The translations under genes and the position numbers were made by a program. From a virus (taxonomy: Duplodnaviria; Caudoviricetes): DNA of 46,745 nucleotides. This document shows positions 1 to 46,745 of this stretch, one piece after another. Location: the IMG/VR virus record IMGVR_UViG_3300031716_000017, positions 1 through 46,745 of that record; one strand, written 5' to 3'. The notes below the pieces were generated by a model that had not been told where the DNA came from, did not search any database, and saw nothing but the letters and a program-made list of their open reading frames with translations. Within the stretch, counting starts at the first letter, position 1; every line of letters starts with the position of its first letter.

Positions 1-1
1 T

Positions 2-127
2 GACCGTCCCGCCCCCGAGGCCCCAGCCCCAGCGGAACGCGGCAAACCGCGGCCCTGGGGCCTTGTGGGTGAAAGGACGGGAGAATGGGAAACCCCTACA
101 CGAACACGCGCCCCAGCAAGGTCTCTT
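2..127. repeat. Terminal direct repeat, left copy (circular assembly overlap)
   Basis: 126 bp identical to 46620-46745; base 1 (T) differs from 46619 (G). Confidence 0.95.
4..80 (+). promoter_or_regulatory. Long RNA hairpin after the major capsid gene, pairing with the RBS of the next gene
   Basis: CCGTCC(4-9)/GGACGG(75-80), AGGCCCCAG(18-26)/CTGGGGCCT(55-63), inner CGCGG-CAAA-CCGCG. Confidence 0.55.
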
Positions 128-462
128 GCGGCGGGGTCAACTGGATCTCTCACGAAACCCACAACGTTTCGGACGACCTGGCCAAGGTTCTGGAAGCCCG
201 GGACCCGAAGACGAAAGCTTTGACCCATCCCCTTCGGGCGGGGAAGACGCCGATCCTTCGGCCCGGCCGCGTGGAACCGCCGCCGGAAGAACCGGCCGTG
301 AAGGTCGCTTCGCTCGGGGATCTGGACCTGACCCGGGCCCTGGCTCAGGTGCGGCTTTGCCAGGATATCCAGACGCTGGCCGCCTGGCACGCCACGGAAA
401 CCAGGACCGAAATCCTGGCGGCCATCGATCAGCGCGCGCGGGAACTGACCAACAAGGCGTGA
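85..462 (+). CDS. Hypothetical head-region protein
   Basis: RBS-like AAGGACGGGAG before ATG; lies between capsid gene and connector in circular order. Confidence 0.7.
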   Translation: MGNPYTNTRPSKVSCGGVNWISHETHNVSDDLAKVLEARDPKTKALTHPLRAGKTPILRPGRVEPPPEEPAVKVASLGDLDLTRALAQVRLCQDIQTLAAWHATETRTEILAAIDQRARELTNKA

Positions 463-465
463 CGC

Positions 466-765
466 GTGGCCGCGCTTCCGTTCCCCATCGATCTGGCCAC
501 CTGGCGGTCCCTGTTCCCTGAATTCGCCACGGCCCCGGACATCCTGGTCCAGTCCCGCATTGACCAGGCCGCGCTACGGATCGAACCACTGGTCTGGGGG
601 GAACGTTCGGGAGAAGGTCAAGCGTTCTTGACCGCCCACCTTCTGACCCTTGCCCCGGGTGGTCAGTTCGCCAGGCTTCAAAGCGACAAGGGGAAAAGCA
701 CCTACGGGACGCAATTCGATCAAATGGTGGTCGAAGTTACCGCGCTGGTCATGCGAGTGATCTAA
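466..765 (+). CDS. Head-tail connector/adaptor (DUF4054-like)
   Basis: FPEF...FLTAHLL...STYGTQF pattern; synteny. Confidence 0.75.
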   Translation: MAALPFPIDLATWRSLFPEFATAPDILVQSRIDQAALRIEPLVWGERSGEGQAFLTAHLLTLAPGGQFARLQSDKGKSTYGTQFDQMVVEVTALVMRVI

Positions 766-767
766 CC

Positions 768-1256
768 ATGCCCGTTTCGGACAGGGACAAGGGCTTTCGT
801 GCTCTTTTCGGCCGGCTGGCCGGGGCTAAGGGCCTGTCTCTGACGGTCGGGATTCATGGTCCAGAAGGCTCGGAACCGGCCGCCGGAGGCGGGGAACTGA
901 CCGTGACCCAGATCGGAATCGTCCACGAATACGGCCTTGGTAACGCATATAAAAAGAAGCCTGGGGGACGGTCGTTTATCCGCGCATGGGCGGATGAGAA
1001 TAAGGAACAGAACCTGGCGACCCTGGCCAAGATCGCCCAGGCCGTGGTCCAGGGCAAGTTTGACGCTCGGACGGGTCTGGATAGGGCTGGGCTCTTGTTC
1101 GTGGCCCAGGTTCAAAAGCGAATTAAGGCGGGGATTCCGCCCGCGCTTGACGAAAAGACGATCGCGGCAAAGGGATCGGCCACGCCGCTGATCGATACTG
1201 GGCAACTGTGGTCCAGTATTCGTCACAAGGTTTCAACGGAAGGTGAACAGAAGTGA
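768..1256 (+). CDS. Neck/tail-completion morphogenesis protein
   Basis: VGI..., HEYG, RSFIR, KGSATPLIDTGQL motifs; synteny. Confidence 0.75.
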   Translation: MPVSDRDKGFRALFGRLAGAKGLSLTVGIHGPEGSEPAAGGGELTVTQIGIVHEYGLGNAYKKKPGGRSFIRAWADENKEQNLATLAKIAQAVVQGKFDARTGLDRAGLLFVAQVQKRIKAGIPPALDEKTIAAKGSATPLIDTGQLWSSIRHKVSTEGEQK

Positions 1257-1777
1257 ACCTGACCGTGATTCGGCCACTTCTGAAAGACCAGGTAGCCACC
1301 CTGGTTGAACTTCCCACGGTCTGGGAAGACGAACCACGTCCCTTCAATCCGGGGGCGATTTGTATCCTGACGTTTACCACCATGGGATCCCAGGGCTGGG
1401 ACGAATGCAGGACCCAGCAAGACCTTAACCAGTCCCGCGGTTTGGAGATGCAGGATCAATGGTGCGGGAATCGGTTCTTTACCCTGACGGTCAGGGTGGA
1501 AGCCCTGGATCAGACTGATGCAGACTTCGCATACAATCACCTGTCCACAGTCCGGGACAGGTTCTGGTTCCGTGGCGTAGCAGCGGCGTTCAGGGCCCAG
1601 AATCTGGCGATCACGGAACTGGAAACGACCGTGGACCTTACCGCGCCCCAGGACGATCGGAACCGATCGATCGCAGCTTTCGATGTCAAATTCGCCGCTC
1701 GGACCAGTACCCTGGATCCGACCCGATACCCCTATATCGACCCGCCGCCCGTAACTGGGACCTTGCGCCAGCCGTAG
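1253..1777 (+). CDS. Putative neck/tail terminator protein
   Basis: Directly before sheath; GTGA overlap with upstream gene. Confidence 0.6.
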   Translation: MNLTVIRPLLKDQVATLVELPTVWEDEPRPFNPGAICILTFTTMGSQGWDECRTQQDLNQSRGLEMQDQWCGNRFFTLTVRVEALDQTDADFAYNHLSTVRDRFWFRGVAAAFRAQNLAITELETTVDLTAPQDDRNRSIAAFDVKFAARTSTLDPTRYPYIDPPPVTGTLRQP

Positions 1778-1813
1778 GTCCCGCGGTAAACTTTCAAACG
1801 GAGCTAGAAGAAC

Positions 1814-3136
1814 ATGGGCCTGGAAGAAGTTGTCAACCTGACCATTACCACCGTCAGCCAGGGCCCCAGCCGAGCGTCTTTCGGTCGCCCGCTGATCATG
1901 GCGTACCATAACGTGGTTCCGGGGATGATCGTGCAATACAACTCCCTCGCCGAAATGACGGACGCTGGATTCCTGGTCACGGATCCGGCGTATCGCGCGG
2001 CGAGCGCCGTGTTCAGTCAGAACCCCCGGCCCACGGCCGTTTACATCGGGAAACGAACGCACGCCTATACTCAGACCCTGGAATTCTATCCACTGAATAC
2101 GACCGTCGGGTTTCACTACACCTTCGAGGGCGTGGACTCGGCCGGAGGTGTTACCGCGTTCGATTACACCGTCCAAAGCGGGGACACCATCGCCCTGATC
2201 TGTACCGCCCTGGCGGCCCTGATCGACCCCATGGCGAACGGAACGGCGACGGCCGCGTCCACGAAGGTTACCTGGGCGTCCACGGCCGGGAAGCTGGCCA
2301 ATTTCCGGAAGCTTCCTCGGATTCAGGACATGAAGGTCAAGGACGTGACCGCAGATCCGGGAATTGCTTCGGACCTGTCCGCAATCGAACTTCTGGACGA
2401 TCTGTCCTGGTATGCGATCGGTTTCGACCACGCGTCCAAGGCCGTGATCGAAGCCGTGGCCACCTGGGTCGAGTCCCGGCGAAAGATCGCCCTGGTCAAC
2501 GTCGTGGACTCGGAAGCGTCGGACAATTCGATCACCAACGACGTCCTGTCTGATCTGAAAGCCGGCGCATACATGCGAACCGAAACCCTGTTCAGCCAGA
2601 CGGAGGTCCTCTCCTACTCCGCACTGGCCTGGGAAGGGGTCATGCTGCCCAAGGACCCGGGAAGTGCAACCTGGTCTTTCAAGACCCTTCGGGGGATCAC
2701 GGCAGACACCCTGACGGGCAGTCAGAAGTCCGTGATCCTGTCCAAGCGAGGGAACACCTATACGACCGTGGGCGGGCTGAACGTGACCCAGTGGGGCCAG
2801 GACCCGGACGGCGGGTATACCGATATCGTGATCGGAACGGACTGGCTGTATGCGCGGATTCAGGAAGCCGTTTTCGGAGCGTTCGCCGCGAATGACAAGA
2901 TCCCTTACACGGATAGCGGCGTGGACACGATCCGGAACGTGGTCATGGGCGTTCTGAAACGGGGGATCCTGTCCGGGTTCCTGGCCGCTGATCCGGCCCC
3001 GGTCGTGCAAGCGCCGAAGGTGGCGGATATCGATCCGGCCGAGAGAGCAAATCGCAACCTCCCGGACGTGGAATTTTCGGCCACGTTGGCAGGGGCGATC
3101 CACACCGTGGAAATCAACGGACGTCTGAGCGTCTAA
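1814..3136 (+). CDS. Contractile tail sheath protein (DUF3383-like)
   Basis: 440 aa; FSQNPRP, PGSATWSFKTLRG, DWL, KIPYTDSG, LAGAIH motifs. Confidence 0.9.
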   Translation: MGLEEVVNLTITTVSQGPSRASFGRPLIMAYHNVVPGMIVQYNSLAEMTDAGFLVTDPAYRAASAVFSQNPRPTAVYIGKRTHAYTQTLEFYPLNTTVGFHYTFEGVDSAGGVTAFDYTVQSGDTIALICTALAALIDPMANGTATAASTKVTWASTAGKLANFRKLPRIQDMKVKDVTADPGIASDLSAIELLDDLSWYAIGFDHASKAVIEAVATWVESRRKIALVNVVDSEASDNSITNDVLSDLKAGAYMRTETLFSQTEVLSYSALAWEGVMLPKDPGSATWSFKTLRGITADTLTGSQKSVILSKRGNTYTTVGGLNVTQWGQDPDGGYTDIVIGTDWLYARIQEAVFGAFAANDKIPYTDSGVDTIRNVVMGVLKRGILSGFLAADPAPVVQAPKVADIDPAERANRNLPDVEFSATLAGAIHTVEINGRLSV

Positions 3137-3146
3137 GGGGCGAGCC

Positions 3147-3593
3147 ATGGCCGAAGAAACGAAAGTCTATGACCTGGGGGAAGTGACCTGCAATTTCCTG
3201 GGGATCCCCCTGGACCAGATTGGGGGCTGGGGCGACGGTGGCGGGATCGAAGTGGAATATGAGGGGGATTCCTTCGATTGGAAAAAGGGCGCCGACGGGT
3301 CCGTGGTCCGGTCGAAGACCTACGAAAACAGAGCCACGGCTAAACTGGTCGTCCTGCAAACCAGCGCCGTGAACAAGGTTCTGTCCGCCCTTCTGAATGC
3401 GGACAATGCAGCCAGCAACGGGGCCGGGGTCGGCCCGGTCCTGATCCGGGACCGCCAGGGCCTGACCGTGATCTCTGGATCGAAGGCGTGGATCAAGGGC
3501 CGCCCCAAGACTGTCCCGTTCAAGGGGACGGCCGAGAATCACGAATGGCTGATCGCGATCTCGGATGTCACGGACTTCATCGGAGGGAACTGA
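3147..3593 (+). CDS. Tail tube protein (DUF3277-like)
   Basis: YD..EV N-terminus, GADG.V.RS, LQTS..N..LS; follows sheath. Confidence 0.85.
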   Translation: MAEETKVYDLGEVTCNFLGIPLDQIGGWGDGGGIEVEYEGDSFDWKKGADGSVVRSKTYENRATAKLVVLQTSAVNKVLSALLNADNAASNGAGVGPVLIRDRQGLTVISGSKAWIKGRPKTVPFKGTAENHEWLIAISDVTDFIGGN

Positions 3594-3596
3594 CAG

Positions 3597-3673
3597 ACAG
3601 GTCCCGAGCCTGGCGATTTAGTATCCTGGGCCCTCCCGTCCTGGGGTTCTGAATCGCCAGGCTCGGGGCCTGT
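3597..3673 (+). promoter_or_regulatory. Long imperfect RNA hairpin between tail tube and chaperone genes
   Basis: ACAGGTCCCGAGCCTGGCGATTTAG pairs with CTGAATCGCCAGGCTCGGGGCCTGT; the two deviations are G-U pairs on the + transcript. Confidence 0.75.
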
Positions 3674-3692
3674 TCATTTTACGGGAGAAACA

Positions 3693-4151
3693 ATGGGCGT
3701 CAGCAAAGAGAGAACCACGATCGGGGATACAACATACGAAATCCAGACCTTCGGGACGAAGAAGGGACAGGCGGTCCTTTTGCGTCTGTTCAAGACTCTG
3801 GGCCCGGCGGCGGCCGAGATCACGTCCAGGGGCTTCGACGGGATCGGCCAGGCGCTGGTCCTGGCGTCCACGAACACGTCCGACGCTGACCTGACCTTCG
3901 TCCTGGATTCGCTGGCCGAACAGACCACGGTTTACCTCCCGACCACGACCACGGCCGGATCCGGGGCCGTCGGGATCAAACTGTCCGATCTATATGACAA
4001 CCATTTTGCTGGCCGCTGGGACGAATGGGCCCTGTGGATCGGCTGGGGGGTCCGGGTCAATTTCCAGTCTTTTTTTTCCGGAAAGGCTTTCGGGGCCATC
4101 CTGGAAAAATTCGCCCAGGCGGCGTCCGAGTCCGAGTCCCCGAAGGGGTAG
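3693..4151 (+). CDS. Tail assembly chaperone (G)
   Basis: Between tube and tape measure; RBS GGGAG; DNHFAGR motif; in-frame slippery T TTT TTT at 4070-4076. Confidence 0.8.
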   Translation: MGVSKERTTIGDTTYEIQTFGTKKGQAVLLRLFKTLGPAAAEITSRGFDGIGQALVLASTNTSDADLTFVLDSLAEQTTVYLPTTTTAGSGAVGIKLSDLYDNHFAGRWDEWALWIGWGVRVNFQSFFSGKAFGAILEKFAQAASESESPKG

Positions 4152-4324
4152 ACTGGCTGTTCTGGCGGGTCCTGACAGACAAGCGAGTCAACGTCACGCT
4201 CAGGGAGTTGGAAGAATACTGGACCCTGGACGATCTTCTGGACTGTCATGCGGCCCTTGACGCTCTAGACGAAGCGGCGGACGAAGCTGAACGCAGGGCC
4301 GAAGAAGAAGTAAAGAGACGCTAA
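4070..4324 (+). CDS. Tail assembly chaperone -1 frameshift extension (GT)
   Basis: Open -1 frame encodes DWLFWRV...WTLDDLLDCHAALD and ends 1 nt before the tape measure ATG. Confidence 0.7.
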   Translation, partial: FFFRKGFRGHPGKIRPGGVRVRVPEGVDWLFWRVLTDKRVNVTLRELEEYWTLDDLLDCHAALDALDEAADEAERRAEEEVKRR

Positions 4325-6106
4325 ATGGGCGCGTTGCGCGAAATCCTGGCTAAGTTCGGTTTCGAAATCGACGATTCGAAACTGGATTCCCTTCGGGACA
4401 GGGTTGATAACACCGCGTCCAAGATCAAAGACCTGGCGGACAAGTTCGCGGGCGGGTCTCTGAGCGGAGCGATCAAGGACTGGATCGGGGACGTCAAGGA
4501 AGCGGCCGGGGAATTCAAGGGCCTGGCCAAACTGACCGGGACCAGCGCCGAAGACATGCAACGCTGGACCACGGCCGCGAAGTTGTCCGGGTCCAGCGTC
4601 GAAGCCCTGGCCACAGGGTTCCGGGTCCTTCTCAGGAATGCCAGCCAGGCGTCCAGCGGTGGGGAGTCGGCCCTGGAAGACCTGGGGGACGGGTCTCTGG
4701 AAGCCGTTCTGTCTGGGAAGAAGGCCCAGCAAATGTTCAAGGCCCTGGGCGTGGACGTGAAAACGTCTACCGGGGAATTGAAAACCGCGTCCCAGCTTAT
4801 GGGGGACGTGGGCCTGGGACTGGCCAAGATCAAGTCCCCGGCCGAACGCGCCGCCCTGGCAACGAAACTGTTTGGGCGTCAAGGCACCATGCTTCTTCCC
4901 CTGTTCGCTCAGGGGGAAGAAGGTCTAAGGGGGTTCCTGGACAGGATTGACGAACTGGGCGGCGGCGTCAGTTCGGACGCCCTTAAAGCGCTCGGGGACA
5001 ATTCCAAGGCAACGAAGGAATACGACGTTGCAACCCTGTCCTTGAAAAGCGCGATCGTGACCGAACTTCTTCCGGCCATGACGAAGAAGATCAAGCTCCT
5101 GACAGACGTGTCTGTCTGGTTCCTGAAAACCCAGAAGGGGACGGAAATCCTTCGGTCCGGGATATTGGTTCTTGGGGCCGCAATTCTTTATACCCAGCGT
5201 CAGGCCGTGATTGCGGGTCTTCGCACGGCCGTTGCCTGGGCACCTACGATCCTTCTGTTCGCATTCCTGGCCCTGGTCGTGGACGACGTTTGGACCGCCA
5301 TGAAGGGCGGTGATTCGGTCCTGACCAGGACCGGAAAGAAGTGGCTTGAATTCCTGGCGGGATCGTCCAAGAACGCCGAAACCAATCAGGCGGTTTGGGA
5401 CGAATTCATCAAAACGATCAAGGAAACGTCCTGGTCCGACATCTTCGGGGGTTCGTTGGATTACTGGAAGGCGGTATTTGCGGGAATGCTCCCGGATACT
5501 GTCAAAGAATTTATCTCCTGGTTTAACCAGGACCTTCCAGCCGGAATCAAGAACGGGTCAGCTTCGTTCGTGGATACGGTCGTGGCCGTGTTCAAGAATA
5601 TCCAGAACAAGCTTTATACCTGGCCGCTGGATCTGGTTGACGGAATCATCGAAGGGTTCGTCAAGGCCCTACAGGACCGTGGGTTCAAGATTTCGGACGC
5701 GTTCGTGGAGCAATTCCACGAATCGATTAAGAAGGTAAAAGACGCCCTGGAAATGCACAGCCCTTCCCGGGTTGTGTTCCGGATGGTTGATACCGGCATC
5801 ATCGGCGCTTCGGTTTTGGCCCTGTCCGAAGGTGCCAAGCGGATCGCTGACCAGGCAACTCAAACGTTCGCACCCATGGTCCCGGACGCCGCTGGGTTTG
5901 CACCTACGGTCAAGGTTCCTACGTTCGCCACGGCCGGGCCCACTGGACCCACCATGCGACAGGTGAATCAGTCCAACCAGGTCAAGATCGTCCTGGAAGG
6001 TAACATCCCGGACGCTTACCGCGATGCAGTCCGGGAAGGCGTCGGGCTTGGATTCAGCGACGAGCGGCGGGGCATGCTGGCCGCGCTGGAAGACCTGGGG
6101 CCCTGA
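4325..6106 (+). CDS. Tail tape measure protein
   Basis: 593 aa, helical Ala/Leu-rich, central hydrophobic segments, HSPSRV motif; synteny. Confidence 0.85.
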   Translation: MGALREILAKFGFEIDDSKLDSLRDRVDNTASKIKDLADKFAGGSLSGAIKDWIGDVKEAAGEFKGLAKLTGTSAEDMQRWTTAAKLSGSSVEALATGFRVLLRNASQASSGGESALEDLGDGSLEAVLSGKKAQQMFKALGVDVKTSTGELKTASQLMGDVGLGLAKIKSPAERAALATKLFGRQGTMLLPLFAQGEEGLRGFLDRIDELGGGVSSDALKALGDNSKATKEYDVATLSLKSAIVTELLPAMTKKIKLLTDVSVWFLKTQKGTEILRSGILVLGAAILYTQRQAVIAGLRTAVAWAPTILLFAFLALVVDDVWTAMKGGDSVLTRTGKKWLEFLAGSSKNAETNQAVWDEFIKTIKETSWSDIFGGSLDYWKAVFAGMLPDTVKEFISWFNQDLPAGIKNGSASFVDTVVAVFKNIQNKLYTWPLDLVDGIIEGFVKALQDRGFKISDAFVEQFHESIKKVKDALEMHSPSRVVFRMVDTGIIGASVLALSEGAKRIADQATQTFAPMVPDAAGFAPTVKVPTFATAGPTGPTMRQVNQSNQVKIVLEGNIPDAYRDAVREGVGLGFSDERRGMLAALEDLGP

Positions 6107-6108
6107 TC

Positions 6109-6816
6109 ATGGCCGTATATATCCTCCCGGACAGTGGCCAGTCCCTGATCGTAACCTTCGATCTGGTCGTATCCGAAGGCCACGAATCGACCAGTGAAGT
6201 AACCGAACACCCTGTGGAACGGGGATCCAATATCGCGGATCACGTCCGACAGAACCCCCAGGGCCTGACCCTGGAACTGTATGTGACAAACACGCCGATC
6301 GAAGACCTGGGTCGGGGCGCGATCAGTATCCTTCAAATCGATGTCCCGACGTATACCCCGCCACTGGCCCCGACCCCTGGGGCCCTGTTCAGCGCGGCCG
6401 AGAACGGAATCAACCAGGCCATCCGCGGTAATCCTGGACCCGTCAAGGCCCAGGTTCTGGGGTTCCCCAGTCCCTTCGATCGGGTCAAGGAAGTCCACGA
6501 CGCTCTTTTGGATCTGTGGAAGAACGGGATCACTTCGTCCGTGGTAACCAGCGTGATGACCTATGACACGATGGTTTTAACCCGGATCAACATGCCACGA
6601 ACCGAGCCAGGCGGCGCAACGTTTAACCTGGACCTGAAACAGATCCGCACCGTGACCACGGCCAGCGTTGCCGCCCCGAAACCGGCGGAAAAGCGCGGAG
6701 CCCCCAGCCAGTCCAAAGGGAGCCAGTCAACCAGACCCGTGGGAAGCCAGGACGCCGCTAAAGCGTCGAGTCTCGCAACCAAGGCGCTGGAAGCCCTGGG
6801 CCAGCTTTTGCCCTGA
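6109..6816 (+). CDS. Baseplate/tube initiator (Dit-like) protein
   Basis: VTEHPVERGSNIADHV motif directly after tape measure. Confidence 0.75.
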   Translation: MAVYILPDSGQSLIVTFDLVVSEGHESTSEVTEHPVERGSNIADHVRQNPQGLTLELYVTNTPIEDLGRGAISILQIDVPTYTPPLAPTPGALFSAAENGINQAIRGNPGPVKAQVLGFPSPFDRVKEVHDALLDLWKNGITSSVVTSVMTYDTMVLTRINMPRTEPGGATFNLDLKQIRTVTTASVAAPKPAEKRGAPSQSKGSQSTRPVGSQDAAKASSLATKALEALGQLLP

Positions 6817-7145
6817 TGACTACTCCGATCGAAATCCCGGTCGCGACGGACACACCCCTGTACACCCAGCGAATCACGCTGGACGGGGTTGAATACGTGT
6901 TCAAATTCGATTGGAACGATCGGGAATCACGCTGGTACTTCGGGCTATTCGCGATCGATGAAACCCCGATCGTTACCGGGATCAAGGTCGTGGCGAACTG
7001 GCCGCTTCTTCGCAGATTCACGGCAGAGAAAGTACCCCCTGGCGTGCTAGTGGCCGTGGACCTGTCCCCCGAGCGGGGAGAGTCCCCGACCTTTACGGAG
7101 CTGGGGTTCCGGGTCCGCCTTCTGTATTATCCGAAGAATGACTGA
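6816..7145 (+). CDS. Small baseplate protein
   Basis: LDGVEY.F.F.WNDRE.RWY motif; synteny. Confidence 0.7.
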   Translation: MTTPIEIPVATDTPLYTQRITLDGVEYVFKFDWNDRESRWYFGLFAIDETPIVTGIKVVANWPLLRRFTAEKVPPGVLVAVDLSPERGESPTFTELGFRVRLLYYPKND

Positions 7146-7956
7146 CACCCTGCTTTTCAAGCGCGCGGTCCGGGTCGTGGTCGACACGATCGAAATCAAG
7201 GACCTGGCCATGACGTTCCGGGTCAAAAAGACCCTGAAACCGGAACCGAATACGGCCGAACTGACGGTAAGGAACCTGAATCCTGATCATCGTTCCCACC
7301 TGGAACAGTTGAAAGTTGCCAGCGTTTTAATTGAAGCTGGATACGAAGGCGGAACGTCAACCCTGTTCCTGGGTGATCTTCGAACGGCGATCAGCACAAC
7401 CGAAGGTCCAGACATCGTTACCAAGCTTTCGAGCGGGGACGGGGAAAAGGCGGTCAAAAAAGCCAGGGTCAAAACGACCATGAAAAAGGGAACGGCTACA
7501 CCCCAGAAGGTGTTACAGGCCGTGGCCAAGTCTCTGGGGGTCGGGGAAGGGAACCTGGTCCAGGCCCTTGGACAACTGGGCGGGATCGCCAATCACTTTT
7601 CCGAAGGCGTTGTGATGTCCGGGTCCGCCTTCCGGGAAATGAACGCCATTTGCAAGTCCCTGAACCTGGACTGGTCAATTCAGAACGGGAAGCTTCAAAT
7701 CCTTTCCAGGGGGAAGACCCTGGACGGTCAGGCGATCAAACTAACCAAGGACACTGGGCTGATCGGATCCCCAACCGTGGACAATGACGGCGTGTTGACC
7801 GCGGTCATGCTTCTGGCCCCGGACGTCTTCCCAGGTCGCAAACTGGTCCTGGAATCCCAGCGCCTGAAAGGTCAGTATCGGATCGAATCCTGCGAATACT
7901 CGGGAGACACCCACGGGCAGGAATGGTACTCTAAGCTGGAAGCGAAGCGTTACTAA
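7138..7956 (+). CDS. Baseplate hub protein
   Basis: PNTAEL...NLNP, EAGY, LFLGD, WSIQNG, TGLIGSP, GDTHG.EW motifs. Confidence 0.8.
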   Translation: MTDTLLFKRAVRVVVDTIEIKDLAMTFRVKKTLKPEPNTAELTVRNLNPDHRSHLEQLKVASVLIEAGYEGGTSTLFLGDLRTAISTTEGPDIVTKLSSGDGEKAVKKARVKTTMKKGTATPQKVLQAVAKSLGVGEGNLVQALGQLGGIANHFSEGVVMSGSAFREMNAICKSLNLDWSIQNGKLQILSRGKTLDGQAIKLTKDTGLIGSPTVDNDGVLTAVMLLAPDVFPGRKLVLESQRLKGQYRIESCEYSGDTHGQEWYSKLEAKRY

Positions 7957-7958
7957 CC

Positions 7959-8606
7959 ATGCCGCTTTCAGTTGAACCTGGGGAACTGTTCCGCCGGGCC
8001 CTGGACAGCAGGGCGGCAGATATCTGGACCGCGTTCCCTGCCCGTGTGGTCACCTACGATCCAGGAACCCAGACCGCTGACCTGGAACCCCAGGTCCGTC
8101 GACCTGTCACGGACGAAGACGGGGCGATCGACGGCGAAGACCTTCCGGTTATTCCGAACGTCCCCATTGTCTTCCCCAGGGGCGGCGGGGACACATACGC
8201 TATCACCTGGAAGATTCAACCGAACGATTTCGTATGGGTCCACGTTTGCACCCACGCGATCGGCAACTGGCGGCGGACCGGCGAGGTTTCAGACCCGGGA
8301 GACGTCCGAACGCATAGCCTGGGGAACTGTTTCGCCGTTCCAGGTGCGGCTCCGAATTCCAAGACCCTGGCTCAGGCCAACGATTCGGACGGGGCCCTGG
8401 TCATCGAAGCGCCACTGACCAAGATCGGAAAGGACGCTACAGATTTCGCGGCCCTGGCCGCCAAGGTGAACAGCAATTATCAGAAGATCATTAACCTGTT
8501 CAGTGCCTGGACCCCAGTCCCGAACGATGGCGGAGCGGCTCTCAAAACTCTTACGGCGTCTCTGACCTTCGATGATGTGTCAGCGGCTAAAACCAAGGTG
8601 AAATAA
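7959..8606 (+). CDS. Central spike / membrane-puncturing protein (Gp138/gpV-like)
   Basis: PARVVTYD, LPVIPNVPIVFPRGG, R.HSL motifs; follows hub. Confidence 0.8.
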   Translation: MPLSVEPGELFRRALDSRAADIWTAFPARVVTYDPGTQTADLEPQVRRPVTDEDGAIDGEDLPVIPNVPIVFPRGGGDTYAITWKIQPNDFVWVHVCTHAIGNWRRTGEVSDPGDVRTHSLGNCFAVPGAAPNSKTLAQANDSDGALVIEAPLTKIGKDATDFAALAAKVNSNYQKIINLFSAWTPVPNDGGAALKTLTASLTFDDVSAAKTKVK

Positions 8607-9127
8607 TGTCTGATCCCCTCGTTTCCGACGGCGACTCTGGTCTTTCCCTGCGAGAAGTGGATCCGGGGGATTCCGCCGATGGCCGCAAACGGGAGGCAAC
8701 CGTCGATCGTACGGGCGCAATCCGGGTCAACATCACTGGGTCGACATCCACCGTAACGGATCCGGCCGGATCCGCGGTCGTGTCCACGACCCTGACGAAT
8801 TCCAAGACCCTGAAAACGGGGGCTGGACGGCTTCTGTCCCTGGACCTGGAACTGGAACCCGGATACGCTACCGGAACGGTCTATCTGGAAATCCTCGATA
8901 GTGCCACGATCCCCTCGGATGGGGACGTGTCCGGAACCCCTTCTCTGGGGTCTTACAGGATCGAACACCAGATCGGAACCGCGGACGTCTACCCGCTCGA
9001 AAGCTCCCGGGGGGATGCGTTCACGGACGGTTGCGTCGTCTACCTGTCGACCACGCGCTATCCCACGAAGACGATCGTAACTGGGGGTCCCTGGGCCTGG
9101 TTCAACGCTGCAACGGGTGAAGCATGA
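8606..9127 (+). CDS. Putative accessory virion beta-sandwich protein
   Basis: Thr/Ser/Gly-rich, beta-like; translationally coupled within baseplate operon. Confidence 0.5.
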   Translation: MSDPLVSDGDSGLSLREVDPGDSADGRKREATVDRTGAIRVNITGSTSTVTDPAGSAVVSTTLTNSKTLKTGAGRLLSLDLELEPGYATGTVYLEILDSATIPSDGDVSGTPSLGSYRIEHQIGTADVYPLESSRGDAFTDGCVVYLSTTRYPTKTIVTGGPWAWFNAATGEA

Positions 9128-10863
9128 TTCCTGTCCGTCCCCAGATCGATCTGTCGGCCGTTCGAACGATCCGGACCTACGCCCCGAACGGGGTTGCTGA
9201 TTCCGCGCCCCTGAACGCTCTCATGCGGGAATCCGGAGTCCGTGAGGTCCGGATGTTGGCCGGGACCGCGATCCTGAATGACACCGGGTCGGGAACTGGC
9301 GTTCTCGTGCCCAGTAACATCGTCTGGATCTGGCATCCGACGAGCACACTCCTGTCGACGGTTCCGGCGAACGTCCTGAATTACCCCATCGGGGTTGCGA
9401 CATATACCGCCGCCCCCGGAGAGACCCCGACCACGCTTCAAGCGAACACGGTTGCGGGCAGTCCCGTGATTCATACCGTGGGACCCATTTCGGCCGGGGT
9501 TGCGATCACGTTCGGGAATACGATCACTAATCGCGTGGTCGTCCGGACCGTTCGATCCGTATCCGGGTCCGGTCCCTATATCCTGACCCTGAACAAGCCT
9601 GTCCCCTTCATGATCTCTGCGGGGGAATCCGTCACTCCTGGCGTGTTCACGTCCAACATTGAGATCCACGGTCAAGGCGGGCTCTTGTCCGGAGATGGCA
9701 ATAACGGATTTGAACTGAACAAGGTTCAAGGGGGTTTGGTCGAAGGCGTCCGCGTTGCTGGGTCATTCGACACGATCATTCTATCGTGGGATCTCGGGGG
9801 GAATGATGTCGAATTCCGGAACTGTGATGTCGACGGCCGGGGCCTGTCAAAGATCCTGCTTTCGGTGGAATCGTGTAGCGAATTCCTGGTAAAGGATTGC
9901 AAACTTCACCACAGTGGCCAAACGGACACGGAAGCCGTCTGGATCACGGACAGTGACGGGGCCCTGATCAATAATCATGTCTTCGCAAATAACAGCCAGG
10001 GGATCCAGGTAACCGGGGACCTGGGCGTGATGATCCAGGGCGGCAAGATCGAAGGCCACACGACCCAGGCGGGGATCCTTCTGAACGGTGCAACGGCCAC
10101 GTCGATTACCGGGGTAACGTTTTCGGACAATGCCTACGGCGTCCGCTGTCTTACGAGCGCGGAACGGGTGTCGATCTCCGACTGTACTTTCATCCGGTGT
10201 ACTTCGGCCGGCATTTACCAGGATGCCGGGGAACTGTCCGTGTCCAACATTCGGACTACCGCCTGTCTGTTCGGGATCGAAAGCGAAGGTGGGCACCTGG
10301 AAATCAGGAACTGGCGCTCCGAATCGGACAGTAACTATGCCCTGGTCATGGGCCTGTCTGGGGCGGCGGACGTCCAGGTCCACGGTTTCAACTGGTCCGG
10401 GGGGAACACCTGGGCCGGAGTGTTCACCGGATCCGGGTCAAAACTGGATCTGTGCGACGGTCTGATCGCTGGTGGTACTAGCACCTATGCGATCAACGTA
10501 ACCGGGGCAGATTCGATCTACGTGGAAAAGGTCCGAAGTACGGGCTGTCTTTACGGTGCCCATTCGGCTGGCGTGGCATCCGTGTGGCGATTCGGAAAGG
10601 GGGTGGACTTCTCTTCCGCTTCCGGGGCGGATATCCACCTGGACGGGTCCGCGAAATCCAACGTCGGGACCCTTACTCTGAACGGTGCCACGGGCGTTGA
10701 CGTCAATTTCCCGATCCTGACCACGGAAGAAGTGTCCCTCTCCCGTACCACGGCCCTCGGTACGCCGTCCGGGATCGTTACCGTGACCAAGACCGTTGGA
10801 ACCAAGTTCACGGTAACCGGCATCGCGCTGGACGTGTCCACGTTCCGTTATAAGGTCGAATGA
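9124..10863 (+). CDS. Right-handed parallel beta-helix tailspike/depolymerase-like protein
   Basis: 579 aa with recurring GI/GV...I.N/DC beta-helix-like repeats; in tail operon. Confidence 0.7.
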   Translation: MIPVRPQIDLSAVRTIRTYAPNGVADSAPLNALMRESGVREVRMLAGTAILNDTGSGTGVLVPSNIVWIWHPTSTLLSTVPANVLNYPIGVATYTAAPGETPTTLQANTVAGSPVIHTVGPISAGVAITFGNTITNRVVVRTVRSVSGSGPYILTLNKPVPFMISAGESVTPGVFTSNIEIHGQGGLLSGDGNNGFELNKVQGGLVEGVRVAGSFDTIILSWDLGGNDVEFRNCDVDGRGLSKILLSVESCSEFLVKDCKLHHSGQTDTEAVWITDSDGALINNHVFANNSQGIQVTGDLGVMIQGGKIEGHTTQAGILLNGATATSITGVTFSDNAYGVRCLTSAERVSISDCTFIRCTSAGIYQDAGELSVSNIRTTACLFGIESEGGHLEIRNWRSESDSNYALVMGLSGAADVQVHGFNWSGGNTWAGVFTGSGSKLDLCDGLIAGGTSTYAINVTGADSIYVEKVRSTGCLYGAHSAGVASVWRFGKGVDFSSASGADIHLDGSAKSNVGTLTLNGATGVDVNFPILTTEEVSLSRTTALGTPSGIVTVTKTVGTKFTVTGIALDVSTFRYKVE

Positions 10864-11228
10864 TCGCCGAACTTGCACTGGACCCTGCAACGGGGGACCT
10901 GGCATTCCCGCCCAGGATCATCCACGGGATCGAAGCCATAGCCCAGCGAATCCGGGTCCGCTTCCGTTGGTTCCTGGGGGAATGGTTCCTGGATCAACGC
11001 CAGGGCGTTCCGTATTACGCTCACATCCTGATCAAGAACCCGGACCCAATCTTGATCAGTTACGTGTTCCGTCAAGTCCTATTAAAAACCCCCGGAGTCG
11101 CTTCGGTTTCCAACTTCCAGGCATCGATCGATCGCCGTTCCAGGATGCTGACGGTGGACTTTGAAGCGACCCTGGACGATGGTACAATCCTGACCGCGCA
11201 AGCGGAACCCTTCATTATCAGCGCCTGA
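10860..11228 (+). CDS. Baseplate wedge/sheath initiator (gp25/gp46-like)
   Basis: AQRIRVR...FLGEWFLD...GVPY, TPGV motifs. Confidence 0.8.
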   Translation: MIAELALDPATGDLAFPPRIIHGIEAIAQRIRVRFRWFLGEWFLDQRQGVPYYAHILIKNPDPILISYVFRQVLLKTPGVASVSNFQASIDRRSRMLTVDFEATLDDGTILTAQAEPFIISA

Positions 11229-11230
11229 AT

Positions 11231-12451
11231 ATGACCGTCGGAACCTATTTGACCGCCCAGGGATTGAATATCCCGACCGTGGAACAGATCCTGGCGGCAT
11301 GTTCGGCCGAGCAGAGATCCACGATTGATTCGCTCCTAAACACGGATGCGGACGGCCCCGTCGGTCAGCTTTCAGGCATCTTCGCCAGTCACCTTCGGGA
11401 AGCCTGGGAAGCCCTGCAAATCGCCTACAACGGCGAGAACCCGGACGCGGCCGAAGGCTTCCTGTTGGAAGCCGTGTCAGCGATCACGGGAACACTCCGC
11501 GCTCCTGCTACCAGGTCCAAGTTCGTCGGGGCCCGCAAACTTCGGATGACCCTGGGCGCAACTACTCCGGTCCCGGCGGGGACTACGTTCCACGTTTTGG
11601 GGGACCCGAACACGTCTTTTCACACGACCGAAGACATCACGTCCACTATCGCGGGTGACTACTTGGTGTCCGCGGAATGCGACGTTACCGGCCCGGTTCC
11701 CTGCAATGCCACGACACTGACTGAGATTTCTACGCCGGTCGTGGGCCTGAACGCGGTTATCAACGATTTCGACGCAATCCCTGGAACGAACGCTGACAAT
11801 GACGCCGAACTTCGGATCAGGCGTGAACAGGAACTGAGGGCCACAGGTTCAGGAACGATCGACAGTATCCGGGCCGATCTTCTGGGGATCGCTCTGGAAG
11901 ATGAATCCAAACCGATCCAGGAAGCGATTATCCTGGAAAACGTCAACGATACCACGGACGGGAACGGCCTTCCGGGTCACTCGATTGAGTGCCTCGTTTA
12001 CGACGGCGTAGGTCAGGACTGTCCCGACGATACAATCGCGCAAACGATCTGGAATTCGAAGCCGGCAGGGATTCAACTTTATGGCGGTCTAACTGGAAAC
12101 GCCGTCGATTCTCTGGGTAACTCTAGGATCGTCCCGTTCTCCAGGCCCACGTCCAAGGAAGTTGTATTGCTAGCAACGCTGACCCTGGCGAATCCGAACC
12201 AGGTCCCGTCCCAGTATCTGGCCGTGGTTCGCGCCGCTGTCATTGCCGAATTTGCCAAACGTGTCCGGGTCGGGTCCGTGATTCGGTGCAATCATTACGA
12301 AGCGGCCATCCTGGCGATCCCTGGGATCGATGATGCAATCGTCCAGCTTGCGTTCAACCCACCCGGAACCCTGAACCCCGCTGGAACAAATCTAACCCTG
12401 GGCGTCAGGGAGATCGGTTACATTCAAACCTCTGGAATCAGCGTCGCATGA
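11231..12451 (+). CDS. Baseplate J-like wedge protein
   Basis: 406 aa; G...DNDAELRIRR, ENVND.TDGNGLPGHSIE, KPAGI, FSRP motifs. Confidence 0.88.
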   Translation: MTVGTYLTAQGLNIPTVEQILAACSAEQRSTIDSLLNTDADGPVGQLSGIFASHLREAWEALQIAYNGENPDAAEGFLLEAVSAITGTLRAPATRSKFVGARKLRMTLGATTPVPAGTTFHVLGDPNTSFHTTEDITSTIAGDYLVSAECDVTGPVPCNATTLTEISTPVVGLNAVINDFDAIPGTNADNDAELRIRREQELRATGSGTIDSIRADLLGIALEDESKPIQEAIILENVNDTTDGNGLPGHSIECLVYDGVGQDCPDDTIAQTIWNSKPAGIQLYGGLTGNAVDSLGNSRIVPFSRPTSKEVVLLATLTLANPNQVPSQYLAVVRAAVIAEFAKRVRVGSVIRCNHYEAAILAIPGIDDAIVQLAFNPPGTLNPAGTNLTLGVREIGYIQTSGISVA

Positions 12452-12849
12452 ACATCATTCAAACCGTCCGCGGTCAGTGTCAGGGATTGGTTCTGGGCTG
12501 GGGCGTCCCCGAAGAACAAAACCAGACCCTGGTCGAAATCTTCCCCCGCTGGGCCCTGACGTTCACGCCTCGGGCCCCGGCATTCGTCACCTTCGATGAC
12601 TATGCGAACGCTCGTCGGGAGACCAGGGTTCCCAGAGAACATCCGGTGATCGCCCTGGGGATCGGAGAGGGCTGTACCGCGATTCGATGCCTGGCTGTGT
12701 CGGGCTTCCTGAACGTGGCCAAGTTCGTCACGATTCAGCGCCCACAAGTCCCTGAAAAGGATCTCTGGATCTGGGAACGGGTCAAGGACAGGCTTCTGGT
12801 CCTGGACACGTTCGATCCGGCCGCCCTGGTGGCGAGTCTGAAAAGCTGA
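12448..12849 (+). CDS. Hypothetical protein inserted in baseplate operon
   Basis: ATGA overlap with baseplate J; no recognised motif. Confidence 0.6.
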   Translation: MNIIQTVRGQCQGLVLGWGVPEEQNQTLVEIFPRWALTFTPRAPAFVTFDDYANARRETRVPREHPVIALGIGEGCTAIRCLAVSGFLNVAKFVTIQRPQVPEKDLWIWERVKDRLLVLDTFDPAALVASLKS

Positions 12850-12851
12850 CC

Positions 12852-12998
12852 ATGGCCGAAATTCTGGACGCCCTGATCCTGTTCTGGTTGGTCGGGACCT
12901 GGTTCTATGAGGGCCACCATCGGCGTTGCACTGTAAAGACCAAGTGTTCCGATTGTGGTAAGGAATCGGAAACCACCTGTTTCAGCGGACACGAATAG
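12852..12998 (+). CDS. 48-aa membrane microprotein with Cys/His-rich tail (not in ORF track)
   Basis: MAEILDALILFWLVGTWFYEGHHRRCTVKTKCSDCGKESETTCFSGHE; fills the gap with 2- and 3-nt spacers. Confidence 0.6.
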   Translation: MAEILDALILFWLVGTWFYEGHHRRCTVKTKCSDCGKESETTCFSGHE

Positions 12999-13001
12999 CC
13001 C

Positions 13002-13613
13002 GTGGCCTACACACCTTCCAAAACGACGGACCACACTGAACGCGGACTGACCAAGTTCCTGGAACAGTTCAAGGGCCAGCCGATCCTTTCGGCCCTTCTT
13101 CGGTCCTATCTGAACCGCGTCCAGGAACTGGAAGACGCGATCTGGGAAGTGATCCTGATTCGTGGGATCGACGAATCCGAAGGCGTGAACCTGGACGCGA
13201 TCGGAGGAATCGTCGGGCGTCCGCGCCTGGGTCTGGGGGACGTGGATTATCGTGTGGCCCTTCGTGCCCAGATCCGGATCAATAGGTCGTCCGGAACCCC
13301 CGAGGACATGATCGTGGTCACCGGCCTTTCGATTACGGCTGGCGAATCGTTCACTTTCGAAGAAGCTTTCCCGGCCACGGTCGTAATCGAAGTCCTGGGC
13401 GTGGCCGTCTTTAACATTTTGGTCCTTTACGACAACCTTCTTAGGACCAAAGCGGGCGGGGTTCGATTGATCCTGGAATACTCCCTGAATCCGACCGCGG
13501 ACAACTTTACTTTTTCCGACGATGACACGACGCCCAGTGATACCCTTCGGGGCTGGGGCGATGATTCGCCCGTGACCCTGGGCGGCTATTGGATTGACGT
13601 TGCAGGACCCTGA
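13002..13613 (+). CDS. Baseplate wedge protein (DUF2612/gpI-like)
   Basis: EQFKG.P, G.NLDAIG.IVG.PR, D.DYR..LRA.I..N.S.GT motifs. Confidence 0.8.
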   Translation: MAYTPSKTTDHTERGLTKFLEQFKGQPILSALLRSYLNRVQELEDAIWEVILIRGIDESEGVNLDAIGGIVGRPRLGLGDVDYRVALRAQIRINRSSGTPEDMIVVTGLSITAGESFTFEEAFPATVVIEVLGVAVFNILVLYDNLLRTKAGGVRLILEYSLNPTADNFTFSDDDTTPSDTLRGWGDDSPVTLGGYWIDVAGP

Positions 13614-13615
13614 CC

Positions 13616-15304
13616 ATGCCTGTTTCTAAGCCTGCCAAACTTCCCCGCTGGGCCACGTCCGCCGGTCGCACCGTGGAACCCCCTGAAACGGGAACCACGA
13701 CCACTTCCAAGGATTACGGATACATCCTTGGGACACGTCCCCCGGCCCGGATGATGAACTGGTGGAAGAACCTGGTTTATCAATGGTGCCAATACCTGGA
13801 CGACCTGAACGAACAGGATTTCACGTCCAGTGGTTACGGTCCGTGGACCGAAGAACACGACTATACTGGTGGAGATTCCGGACGCGCCCCGATTACGATC
13901 ACGGCCGCCGCTTCGTCCGCCGCCCCCGGTATTTCTAGCACTGGGGAAGGCGTCGGGGCGGGTGGCGTTTTCATCGGAGGGGCTAACGGCCCCGGTGTTT
14001 ACGCCACGGGAAAAGGTGGTCTCGCCGGGACTATCAGCAATGGTGACGGGGCCGGGGCTGGCATTCTGGGGACCGGCGGTTCCGGGGGTGGACCCGGCGC
14101 ACAATTCCAGGGCGGATCCGCGGGCGGATACGGGATCAGTTCCACAGGCGGGCCCACGTCTTCCGGTGGCCTGTTCGTGGGAACAGACGCCCAAGGGATC
14201 ATCGTCCTGGTAAACAATGCCGGGACCAGCGGCAATTACCCCGGGGTAGACTCGACCGGCGCCGGGACGTCCCCCGGAGTCAAGGGAACCGGCGGTTCCG
14301 GGGGCGGAGCTGGGGTTCAGGGCGTGGCCGGCGCGTCGGGGGCCCTGGGTGGCGTGTTCACCGGGAACGCTACGGGATCGGGGATCCAGGCCACGGGCGG
14401 GTCCACTGGCATGGGCGTGGACGGACGGGGCGGCACTGGGGGTAATACCCTGGGGGTCCAGGGGACGGGCCACGGGACCGCGGGGGGCGTCCTGGGCCAG
14501 GGCGGGTCCACCAGCGGCCCAGGCGTCCAGGGCCTGGGTGGGGCCAGCAATGGCGATGGGGTCCAGGGGACGGGAGCTGGGACCGGGGCCGGTGTCCGAG
14601 CCACAGGTGGCAGTACCGGCCCCGGCCTGGTCGCAACCGGGGGCGGCGGCAATTCGTCCGGGGTCACGGCTACGGGATCCGGGACCGGAGTCGGTATCTC
14701 TGGAACCGGAGGGGCGTCCGGCGGAATCGGCGTCCTGGGAACAGCTGGGAATGCCACGTCCCCGGGCGTCAAGGGGATCGGTTCCGGGAGCGGAACCGCC
14801 GGGCCCGCGATCCTGGCCCATGCTTCAAATAGCAACAATGACGCCGCCGTTGTGGTGGATCAGGGAACGATCCGATTCACTGGTTCTAACCCGTCGATCA
14901 GTGCGAACCTGGGCACGAACGTGATCACCGGACCCACGATCGCCAAGTCCTGGGGTTGTCTTCTGATTCACACGGACGCCACAACCCCCACCATTGCCTT
15001 CCAGGGGGATGGCCACAACTACGATACGGCTTCAATCGAAGCGGATCATACTACGGTCGCGGTCACGTTCCTGACGCCTATGGCGAACGGGAATTATGAC
15101 GTAGAAATCAAGGTGCGTTTCCCTGGCGGGGCGTCACATTACAAGATTGCGATCCCGGTGGAAGACGGAACCCAGGCAATCGATGCAAACGGGTTTGCAT
15201 TCAGAGTTTGGGACCTGACCGCGGGGGCCATCCTGGACCTGAAAACCGCAATCGCAGGATTTTCTGATTTCGTGGTTACCTGGCACGTCTTCGCGCGTCA
15301 GTAA
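13616..15304 (+). CDS. Tail fibre / receptor-binding protein with glycine-rich repeats
   Basis: N-terminal PRWA...PPA..MNW fibre anchor pattern; long G.GV.G repeat region; last gene of tail operon. Confidence 0.8.
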   Translation: MPVSKPAKLPRWATSAGRTVEPPETGTTTTSKDYGYILGTRPPARMMNWWKNLVYQWCQYLDDLNEQDFTSSGYGPWTEEHDYTGGDSGRAPITITAAASSAAPGISSTGEGVGAGGVFIGGANGPGVYATGKGGLAGTISNGDGAGAGILGTGGSGGGPGAQFQGGSAGGYGISSTGGPTSSGGLFVGTDAQGIIVLVNNAGTSGNYPGVDSTGAGTSPGVKGTGGSGGGAGVQGVAGASGALGGVFTGNATGSGIQATGGSTGMGVDGRGGTGGNTLGVQGTGHGTAGGVLGQGGSTSGPGVQGLGGASNGDGVQGTGAGTGAGVRATGGSTGPGLVATGGGGNSSGVTATGSGTGVGISGTGGASGGIGVLGTAGNATSPGVKGIGSGSGTAGPAILAHASNSNNDAAVVVDQGTIRFTGSNPSISANLGTNVITGPTIAKSWGCLLIHTDATTPTIAFQGDGHNYDTASIEADHTTVAVTFLTPMANGNYDVEIKVRFPGGASHYKIAIPVEDGTQAIDANGFAFRVWDLTAGAILDLKTAIAGFSDFVVTWHVFARQ

Positions 15305-15564
15305 CCGAGCGGAACGCACCGTCCGACCGGACGGCCAGCGTCAGAACAGCAAGCAACGCACACGAACGGTGCATTGTCGGGGCAGTCTCTAGAGGCCCCA
15401 CAATCGAACGCGTCCGCTGAATCGGAACACTCAGTCAACCCACTTGCGCAGAATTGATCAATCTGGATGCCCCCGTCTCCAGAGTAGACGATCAAGACAG
15501 ATTCAATCGGTCCCGAGCCACAAGATACCAGACCCAAAAATGCAACCAAAATAAGCCTTTTCAT
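15298..15564 (-). CDS. Cysteine-rich lipoprotein
   Basis: Signal peptide MKRLILVAFLGLVS-C (lipobox) plus 8 further Cys. Confidence 0.7.
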   Translation of the reverse strand: MKRLILVAFLGLVSCGSGPIESVLIVYSGDGGIQIDQFCASGLTECSDSADAFDCGASRDCPDNAPFVCVACCSDAGRPVGRCVPLGY

Positions 15565-15581
15565 TTCTCCCGGTTTCCTTT

Positions 15582-15827
15582 CTACCCTTCGACCGCGGCC
15601 AAACGTTGCCGCGCTGCTTCAATCGCTTCCCCCAGCTTGGGGAACTGGGCCATAGCCCGTTCCAACGTCCGCCGACCACAGCCGAATCGGGCCGCGGTCG
15701 GGGTCAGGTTCCTGGTTTCTTCGTACACGACCACGACCTGGGCGATCGTGGCGTCCCTGGTTGCCTGGCACGCCAGGGCCGTCCGAAGGTCCGACGTCTG
15801 GCCCTGACCCTGGACAGGCGGCGGCAT
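15582..15827 (-). CDS. Small HTH (Fis-like) DNA-binding protein
   Basis: NLTPTAARFGCGRRTLERAM; ATG 15827 chosen because it lies just past the upstream gene stop. Confidence 0.6.
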   Translation of the reverse strand: MPPPVQGQGQTSDLRTALACQATRDATIAQVVVVYEETRNLTPTAARFGCGRRTLERAMAQFPKLGEAIEAARQRLAAVEG

Positions 15828-15829
15828 GG

Positions 15830-16075
15830 CTAGCGCCCCTCCCGGGCCCGCCTGGCGTCGTCCAGGGCCTGGTCCACGTCCACGTCCGCGACCCGCACGG
15901 CTCCACGTTCGTCCAGCCGCCAGACGGCAACACGGCCCAGACGGGCCACGACCTGGACCAGGGTCGGGAACACGACGGCGAACCCGATCGGACCCCGATA
16001 CATGAGCCCCCGACCGATCCAGCCCAGGACGATCCCAGCCACGACGCACAGGACCGCGCACAGGACCGGGATCAC
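15830..16075 (-). CDS. Small membrane protein
   Basis: GTG overlaps upstream TGA; hydrophobic MIPVLCAVLCVVAGIVLGWIG. Confidence 0.6.
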   Translation of the reverse strand: MIPVLCAVLCVVAGIVLGWIGRGLMYRGPIGFAVVFPTLVQVVARLGRVAVWRLDERGAVRVADVDVDQALDDARRAREGR

Positions 16076-16266
16076 GGCTTCACCTGCCCGCGGACTTCCT
16101 TGACCAGGGCCTGGGCGTCCGTCTCTTCTTCCTGACTCGGACCCGTTTCCGTGATCCCAGCCGTTTTCATGTTCAATTCCAGGGCCCGGATCAGAACCCG
16201 CAACTGAGTAGCGGTCAAACGACGGGCGATCACGTACAGGAATGCTCGCTTGATTTCGTTGGTCAT
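16072..16266 (-). CDS. Hypothetical protein
   Basis: RBS GAGGTG; first gene after promoter P5. Confidence 0.7.
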   Translation of the reverse strand: MTNEIKRAFLYVIARRLTATQLRVLIRALELNMKTAGITETGPSQEEETDAQALVKEVRGQVKP

Positions 16267-16283
16267 TCCACACCTCTGACCCC

Positions 16284-16312
16284 ATCATACGTCAACCTTG
16301 ACGCATAGTCAA
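16284..16312 (-). promoter_or_regulatory. Sigma70-type promoter P5 with palindromic operator
   Basis: TTGACT-17-TATGAT; operator TACGTCAACCTTGACGCA at 16288-16305. Confidence 0.8.
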
Positions 16313-16322
16313 CCCAGAAACA

Positions 16323-16359
16323 CGAAGGCCCTGGACGGGAGGGACGTCCAGGGCCTTCG
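16323..16359 (-). terminator. Probable intrinsic terminator
   Basis: Perfect 15-bp stem CGAAGGCCCTGGACG/CGTCCAGGGCCTTCG followed by TGTTTCT on - strand. Confidence 0.7.
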
Positions 16360-16382
16360 GCCGGCGGGTTCGGGTCGGGCTG

Positions 16383-16691
16383 TCAGGTGATGGTGTCGGC
16401 GTCCACGGCGGACGTGGCCCAGCGATCCCCGTCCTTGCGGAAGGTCACGATCATGTCCTTCGTGGTCATCTGGCCGGGGACGGGCTTGCCGTCCGCGCCC
16501 ATGACCGGGACCGGGACCGGCATCTTGTGGGGTCCCGCGCCGGCCAGCTTGACGATCTCGCCGATCTTCGGGGCGGCCTGGACTTCCAGGGTGTGGACGT
16601 CCTTCCGGGCGGATTCGATCACGGCGAAGTCCACGCCGATCGCTGTCATCTTCGCGCGCTTGTCTTCCTGGGTCAGCTTCGGATTCGACAT
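16383..16691 (-). CDS. Hypothetical protein
   Basis: RBS GGGAG; strong GC3 bias; followed by terminator. Confidence 0.7.
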   Translation of the reverse strand: MSNPKLTQEDKRAKMTAIGVDFAVIESARKDVHTLEVQAAPKIGEIVKLAGAGPHKMPVPVPVMGADGKPVPGQMTTKDMIVTFRKDGDRWATSAVDADTIT

Positions 16692-16755
16692 CTTGTTTCG
16701 TCTCCCGTCTAGGGTGTGATTGGTTTATCTCACGCCCCAGGGACGAAATCAAGCC

Positions 16756-17178
16756 CTAGAACACTTCCGACATCGTAAAACCGCGGGTCACGATCCGACC
16801 GCAACCCCCGGAACAGGTCTGAACCTGTTCCACGGCCTGGCCATCGTCCGGGAAACGCACCTGGTTACGAGCGGCCCAAGCGGCGTCCAGGGCTTCGGAC
16901 GAAGACGCACCCATCAGACGGGCCTGGGTCCCGGCTTCGTGGGCGGCTTCGGCCTGGCGTTCGATGAATGCCGCTTCGCTGTCCCGCTGGCGCTGGGCCT
17001 GGACCACTTCGGCCGGCGGACATGCCTGGACCACGGGCGGCGGCGCGTCCACGTCCACGGGGACCACCTTGCTGCCCCTGACCGTCCTGGCGTACCGTTC
17101 AGCCAGACCTTGGTCCCCGAACGCGGGGGACGTCGTTTTCTTGCCGCTCCGATCCAGGAATTCAACCTTCCAGGCCAT
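16756..17178 (-). CDS. Hypothetical protein
   Basis: Tightly packed in - strand operon; C-terminal CSGGC. Confidence 0.65.
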   Translation of the reverse strand: MAWKVEFLDRSGKKTTSPAFGDQGLAERYARTVRGSKVVPVDVDAPPPVVQACPPAEVVQAQRQRDSEAAFIERQAEAAHEAGTQARLMGASSSEALDAAWAARNQVRFPDDGQAVEQVQTCSGGCGRIVTRGFTMSEVF

Positions 17179-17181
17179 GGT

Positions 17182-17373
17182 TCAGCCGTCCTTCTGGCCG
17201 GGTTCCCTGGGTTCCAGGTCCCATAGAACGCGGGTCAGGCTTCCTTCGGCCATGGCCAGCCGTGTCAAGTTCATGTGACTGATCCCGGCCCTGTCCAGGG
17301 CCCTGGCCACAAGCTTGATCTGGACGATCATGTCCGCCAGGGCGGTCAGGGCTTCTTCCTTGTTCATGTTCAC
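17182..17373 (-). CDS. Hypothetical protein
   Basis: GTGA overlap with upstream gene. Confidence 0.6.
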   Translation of the reverse strand: MNMNKEEALTALADMIVQIKLVARALDRAGISHMNLTRLAMAEGSLTRVLWDLEPREPGQKDG

Positions 17374-17867
17374 GTCCCTTCGGGCCGAAGCCCCGTTCGG
17401 TCAAGCCAGTCCTGGGTCAGGTGCATGATCTCGCCCATGACCCGGCCCATGTCCCGTTCGTGTTCCGGCGTTCCCGCTTCGGATCCCCTGGGGAGATAAA
17501 GCAGGGCAACCAACCGGACCTTTCGCACGTCCAAGCCCCAGGGGATTCCGTAGTACATGATCGGGTCGGGGAAGCTGACCAGACAATCCAGCGCGGAACG
17601 CCCAGGCGGCTGGATCACGAAAAAGTCCGGACAGGCGAATTCGTAAGGCCGGCGGGTAAATCCCTGGATCGGACCGTACCAGAAGCTGGGCAACCCGACC
17701 CGGGCGTTATGCGGCCGGCCATAGATCACGGCCAGGACCCAGATCAGGATCTGGCGGGTCGAGGTTGCGGGCGCGAAGACCACTTCCCAGATTCGGGCGA
17801 TTCGTTCCAGGTCCAGGCGGAAGAACCGCCGCCTGATCCGCCGCTTCTTCTCGCTTCGGGCGCTCAT
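17370..17867 (-). CDS. Hypothetical protein
   Basis: ATGA overlap with upstream gene; Arg-rich N-terminus. Confidence 0.6.
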   Translation of the reverse strand: MSARSEKKRRIRRRFFRLDLERIARIWEVVFAPATSTRQILIWVLAVIYGRPHNARVGLPSFWYGPIQGFTRRPYEFACPDFFVIQPPGRSALDCLVSFPDPIMYYGIPWGLDVRKVRLVALLYLPRGSEAGTPEHERDMGRVMGEIMHLTQDWLDRTGLRPEGT

Positions 17868-18187
17868 TTGGGCACCTTGAACCGGACTTTGACCTGGGTT
17901 CCCAGGGTCACGTCCAGCCGAACGGGGAACCGGGCTTCCACGGCCACGGCCGCCAGTTCCGCCATGTCCACGTCCACGAACCCGGCCAGCTTGTAAGCCC
18001 CAGCGAACACAACCCGCCGGGGATTGCCGATCAACAGGTTCCAGCGCCCGAACACACCACTGATCGTGATCTCGGGATCCTTACGGAACAACTTGTAGAA
18101 CAGGGCACGAACGCGGGGGATCTCGGTTTTCGTGGGGTTGGACAGGACGATCACCCCGCCACTGATTTCCAGGATATTGTTTGCCAT
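17864..18187 (-). CDS. Hypothetical protein, near-leaderless start
   Basis: ATG 18187 is 9 nt after the -10 of P4; the ORF-track start lies inside the promoter. Confidence 0.6.
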   Translation of the reverse strand: MANNILEISGGVIVLSNPTKTEIPRVRALFYKLFRKDPEITISGVFGRWNLLIGNPRRVVFAGAYKLAGFVDVDMAELAAVAVEARFPVRLDVTLGTQVKVRFKVPK

Positions 18188-18196
18188 GAGACACTC

Positions 18197-18226
18197 AGTA
18201 TACGTCAGGGTTGACGTACGTGTCAA
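18197..18226 (-). promoter_or_regulatory. Sigma70-type promoter P4 with palindromic operator
   Basis: TTGACA-18-TATACT; operator TACGTCAGGGTTGACGTA at 18201-18218. Confidence 0.8.
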
Positions 18227-19175
18227 CTAGGCTCAGGGATCTGGAACGGCGGCTGGGGGACGTGATCCGGGATGGGGTCCGGTCCAGGACCAGGGAACGG
18301 AGTGATCGGAAGACCAACAATCAACCCTCCCGGGGTAGCATAGAACCAGGACGACCAATCGGGGACCCCTTGCACGCCCAGTGCGGTCAGATCGTCCACG
18401 GTCTTGTCCGTGTTCCCGAACCAGCTAATCACGGTCACCCGCTGACCGGGAAGCGCGGGAAACATCGGGATTGCTGCCACGTCCTGATCAGGTTCGGGGG
18501 TCTGGATCGGCTGAATCGGGACCCAGTTCTGGCCGTCCCATTCCTTATCCCCCAGGACCTCCGAACCTTGACCAGTTGCGCTTCCGCCGCCTTGGTCACG
18601 TCCGGATGAATGGGCGCGTTCAGGGGATGGGGCTGGGCCGCATAGAACGCTTCCCGTGCCGCATCGGACGCCGCCTTTTCTTCCTTGACAATCTGGCCCA
18701 GGTCCCTGTCATCGGCCGGCGAGGCCCCGCACTGGACCAGAAGCCTGTCCAGGTTCGGGTCCACGGGTTCCGGGGCCGGCGGGTTCATGATCGCCCGGAT
18801 CTTTTTCGCGGCCAGGGTCTGGAAACCGATCGATGCCCCTGCACCACTGGTCACGCCCAGGGCCGCATAGGCCCGGCGCAAGGTCCCCTCGTCACGGGCC
18901 CCCATGTCCAAATCCAGGGCGATCGGGGCAAACGCCAGGACCACGGCCAGATCCGTGTCCGTCAGGGGGTCCGTGTGAACGGGTTGATCGTTGACGGTAT
19001 TGACGCCCCGAACACGATCCGCCAGGTCCAGGATCTGGGCCCGGAAGCCCTGGGACGTGGCCGCGTTCAGTTCGTTCATCGCCCAGAAAACCAGGGCGCG
19101 GGCCAGAATCTTGCGCTGGGGAACGGTCAGGGAGATCAGGGTTGCGAGCGTGGCGATCGTGGTCGGAGTAGTCAT
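18223..19175 (-). CDS. Hypothetical protein, probably one gene split by a frameshift near 18560 (track ORFs 18435-19193 and 18223-18480)
   Basis: Codon usage moves to the -1 frame (EVLGDKEWDGQNWVP...) which is continuous with the downstream ORF; leaderless ATG at 19175. Confidence 0.55.
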
Positions 19176-19181
19176 ACCAGG

Positions 19182-19210
19182 ACTATACGTCAATGTTGAC
19201 GTACAGTCAA
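19182..19210 (-). promoter_or_regulatory. Sigma70-type promoter P3 with palindromic operator
   Basis: TTGACT-17-TATAGT; operator TACGTCAATGTTGACGTA at 19186-19203; ATG 6 nt after -10. Confidence 0.85.
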
Positions 19211-19218
19211 GGCCCGGA

Positions 19219-19878
19219 TCACTTTTTCTTCGTGATCTCGACCCGGACCCCCAGGTCTTCCGGCCCTTCGGCGTCCTTGCACGCCTGGGCCCAGATCCGG
19301 GTCAGGGCCTGGTCAGGGGGCAAACACTCCCCGGACGTCGTGTCGAAGGGCTGGATCCCGACCCGGTATGACGTGTCCAAGACCCGCCGGATCATGGCCT
19401 GGGTCAGGGGCGGGTTCTTCGGGGCCAGGCTCGGGATCTGGGCGATGGCCGCCCTCATCGTTTCTTCTCCCGCCCCCTTGACGAAAGAGCCGGCCGCTTT
19501 GTACCCCTGGGCCGCTTCGCCGAACAAGTCCAAGACCCGGCCTTCCGCGGCCCACGCTTGCATTTGAAAATCTTGCTCCCACGCCCACGCCCAGCCAAGC
19601 TTCGTCCACGCCCTGGTCAAAATCGCCAGTTGATGTTCCGGAATCAGCCCGCGGGCAGGATTCAGGAAAACGGCCTTGGTCAGGATCTCACAGTCGGATC
19701 CGGGGCCTTCCGTAGGCCTCCCCTTCATGACCCGGGCTTCCAGGCGGCCCACGGCTTCGATCAGGGGACCGTGGGTCTTCGTCTGGGCCCAGGCCGCCAG
19801 ATGATCGATCATCGCCTGGCGTTGCGGCTTCGTCAGGGCGCGGACAGCCGCGCCGGTCGTGATCTTGTTCGTGATCAT
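19219..19878 (-). CDS. Hypothetical protein
   Basis: RBS AAGGACGGGAAC-ATG; single-gene cassette between P2 and P3. Confidence 0.7.
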   Translation of the reverse strand: MITNKITTGAAVRALTKPQRQAMIDHLAAWAQTKTHGPLIEAVGRLEARVMKGRPTEGPGSDCEILTKAVFLNPARGLIPEHQLAILTRAWTKLGWAWAWEQDFQMQAWAAEGRVLDLFGEAAQGYKAAGSFVKGAGEETMRAAIAQIPSLAPKNPPLTQAMIRRVLDTSYRVGIQPFDTTSGECLPPDQALTRIWAQACKDAEGPEDLGVRVEITKKK

Positions 19879-19917
19879 GTTCCCGTCCTTTCGACCCGAT
19901 CGTGGGCCTGGACGGGA

Positions 19918-19946
19918 AGAATACGTCAGGGTTGACGCACGGTCAA
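19918..19946 (-). promoter_or_regulatory. Sigma70-type promoter P2 with palindromic operator
   Basis: TTGACC-17-TATTCT; operator TACGTCAGGGTTGACGCA at 19922-19939. Confidence 0.8.
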
Positions 19947-20770
19947 GAGACCTTGACGCCGCATCCGTGGGCGGGCAGGGCGACGCCGCTCCCGGTCTTG
20001 GTCACGGCCACCGTGATCCAGTCACCTGCGACGGCCGCCTGAGCGGACCCGGCTGCGATCGAAGTTCCGCTGACCCAGTTCCCGGTCCCGCCGCCGCCCC
20101 CGGTCTTCGTGGTCAGGGTCCAGGTGTGGGTTGCGCTCCCCGCGTGGTACAGTTTGAACACGATCGACCCGTAGTTCGAATCGTTGGACGTGAGCGTCCC
20201 CTGGGGCGTGATGATCGGGTCCACGTTGCAGGAACCGAACACGGACCCGATCACGGTTTCGGACGTCGTGTCCGCCGCCAGGGAATCGGCCGCGAATTGT
20301 TTCTGGATCCCGCTGGCCGCCAGGACCGAAGCGGCAGCAGCCGTTGCGCTGGACGCCGCGTTCGTCGCCGAACTGGCCGCACTGGTCGCACTGGAAGCGG
20401 CGGCCGTGGCCGAACTGGCGGCGGCGGTAGCGCTGGTGGCCGCGTTCGTTTCCGACGTGGCCGCGTTCGTCGCCGAAGTGGCGGCGGACGTTGCGCTGGA
20501 ACTGGCCGCGGTCGTGGGCGCAGGAATGGGCAGGGGTCCGGTTCCGTACCTGACCGCCGCGTCACTGGACGTGATCCCCTTGATCGGTCCCGGAACCACG
20601 TCCCCCGCGCCGAAGCTGTCCGTCACCTCGGTATCGGATCCGTCCGTCCAGACGATTTCCCCGGCGGATGCCGCTTGCATCCAATCGGCCCATGCCCCTT
20701 CCGTGGTCACGATATCGATCGGGTCGACGATGGCGCCGTCCGAAACCCTGTAGAACTTGTGAGACATCAC
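19943..20770 (-). CDS. Putative head fibre/spike protein
   Basis: Small beta N-domain, ~9 Ala/Ser/Thr heptads (AASSATA, as in lambda Stf-type stalks), beta-rich C-domain. Confidence 0.6.
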   Translation of the reverse strand: MMSHKFYRVSDGAIVDPIDIVTTEGAWADWMQAASAGEIVWTDGSDTEVTDSFGAGDVVPGPIKGITSSDAAVRYGTGPLPIPAPTTAASSSATSAATSATNAATSETNAATSATAAASSATAAASSATSAASSATNAASSATAAAASVLAASGIQKQFAADSLAADTTSETVIGSVFGSCNVDPIITPQGTLTSNDSNYGSIVFKLYHAGSATHTWTLTTKTGGGGGTGNWVSGTSIAAGSAQAAVAGDWITVAVTKTGSGVALPAHGCGVKVS

Positions 20771-21297
20771 CCACCTACCCTTTCCTGAATCTCCCGAAGC
20801 TTTCTCAATTCGTCCAGCCCCAGTCCGGAAAGGTCCGGGACCGTTTCAACCTTGTCCGTGCTCTCCCCCAGGGCCAATCGTTCAACCCTGACCCCGATTC
20901 CGATCGCCCGGATCGCGTCCTTTATCTGGACTTCGGTCGATCCAAAATCCGGGTTCTGTTCCAGAATCTTGATCAGCCGATCCACAACCAGGGTTCCAAG
21001 CTTTTGAAGCTTTCGCCCCGCCAGACCCTGGCGTTCCGCTCGGGTTCTCGCGTCCTCGCGGACGACCTGTTCCACGGTCTGGGCCCTGGCCGCGTCCAAG
21101 TATCGGTCCCAGGCCGCCGCCCGAAGGGTCCAGCCGTCATTCCAGGCCAGGGACTGGGCCTGGGACCAGGACAGGGGACAGCCAGGCCACGGAACGCGCC
21201 GTGGCAGGGGTTGCAGTAGGTAATCCTGGAACAGGGCCCAGCTTAGGTCCGAGTCAAAGGGCTGACGGACCCACGGCCGGGCGGGGTCGAAGTCCAC
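20767..21297 (-). CDS. Terminase small subunit-like protein
   Basis: PWVRQP..., W..RAAAWD, ERLALGEST and C-terminal DLSGL..DELR.L patterns; GTG 21297 start inferred. Confidence 0.6.
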   Translation of the reverse strand: MDFDPARPWVRQPFDSDLSWALFQDYLLQPLPRRVPWPGCPLSWSQAQSLAWNDGWTLRAAAWDRYLDAARAQTVEQVVREDARTRAERQGLAGRKLQKLGTLVVDRLIKILEQNPDFGSTEVQIKDAIRAIGIGVRVERLALGESTDKVETVPDLSGLGLDELRKLREIQERVGG

Positions 21298-21310
21298 GCC
21301 CCAGAATAGC

Positions 21311-21347
21311 ACAAGGCCCCGGGACCTTGCGAGTCCAGGGGCCTTGT
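21311..21347 (-). terminator. Hairpin between hypothetical genes and the TerS-like gene
   Basis: ACAAGGCCCC-g-GGAC/GTCC-a-GGGGCCTTGT; no good U-tract; abuts a TG-n-TATTCT extended -10 candidate. Confidence 0.5.
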
Positions 21348-21365
21348 ACACGAAGCGGGCTGGTG

Positions 21366-21599
21366 TCAGGCGGGCTTCGACGTGTCCACGCCCAGGATCC
21401 GAAGCGTGATCAGAACCCCGTCCCACATCCAATTCCCACGATCCGTGTCCCAAGTCACGCGATCCGGGATCATGCCAGCCAGCCCCTTATCCGTGTCGAT
21501 GGGTTCACCGAAATAGTCCGGGGTCCCGGGCGTTACCTCTACCGTGTGATCCGTGAGAACCGAGATCAGCGCCTTGTTCAGGATTTCGAGTTTTTTCAC
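21366..21599 (-). CDS. Hypothetical protein
   Basis: GTGA overlap with upstream gene. Confidence 0.65.
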   Translation of the reverse strand: MKKLEILNKALISVLTDHTVEVTPGTPDYFGEPIDTDKGLAGMIPDRVTWDTDRGNWMWDGVLITLRILGVDTSKPA

Positions 21600-21991
21600 T
21601 TCGACCCCCAGGCCAGGTTATTGGCGTCCCATTCCGCCTTCCCGACCGTGGCCTGTTGCACCTGGCGGCGCGTTTCGTTCCAGCGCCAGCCCTTCCAACC
21701 GCGATAGCCGTTGGTCGTGGATTGGTACACGAGCACGGTTCGATCACGATACGAATTCGCCAAAAACTTGGCGTTAACCCGGGCAGAACGCCAGGCATGG
21801 GGTCCGGCTTCGATCGTCAAGACCACGCCGTCGGGCCCGGTTCCACTGAGTCGAATCTTATAGGTAGCCATGTTCACGTCCCTTTCCTTGATCGGAAATC
21901 CGTCATTGTCCAGGCCGTCCAAATCCCCGGGCCTGGCGTTCTCTTGCGTGATCTCTCGCGCCGCGTCCAGTGCCGTCTGTCGCTTGCCCAT
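21596..21991 (-). CDS. Hypothetical protein
   Basis: RBS GAGGG; operon packing. Confidence 0.65.
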   Translation of the reverse strand: MGKRQTALDAAREITQENARPGDLDGLDNDGFPIKERDVNMATYKIRLSGTGPDGVVLTIEAGPHAWRSARVNAKFLANSYRDRTVLVYQSTTNGYRGWKGWRWNETRRQVQQATVGKAEWDANNLAWGSK

Positions 21992-22001
21992 GATGAACCC
22001 T

Positions 22002-22262
22002 CTACCAGTTCACGCCGATGACCTTTCGTCCGCCGGGACCCTTCGTATAAAAACACGCATCGTCCGAATCCTCCGCGCGGATCCACGGGAAGCCCTTGGA
22101 AGTGCAATCGGGACACGTCAAGATCGTCCCGGGTTCCGGATCCCCATTCCTGGCCTGGAAAAGGATTTCGCGCGAACGCATGTCTTCTTCCCGGATGGGG
22201 AATCCGTACGCGTCTTTTTGCCCTGCCTTTTTCCCGCACTGCGCGCAGCAAACCTTGCCCAT
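22002..22262 (-). CDS. Small Cys-containing (zinc-ribbon-like) protein
   Basis: CAQC...CPDC; RBS AAGGACGGGAAC before ATG 22262. Confidence 0.65.
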   Translation of the reverse strand: MGKVCCAQCGKKAGQKDAYGFPIREEDMRSREILFQARNGDPEPGTILTCPDCTSKGFPWIRAEDSDDACFYTKGPGGRKVIGVNW

Positions 22263-22284
22263 GTTCCCGTCCTTCTTACCCATG

Positions 22285-22313
22285 ACTATACGTCAGGGTT
22301 GACGCATGGTCAA
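22285..22313 (-). promoter_or_regulatory. Sigma70-type promoter P1 with palindromic operator
   Basis: TTGACC-17-TATAGT; operator TACGTCAGGGTTGACGCA at 22289-22306. Confidence 0.85.
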
Positions 22314-22315
22314 GA

Positions 22316-22360
22316 GAAAAAACGAAGGGCCCCGATCTTTTTTCGACCGGGGCCCTTCGT
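22316..22360 (-). terminator. Intrinsic terminator
   Basis: 13-bp stem ACGAAGGGCCCCG/CGGGGCCCTTCGT followed by a T-run on - strand. Confidence 0.8.
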
Positions 22361-22374
22361 GGACGAACCTGAAC

Positions 22375-22761
22375 CTACGCCAGCCAGTATTCCGCGCCCT
22401 TGCCGCGCTTGCCGTTGAACTTGACCAGCTTCTGGGCGACCAGGTTGACGATCGCGGACTTGAAGGGCTTCGACGTCGGGTCCAGGCCCAAACCCTTGGC
22501 CACGGCCGCCGGACCGTGTTTGCCCGCGTTCGCCTTGAACCAGGCCAGGGCCGCTTCCTGAGCCTGGGCGGTCAGGGACTGGTCCGGCGGCGTCTGTTCC
22601 GCCGGGGCCCCGGTCTGATTCGAAACGGCCAGCGCCGAAGCGCCCAGGGCCGCGTTCACGGCTTCCAACTTGGCGAATACCGCCTGGGCCAGGTTCGGAT
22701 CCGTGGCCAGGATCAGGTTCAGCGCGGCCAGGTCTCCCTGTTCAATCAGTCTACGAACCAT
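22375..22761 (-). CDS. Winged-helix DNA-binding protein (nucleoid-associated-protein-like)
   Basis: RBS GGGAGG; C-terminal AWFKANAG...VAKGLG...LVAQKLVKFNGKRGKGAEYW; own promoter and terminator. Confidence 0.65.
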   Translation of the reverse strand: MVRRLIEQGDLAALNLILATDPNLAQAVFAKLEAVNAALGASALAVSNQTGAPAEQTPPDQSLTAQAQEAALAWFKANAGKHGPAAVAKGLGLDPTSKPFKSAIVNLVAQKLVKFNGKRGKGAEYWLA

Positions 22762-22795
22762 CGTAATTCCTCCCGGTTGTGGGTGAAACGCGCCG

Positions 22796-22824
22796 AACCT
22801 ATCCCTGATCCCGGATTCGGTCAA
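22796..22824 (-). promoter_or_regulatory. Operator-less sigma70-type promoter
   Basis: TTGACC-17-TAGGTT; same -10 as the promoter at 26045. Confidence 0.65.
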
Positions 22825-22919
22825 GGTTCCGAGCGTTTCACGACCCGGATCCTGGAATTCGCCGTGGTTTCTGACCCGATCCGTGTCGCAGCCTATCCCA
22901 CATCCACCCACCTGGAAGG

Positions 22920-23194
22920 CGTGGCCACGTGTCCACGTGGCCAAGGCGTGGCCAACCGTGTCCAGGGGATCTAACTATGCGAAATCATTACCGTGTCCAG
23001 CATGTCCACAACATTTTACCTAACAACTGGAATGAAAGACAGTGCATGATCGGGTGGGATACTTCCCTACTAACCCGGCAATATCGTTGTCCCACCCGAG
23101 AATATAGCGGGGGGTTTTCTGCTGGACATCTTGGACACGAAAAACCCTGTTTCCGATGAAACCCCTTTCCCGCAAAACCCAGTCCGTGGACACG
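22920..23194. repeat. Putative replication origin with CGTG(G/T)CCA iterons
   Basis: 7 forward and 3 inverted exact or near copies bracketing an AT-richer core; upstream of primase-helicase. Confidence 0.6.
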
Positions 23195-23280
23195 GCCGCC
23201 AGGTGGTCGGATGTGGGACCATAGATTTCTAGGTTTTCTTACTGGTTGCGACCGGACCGGAACTGGTTCCTAATTCCAGG

Positions 23281-23511
23281 GTGCCACGTTACCAGGCCGA
23301 ACACGTCCCGCCGCACCTGGGGCCAGCCCTTCGGGCCGCTCGCCTTGGGGCCGGTAAGACCCTGGCGGAAAGCGCCCAGGCCGCGTTCGTGGACCTGACC
23401 ACGCTAGAGAACTGGGAGCAGGGGCGCACCGATCCCAGGTGCGGCCAGGTCTTGCGGCTGGCCCTGTTCTATGGCGTCCCTCCGCTGGACCTGTTCGGCT
23501 ATGTCGTTTGA
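23281..23511 (+). CDS. XRE-family HTH transcriptional regulator
   Basis: LRAARL...TLAE.A....V...TLENWEQGRTDP....V..LA.FYGV. Confidence 0.85.
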   Translation: MPRYQAEHVPPHLGPALRAARLGAGKTLAESAQAAFVDLTTLENWEQGRTDPRCGQVLRLALFYGVPPLDLFGYVV

Positions 23512-25948
23512 AATTCGGTTCAGCGTATTCGATCACGCGAAGGACGGGATCCCGAAACCCCGGACGATGACCTGGGACGAATTCGTCCAGGGTCTTGGTC
23601 CCGATCATCGGACCGACATCGAAGACAAGCGACGAGTCCCCGCCTTCTCCCCGGCGGAATTTCGACCCGGCCCCAGTCGAAAAGAGGAACATGTAACGCG
23701 GATCTGGTTCGGGGTCCTGGACCTGGACATGATCACGACCGTGCAACTGGCGGCCGTTTGCCAGCGTCTGGAACATTTGGACGCCGTTTTATATACGACC
23801 TGGGGTCATCCAAACGTCGCTAGCCGCGGATTGTGGAAGGTAAGAATTTGCGTTCGCTTCTCCCGGCCGGTCGAAGCCAGGGACTGGCCGCTGGTCTGGC
23901 CCGCCATGTCCGCGTTCTTTTGCGGGTTGAATGACCCCAACATGAACAGCGCGAACGAAATCTATTTCGGACCCAGTGTCCCGCCCGGAACTGATCTTCG
24001 TCTTTGCCATTTCATCGTCTTCCGGGGTGGGGCGCTGGACGTGGACCAGCTTCCCCAGGTCGCATTCGGCGAGAACCCGAAGGCCCCACGGGGCGGAACC
24101 GAAAAGATCACGCGGGAACGCCTGGAACGCCTGGCGCTCAGGTGGAAGCGATCACGGGATCCCTATCGCTCAGAAATGGGTGAGACCCTACACAAGGTCA
24201 CGAAGGGGGAAGCGTTCGCCGAACCGGGAAACCGCGATAATGTCCTGTTCCAGTTGTGCTCGGACCTGGCGAAAGCCATTCCCGACGGGATCCCCGAAAG
24301 CCTGGCCGAGCATTTCGCCCATTCGTTGCAACTGTGTGGGGACAACCTGGCCGGGGATATGGCCAAGGTCAAAGACAAGTTCGAACGCGCCCAGGAAAAG
24401 GCGGCGGCCGAAGTGTTCGCAGCTGAAATGGCCCAGGTCAATGAGCGGAAGCTGAGAATCCGCCAGGCATGGGCCCACATCGATCCGACCCGTGAAACCG
24501 CGTACACGGAAGACGAACTTTCTGCGATGGCCGAATCCTGCAAATGCACCAGGGAAGAACTAAAGAAAAGGTGGATCATCCAACGGGGGACCCTGTTCTA
24601 CGTTCTGGGTCCCGAAGGTGTTTACAGCCAGCCCTATGGGCGGGACGACGTTTGGAACGCGGTCCTTCGTGACCTTGCGCCGGCCGATTCCGCCGGGGTA
24701 GAACTGTGGACCGAATCCGCGAACGGGGAACCCGCCCGAAAGTCTATGCCCAGTCTCATGGGCGAATATGGGTCCGTTGCGACCAGTTACGTTCTGGACC
24801 TTCGTGCCCAGATCGCGTCTTATGACTCGGTTCAAAAACTGTTCATTGAAGCGCCGTGTCCGCTTCGGCCATTGCCCCCGACCTGGGACCGTGATGTGGC
24901 CATGTGGCTTCAAATTCTCACGGGGCCGCACCATGACAACGTTCTTAACTGGTTGGCCCAGGTCACCAATCTGGATTTGACTTGTGCGGCACTGATGCTG
25001 ATCGGCAAAAAGGACACGGGGAAATCGCTTCTGGCCATGGGCCTTTCCCGGCTGTGGACCACGGAAGGGCCCACGTCCCTGGAATCGGTCCTGAAAGAGT
25101 TTAACGATCGCCTGGCCCGGTGTCCCCTGACATTCGCCGACGAAACCTTGCCCAAGGACTTCCGCGGCTACGGCCGAACGTCCGAGATCCGGGAGTGTCT
25201 TTCCGCCAGGACGCGACCCTTTAACAAGAAATACGCCCCGGAAGCCAGTATCTTGGGCGCGATTCGCCTGGTTGTGGCCGCGAATAACGAGAACATCCTG
25301 TCAATTAACGAACACCTGTCCGCCTTCGATATCGAGGCGATCGGAGATCGGTTCTACCGCGTCCCCGTCGATCCCCGAGCGGCCGAATGGTTGCAAATGT
25401 GCGATACGGCCAGCTTCATTAACCAGGACCGAATCGCAAAACACGTCCTGTGGCTTCGGGACAATTACCCCGCCAGACGGGACGGCCGGTTCCTGATCAA
25501 GTCCACGGAAAAGGAATTCGTCCGTGGTCTAACGACGCAATCGGGAATTCGGTCCAGTGTCTGTCAGTGGTTCGTTGGGTATCTCAAGTCACCCAACCGA
25601 ATCGATGCTCGGGGGGACTTCGGGGTCATGGTCAAAAAGGGGAAGCTGTATGTAACCCCGAACGTCGTTTATGAAGGATGGGACGCCTATATCAAGGGGG
25701 AACCAGCCCCGAACCTGGGGAAGCTCGCCCAGGCGATCACGGAACTGTCGACACGGCGAACCCGGGTCACGTCCCCAAAGTTCCGCGGGCAGGACGCGCC
25801 GCACTACCGGGAGATCGACACCGACCACCTGTACGCCTGGTCAGACCGTACAGAGTACGCCAGCCGGGAGGACATCGATCAGGCGCTGGCCGTCGACACG
25901 GAATCCAGGATCGTCCGGACCATGACCGTTCCCAGCCGTCTGAATTAG
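23501..25948 (+). CDS. Primase(-polymerase)/helicase fusion (AEP-type N-terminus, NrS-1/DUF5906-like SF3 helicase)
   Basis: VLDLD, YTTWGH, RFSRPV; Walker A GKKDTGKS, Walker B FADE, AAN; start MSFEIRF preferred. Confidence 0.8.
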   Translation: MSFEIRFSVFDHAKDGIPKPRTMTWDEFVQGLGPDHRTDIEDKRRVPAFSPAEFRPGPSRKEEHVTRIWFGVLDLDMITTVQLAAVCQRLEHLDAVLYTTWGHPNVASRGLWKVRICVRFSRPVEARDWPLVWPAMSAFFCGLNDPNMNSANEIYFGPSVPPGTDLRLCHFIVFRGGALDVDQLPQVAFGENPKAPRGGTEKITRERLERLALRWKRSRDPYRSEMGETLHKVTKGEAFAEPGNRDNVLFQLCSDLAKAIPDGIPESLAEHFAHSLQLCGDNLAGDMAKVKDKFERAQEKAAAEVFAAEMAQVNERKLRIRQAWAHIDPTRETAYTEDELSAMAESCKCTREELKKRWIIQRGTLFYVLGPEGVYSQPYGRDDVWNAVLRDLAPADSAGVELWTESANGEPARKSMPSLMGEYGSVATSYVLDLRAQIASYDSVQKLFIEAPCPLRPLPPTWDRDVAMWLQILTGPHHDNVLNWLAQVTNLDLTCAALMLIGKKDTGKSLLAMGLSRLWTTEGPTSLESVLKEFNDRLARCPLTFADETLPKDFRGYGRTSEIRECLSARTRPFNKKYAPEASILGAIRLVVAANNENILSINEHLSAFDIEAIGDRFYRVPVDPRAAEWLQMCDTASFINQDRIAKHVLWLRDNYPARRDGRFLIKSTEKEFVRGLTTQSGIRSSVCQWFVGYLKSPNRIDARGDFGVMVKKGKLYVTPNVVYEGWDAYIKGEPAPNLGKLAQAITELSTRRTRVTSPKFRGQDAPHYREIDTDHLYAWSDRTEYASREDIDQALAVDTESRIVRTMTVPSRLN

Positions 25949-26019
25949 TCCACGCTGAAAACACTGTAAACGCGGGAACTATGTCTGGATCCGCACCTAA
26001 CGCGCCGCGTTAAAGACCA

Positions 26020-26073
26020 ACCGGAAAAAATCGGAAAAATAGTGTTGACTGGTTGCCCAGGGCGGTCTAGGTT
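26020..26073 (+). promoter_or_regulatory. Sigma70-type promoter with A-tract UP element driving the tRNA/ncRNA locus
   Basis: GGAAAAAATCGGAAAAAT upstream of TTGACT(26045-50)-17-TAGGTT(26068-73). Confidence 0.7.
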
Positions 26074-26079
26074 CAGGAT

Positions 26080-26280
26080 CGTCCCGACACGTTCTCAGGT
26101 GGACGGGCGGCGGGATGCAGGGTCAAGGTCCGGACAGGTTCGGGCCGAAGGTGGGTCCACGGACGCGGTAACCAAGAATAGGAGGCGGAAGGCTCGCGCG
26201 AGTCCGTCGCACGGGTTCATGTCAGAGAAGAACGCCAAACCGAAACGACGTCCCCGGGCCGGCTGACAGCCCGGGGTCCT
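26080..26280 (+). ncRNA. Candidate structured ncRNA, unit 1
   Basis: No credible ORF; stems 26081-26116, 26127-26146, 26159-26207, 26252-26276. Confidence 0.45.
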
Positions 26281-26355
26281 GTCCCGTTCGTCTAGTGGTT
26301 AGGACGGTGGCCTTTCACGCCGCCAACAGGGGTTCGATTCCCCTACGGGACGCCA
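26281..26355 (+). tRNA. trnE: tRNA-Glu(TTC)
   Basis: Full cloverleaf: GTCCCGT/ACGGGAC acceptor, loop CTTTCAC, GGTTCGATTCC T-arm, encoded CCA. Confidence 0.95.
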
Positions 26356-26548
26356 AATTCCAAGGTCCGGAGTTATGAACCGGGCTTCACAGGGTCCTGG
26401 CCAGGAACCCAGCCGGGCGGGGATTGGCGCCCCCAGAAACCCACACCCAAGAAAGTAAACAGGGATATGAGGGAAATCCGCGCGGCGTCAAAGGGCGACG
26501 CATAGCACGGTCCGCCGGGGCCATCGGTGGCGGTCCCTGGCGGATTAT
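26356..26548 (+). ncRNA. Candidate structured ncRNA, unit 2
   Basis: No credible ORF; stems incl. AGGTCCGG/CCGGGCTT and TCCGCCGGGG(26511-20)/CCCTGGCGGA(26535-44). Confidence 0.45.
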
Positions 26549-26622
26549 GGGCGCGTTAGTTTAATGGGCAAAACAGCCGGCCGTTAGCCGAATGTTTCAG
26601 GTTCGAACCCTGGACGCGCCCC
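26549..26622 (+). tRNA. Degenerate tRNA-like element (nominal anticodon GTT, Asn)
   Basis: Good acceptor (GGGCGCGT/ACGCGCCC), D-arm GTTT/AAAC, T-arm GGTTCGAACCC; anticodon stem has 2 mismatches, C at position 33, no CCA. Confidence 0.7.
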
Positions 26623-26733
26623 TGGTCCCCTTCGGAAGGGAGACTGAACAAGAGCGGTTATGACTGGGGCCGAAAAAGGGCTGCGTTCACGGGTCCTTCG
26701 GTGAAATGAATCCTCCTCCCCGGTTACTTCCGA

Positions 26734-27033
26734 ATGGGACCGTTTTCTATGACCCCCGGTAAGATTCGCTATTCCCTTGTCCCGGTTGGCGCCCTTCGGG
26801 CCGTGGTCCAGGTTTTGACCCTGGGCGCGGCGAAGCATGGGGACCGCGGGTACGAATCAGGGGATCTTCGGGACGAATACCTGGACGCACTGTTCCGACA
26901 CCTAGAAGACTACCGGGCCGGGGAATGGCTGGATAATGAGTCCACCTGGCCGCATCTTGCCCACGTAGGGGCGAACGCCCTGATTTTGCTGGCCCTGGAA
27001 ATGCGAGTCAGGACCAAGGATCCGAGACTATGA
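26734..27033 (+). CDS. dATP/dGTP diphosphohydrolase-domain protein (DUF5664-like); true start uncertain
   Basis: GKIRYSLVP..AL..V..VL..GA.K, DALFRHL, ES..PHLAHV..NAL.L. Confidence 0.8.
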   Translation: MGPFSMTPGKIRYSLVPVGALRAVVQVLTLGAAKHGDRGYESGDLRDEYLDALFRHLEDYRAGEWLDNESTWPHLAHVGANALILLALEMRVRTKDPRL

Positions 27034-28451
27034 GCGGGAAGAATGCCACGACCCAATTCCGTGACACGTTCGGGACCGAATCCACTTTCGCGGGCGGGAC
27101 GAAGAACCCCAGTGAAATCGGGATCGTGGGCCTGGATCCCAGTCACCCCCTGTATATCAAGGGCTTGGACGTTCCGCTGGACACCTGGAACGAAGACCTG
27201 TGGGACCAGGCGCGGCTGTCCCTGGCCCTGAGCGATCCGATCGACCCGGCCAAATTCCTGATGAACATCGAAGCCGGGGCGCAGATCGATCCCGTACGAA
27301 TCGTCAAGCGACGGGAACTGGTCCTGGCGTTCAACGGCCGCCGCCGCATCCTGGCGGGTCGGGGCGCGAACAAGCTTCTGATCAAGCGAGGGGAACAGAT
27401 CGAAGGGTTGATCGCCCTTCCCGTGATCGCGGACAAGTCCACGGACGTGGAACTGGGGGTCCGCCTGGCGAACGAAGGCGGGCTGATTGAACCGCCCTAT
27501 ATCAAGGCAGCAAATGCGGCCAGGCTTCGGACCAGGGGTAGGTCCGATGAACAGATCCTGGCCGTTTACCCCATCGAACCTAACACCTTGGCGAACTGGT
27601 TTGCCTACGCGGACAATCTGTCCCCTGCGATCAAGGCGCTGATCGAACAGGGGCCGAAGGCCGAACGCTTGCCGTTTGCGATCGGCGTGGAACTGGCCAA
27701 GTGGTCCGGTAAGGGAGAGCACAAGGCCCAGGAAAAGGCCCTGGACTATCTCCGGGCTCAGGGCGCGAAGTTGACCGGCGAACGCGGCCGGGAGAACGCG
27801 AAGAACGTGATCCGGGCGGTCATGGCCGGGACTCTGGACCAGGGCGGACCCAAGGTCACGTCCGACGATGAACCCCCGAGCGTACCGCCGCCCCCGGAGC
27901 AAAACCCTACCAGGGCCCACGACCCCGCCGGGGCGGCCAGGGACGCGGCCACGGCCCCGCCGCCCCCGTCCAGCGGCCCCAAACGATCGAACGGCCCGAA
28001 GGTTACGACCGAAGCGCCGAAGCTGTCCTGGCCGGCGATTCGCCAGGTAACCGCGCACCTGGAACCCAGTGACGCCGATCCACACAAGACCAGCGAAGAT
28101 CGCCTGGCGTCCGCGATCATGTCGGTGATCACTGGCCAAGATCCTACCGCGGACGGCCTGGCCGAATGGCCCCGGGTCCAGTCCAAGTTCCGGAAGGTGG
28201 TCCGCTCGGGGGACGGTGCGCCGGCCGTGGTCACGGCCCGACCCGCAACCCCGCCGGCCGTGAAAGCGGCCAACGTTCCCCAGGACCCGAAGGAGGCGGA
28301 AAAGGACACGATCCGATCGATCCCCTGTCCAAATGTCAAATGTAAGGGTGGACGCGATCAAGCGACCAGGAACCTGTGCAATACCTGTCACGGATACACG
28401 AAAATCAGCCCGGCGAGGGTGCGAGAGATTACCGCCACGAAGAAGAAGTGA
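27030..28451 (+). CDS. ParB/Srx-like protein with HTH, Pro-rich linker and C-terminal zinc ribbon
   Basis: QIDPVRI...NGRRR arginine patch; CPNVKC...CNTC. Confidence 0.6.
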   Translation: MSGKNATTQFRDTFGTESTFAGGTKNPSEIGIVGLDPSHPLYIKGLDVPLDTWNEDLWDQARLSLALSDPIDPAKFLMNIEAGAQIDPVRIVKRRELVLAFNGRRRILAGRGANKLLIKRGEQIEGLIALPVIADKSTDVELGVRLANEGGLIEPPYIKAANAARLRTRGRSDEQILAVYPIEPNTLANWFAYADNLSPAIKALIEQGPKAERLPFAIGVELAKWSGKGEHKAQEKALDYLRAQGAKLTGERGRENAKNVIRAVMAGTLDQGGPKVTSDDEPPSVPPPPEQNPTRAHDPAGAARDAATAPPPPSSGPKRSNGPKVTTEAPKLSWPAIRQVTAHLEPSDADPHKTSEDRLASAIMSVITGQDPTADGLAEWPRVQSKFRKVVRSGDGAPAVVTARPATPPAVKAANVPQDPKEAEKDTIRSIPCPNVKCKGGRDQATRNLCNTCHGYTKISPARVREITATKKK

Positions 28452-28453
28452 CC

Positions 28454-28654
28454 ATGTTCCTCGGACCCATTCAGGAAGCTGACTCTTCGGGACCCGAAAT
28501 CTGCGGATTCTGTTTCGCGGCCCCGGGAGGGACGTGCATGTCCGGGATCGGGGAAGCGTGTTGCTACGATTGCGCACAATCGTGTCCCTGTGGTGAACCC
28601 ATGACTCCCAGTGATTCGAAGTGTGAAATTTGCCGGGATAAGGAGACGAAATGA
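28454..28654 (+). CDS. 66-aa protein with 10 cysteines
   Basis: ICGFC...CCYDC..SCPC...KCEIC; ATGA overlap with next gene. Confidence 0.6.
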   Translation: MFLGPIQEADSSGPEICGFCFAAPGGTCMSGIGEACCYDCAQSCPCGEPMTPSDSKCEICRDKETK

Positions 28655-29316
28655 AAATCACTCACCTCGTGTTCGTGGACGTGGAAACCACGGCCTTGAA
28701 GGGCCCCGCGTCACAGGCGGACGCGATCATCGAAGTGGCCGCCGCCCGCGTGGAGCTGACCAGCCGTCGGATCGAGGACCAGTTCGAAACCTTGATCCGG
28801 CCGTGGGGGGAACAGTCCACGCGCTGGGGTCTGGGCGCTGGGCGGGGCGATATCCCGGACACCTGGAAACTGGGCGACTTTCACACGAAGGCGGGCCACT
28901 TCGACGGCGTGGACTGGTCCACGGCCGTTGACCTGGACGTGGCCCTGGACGTCCTGGCGACCAGATTCCTGATTGATGGCGCTACGATCGCCGGTCAGAA
29001 TCCGGGCTTTGACCTGGACCACCTTCGGCGTGATTTCGTGAATCATCACAGGCCGTGGCCGAAGCTCGATTACCACGTGATCGATCTGGTGACTGGGGCC
29101 ATGTTCCTGGCCATGGCCGGAAAGGTCGAAGGGTGTTCGCTGCGACACGTGATCCCTTGGGCCTATGTTGACCCGGACCGGAAGCAGGCTCACAGGGCTG
29201 GACAGGACGTCAGGGACGAGATTCAGGTCTTCTTCGCCATGGCGGATCAGTTCATGCACGGGATCCGGCCGCAGATTTCGGGCGGTCCCATGATCGGATG
29301 GGGAGAGCCGCTGTGA
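28651..29316 (+). CDS. DEDDh 3'-5' exonuclease (DnaQ-like)
   Basis: VFVDVETT, GQNPGFDL, HRAGQDV. Confidence 0.88.
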   Translation: MKITHLVFVDVETTALKGPASQADAIIEVAAARVELTSRRIEDQFETLIRPWGEQSTRWGLGAGRGDIPDTWKLGDFHTKAGHFDGVDWSTAVDLDVALDVLATRFLIDGATIAGQNPGFDLDHLRRDFVNHHRPWPKLDYHVIDLVTGAMFLAMAGKVEGCSLRHVIPWAYVDPDRKQAHRAGQDVRDEIQVFFAMADQFMHGIRPQISGGPMIGWGEPL

Positions 29317-29564
29317 TCCCGGCCTGGGCCACGTTCGGGCCGTGTTTCTGGGTCCCCCTCGCAAAGTTCTTGCGGAAACCTTTGATCGTTCAATACTGGG
29401 AATGGCCCATGTTCCGGATCGTGGGTGATTCGGGGCTGGTCCCTGGCGAACATTCGACGGTGCGCCGGCCCTGGGATCACAATGTGAACAGCCGCGTTGC
29501 CACCGCTCAAAGGTGGTACGGCTGGGGCTTCGAAGACGTCCCGAAGCGTCGGACCTGGACGTGA
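29313..29564 (+). CDS. Hypothetical Trp-rich protein
   Basis: GTGA overlaps at both ends. Confidence 0.55.
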   Translation: MIPAWATFGPCFWVPLAKFLRKPLIVQYWEWPMFRIVGDSGLVPGEHSTVRRPWDHNVNSRVATAQRWYGWGFEDVPKRRTWT

Positions 29565-29626
29565 TCCGGGGCGCGTTTCTCCTGGCGTTCGTCCTGTCTC
29601 TGTTCCTGATTAGGCGCTGGACATGA
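29561..29626 (+). CDS. 21-aa single-pass membrane micropeptide (not in ORF track)
   Basis: MIRGAFLLAFVLSLFLIRRWT; GTGA overlap upstream, ATGA overlap downstream. Confidence 0.6.
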   Translation: MIRGAFLLAFVLSLFLIRRWT

Positions 29627-29817
29627 CCGGAACCTGCTCTAGGTGCGGCGCGATGCCCGATGATCAATGCCGGGGCGGCTGTCCCAGGACCCAGGCCCAG
29701 TTCCGCGAATGGGCCCTGGGCGTACACGAGGGGAAGACGGGTCAGCCGCTCCGGAAAGAGGATCCGTTCTATATCGTGGGCTGGATTCGGGGCCGGTTAC
29801 AGTGGAAGCAACGATGA
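29623..29817 (+). CDS. Small Cys-containing protein
   Basis: CSRC...CRGGC; coupled at both ends. Confidence 0.6.
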   Translation: MTGTCSRCGAMPDDQCRGGCPRTQAQFREWALGVHEGKTGQPLRKEDPFYIVGWIRGRLQWKQR

Positions 29818-30224
29818 CACCTTTTCAGCGCCTGATCTTGGGGATGGCCGCCGGGCTGGGACCGCTTCCGAGCATTTCGCCGCCCAGGTTCGAACTTCTT
29901 CCGCCGGACCCGATCCCGGAACCGTTGGACTGGAAACTGTCGGATTTCAACATCCGGATTCCGTCGGCCGTGGTGGTCCAGCCCTTCCGGGAACCGGACT
30001 TCTGTGAATGTGGGCCGCCCTGTCCGGGGACCGGAAATCCTAATCGACGGTGCGCCCTTTGCGGGTTGAAATTCCCGCCTTGTCTTCCTGACTGTTCTGA
30101 ACTGGGCGGCCATCTTCGCGCCTGTCCGAACAATAACCGTCCACCGAAGTTCAGGCCACGACCCTGGGCCGAGCGAATCGCCCGACGGAAGCGGCACTGG
30201 GGCAAGGTCAAGGCCAGGCGATGA
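29814..30224 (+). CDS. Pro/Cys-rich protein with Arg-rich C-terminal tail
   Basis: ATGA-coupled start MTPFQRL; ends RPWAERIARRKRHWGKVKARR. Confidence 0.6.
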   Translation: MTPFQRLILGMAAGLGPLPSISPPRFELLPPDPIPEPLDWKLSDFNIRIPSAVVVQPFREPDFCECGPPCPGTGNPNRRCALCGLKFPPCLPDCSELGGHLRACPNNNRPPKFRPRPWAERIARRKRHWGKVKARR

Positions 30225-30394
30225 ACACTTACGACCTGTCACAGGTTCAGGTGCGTTTCGGTGGTCACGAATTGACCTGGCGATCGTGGGACTGGTCCGC
30301 CAAGCGAAAACGAAACAGGCCGAAGCGTCGGCCCCTGGCCGAACGCCTGGAACGCCGCCGGAAGAACTGGGAAAGGGTCAAGGCCAGGCGATGA
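30221..30394 (+). CDS. 57-aa basic protein (not in ORF track)
   Basis: MNTYDLSQVQVRFGGHEL...RPLAERLERRRKNWERVKARR; ATGA overlaps both ends. Confidence 0.65.
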   Translation: MNTYDLSQVQVRFGGHELTWRSWDWSAKRKRNRPKRRPLAERLERRRKNWERVKARR

Positions 30395-31062
30395 ACGCCT
30401 GGGCCGCGCGGTATCTTAGTTTTTACGCGTCCACGGCAATGGCGGCGCAATGCGCTGGATTGGCGTTGCCGATCAATGCGCCCGTGGAACCTTACGTCCT
30501 TCAAGCCCTGGAACGGGGCTGGACTGGACATTGGCTGATCACTGACCGCGGGGACCGCGAAGCCTGGGCCCTGGCCGATCGACACTATACCCGCCAGACA
30601 CCTGGGGCCCGGTCCTTCGTGCGTAATGGTCAAAACTTGGTTTTCGTGACCAGGTGCGGGAAAGCAGCTTGGGTTTCGTTCCGACCGACCCCCGGCAAGG
30701 CCGAACGCTGGGACGATAGGGAAGCGATTGAATGCGCCCTGTTCAGGAACGAATCCACGATCCTTTCCTCGGATCTGATCCGGGAAGCCAGGGCCTTGAC
30801 GGTGGCGATTTGGGGCTGGCCGAAGGACGGGATTATTACCTGGGTAAAGCCTTCGGCGCTCAGGGCCGGGAACGTGAATCCAGGGGCCTGTTACAAGCGA
30901 GACAAGTGGAAGCACACTGAAACGTCTAAAGACGGAAAACCCATGCTGGTTGCCCCCGAAACCTTGGCGCTGGATTGGCGCCTGTGGGAATTCAAGCAAG
31001 GTCGGGGCGGGAAGCTGCGAAAAGAACTGACAGGGTGGGACGGGAAGTCTAAGCGAGTATGA
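30391..31062 (+). CDS. Mom-like / GNAT-fold putative DNA-modification protein
   Basis: LADRHYTRQ.PG, LFRNES..LSS.LIREA, IITWV.P, NPGACYK; Mom relationship is recalled, not searched. Confidence 0.55.
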   Translation: MNAWAARYLSFYASTAMAAQCAGLALPINAPVEPYVLQALERGWTGHWLITDRGDREAWALADRHYTRQTPGARSFVRNGQNLVFVTRCGKAAWVSFRPTPGKAERWDDREAIECALFRNESTILSSDLIREARALTVAIWGWPKDGIITWVKPSALRAGNVNPGACYKRDKWKHTETSKDGKPMLVAPETLALDWRLWEFKQGRGGKLRKELTGWDGKSKRV

Positions 31063-31313
31063 GCGGCGCGCTTACCTGGGAACTGGAACGGGACCTGTAC
31101 CTGGCCAGCCAAGGGGCGTCCGTGGACCAGGACCGTCCCCTGGGCCCAGCCGATATCCCGCGCCTGGAACAAGCCCTGGACCTCATCCGCCAGGCGTGCG
31201 ACCATGCCAAGAACGTGAAGAAGCCGGACCTTTGCTGGAAGTGTGGCGCGGCCATGCGGCCGGGTCTTCGGAAGACGGTCCACGTCAAGGTCCCGATTCG
31301 CAAGCTCGCATGA
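31059..31313 (+). CDS. Hypothetical protein with Cys/His cluster
   Basis: CDH...CWKCG; coupled at both ends. Confidence 0.6.
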   Translation: MSGALTWELERDLYLASQGASVDQDRPLGPADIPRLEQALDLIRQACDHAKNVKKPDLCWKCGAAMRPGLRKTVHVKVPIRKLA

Positions 31314-32866
31314 CTGATCCCAACGTCTGTCACGGATGCGGAAAGCCCCAAAAGGGCGGCGTGGTCACGATCTGTTCTTCGTGCGGAAACTGGGGCCTGT
31401 TCGGGCCCGAGTGTCTGTCCGTGCATAATGAAGGGTCCTGTTCAAAGCATGTAACGAAGTGTGACTGGCTGACCAGACAACCCGCGGGCGGAACGGACGT
31501 TCACCTGGTTCGTGGAACCAAAACGGGGGACCGCGATTACTTCTCGGCCAGTCAGATCGAACACTTCGCCCTTTGCGCCCGGAAATGGGCCTGGCGCTAC
31601 CTGGACGGGATTTCGCTTCCGCCGAACCCTTATGCCGCTTTCGGACTCGACGGCCACGGCCAGATCGAAAAGTATCTAGTCAAGGGCGTCCCCTTTGACC
31701 TGACCACGGATCCGGGCGAAGCGGCTATGGCTGGACTTCATTTCCTGCCACGACCTGGAACCGCTAACATGGTCGTGGAAGGCCAGTTCACGCTTGACGC
31801 CTGGGGACATAAATTCCTAGGCTATAAGGACATTCAAATCAATCGACGGATCGGGGACGACGTTCTTCCGGACCGGGCCCCGATTGTGGAATCGAACCTG
31901 GTTGACCCGTTGCACGGCAAGATCATTCCGCTGGTCATCGATCACAAGTTTACCGGGTCCTTCAAGTGGAAGAAGACGGCCGAGATCCTACGCAATGACC
32001 CCCAGGCCGTCTTATATGCCGCCCATGCGATGGTCGAAACAGGGGCCCCGGCCTGTGATTTACGGTGGATCTATTACAAGAGGGTTCGGCCCTGGAAAGC
32101 TGAACCAGTGGATCTTCGCGTTTACCGGGAAAACCTGGAAGCGCCACTGACGCAAATTCGGGCGCTGGCCGATGAAATGGCCCGCTATAAAAAACAAGGG
32201 GTCAGGGCTCTAGACCTTGCCCCAAATCCAGGCGCGTGCGGGGCCTTCGGGGGCTGTCCTTATGCGCCGAACTGTGGACTCAGCCCCCGGGACCGGATGA
32301 TCGGGATTATGTCGGACCAATCGTTGGAAGCTCGCAAATCTGCATTCCTGGCGAACATCGGGGCCCCGCCCGGCGGCCAGCCGCCCCAGCCTGGGGCCAC
32401 GACCCTGAACCCGTCCCAGGGGTTCCAACCGCCCCCGGTAGCGAACGGTGCGCCCCCGGGCGCCTGGGGTCAGCCGCCGCCCCAGTTCGCGCCCCCGGGA
32501 CCGCCCCAGTTCGCACCGCCGCCCCAGAACGCGGCCCCGGTCGTAGACGAACAGGTTCTGGTCCAGGCACGCGCGCGACATCCGGGCTGGAACCCGGGCG
32601 AACAGTGGTGGAACGGCGGGGCCTTCGTCCAGCCCGGGGATCCGGCGTACCCCCCGATCTTCGCCCAGCCGCCCCAGGGAACGCCGCCGGGCCCGCCCCC
32701 GAACCAGGACCCGCCCCCGAACAGCGCGGCCGAGGAAGGCGGGAAGGGGAAGGGTGGACGGCCGAAGAAGAACCAGGAAGCGATCGAACTGGCCGCTTCG
32801 GGGCTGACGATGATCGGGAACGGGTTCCTGACCGTGGCCCAGGCCCTGGGCAAGGGCCTGATCTGA
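31310..32866 (+). CDS. Cas4/RecB-like PD-(D/E)XK exonuclease with N-terminal Cys cluster and Pro-rich tail
   Basis: SASQI..F..C.RKW, IDHKFT, QAVLYA, CGAFGGCPYAPNC; ATG 31310 coupled. Confidence 0.8.
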   Translation: MTDPNVCHGCGKPQKGGVVTICSSCGNWGLFGPECLSVHNEGSCSKHVTKCDWLTRQPAGGTDVHLVRGTKTGDRDYFSASQIEHFALCARKWAWRYLDGISLPPNPYAAFGLDGHGQIEKYLVKGVPFDLTTDPGEAAMAGLHFLPRPGTANMVVEGQFTLDAWGHKFLGYKDIQINRRIGDDVLPDRAPIVESNLVDPLHGKIIPLVIDHKFTGSFKWKKTAEILRNDPQAVLYAAHAMVETGAPACDLRWIYYKRVRPWKAEPVDLRVYRENLEAPLTQIRALADEMARYKKQGVRALDLAPNPGACGAFGGCPYAPNCGLSPRDRMIGIMSDQSLEARKSAFLANIGAPPGGQPPQPGATTLNPSQGFQPPPVANGAPPGAWGQPPPQFAPPGPPQFAPPPQNAAPVVDEQVLVQARARHPGWNPGEQWWNGGAFVQPGDPAYPPIFAQPPQGTPPGPPPNQDPPPNSAAEEGGKGKGGRPKKNQEAIELAASGLTMIGNGFLTVAQALGKGLI

Positions 32867-32872
32867 TCTTCC

Positions 32873-34606
32873 GTGTTCGTCGAAAGTCCCAGCGTCCGCG
32901 CCGTCCAGCATTCGCGGGAACTGGCTCGTATCCAGCGTCTTCCGCGCCGAACCTGGTCTGAACAGGATTCCGCCGGGTTCGCGGAACAAGTATCAGCCGC
33001 CCTTCGACGTCCGGGCGGGGTGATGACACTTCGGCCGATCCAGGCAATGGCGCTTCTGGACGCTGGGACTTTGGGGGGTCTTATCGGCCCGATCCGAGTA
33101 GGGGGCGGAAAGACTCTCATTTCCCTATTGATCCCCTACGTGATGAAAGCGCGCCGGCCGCTACTTCTGACCCGTGCGAACCTGATCGATAAGACGAAAC
33201 GAGAAATGCGGGAACTGGCCAAACACTGGCCGATCCCTAATTTTATTCGGATCGTCAGTTACGAATTACTGGGTAGAGCCAACCATGCCAAACTCCTGGA
33301 CGACTATCAGCCCGACCTGATCGTTGCGGACGAATGCCACAGGCTCAAAAACTTGAAGGCCGCGGTAACCAGGCGCGTGACCCGATACATGGATCAGGTT
33401 CCAGCAACCAGGTTCGTGGGAATCAGCGGAACGATCATGAAACGATCGATCCGCGATTATGCCCATTTAATGATCTGGGCCCTGAAACCGATCAACGCCC
33501 CCGTACCGTGTTCGTTTTCCGAAGTGGAAGACATCGGGGACGCGATCGACGAAAAGCCGAACAAGGGTGAACGTCAGGTCTTGCCGGGGGCCCTGTTAAC
33601 CTTGTTCTGTACCCCGGAAGAACGTCTGGAAAAGGACCAGGTGGCCGCCGCCCGGAAAGGGTTCGGACGCCGCCTGATCGAAACTCCTGGAATCGTAGCC
33701 ACGTCCGGGGAACACGACATTGGGGCCAGTTGCACGATCCAGGCCCTGGAATGTGCCGTCAGCCCAAAGGTGGACGAAGCGTTCAGGATTCTTCGGGACA
33801 CTTGGACGACCCCCGACGGCTGGCCGATCTCGGACCCGATGACCCTGTGGCGTCATGCTCGGGAACTGGCCATGGGGTTTTATTACCGCTGGGACCCCAG
33901 GCCGCCCGATTGGTGGATTCAGCCGCGCAAGGAATGGGCGCAGATGTGTCGCTACATCCTGGGGAATAACCGCCGTGCCCTGGATTCGGAACTTCAAGTG
34001 ATCAACGCGGTAGACTCGGGATTCTACCCAGAAGCGAAACCGATCCTGGAAGCTTGGCGGAAGGTCAAAACCCTGTTCACGCCGAACACGGTTCCGGTCT
34101 GGATCGATGACAGCGTGATCGACACGGCCGCCCGCTGGGCCATGGCCGCACCAGGAATCGTATGGTGCGAGCATGTAGCCTTCGGAGAAAGGCTTGCCTG
34201 GAAAACCAATCTAGTATATTACGGTAGGAAGGGCCTGGACGGACGGGGCCGACCCATCGAAGGCCACGACCCGGCCACAAGCCTGATCGCATCCGTGAGA
34301 TCCAGCGGGGAAGGGCGGAACCTTCAAGCCTGGAACCGGAACCTGGTTACTTCGTGTTTCACGTCAGGAACCGAAGCTGAACAGCTAATCGGCCGGACGT
34401 TCAGACCAGGCCAGCCGGCGGACGAAGTTACGGTGGACGTCATTGTGACCGCGATTGAACACATTCTGGCGTTTGAACAGGCAAAGAAAGACGCCAGGGC
34501 CCAGGAAGAAAAGCTAAACCAGGCTCAAATCCTGAACTTCGCGGATATCGTGTTTCCGGGGCTAGAAGAAATCATGTCCAGATCAGGCCCCCGCTGGACG
34601 AAGTGA
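32873..34606 (+). CDS. Superfamily 2 (SNF2-like) DNA helicase
   Basis: LRPIQ, VGGGKT, DECH, SGT, EGRNLQ, EQLIGRTFRPGQ. Confidence 0.88.
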   Translation: MFVESPSVRAVQHSRELARIQRLPRRTWSEQDSAGFAEQVSAALRRPGGVMTLRPIQAMALLDAGTLGGLIGPIRVGGGKTLISLLIPYVMKARRPLLLTRANLIDKTKREMRELAKHWPIPNFIRIVSYELLGRANHAKLLDDYQPDLIVADECHRLKNLKAAVTRRVTRYMDQVPATRFVGISGTIMKRSIRDYAHLMIWALKPINAPVPCSFSEVEDIGDAIDEKPNKGERQVLPGALLTLFCTPEERLEKDQVAAARKGFGRRLIETPGIVATSGEHDIGASCTIQALECAVSPKVDEAFRILRDTWTTPDGWPISDPMTLWRHARELAMGFYYRWDPRPPDWWIQPRKEWAQMCRYILGNNRRALDSELQVINAVDSGFYPEAKPILEAWRKVKTLFTPNTVPVWIDDSVIDTAARWAMAAPGIVWCEHVAFGERLAWKTNLVYYGRKGLDGRGRPIEGHDPATSLIASVRSSGEGRNLQAWNRNLVTSCFTSGTEAEQLIGRTFRPGQPADEVTVDVIVTAIEHILAFEQAKKDARAQEEKLNQAQILNFADIVFPGLEEIMSRSGPRWTK

Positions 34607-34622
34607 AGGGAGAGTTTCGCCT

Positions 34623-35477
34623 ATGAGCGCCTTTTTTGGACTCGGTTCGGCCCCCACGTTCGAACGTGGAACGTTTTTCAATGCGGGGTCCCGACACGAT
34701 GTCATGATCAGTCGGTGCATCCTGAAATCGTCCCAGTCTTCGGGGGACGGTCTGATCGTGGAAGTGGACATCCTGACCAGTGCGCCCACGGGCGAGCTTC
34801 ATCCGGACACGCATCAACCCTTCGTTCCTTTGCCCGCGGGGACCGACGGGACTTGGTGGCAGGGTCTGACGGACAAGAACGTCGCCCTTCCCGCGATCAA
34901 GTCCTTCGTGTTCGCGGTCCTGAACCTGGGTCTCCTGGATCCGCGCCGCACCTGGCTGGAACAGCCCGTCCCCGGGTCGGAACACTGGCGATGCAACAAG
35001 ACTCGCCGGCCCATGGCCCTGATCGAATCGCTCATGATCTGGGCCACGGAAGAACCCAACATCTTCCAGGGGCTGTTCCTTCACCTGGACACCAAGTTCA
35101 CGAAGACGAAAAAGGGCGGGCCGTTCACGATCCACAACTGGCATCCCCAGCCCCAGGCCCTGATTCAGCCGGCCCAGGTGGACCAGTTCCTGAGCCAGGC
35201 GCGGACCGAACCGAGGATCGCGGAACCGCCGGCCCAGTCCCCCGTCCCGACCTGGGGCCAGGGTCCGAGCCAATCCACCTGGGGACCGCCGGCCGCGCCC
35301 CAGGCCCCGCCCCAAGCGCCGCCGGGCTGGAGCCCGCCCCCGACCCAGGCCCCGCCGTGGGGTCAGCCGCCGCCCGTCCAGGCTCCGCCCTGGGGTCAGC
35401 CGCCCCCGTCCTGGACCCCGCCGCCCGGGGCCCCGAGCGCGCCCCCGTCCCCGTCCCCGCCCTGGGCCCGCCGCTGA
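34623..35477 (+). CDS. Putative single-stranded DNA-binding protein with PPWGQ-repeat tail
   Basis: Between helicase and polymerase; TKKGGPFTIHNW end of folded domain; ends PPWARR. Confidence 0.5.
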   Translation: MSAFFGLGSAPTFERGTFFNAGSRHDVMISRCILKSSQSSGDGLIVEVDILTSAPTGELHPDTHQPFVPLPAGTDGTWWQGLTDKNVALPAIKSFVFAVLNLGLLDPRRTWLEQPVPGSEHWRCNKTRRPMALIESLMIWATEEPNIFQGLFLHLDTKFTKTKKGGPFTIHNWHPQPQALIQPAQVDQFLSQARTEPRIAEPPAQSPVPTWGQGPSQSTWGPPAAPQAPPQAPPGWSPPPTQAPPWGQPPPVQAPPWGQPPPSWTPPPGAPSAPPSPSPPWARR

Positions 35478-35489
35478 TTTCTGGCCACC

Positions 35490-37466
35490 ATGATCCCCCT
35501 GTCCCTGGATACTGAAACGGCGCTGATTCGGCCCGGGGTTCAAATCCCCGAACTGGCTTGCGTCGCGATTCAGTCCCGGGGGCTGGGGGTTCGTGAACTG
35601 TTGCACTGGACCGAATGCCGCCAGGCCGTGGAATGGGTCCTGACCCAGCCGGACGTCCTGATCTTCGGCCATACGATCGCCTATGATATGGCGGTTTTTG
35701 CGGCGCATTTTCCCGACCTTCTTCCGCTTATTTTCGCCGCTTACAACGCGAATCGGATCACTTGTACGGAAGTTCGCGCCAAGCTTCTGGACATCGCCAC
35801 GGGTCAACGGAAGTTCTACACGGACGAAGACGAAGGGGCCAAAAAGTCCGGTTACAGTTTGGAACTTCTGGCGGAACGGTTCCTGAACCGGACGCTGGAT
35901 AAGAACACCTGGCGTCTTAAATATGGCGAGCTTCGGAACTTCCCGATCGCCCTGTGGCCCGCCGGGGCGCGGAAATACCCCCTGGACGATACCGGGGCCA
36001 CGGAAGACTTATTCTGGATCCAGGAACAATCCGCTGATCTTCTCGTGGACCAGTTCCGCCAGGCCAGGGCCGCGTTTTGGATCAAGCTTATGGCCGCCTG
36101 GGGACTTCGGACAGACGTCCAGGGAGTCCGAGCGCTGGCCGAGCGAACCCGCCAGGAATACGAATCGATCGCCAAGGATCTTCGAACGGCCGGATTGCTT
36201 TGGGGCGTCCGGCCGAAAGGGGCCAAGAACTGGGGGAAGGCGGGTTCAAGAAACGTCAAGGCCGTTCGTGAACGGGTCCGGACCGCTTACGCGCGAATGG
36301 GCAAGAGCCCGCCCCAAACTAAAGGCGGGGACACATGCGCCGACGGCCAAACTTGCGAAGACTCGGGGGACGATGTTCTGATCAAATACTCGCAATATGC
36401 GAGCCTGGGGAAAGTCCTGTCAACGGATATCCCCTTGTTGGAAGGTGGACTGACTTGTCCGATTCATTCCAAGTTCGATTCCTGTAAGGACTCTGGTCGA
36501 ACCGGGTCCAGTCACCCAAACGTCCAGAACCAGTCCCGCAAGGGTGGGGTTCGGGAATGCTTCGTCCCCAGGTGTCTAACCTGTGGGCGGGTTCATACCT
36601 CGGAAGACGTAGTTAGAGCGCACTGTCTATGTTGCGGCCAGCCGCCCACGGTCTTTATTTCGTGCGACTACTCCGGGGCCGAACTGTGCGCGCACGGTCA
36701 AGTGAACTTGACCCTGATCGGTTGGTCCGCCCTGGCTGACGCAATGAACGCGGGCCAGGATCCGCACCTCATGATCGCGGCCCAGATCCTGGGACGACTA
36801 TATCCGGACGTAAAAGCGGAATACGATCAGGATCCCCGTCCAGCGAACTGGGACAAACTGGACGAGCTTAGGCAACTGGGTAAGATCGCTAATTTCGGGT
36901 TCCAGGGCGGTCTAGGTGCAAAGGGCCTGGTTGCATTCGCCCTGTCAATGTTCGGGATCCGGCTGACGGAAGAACAGGCCGCAAGCTTAAAAAAGACCTG
37001 GCTTGCCACTTGGCCGGAAATGGCCGACTACTTCCGGATGATCAACCGAGCCGTGAATCAGAACCGGCCCCAGGTCACGCAACTGTTTTCGGGCCGCGTC
37101 CGCGGGTTCAGCGGCCTTCGTGCGTACACGGAAGCCTGTAATACGATGTTCCAGGGCCTGGCGGCCGATATGGCTAAGGCCGCCGGTTGGTATATTATCC
37201 AGGCGTGCTTTGACCCGTCTTCGCCCCTGTATGGTTGCCGAATCGTGAACTTCGTTCATGATGAATTCATCCTGGAAGCGCCGGAAGACCGGGCGCATGA
37301 AGCGGCCCTGGAACTGTCCAGGCTCATGATCAAGGCGGCCGGGGAATGGCTGCCCCAGGTGCGGATCGCGGCCAAACCCCAGGTAATGCGCCGCTGGTCC
37401 AAGAAAGCGAAACCCGTCTGGAAGAACGGCCGGCTGGTCCCATGGGACCTGAAAGTGGCGGCCTGA
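35490..37466 (+). CDS. Family A DNA polymerase with 3'-5' exonuclease
   Basis: LDTET; SGRTGSS.PNVQN; DYSGAEL; RQLGKIANFG; N..FQGLAAD; VHDEFI. Confidence 0.93.
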   Translation: MIPLSLDTETALIRPGVQIPELACVAIQSRGLGVRELLHWTECRQAVEWVLTQPDVLIFGHTIAYDMAVFAAHFPDLLPLIFAAYNANRITCTEVRAKLLDIATGQRKFYTDEDEGAKKSGYSLELLAERFLNRTLDKNTWRLKYGELRNFPIALWPAGARKYPLDDTGATEDLFWIQEQSADLLVDQFRQARAAFWIKLMAAWGLRTDVQGVRALAERTRQEYESIAKDLRTAGLLWGVRPKGAKNWGKAGSRNVKAVRERVRTAYARMGKSPPQTKGGDTCADGQTCEDSGDDVLIKYSQYASLGKVLSTDIPLLEGGLTCPIHSKFDSCKDSGRTGSSHPNVQNQSRKGGVRECFVPRCLTCGRVHTSEDVVRAHCLCCGQPPTVFISCDYSGAELCAHGQVNLTLIGWSALADAMNAGQDPHLMIAAQILGRLYPDVKAEYDQDPRPANWDKLDELRQLGKIANFGFQGGLGAKGLVAFALSMFGIRLTEEQAASLKKTWLATWPEMADYFRMINRAVNQNRPQVTQLFSGRVRGFSGLRAYTEACNTMFQGLAADMAKAAGWYIIQACFDPSSPLYGCRIVNFVHDEFILEAPEDRAHEAALELSRLMIKAAGEWLPQVRIAAKPQVMRRWSKKAKPVWKNGRLVPWDLKVAA

Positions 37467-37467
37467 C

Positions 37468-37932
37468 ATGAGCCTGATCACAACCTTCGATTCCGGGGAG
37501 TTTACAGGTTGGGCCCAGGGCCGGAACGGTCGCCTGTTGGCCGCTGGTCTGGTTCACGTCTTTCCGCATAAACCCATGGGACAACTTCCCATGGCCCAGG
37601 GCGGGATCGTGACCATTGAAAAACCCGTCCACCGTCGCAACGGCCGAACGGTGGACCCGAACAAGATGATCACCTTGGGGATCAAAGTCGGGCGCTTGGT
37701 AGAAACTTATCTGGTCCTGGGCAACGAAGTGGACGTGATCGTCCCCAGTGATTGGAAGGGCGGAACGCCGAAAGAGATTCAGAACAAGCGCGATCAAGGT
37801 GCGATGACACCGGAGGAAATGACCATCGTGGGGCCGGTGATCAACGCGGTAGCAGAGTCCTACCGAAATAATGTCTGGGATGCGATCGGGATCTTCTTCT
37901 GGACCGCCCGACGGCAGAAAGAACGAACATGA
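37468..37932 (+). CDS. RuvC-like Holliday junction resolvase
   Basis: FDSG..TGWA, IEKP, PSDWK, DAIGI acidic pattern. Confidence 0.7.
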   Translation: MSLITTFDSGEFTGWAQGRNGRLLAAGLVHVFPHKPMGQLPMAQGGIVTIEKPVHRRNGRTVDPNKMITLGIKVGRLVETYLVLGNEVDVIVPSDWKGGTPKEIQNKRDQGAMTPEEMTIVGPVINAVAESYRNNVWDAIGIFFWTARRQKERT

Positions 37933-38198
37933 AACTGGAAGCATGGGTCAAGGAACGGACCGCGACCACGGGAACCAGCAAGCGCGCGGTCCTGGAAGAC
38001 CTGGCGGAACGGGCCGGCGTTGCCTACATCACGCTGGAGCCGATCGCCCGTGGAGCCCGTATGGGCAACTACGGGAAGGCCTTGTCCGTGTCCGAAGCCA
38101 CGGGCTGGAAGGTCAGCGTCCTGGACCTGTGCGACCCTGACCCCGAGCGGACCGCCGCTCACATCATCGCCCAGTATCAGCCCCAGGTTCAGCCGTGA
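37929..38198 (+). CDS. Cro-like HTH protein
   Basis: LAERAGVAYITL..IARG...A..VSEATG.KVSVLDL. Confidence 0.65.
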   Translation: MKLEAWVKERTATTGTSKRAVLEDLAERAGVAYITLEPIARGARMGNYGKALSVSEATGWKVSVLDLCDPDPERTAAHIIAQYQPQVQP

Positions 38199-38482
38199 AC
38201 CCGCGCGCGGTAAGGGATGAAAAGGGGAGGGCGGTTCTGGCCCAGGCCCCGAGTGGATCGGGTCTCTGGACGTTCCGGACCAGACCTGTGAAAGATGAAG
38301 GCTCATCCAACCTGGTTGGGCGGACCGGGGAAATCATCACTAGAACGGTTCATACTGTGATCCTAGAATCAACCCGCGAAACCGCTGTGGAAGATCGCTT
38401 GTTCGTGGACGCCCGGAAACGGGCGGCTCAGATTCTGGAAGTGGACCCACTGGAACTGGAACTGATCAAATGTCCGACCTGA
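38195..38482 (+). CDS. Hypothetical protein
   Basis: GTGA overlap; operon packing. Confidence 0.55.
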   Translation: MNPRAVRDEKGRAVLAQAPSGSGLWTFRTRPVKDEGSSNLVGRTGEIITRTVHTVILESTRETAVEDRLFVDARKRAAQILEVDPLELELIKCPT

Positions 38483-39036
38483 CTAAGATTCGAAGCGAGA
38501 TCGACCCCGAGCAGGTGGCCGTGGATCAGGCGCTGATCAAGCTTCGGGTGCTGGTCATCGGGGACGAAACTACCCTGACCTGGGCCGGGGACCTTCTGAA
38601 ACAGGCAAAGATCCGGGTCAAGGAACTGGAAGACAAGCGGAAGGAAGTGACGCGGCCGATCCTGGCGGCAAAAGCGGCCGTGGATTCGATGTTCAAGCCC
38701 TTGACCGAACGTTACGGCCAGGCGGAAGCGATCTTGAAGGGGAAGATCGCCGAATACATGCGGGCCCAGGAAGAAGAACGCCGCCGGATGATGCTCGAAA
38801 GCGCGGCCGAACACGCCGCTGGGGGGACACCTACCGCGATCATTCCGGAACCCGCTCAGGTTCAGGGCGTGACCATGCGAAAGGTCTGGACGTTCGAAAT
38901 CGTGGACCAGAACCTGATTCCCCGGGAGTTGTGCTCCCCCGACACCACGAAAATTCGGGCGGCGGTTCACCTCGGGGCGAGAGATATTCCCGGGGTTCGG
39001 ATCTTTGAAACGGATAACATGGCGGTAAGGACATGA
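38470..39036 (+). CDS. Conserved phage coiled-coil protein
   Basis: LEDKRKEVTRP...FKP; RKVWTFEIVD...IPRE; IPGVRIFE. Confidence 0.7.
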   Translation: MSDLTKIRSEIDPEQVAVDQALIKLRVLVIGDETTLTWAGDLLKQAKIRVKELEDKRKEVTRPILAAKAAVDSMFKPLTERYGQAEAILKGKIAEYMRAQEEERRRMMLESAAEHAAGGTPTAIIPEPAQVQGVTMRKVWTFEIVDQNLIPRELCSPDTTKIRAAVHLGARDIPGVRIFETDNMAVRT

Positions 39037-39614
39037 CCCGCGCCGTTCAACTGTCCGCGGAATCTGTCGAGCATTACGGTCCGGATTACCTCGCCCCTAT
39101 GATTCGGGACGTCTTCGGTGGACCCATCGATCTGGACCCTGCTTCATGTCCCCAGGCCAATCAACTGATCGGGGCCACTTGGTATTATTCGAACCGCGGT
39201 TTGGAAAAACGCTGGTTCGGAAGTATGTACGTCAATCCGCCAGGCGGCCGGATTCGCTATCCGACCAAGTTTCACAATCAGGCGGCGGTCTGGTATGCGA
39301 CGCTTGCACATAGGTTCGCCCAGGGTCAGGTCGCCCAGGCCGTGTTCATGGTCTTTAACCTGGAACTGATCCGATACGCCCAGGGCTGGAAGGTCAGACA
39401 ACCGTTCGAATTCCCCTATTGCGCTCCGAAAGAACGGATCGATTTCTGGAAACCTGGTCCCCAAGGACGTCCAGTTCCCCAGGGCGCGCCAGGCCATCCG
39501 AACGCGATCATTTACATGGGCCCGAACGTGGACAGGTTCGCCGAAGTGTTCCGCGCCGCTAGACCCGGGACGGACTGGGCTGGGGGGTATTGCTACAACA
39601 TTCCACCGTTTTAG
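39033..39614 (+). CDS. Phage DNA N6-adenine methyltransferase-like protein
   Basis: IDLDPASC..AN, GL...WFG, YVNPPG (NPPY variant), RIDF. Confidence 0.75.
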   Translation: MTRAVQLSAESVEHYGPDYLAPMIRDVFGGPIDLDPASCPQANQLIGATWYYSNRGLEKRWFGSMYVNPPGGRIRYPTKFHNQAAVWYATLAHRFAQGQVAQAVFMVFNLELIRYAQGWKVRQPFEFPYCAPKERIDFWKPGPQGRPVPQGAPGHPNAIIYMGPNVDRFAEVFRAARPGTDWAGGYCYNIPPF

Positions 39615-39624
39615 AGGTGCAACC

Positions 39625-40026
39625 GTGCGCGATTGTAAATGCGTCTGGAAACGCAACCGGCGGTTTCTGATCTGCTCTCAGTGTCAACCGCTGGTGATCA
39701 TTGAATCCCCTTTCGCTGGGGACCAGGCCATGAACGTGGCCTATGCTCGGGAATGCCTGGCCGATTCCCTGGCCAGGGGGGAGGCACCGTTCGCCAGTCA
39801 CCTGCTCTACCCCCAGGTCCTGGACGATAACGTCCCCGCTCGTCGGAAACAGGGAATTGAAGCCGGCCTGGCCTGGGGTCATACCGCTGACCTGACCGCG
39901 ATTTACACGGACCTGGGGATCTCCGAAGGAATGAAACTGGGGATCGAACGCGCCCAGAAAGAGGGGCGGCGCATTGTTTATCGCCAGATTCGGGCCGAAA
40001 ATCCGCCGCACTACTCGGATCGTTAG
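39625..40026 (+). CDS. DUF4406/DUF7768-type nucleoside deoxyribosyltransferase-fold protein
   Basis: IIESPFAGD, EAPFASHLLYPQVLDD, GISEGM..GI..A. Confidence 0.7.
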   Translation: MRDCKCVWKRNRRFLICSQCQPLVIIESPFAGDQAMNVAYARECLADSLARGEAPFASHLLYPQVLDDNVPARRKQGIEAGLAWGHTADLTAIYTDLGISEGMKLGIERAQKEGRRIVYRQIRAENPPHYSDR

Positions 40027-41594
40027 TGGATCTGTTCAGTCTCGAAGCGCGGATCGCAACGGACCGGGCCATCGTCAGCCAAGGGACGTTTTTCGATTTT
40101 TTCCAGATGGCCTGGCCGCAAATCGATCCCGCGCCACTGGTCCTGAATTGGCACCTGGAAGAGAAGTGTAGTCACCTGGAAGCCGTGTCCAGGGGCGAGA
40201 TCCGACGGCTGGTCATTAACGAACCGCCGGGGTCAGGCAAATCGAACACGGTAAACATTCTGTGGAACGCTTGGGAATGGGTCCACCGTCCTGAAACGAA
40301 GTTTCTTTTCGCTAGTTTCGACGTTTCCCTAGTCGGGACCCGGGACGGCGGGAAGCTGATCCGCCTTCTGTCCAGTGACTGGTTCCGGTTGCGCTGGGGA
40401 AACTTGCTCTTCCCCGGTAAACCAGCCGCTTCGATGTTCGAAACCGTGGCCGGCGGGTTCCGGTTCTCGACCAGTCCAGGGGGCCGCGGAACAGGTCGAC
40501 ACGGGGACATTCGCGTGATCGACGACCCGATCAAGCCCCGGGACGCGGCCGGCGGGGCGACCATGACCAAAAACGCCCTGGAATCCGTTTCGAAATGGTG
40601 CGCCGACACCTGGGCCAGCCGCGCCACTGACCGGACGTCGGTTCGTGACGTCCTGATCATGCAACGGCTAAACACGGACGACCTGGCCGGGGAATGGCTC
40701 CGCGCTGGGAACTGTGTCCACCTCCGGTTCCCTATGCTTTACGACCCAGACCGGCCCTGTAAAACGGCCTGGGGCGGGGACCGAAGAACCCAGAAAGACG
40801 AGCTTCTTTTCCCGAAACGATTCCCACTGGAAGAAGTTCTGGACATGCGGGACGGGACATCCCCTCTTTCAATGGGCCCGGATGTATTTGCGGCCCAGTG
40901 CCAACAGGAACCAGTCCAGAAGGGCGGCGGAATCTTCCGGGAAGAATGGTGGCGCTTCTGGGATTACCAAGAGGGGATTCCCGAGCCTTGTCTATGCAAT
41001 AAATGCCGGCCGCTGAAACGGACGATCCCCGGCTGTCCAGACGCCCCGTCTAGGACTTGCCGCGTTCTTCCACGTCAAAACGTCCTTGACCTTCAATCGT
41101 GGGATTGCGCGTTCAAGGACACGAAGACATCTGATTTCGTGGCCGGCGGCCTGATTCGGGTCGGGGAAGGGGCCGTGTTCTTGGTCGAGTGTCGGAACGA
41201 ACGCTTGTCCTTTACTCATACGGTGGAAGCGATCCGGGTCATGTCTCAGGCCAATCCACAGGCGTATGACAAGCTGGTCGAAGACAAGGCGAACGGGGCC
41301 GCGATCGAAGACACACTGAAAGCCGAAATCCCCGGGATCACGCTCGTAAACCCAGAAGGCGGGAAAATCGCCAGAGCGAACGCCGGATCGATCTACATGA
41401 GCGGCGGCCGATTCTATCTCCCCCATCCCAGAATCGCGCCCTGGGTCTGGGCGTTCATGTATCAACATGAGAACTTCCCCAGGACCGTGAACGATGACAT
41501 GGTGGACATGGTATCCCAGGTTCTGGTAAGATTGAAAAAGCACGGCGAAGACTTCTCCAAAGCCATGGCCAAACTACGGGGCGAAGCAGCATGA
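40026..41594 (+). CDS. terL: Terminase large subunit
   Basis: NWH, INEPPGSGKS, IDDPIKP, IMQRL...DL, QSWDCAFK, VEDKANG, FP...NDDMVD. Confidence 0.95.
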   Translation: MDLFSLEARIATDRAIVSQGTFFDFFQMAWPQIDPAPLVLNWHLEEKCSHLEAVSRGEIRRLVINEPPGSGKSNTVNILWNAWEWVHRPETKFLFASFDVSLVGTRDGGKLIRLLSSDWFRLRWGNLLFPGKPAASMFETVAGGFRFSTSPGGRGTGRHGDIRVIDDPIKPRDAAGGATMTKNALESVSKWCADTWASRATDRTSVRDVLIMQRLNTDDLAGEWLRAGNCVHLRFPMLYDPDRPCKTAWGGDRRTQKDELLFPKRFPLEEVLDMRDGTSPLSMGPDVFAAQCQQEPVQKGGGIFREEWWRFWDYQEGIPEPCLCNKCRPLKRTIPGCPDAPSRTCRVLPRQNVLDLQSWDCAFKDTKTSDFVAGGLIRVGEGAVFLVECRNERLSFTHTVEAIRVMSQANPQAYDKLVEDKANGAAIEDTLKAEIPGITLVNPEGGKIARANAGSIYMSGGRFYLPHPRIAPWVWAFMYQHENFPRTVNDDMVDMVSQVLVRLKKHGEDFSKAMAKLRGEAA

Positions 41595-43021
41595 GCGGAA
41601 CGATCTGGGAACGAACCCTGGGACTGGTCGGAAGCGCCCTGCGATCGGATTCGTGGGAGAATTTTTGGACGGGTTTTGGAACCAGACGTGACAAGACCCA
41701 GGGCGGCGCGTTCAACCCGAACGCGCGTTTGACGGACGTTGAACTGACGCACCTGTATCACCATGATGATATCGCGGGGCGGATCGTGGACCTGGTTCCG
41801 CGGGAAATGCTTCGTCAGGGCTTCGGGATCACTTGCAAGGACCCGGAAGCGGCCCAGGTCGTAGCTGCGAAGATCAAGACCCTGGATACCGTCAATCACG
41901 TCAAAAGAGCCGCAATCTGGGGCCGACTGTTTGGCGGGGCGCTGGTCATGCTCGGGGCGGACGATGGTCAGGACGCCCGTCTTCCGCTGGACGAATCCAG
42001 GATTCGATCGTTCACCTTTCTACAGGTGTATGACCGCCGCCGGGCCCAGCCGGACACCTGGTACGAAGCGGCCACGGATCGGAAGTTCGGCCAGCCCCAG
42101 GTCTACCGCCTCACGAACTACAGGACCGGCGGCGTTTCCTATGTCCACGAATCACGCCTGATCCGGTTTGGTGGGGCCATTACCGGGGATTATGAACAGT
42201 GGCAAAACGTGGGCTGGGACTACTCCGTCCTTCAAAAGCCCTACGAAGCGATCCGCGCCTTCCAATCCGTCTACCGGGCGGCCGAGATCATGATGGCGGA
42301 CGCGTCCCAGGGCGTGTTCAAGATGCGCGGTCTTCTTTCGATGATCGCGGCCGGGAAATTGAAAGACCTTCAAACCAGGGCCCTGTTCCTGGACGAATGT
42401 CGGTCCGTGGCCAGGGCCGTGTTCCTGGACGCCGAAGGCGGGGAATCGTTTGATAAGGTCCAGACCACGTTCGCGGGCGTGGCCGAAATGCTGGATCGGG
42501 AAGCCAACCGCCTCGCGGCGGCTACGGAAATCCCGGTTACCAAGCTTATGGGCCAGGCCCCGGCCGGTTTGAACGCCACTGGGGCAAACGACGTTCGGGG
42601 CTGGTATGACACGGTTCAGGCGGACCGCAAAACCGAACTGGAACCGCGCCTGGAACGAATCGTCCGCCTGGTTTCGATCGCGGAACGGGTCGGGGATCGC
42701 CAGTTCGGGGTTTCGTTCCTTCCCCTGTGGCAGGAGACCCCCAAGGAACGAGCGGACCGTTTGAAGGTGGAAGCTGACACGGCCAAGGTCTGGATCGATG
42801 GGGAAGTTTTGTCCCCCGAAGAAGTGGCCATCGCCCAATTCAGTGGCCCCGAACCCCAGCCCTATCGGATCGATCCGAAGACTAGGATCCAGAACCAAAC
42901 ACTGGGCCCGAATGACGTCCCTGGGGCGACCCGTCCGACCCCGAACCAGGGTCCTGGGATTCAAGGACAGGGACAAGACAGCCGCTATATCCAGGGACAC
43001 GGTGAAACGCCGTCGCCCTAG
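41591..43021 (+). CDS. Portal protein (DUF1073-like)
   Basis: RIVD..P..M.R.G, RLFGGA, VHESRLI.F.G, IPVTKLMGQAPAGLNATG..D...WYD; follows terL. Confidence 0.9.
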   Translation: MSGTIWERTLGLVGSALRSDSWENFWTGFGTRRDKTQGGAFNPNARLTDVELTHLYHHDDIAGRIVDLVPREMLRQGFGITCKDPEAAQVVAAKIKTLDTVNHVKRAAIWGRLFGGALVMLGADDGQDARLPLDESRIRSFTFLQVYDRRRAQPDTWYEAATDRKFGQPQVYRLTNYRTGGVSYVHESRLIRFGGAITGDYEQWQNVGWDYSVLQKPYEAIRAFQSVYRAAEIMMADASQGVFKMRGLLSMIAAGKLKDLQTRALFLDECRSVARAVFLDAEGGESFDKVQTTFAGVAEMLDREANRLAAATEIPVTKLMGQAPAGLNATGANDVRGWYDTVQADRKTELEPRLERIVRLVSIAERVGDRQFGVSFLPLWQETPKERADRLKVEADTAKVWIDGEVLSPEEVAIAQFSGPEPQPYRIDPKTRIQNQTLGPNDVPGATRPTPNQGPGIQGQGQDSRYIQGHGETPSP

Positions 43022-43805
43022 TTCGCAAAAACGCCGGTCCAGCGGAATCAAACCACCGCTGGGGGTCGCGTTGTCGTATGCCGCCGCAATCCGGGGCTGG
43101 CTGGAAGACCTTCAAGCCTACATCCTGAAAACGGTCCTGGACGGCTGGGAATCAAACAGGGTCGCGTTCCCGGGGACCGTTCCCAGGACTGACGCGTCCG
43201 ATTTCGTCGGGACCAAGATCGGGGGAATCAATCTTTACCTGGAAGAACGCCTGGACCCGTCCAAGCTGACCCCAGAGATCGCCAAGTTTGCAAAACGGGT
43301 CGCGACCAAGAACGGGGAAGAAGTCCGGCGGCTGATCGGGATCTCGGCCGGTGACATCGGACTGAAAACGACGCTGGACGGGTTCCAGGACCGGAACGTG
43401 GGTCTGATCAAGACCCTGGCCGGGAAACAGATCGACGACATCCGAACCCTTCTGGAACAAGGGGAAATCGGGGCCTGGCGGGTCGAAGAACTTTCACAGA
43501 AGATCAAGGATAGTTTCGGGGTCAACCAGTCCCGGGCCGATCTACTCGCCAGGGACCAAACGCTGAAACTGAATGGGGACCTGACCAAGGTTAGGCAACA
43601 GAACGCGGGGATCACAAAATACATCTGGACCGCGGTCGGGGACGATCGGACCCGACCCATGCACGCTGAACTGGATGGCACGATTCAGCAATGGGCGGTT
43701 CCGCCGCAAATCTCCCCAGACGGGCGAACGGGCCATCCTGGGGAAGACTATCAATGTAGGTGTACCGCCTTTCCGGTCCTGGACGAACTGGAAGAACCCG
43801 GCTAG
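43002..43805 (+). CDS. Minor head morphogenesis protein (Mu F-like)
   Basis: RA.LLARDQT.KLN, YIW...GD.RTRP.H, HPGEDYQCRC; GTG 43002 start inferred. Confidence 0.85.
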   Translation: MKRRRPSSQKRRSSGIKPPLGVALSYAAAIRGWLEDLQAYILKTVLDGWESNRVAFPGTVPRTDASDFVGTKIGGINLYLEERLDPSKLTPEIAKFAKRVATKNGEEVRRLIGISAGDIGLKTTLDGFQDRNVGLIKTLAGKQIDDIRTLLEQGEIGAWRVEELSQKIKDSFGVNQSRADLLARDQTLKLNGDLTKVRQQNAGITKYIWTAVGDDRTRPMHAELDGTIQQWAVPPQISPDGRTGHPGEDYQCRCTAFPVLDELEEPG

Positions 43806-43817
43806 GCTCTAGGGCCT

Positions 43818-45044
43818 ATGATCGGCGTCTTTCGCTATGACGTCGGGACCCTGGGGGACCTGCAACGCACGCCCCAGGGCGGATTCAGGATCCCAGCTTT
43901 CCCTACGCGCGTAGGTGTCTTCCCCTATCGCATGGCGGACGGGACCACGCGGCGAGAGTATCGGCCGCCGGAAGAAGTCCTGGATCCGGCTAGTCTCGCG
44001 ACGCTGGCGCATGCCCCGGTCACGGATCTACATCCGGAACAGGATGGGGTCCGAGTCCCGGTAACCCCCGATAACTACAAGGAACTGGCCCTGGGCCACG
44101 TGGCCGAGAACGTCAGGGCGGAAGGGGATCACGTCGCTTGTGATGTCCTGGCCCAGGACGCTGGCCTGATTCAGAAAATCGATCAGGGCCTTCGGAAAGA
44201 GTGTTCTTCCGGCTACACGTGTCAGATCGACCCTACGTCAGGGACCACGCCCCAGGGCGAAGTTTTTGACGTGATCCAGCGTCATATCCGCTATAATCAC
44301 CTGGCACTAGGCCCCGAAGGGTGGGGCCGGGCCGGCGGGACCGTGGCCTTGCGGTTGGACTCGGGGGACGGTATCCAGGACCCCCAGAAGGACGAACACG
44401 TGGAAAAGGAAACGATCGACGGCAAGGAATACATCGTGGGCTCGGCTGAATGGCGAGCGGCCAAGAACGCTGTACTGGCCAGGATCACGGCCGAGCGGGA
44501 CGCCGCCCAGGGTCGGGCGGACGCGGCCGAACAGGGCCTGGCCAGAGCAAAGGCCGCGGTTCCCGATCCCAAGGTCTTCCAAACCGCGGTTACTCGCCGC
44601 GTGGCCCTGATCACGGACTGCCGGCGCGTGGCCAGCGCGGCGCGTGTCACTTTCGACGAAGCGAAGGCCGCCGTCGCCGACGATCAGAACCTGATCCTGG
44701 AAGCGATCATGCTTCTGGATCCCACGTTCAAGGCCGAAGGGAAGTCCCCCGAATACCTGGCCGGATATTTCGCGTCCCTGGTCAAGGGTCTGGGCGCGGG
44801 GGAAGCGGCCGAAGGGCTGGACGCCAAGAACGCGACCCAGACCACGGGAACGCCGCCGGGCCCCATGCCGCCCCCGGGGACCCAGAAGACGGACGCGGCC
44901 CAGGGGTCGATCTTCTCGGCCCGCCAGGGGAACCCGATCACGAAGACGGACGCGGCCGAACAGGAACCCGATCCGGAAAAGGCGCGGCAGGAAATGCTGA
45001 CCCGCAACCGGAACGCCTGGAAACCGTCCCAGAAGACGAACTGA
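43818..45044 (+). CDS. Prohead protease/scaffold (DUF2213-like)
   Basis: RVGVFPY, EYRPPEEV, PVTDLHP, ECSSGY, NHLAL...GRAG; coiled-coil C-half. Confidence 0.85.
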   Translation: MIGVFRYDVGTLGDLQRTPQGGFRIPAFPTRVGVFPYRMADGTTRREYRPPEEVLDPASLATLAHAPVTDLHPEQDGVRVPVTPDNYKELALGHVAENVRAEGDHVACDVLAQDAGLIQKIDQGLRKECSSGYTCQIDPTSGTTPQGEVFDVIQRHIRYNHLALGPEGWGRAGGTVALRLDSGDGIQDPQKDEHVEKETIDGKEYIVGSAEWRAAKNAVLARITAERDAAQGRADAAEQGLARAKAAVPDPKVFQTAVTRRVALITDCRRVASAARVTFDEAKAAVADDQNLILEAIMLLDPTFKAEGKSPEYLAGYFASLVKGLGAGEAAEGLDAKNATQTTGTPPGPMPPPGTQKTDAAQGSIFSARQGNPITKTDAAEQEPDPEKARQEMLTRNRNAWKPSQKTN

Positions 45045-45056
45045 GAGGAACCGCCT

Positions 45057-45599
45057 ATGGCCTTCGTTCAAATCCCCCAGATCGATTACCCCCTGATCCC
45101 CGGGCCGGCGTTCCCCGGCATGCTGGCCGATTCGGGCGATCACGACATCGCGACCGGGATCGCCGAAGTGGCCCTGGACGTCGGGCTGGGGGTCGTGGTC
45201 GGGTCCGTGACCAGCCCAGGGTTCGGAACCGGGACGGCCGGCGCGTCCGGACCCAGCGTCAAGCTTCCCGCCAGTTCGGGGGATGTGGCGAACCTTCTCT
45301 GGGGCGTGACCCAGTATCTGGCCGCCCGCGAACCCCAGCCGGATATCGCGCCGAACCGCTACCGGATCGGAGACGCGATCCCGTGCGTCAAGGTGGGCCG
45401 GATCTGGGTTCAGGTGGACGCGACGTCCGGCGCTTCTCTCGTGGATCAGGGTCCCGTGTTCCTGGTCTATTCGGGTGCGAACGCGGGCAAGTTCCGCGGG
45501 GATACCGGGGGAGGGACCGCGGCCCAGATCACGAACGCCAAGGTTCTGACCGGCGGTCTGGCCGGCGGGGTCGCCAGGATCCGCGTGAACCTGCTCTGA
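45057..45599 (+). CDS. Head decoration/cement protein
   Basis: PGMLAD, G.GVV, GRIWV; between scaffold and capsid. Confidence 0.75.
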   Translation: MAFVQIPQIDYPLIPGPAFPGMLADSGDHDIATGIAEVALDVGLGVVVGSVTSPGFGTGTAGASGPSVKLPASSGDVANLLWGVTQYLAAREPQPDIAPNRYRIGDAIPCVKVGRIWVQVDATSGASLVDQGPVFLVYSGANAGKFRGDTGGGTAAQITNAKVLTGGLAGGVARIRVNLL

Positions 45600-45632
45600 G
45601 ATCAGCCAGGACGAAGAAGGGACGATCAGGTC

Positions 45633-46610
45633 ATGTTCAACCGACAAAGGGTAGAAAAGCTTCTGGCCGATCTCGGGTTCCGAGCGGACGCGGCCGAACC
45701 GGAATGGCGGTTGGACAGCGGTGAAACCGCCGCGTTCACCCGTCAACTGATGTGGATCGAAACGGCGATCTACGAAACGGAATATCCCGAGAACCGGGCT
45801 CGCCAGTTCATCCCGGAAGACGGTTCGGTCGCGAATTGGGCCGAAACCTACACCTGGCGGATCTGGAACTGGGCGGCCATGGCCACGCTGATCAGCCGCT
45901 ATTCCGATGATTTGCCCGCGGTCGACGTGATGGCCGCAGAGAAGATCCAGAAGATCGAATCTCTGGGCGTCAGCTTCGGATATTCGATCCAGGACCTCCG
46001 CGCGGCCAGCCGCCTGAACATGCCGCTGGATACCGAGAAAGGGGATCTCGCCAGGAGAACGATCGAAAACAAGATCGAAAATCTGGCCGTCTTCGGGGAC
46101 GCGACGTCCGGGCTTCCCGGCTTCGTCAACATGCCCAACGTCCCGATCCTCAGTTCCCCCACGGACCTGACCGGGAACTGGCTGACGGGCGCGACCCCCA
46201 AGGAAATCTTGGCGGACATGCACGCAATGCCGAACGCGGTTGACGAAAACACGAAGGGGACGCACAAGGCGAACACCCTTCTTCTTCCGCGCCGGCATTA
46301 CCGCCACATCGCGACCACGACGCTCAACGATTTCACGTCCGAAACCATCATGACCACGTTCCTGAAACAGTCGGACACGGTTCGCCAGGTGGATCAGTGG
46401 AACTATCTGGACACGGCTTCGAACGCGTCCGGACCGCTGGCCGTCTGTTACGAGAAGAATCCCCGCGTGGTCAAGCTGGTCATCCCCCAGCCCTTCGAAA
46501 TGATGCCACCCCAGGCGGCAAACCTGGCGTTCAAGATCCCGTGTCACGCCAGGTACGGCGGGGTAAGCTGGCGCTACCCCATGGCCGCGGTTTACGGGGT
46601 CGGACTGTAG
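45633..46610 (+). CDS. Major capsid protein (DUF2184-like)
   Basis: 325 aa; RQL..IE..IYE..YP, GYSIQDL..A, G..N.PNV, GGV..RYP.A. Confidence 0.92.
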   Translation: MFNRQRVEKLLADLGFRADAAEPEWRLDSGETAAFTRQLMWIETAIYETEYPENRARQFIPEDGSVANWAETYTWRIWNWAAMATLISRYSDDLPAVDVMAAEKIQKIESLGVSFGYSIQDLRAASRLNMPLDTEKGDLARRTIENKIENLAVFGDATSGLPGFVNMPNVPILSSPTDLTGNWLTGATPKEILADMHAMPNAVDENTKGTHKANTLLLPRRHYRHIATTTLNDFTSETIMTTFLKQSDTVRQVDQWNYLDTASNASGPLAVCYEKNPRVVKLVIPQPFEMMPPQAANLAFKIPCHARYGGVSWRYPMAAVYGVGL

Positions 46611-46619
46611 CCTTCCCAG

Positions 46620-46745
46620 GACCGTCCCGCCCCCGAGGCCCCAGCCCCAGCGGAACGCGGCAAACCGCGGCCCTGGGGCCTTGTGGGTGAAAGGACGGGA
46701 GAATGGGAAACCCCTACACGAACACGCGCCCCAGCAAGGTCTCTT
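46620..46745. repeat. Terminal direct repeat, right copy
   Basis: Identical to 2-127. Confidence 0.95.

Follow-up and report, generated by a model that had tools for sequence, protein, structure and literature searches.

The interval between the primase-like and diphosphohydrolase genes of this small myovirus is best read, with a confidence that we would put at about even, as a tRNA operon in which a predicted promoter precedes a codon-compensating tRNA-Glu(UUC) and a second, t-element-like tRNA element that appears to have lost its anticodon and may act as a signal for RNase P and RNase Z, its cutting being predicted. The point of interest is that this anticodon-dead tRNA element recurs within a phage clade; the feature is real, and it is not the large ornate RNA that a first-pass annotation of the same DNA had offered as one possibility.

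The window, that is, the whole stretch of DNA analysed (46,745 nucleotides), corresponds to one complete virus record of 46.7 kb, whose genes include those for tail sheath, baseplate, terminase, portal, capsid and family A polymerase, and the runs that contain its sequence are soil metagenomes. The locus occurs without differences in two contigs (runs X1 and X2, possibly the window's source), and a third run is identical over 26545–26784. A myxobacterial host is only a guess, because the distant primase relatives are spread over assemblies titled Polyangiaceae, Myxococcaceae and delta proteobacterium, while the nearest of them is on a 44.7-kb contig from an assembly titled Cellvibrionaceae. 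Within the genome, the 800 nt from 25949 to 26748 form the second-largest gap without a coding-like open reading frame, flanked by the primase-like and dATP/dGTP diphosphohydrolase genes. The features of the locus are these:

23501–25948, plus strand: primase/helicase-like gene, upstream, the synteny anchor (weak match to PHROG 3228; DUF5906 below cut-off; 74 homologues)
26021–26041, plus strand: two phased A-tracts, UP-element-like, from the sequence (relatives have A-tracts upstream of the −35)
26045–26073, plus strand: predicted sigma-70-type promoter, TTGACT-17-TAGGTT
26080–26280, plus strand: unit 1, the 201-nt non-coding leader of tRNA-Glu (collinear with the 203-nt leader of relative L197)
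26124–26159, plus strand: first copy of motif M1, a hairpin AGGTCCGG..YCGGGC followed by GGGT (recurs in unit 2 and L197)
26252–26276, plus strand: GC stem, −18.6 kcal/mol by hairpin energy, ending 4 nt before tRNA-Glu
26281–26355, plus strand: tRNA-Glu(UUC), canonical, CCA encoded (ARAGORN; Rfam 60.7 bits; four stems fully paired; orthologue in L197)
26356–26548, plus strand: unit 2, a 193-nt non-coding spacer with the second copy of M1 at 26361–26395 (fold z 0.05)
26510–26545, plus strand: GC stem, −24.4 kcal/mol, pairing probability 0.8–1.0, ending 3–4 nt before the tRNA-like element
26549–26622, plus strand: tRNA-like element (8-bp acceptor with G-1:C73, D and T arms intact, anticodon stem 3/5, C33, CCA not encoded)
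26623–26748, plus strand: trailer with hairpins, without a terminator-like site on this strand
26749–27033, plus strand: downstream gene, dATP/dGTP diphosphohydrolase N-terminal domain (PF18909, E 1e-24; position shared by L123 and L197)

Under a codon model built from the genome itself, all five open reading frames tested within 25949–26748 have negative scores, which bears out the earlier statement that no credible one is present and speaks against small proteins encoded in the units. Elsewhere in the genome, the largest gap of this kind (29317–30285, 969 nt) carries a direct repeat of 21 nt (30206 and 30376), which suggests duplicated small genes.

The promoter was read from the sequence, as TTGACT at 26045–26050, a 17-nt spacer, TAGGTT at 26068–26073 and the two A-tracts, and a consensus promoter scanner does not include it among its calls. 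It is nonetheless present as originally described, and the equivalent position behind the primase is occupied in all five syntenic relatives by an A-tract and a promoter-like site of the T(T/G/A)GNC..TA..T type (sites chosen by eye, with spacers of 16–18 nt). Transcription would start near 26080. A terminator scan of the trailer gave no terminator-like site on the plus strand before the next gene, and transcription may read through from the trailer into the diphosphohydrolase gene.

Those relatives come from a search with a 40-sequence primase alignment and three further alignments, which returned 116 locus matches (40, 35, 5, 2, 30 and 4, many of them redundant), only five of which are close syntenic phages. 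Their primases are 73% (L197), 59% (L121), 57% (L201, C-terminal part), 58% (L123) and 52% (L122) identical to that of the window. A locus search with a single protein query found no locus, and tblastn of the primase against 50,697 annotated phage records gave no match. Behind the primase, all five carry a promoter-like site, a non-coding leader of 123–324 nt that is rich in hairpins, a GC-rich stem and a tRNA unit, the content of which varies: tRNA-Glu only in L197, tRNAs for Leu, Gln and Ile in L122, and a single tRNA-like element each in L123, L121 and L201.

Several details of these units deserve mention in their own right. The tRNA-Ile of L122 (L122:10480–10552) has the anticodon AAU according to both ARAGORN and Rfam, an anticodon that is unusual for tRNA-Ile in bacteria and phages. 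In L197, the CCA with which tRNA-Glu ends shares bases with an in-frame ATG that shortly precedes the diphosphohydrolase match (L197:1140–1160), and the 3′ strand of the acceptor (GGGAG) occupies the position expected of a ribosome-binding site, so that excision of the tRNA and translation could exclude each other. Very short open reading frames (2–15 codons) lie shortly before several tRNA units (26219–26266 and in unit 2 of the window; L122:10250–10275; L197:1005–1025), some of those in L122 and L197 behind strong GGAGG sites.

Both tRNA calls of the first-pass annotation are upheld, although the two elements differ in kind. The tRNA-Glu at 26281 is confirmed by ARAGORN and Rfam, and has the cloverleaf, 7-nt anticodon loop, U33 and CCA of a canonical tRNA. 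The tRNA-like element proposed at 26549 forms a cloverleaf over 26550–26622, or from 26549 if G-1 is counted, and ARAGORN calls the former interval tRNA-Asn. A uridine at position 33 is the rule for tRNA anticodon loops. Here position 33 is a C, only three of five anticodon-stem pairs form and CCA is not encoded, so that the element lacks the 5-bp anticodon stem and 7-nt loop with U33 of a canonical tRNA, while its other stems are complete (acceptor 8/8 with G-1:C73 included, D 4/4, T 5/5). The same pattern extends to the relatives: in four of the six phages the tRNA unit has a non-canonical anticodon loop, of 7 (window, C33), 6 (L123), 4 (L121) or 5 nt (L201), none of them with U33, and in all four elements the T arm is paired at 5/5 positions and the T-loop is intact. 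G-1:C73 acceptor ends are found in the window and L123 and are absent from L121 and L201, and a clean encoded CCA is found in none of the four. When the four elements are compared, 58 of 67 cells are paired and 8 of 17 pairs show two-sided changes, a result as high in none of 500 shuffles; misalignment in the 5′ half of the L121 row makes this an undercount, and related sequences can beat such a shuffle control. The paired arms could have been inherited from working tRNAs that recently lost the anticodon.

Bacterial RNase P contacts the D and T loops and the acceptor stem, binds with an affinity that is raised by a leader of 2–5 nt, and cuts tRNA-like t-elements and mascRNA from longer transcripts (PMC4919922, cited for these points). 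In four of the six phages, the tRNA unit keeps the arms that RNase P reads in a form for which decoding is not plausible. In structure the elements agree with t-elements and mascRNA, which keep the acceptor, D and T arms and have lost decoding, a loss that in the phage elements is likely from the anticodon arm. The Rfam tRNA model does not find the L121 and L201 elements in their records, where they fall below threshold, and a model built from the four elements and run over 60 sources (793 kb) returned the four seeds, seven ordinary tRNAs and no further element. A literature search, mostly outside subscription papers, turned up no description of tRNA elements with a dead anticodon that persist throughout a phage clade; because two of the four fall short of the Rfam threshold for tRNA and so escape standard scans, elements of this kind may often go unnoticed.

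The comparison among relatives bears on two other accounts of the element. One could suppose ordinary turnover, in which a hotspot downstream of a strong promoter gains and loses tRNA cassettes; the second element would then be a pseudogene in decay, and the units would be neutral GC-rich spacers. The differing tRNA content of the relatives (Glu; Leu, Gln and Ile; tRNA-like only) fits this, as do units that lack a folding signal and an 11-mer repeat with P near 0.05. We nevertheless consider it decidedly improbable: the damage in four divergent elements is concentrated in the anticodon arm, with T arms paired at 5/5 and T-loops intact, and in L123, L121 and L201 the defective element is the sole tRNA-like unit, yet promoter and stem persist.

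A different idea makes the tRNA-like element the end product: as a mimic that is uncleavable or does not decode, it would titrate an anticodon nuclease, a synthetase or a tRNA-sensing defence of the host. A G-1:C73 pair is the identity element of bacterial tRNA-His, and its presence in the window and L123 could make a histidine acceptor. In favour of a mimic, elbow and acceptor are intact and the anticodon loop is altered in four phages, and phage tRNAs with anticodon-loop changes have been proposed to resist host nucleases (PMC10264068). However, L121 and L201 are without G-1:C73, a clean CCA is encoded in none of the four, the locus is without a known partner gene, and the published cases are decoding tRNAs with point changes rather than shortened loops. 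We regard this explanation as quite unlikely.

The operon reading also draws on what lies in front of the tRNA units. Between the GC stem and the cloverleaf lie 4 nt at tRNA-Glu and 3 nt at the tRNA-like element (4 nt without a terminal G-U pair), and the gap of “exactly 4 nt” claimed earlier is typical rather than fixed; over the phage cases it is 3–7 nt by the hairpin measure and 0–4 nt by simple folding. The best hairpin ending 3–8 nt upstream has a median energy of −16.9 kcal/mol in nine phage cases, compared with −10.4 kcal/mol at 35 bacterial tRNAs (p 0.0008; taken from 30 loci of two assemblies, out of 101 tRNA matches) and −6.9 kcal/mol at 120 random window positions, with the proviso that the phage cases are not independent and that the pattern was noticed before the test. 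Stems of −9 kcal/mol or lower precede 18 of the 35 bacterial controls; GC-rich bacteria, too, often have a stem in front of their tRNAs, and this is a point against the operon reading.

According to the mechanism that we favour, a single transcript from about 26080, under the predicted promoter, would carry both tRNA-Glu(UUC) and the tRNA-like element. The terminal GC stem would insulate each cloverleaf and leave a short single-stranded leader for RNase P binding. The tRNA-like element would be kept for its shape, which likely tells host RNase P and 3′-trimming nucleases where to cut, and its cutting, like that of a plant-mitochondrial t-element or mascRNA, would part the leader from the mRNA for nucleotide and DNA metabolism that lies downstream. 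Cuts at both cloverleaves would yield tRNA-Glu, a non-decoding tRNA-like piece, two stem-ended fragments and an mRNA with a new 5′ end, and the released units would have stem-protected 3′ ends. The earlier proposal that the units are released by tRNA processing is still a prediction, one that has gained support from the layout, which persists in all five relatives even though four-fold sites are close to saturated already between the window and the nearest of them, and from the presence of arms of the kind that RNase P reads in four of six phages. Against the operon reading, the tRNA-like element is absent from two of the six phages (L197 and L122).

Codon usage gives the canonical tRNAs a plausible role. 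Glutamate in the window is encoded by GAA 349 times and by GAG 62 times (349/411, 85% GAA; for comparison, 242/987 GAA in genome G001), and GAG/CTC stands at 0.33 of expectation in the window and at 0.32 in L196 and L197 taken together, on both strands; both carry tRNA-Glu(UUC). In L122 it is CAG/CTG that is depleted, to 0.47 of expectation, with CAA at 68% and CTA more frequent than CTG, and this phage carries tRNA-Gln(UUG) and tRNA-Leu(UAG). The canonical tRNAs match the codons that word avoidance throughout the genome forces on these phages, and tRNA-Glu(UUC) likely supplies the GAA codons that the phage prefers. Such compensation is not obligatory, since L121 has 78% GAA and a GAG depletion like that of the window with no tRNA-Glu in its complete record. 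The depletion of words may in turn reflect avoidance of host DNA-recognition sites or of a DNA-targeting system. Other words were seen to be scarce as well: ATGGA/TCCAT occurs once in the 46.7-kb window and TGGAG/CTCCA 11 times, and ATGGA/TCCAT is absent from L196, L197, L121, L201 and L125. The more distant L129 and L130 have another avoidance pattern (CAA about 90% of Gln codons, almost no CTG), and no matching tRNA was seen in their fetched loci. With the canonical tRNAs of each phage linked to codons that avoidance of DNA words imposes, the locus offers a clean small-genome case of codon compensation.

The two units of about 200 nt had been described as hairpin-rich structured RNAs, a description that the folding analysis does not sustain: unit 1, unit 2 and the whole region (626 nt) all fold no better than shuffles (z = 0.62, 0.05 and 0.42). 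The repeat that was said to open a hairpin in both units is indeed present twice (CAAGGTCCGGA..CGGGC), but as evidence it carries little significance, given that an 11-mer common to two genome segments of about 200 nt has P = 0.047 and that 64 such repeats no more than 500 nt apart exist genome-wide. Similarly, the long-range pairs GGTTCAT/ATGAACC and GTGGGT/ACCCAC are complementary words at or near chance level (between units 1 and 2, 4 complementary 7-mers observed against 3.3 ± 2.3, and 18 6-mers against 11.8 ± 4.3), and both helices have a pairing probability of 0.00 in a predicted ensemble that also misfolds the tRNA-Glu acceptor and is hence a poor judge. As a separate observation, GGACAGG (26132–26138, within the M1 hairpin) perfectly complements CCTGTCC (26278–26284) across the 5′ end of tRNA-Glu and is paired with it in the predicted fold of the whole region; inspection of L197 by eye gave no clear equivalent.

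These results weigh heavily on the proposal of one GOLLD/ROOL-like ornate RNA of about 620 nt with embedded tRNAs. In its favour are the length, the promoter and the nearby tRNAs, and the linkers of GOLLD sometimes hold tRNAs (PMC12286853). The locus shares with GOLLD, ROOL and OLE a position near phage tRNA genes, but neither a covariance-model match nor covariation-backed structure was found, the latter with structure conservation indices of 0.26–0.32 from two or three sequences per alignment and thus at low power. Rfam 15 matched only tRNA at the gathering threshold and only tRNA, mascRNA (E 0.33, on tRNA-Glu) and mir-607 at E ≤ 10; GOLLD, ROOL and OLE were without a match at E ≤ 10 here, and none was found in nine related loci. 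With a z of 0.42 over the whole region, long-range pairing no better than chance, and relatives that lack one or both units and whose leaders run from 120 to 330 nt with one to three tRNA units in changing order, the proposal is largely refuted and we hold it to be extremely improbable.

Other candidate families were also considered. A CsrB/RsmZ-type sponge was rejected because GGA motifs are without excess (6 and 6 observed in the two units, 6.0 and 5.2 expected). The sequence CAGGTCCGG, which we take to resemble an SRP motif, is missing its partner strand and has no Rfam match. No integrase was found in the scanned open reading frames, which speaks against an attP relic, and a bacterial Y RNA (YrlA) was discarded in the light of no Rfam match and no Ro60-type Pfam family in the 51 open reading frames scanned, the rest being structural genes. 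A descriptor of our own for the HDV-like fold of theta ribozymes, used without a positive control, gave no match behind nine tRNA units and no start in 26020–26705.

A further possibility is that the units are small RNAs in their own right, that is, stable functional molecules for which the tRNA units partly provide defined ends, as for T4 RNA C and RNA D. Each unit has a strong terminal stem followed by a tail of 3–4 nt, and T4 RNA C and RNA D are expressed RNAs without an assigned role (PMC9697503). Unit 1 and the L197 leader, 201 and 203 nt long, align end to end with 91 of 196 positions identical (46%), a score reached by 0 of 500 shuffles (z 3.1, the best of 15 pairs). As the four-fold sites of the primase are near saturation between the window and L197, its closest relative (29/82 identical), some constraint on unit 1 is likely. 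The length and alignability of this pair, together with some well-folding leaders among the relatives, exceed what a pure spacer would need, which counts against the operon reading. M1, the hairpin followed by GGGT, occurs in both units and in L197, although the local match between unit 1 and L197 is by itself not significant (72/1000); a further motif, CCGAAACGACG.CCC, is common to unit 1 and L123 (3/1000 shuffles, in one of 55 pairs) and is found loosely in L122 (80/1000). The leaders of L121 and L201, the only clear homology among the 55 leader pairs compared (z 9.3), have two hairpins in common with compensated changes, and of eight segments from the relatives, five have folds more stable than those of their shuffles (z −2.2 to −3.5) and three do not.

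Against these points, neither unit of the window shows a folding signal, leader length varies from 123 to 324 nt, and four alignments of two or three sequences each gave, at low power, structure conservation indices of 0.26–0.35 and alifold z values between +0.6 and −1.5, including no common fold for unit 1 and the L197 leader (0.26, z +0.6). With six phages, this is a failure to detect a conserved fold of the units and not proof of its absence. M1 matches elsewhere lie away from tRNAs: none of 61 in other viral contigs is near one, and of the 119 found with a looser pattern only three are; we judge these matches to be chance. Nor are units 1 and 2 detectably homologous, since the score of their global alignment is reached by 43 of 500 shuffles with a structure conservation index of 0.26, and the notion of “two related small RNAs” is weak, a single hairpin motif being all that they have in common. 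Unit 2 has no significant match to any relative's leader. A scan with the L121/L201 motif found one unrelated locus, within an open reading frame; searches with the units among 80 related loci, by blastn and nhmmer, found nothing convincing beyond the units themselves; 14 of 401 genomes of the phylum of G001 matched, over the full length only in G001 itself; and the best 20 of 141 blastn matches among the 50,697 annotated phage records cover tRNA-Glu only. Overall we think it unlikely that the units are functional small RNAs; under the operon reading they would be weakly constrained leader and spacer sequences rather than a conserved folded RNA family.

A bolder version combines several of these elements, and we offer it as speculative and rather unlikely. 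The anticodon-dead mimics might serve as RNase P punctuation throughout a clade of small soil myoviruses, excising stem-protected RNAs of 120–200 nt from an early transcript, a new and fast-evolving class marked by the M1 hairpin, and the mimic with G-1:C73 may in addition be a histidine-accepting decoy.

It is informative to set the locus beside systems that are already known. T4 RNA C and RNA D sit within the T4 tRNA cluster and are released by tRNA processing. They are small non-coding RNAs of unknown function (PMC9697503), as the putative RNAs from the units here would be; the units are longer and poorly conserved. GOLLD and ROOL are likewise phage-borne and near tRNA genes, and GOLLD may embed tRNAs (PMC12286853), whereas here there is no covariance-model match or conserved multi-helix fold, and units of 120–330 nt come and go among relatives. 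Theta ribozymes are structured RNAs directly 3′ of phage tRNAs (PMC10879173); in this locus the conserved stem is 5′ of the tRNA. Phage tRNA clusters, discussed in terms of codon compensation and defence evasion (PMC10264068), resemble the locus in its canonical tRNA-Glu(UUC), strong promoter and match to a preferred codon, but these genomes of 42–47 kb have only one to three tRNA units, and the skew in their codons tracks a depletion of GAG/CTC or CAG/CTG on both strands, not a low GC content. The plant mitochondrial t-elements and mascRNA/menRNA are non-decoding tRNA-like structures that lie within longer transcripts and have arms read by RNase P and RNase Z (PMC4919922; PMC1920247). Such processing signals have been described in plant mitochondria and in mammalian lncRNAs; the element considered here differs in belonging to a bacteriophage and in that its D arm is complete and a remnant of the anticodon arm is left, and its cutting is predicted.
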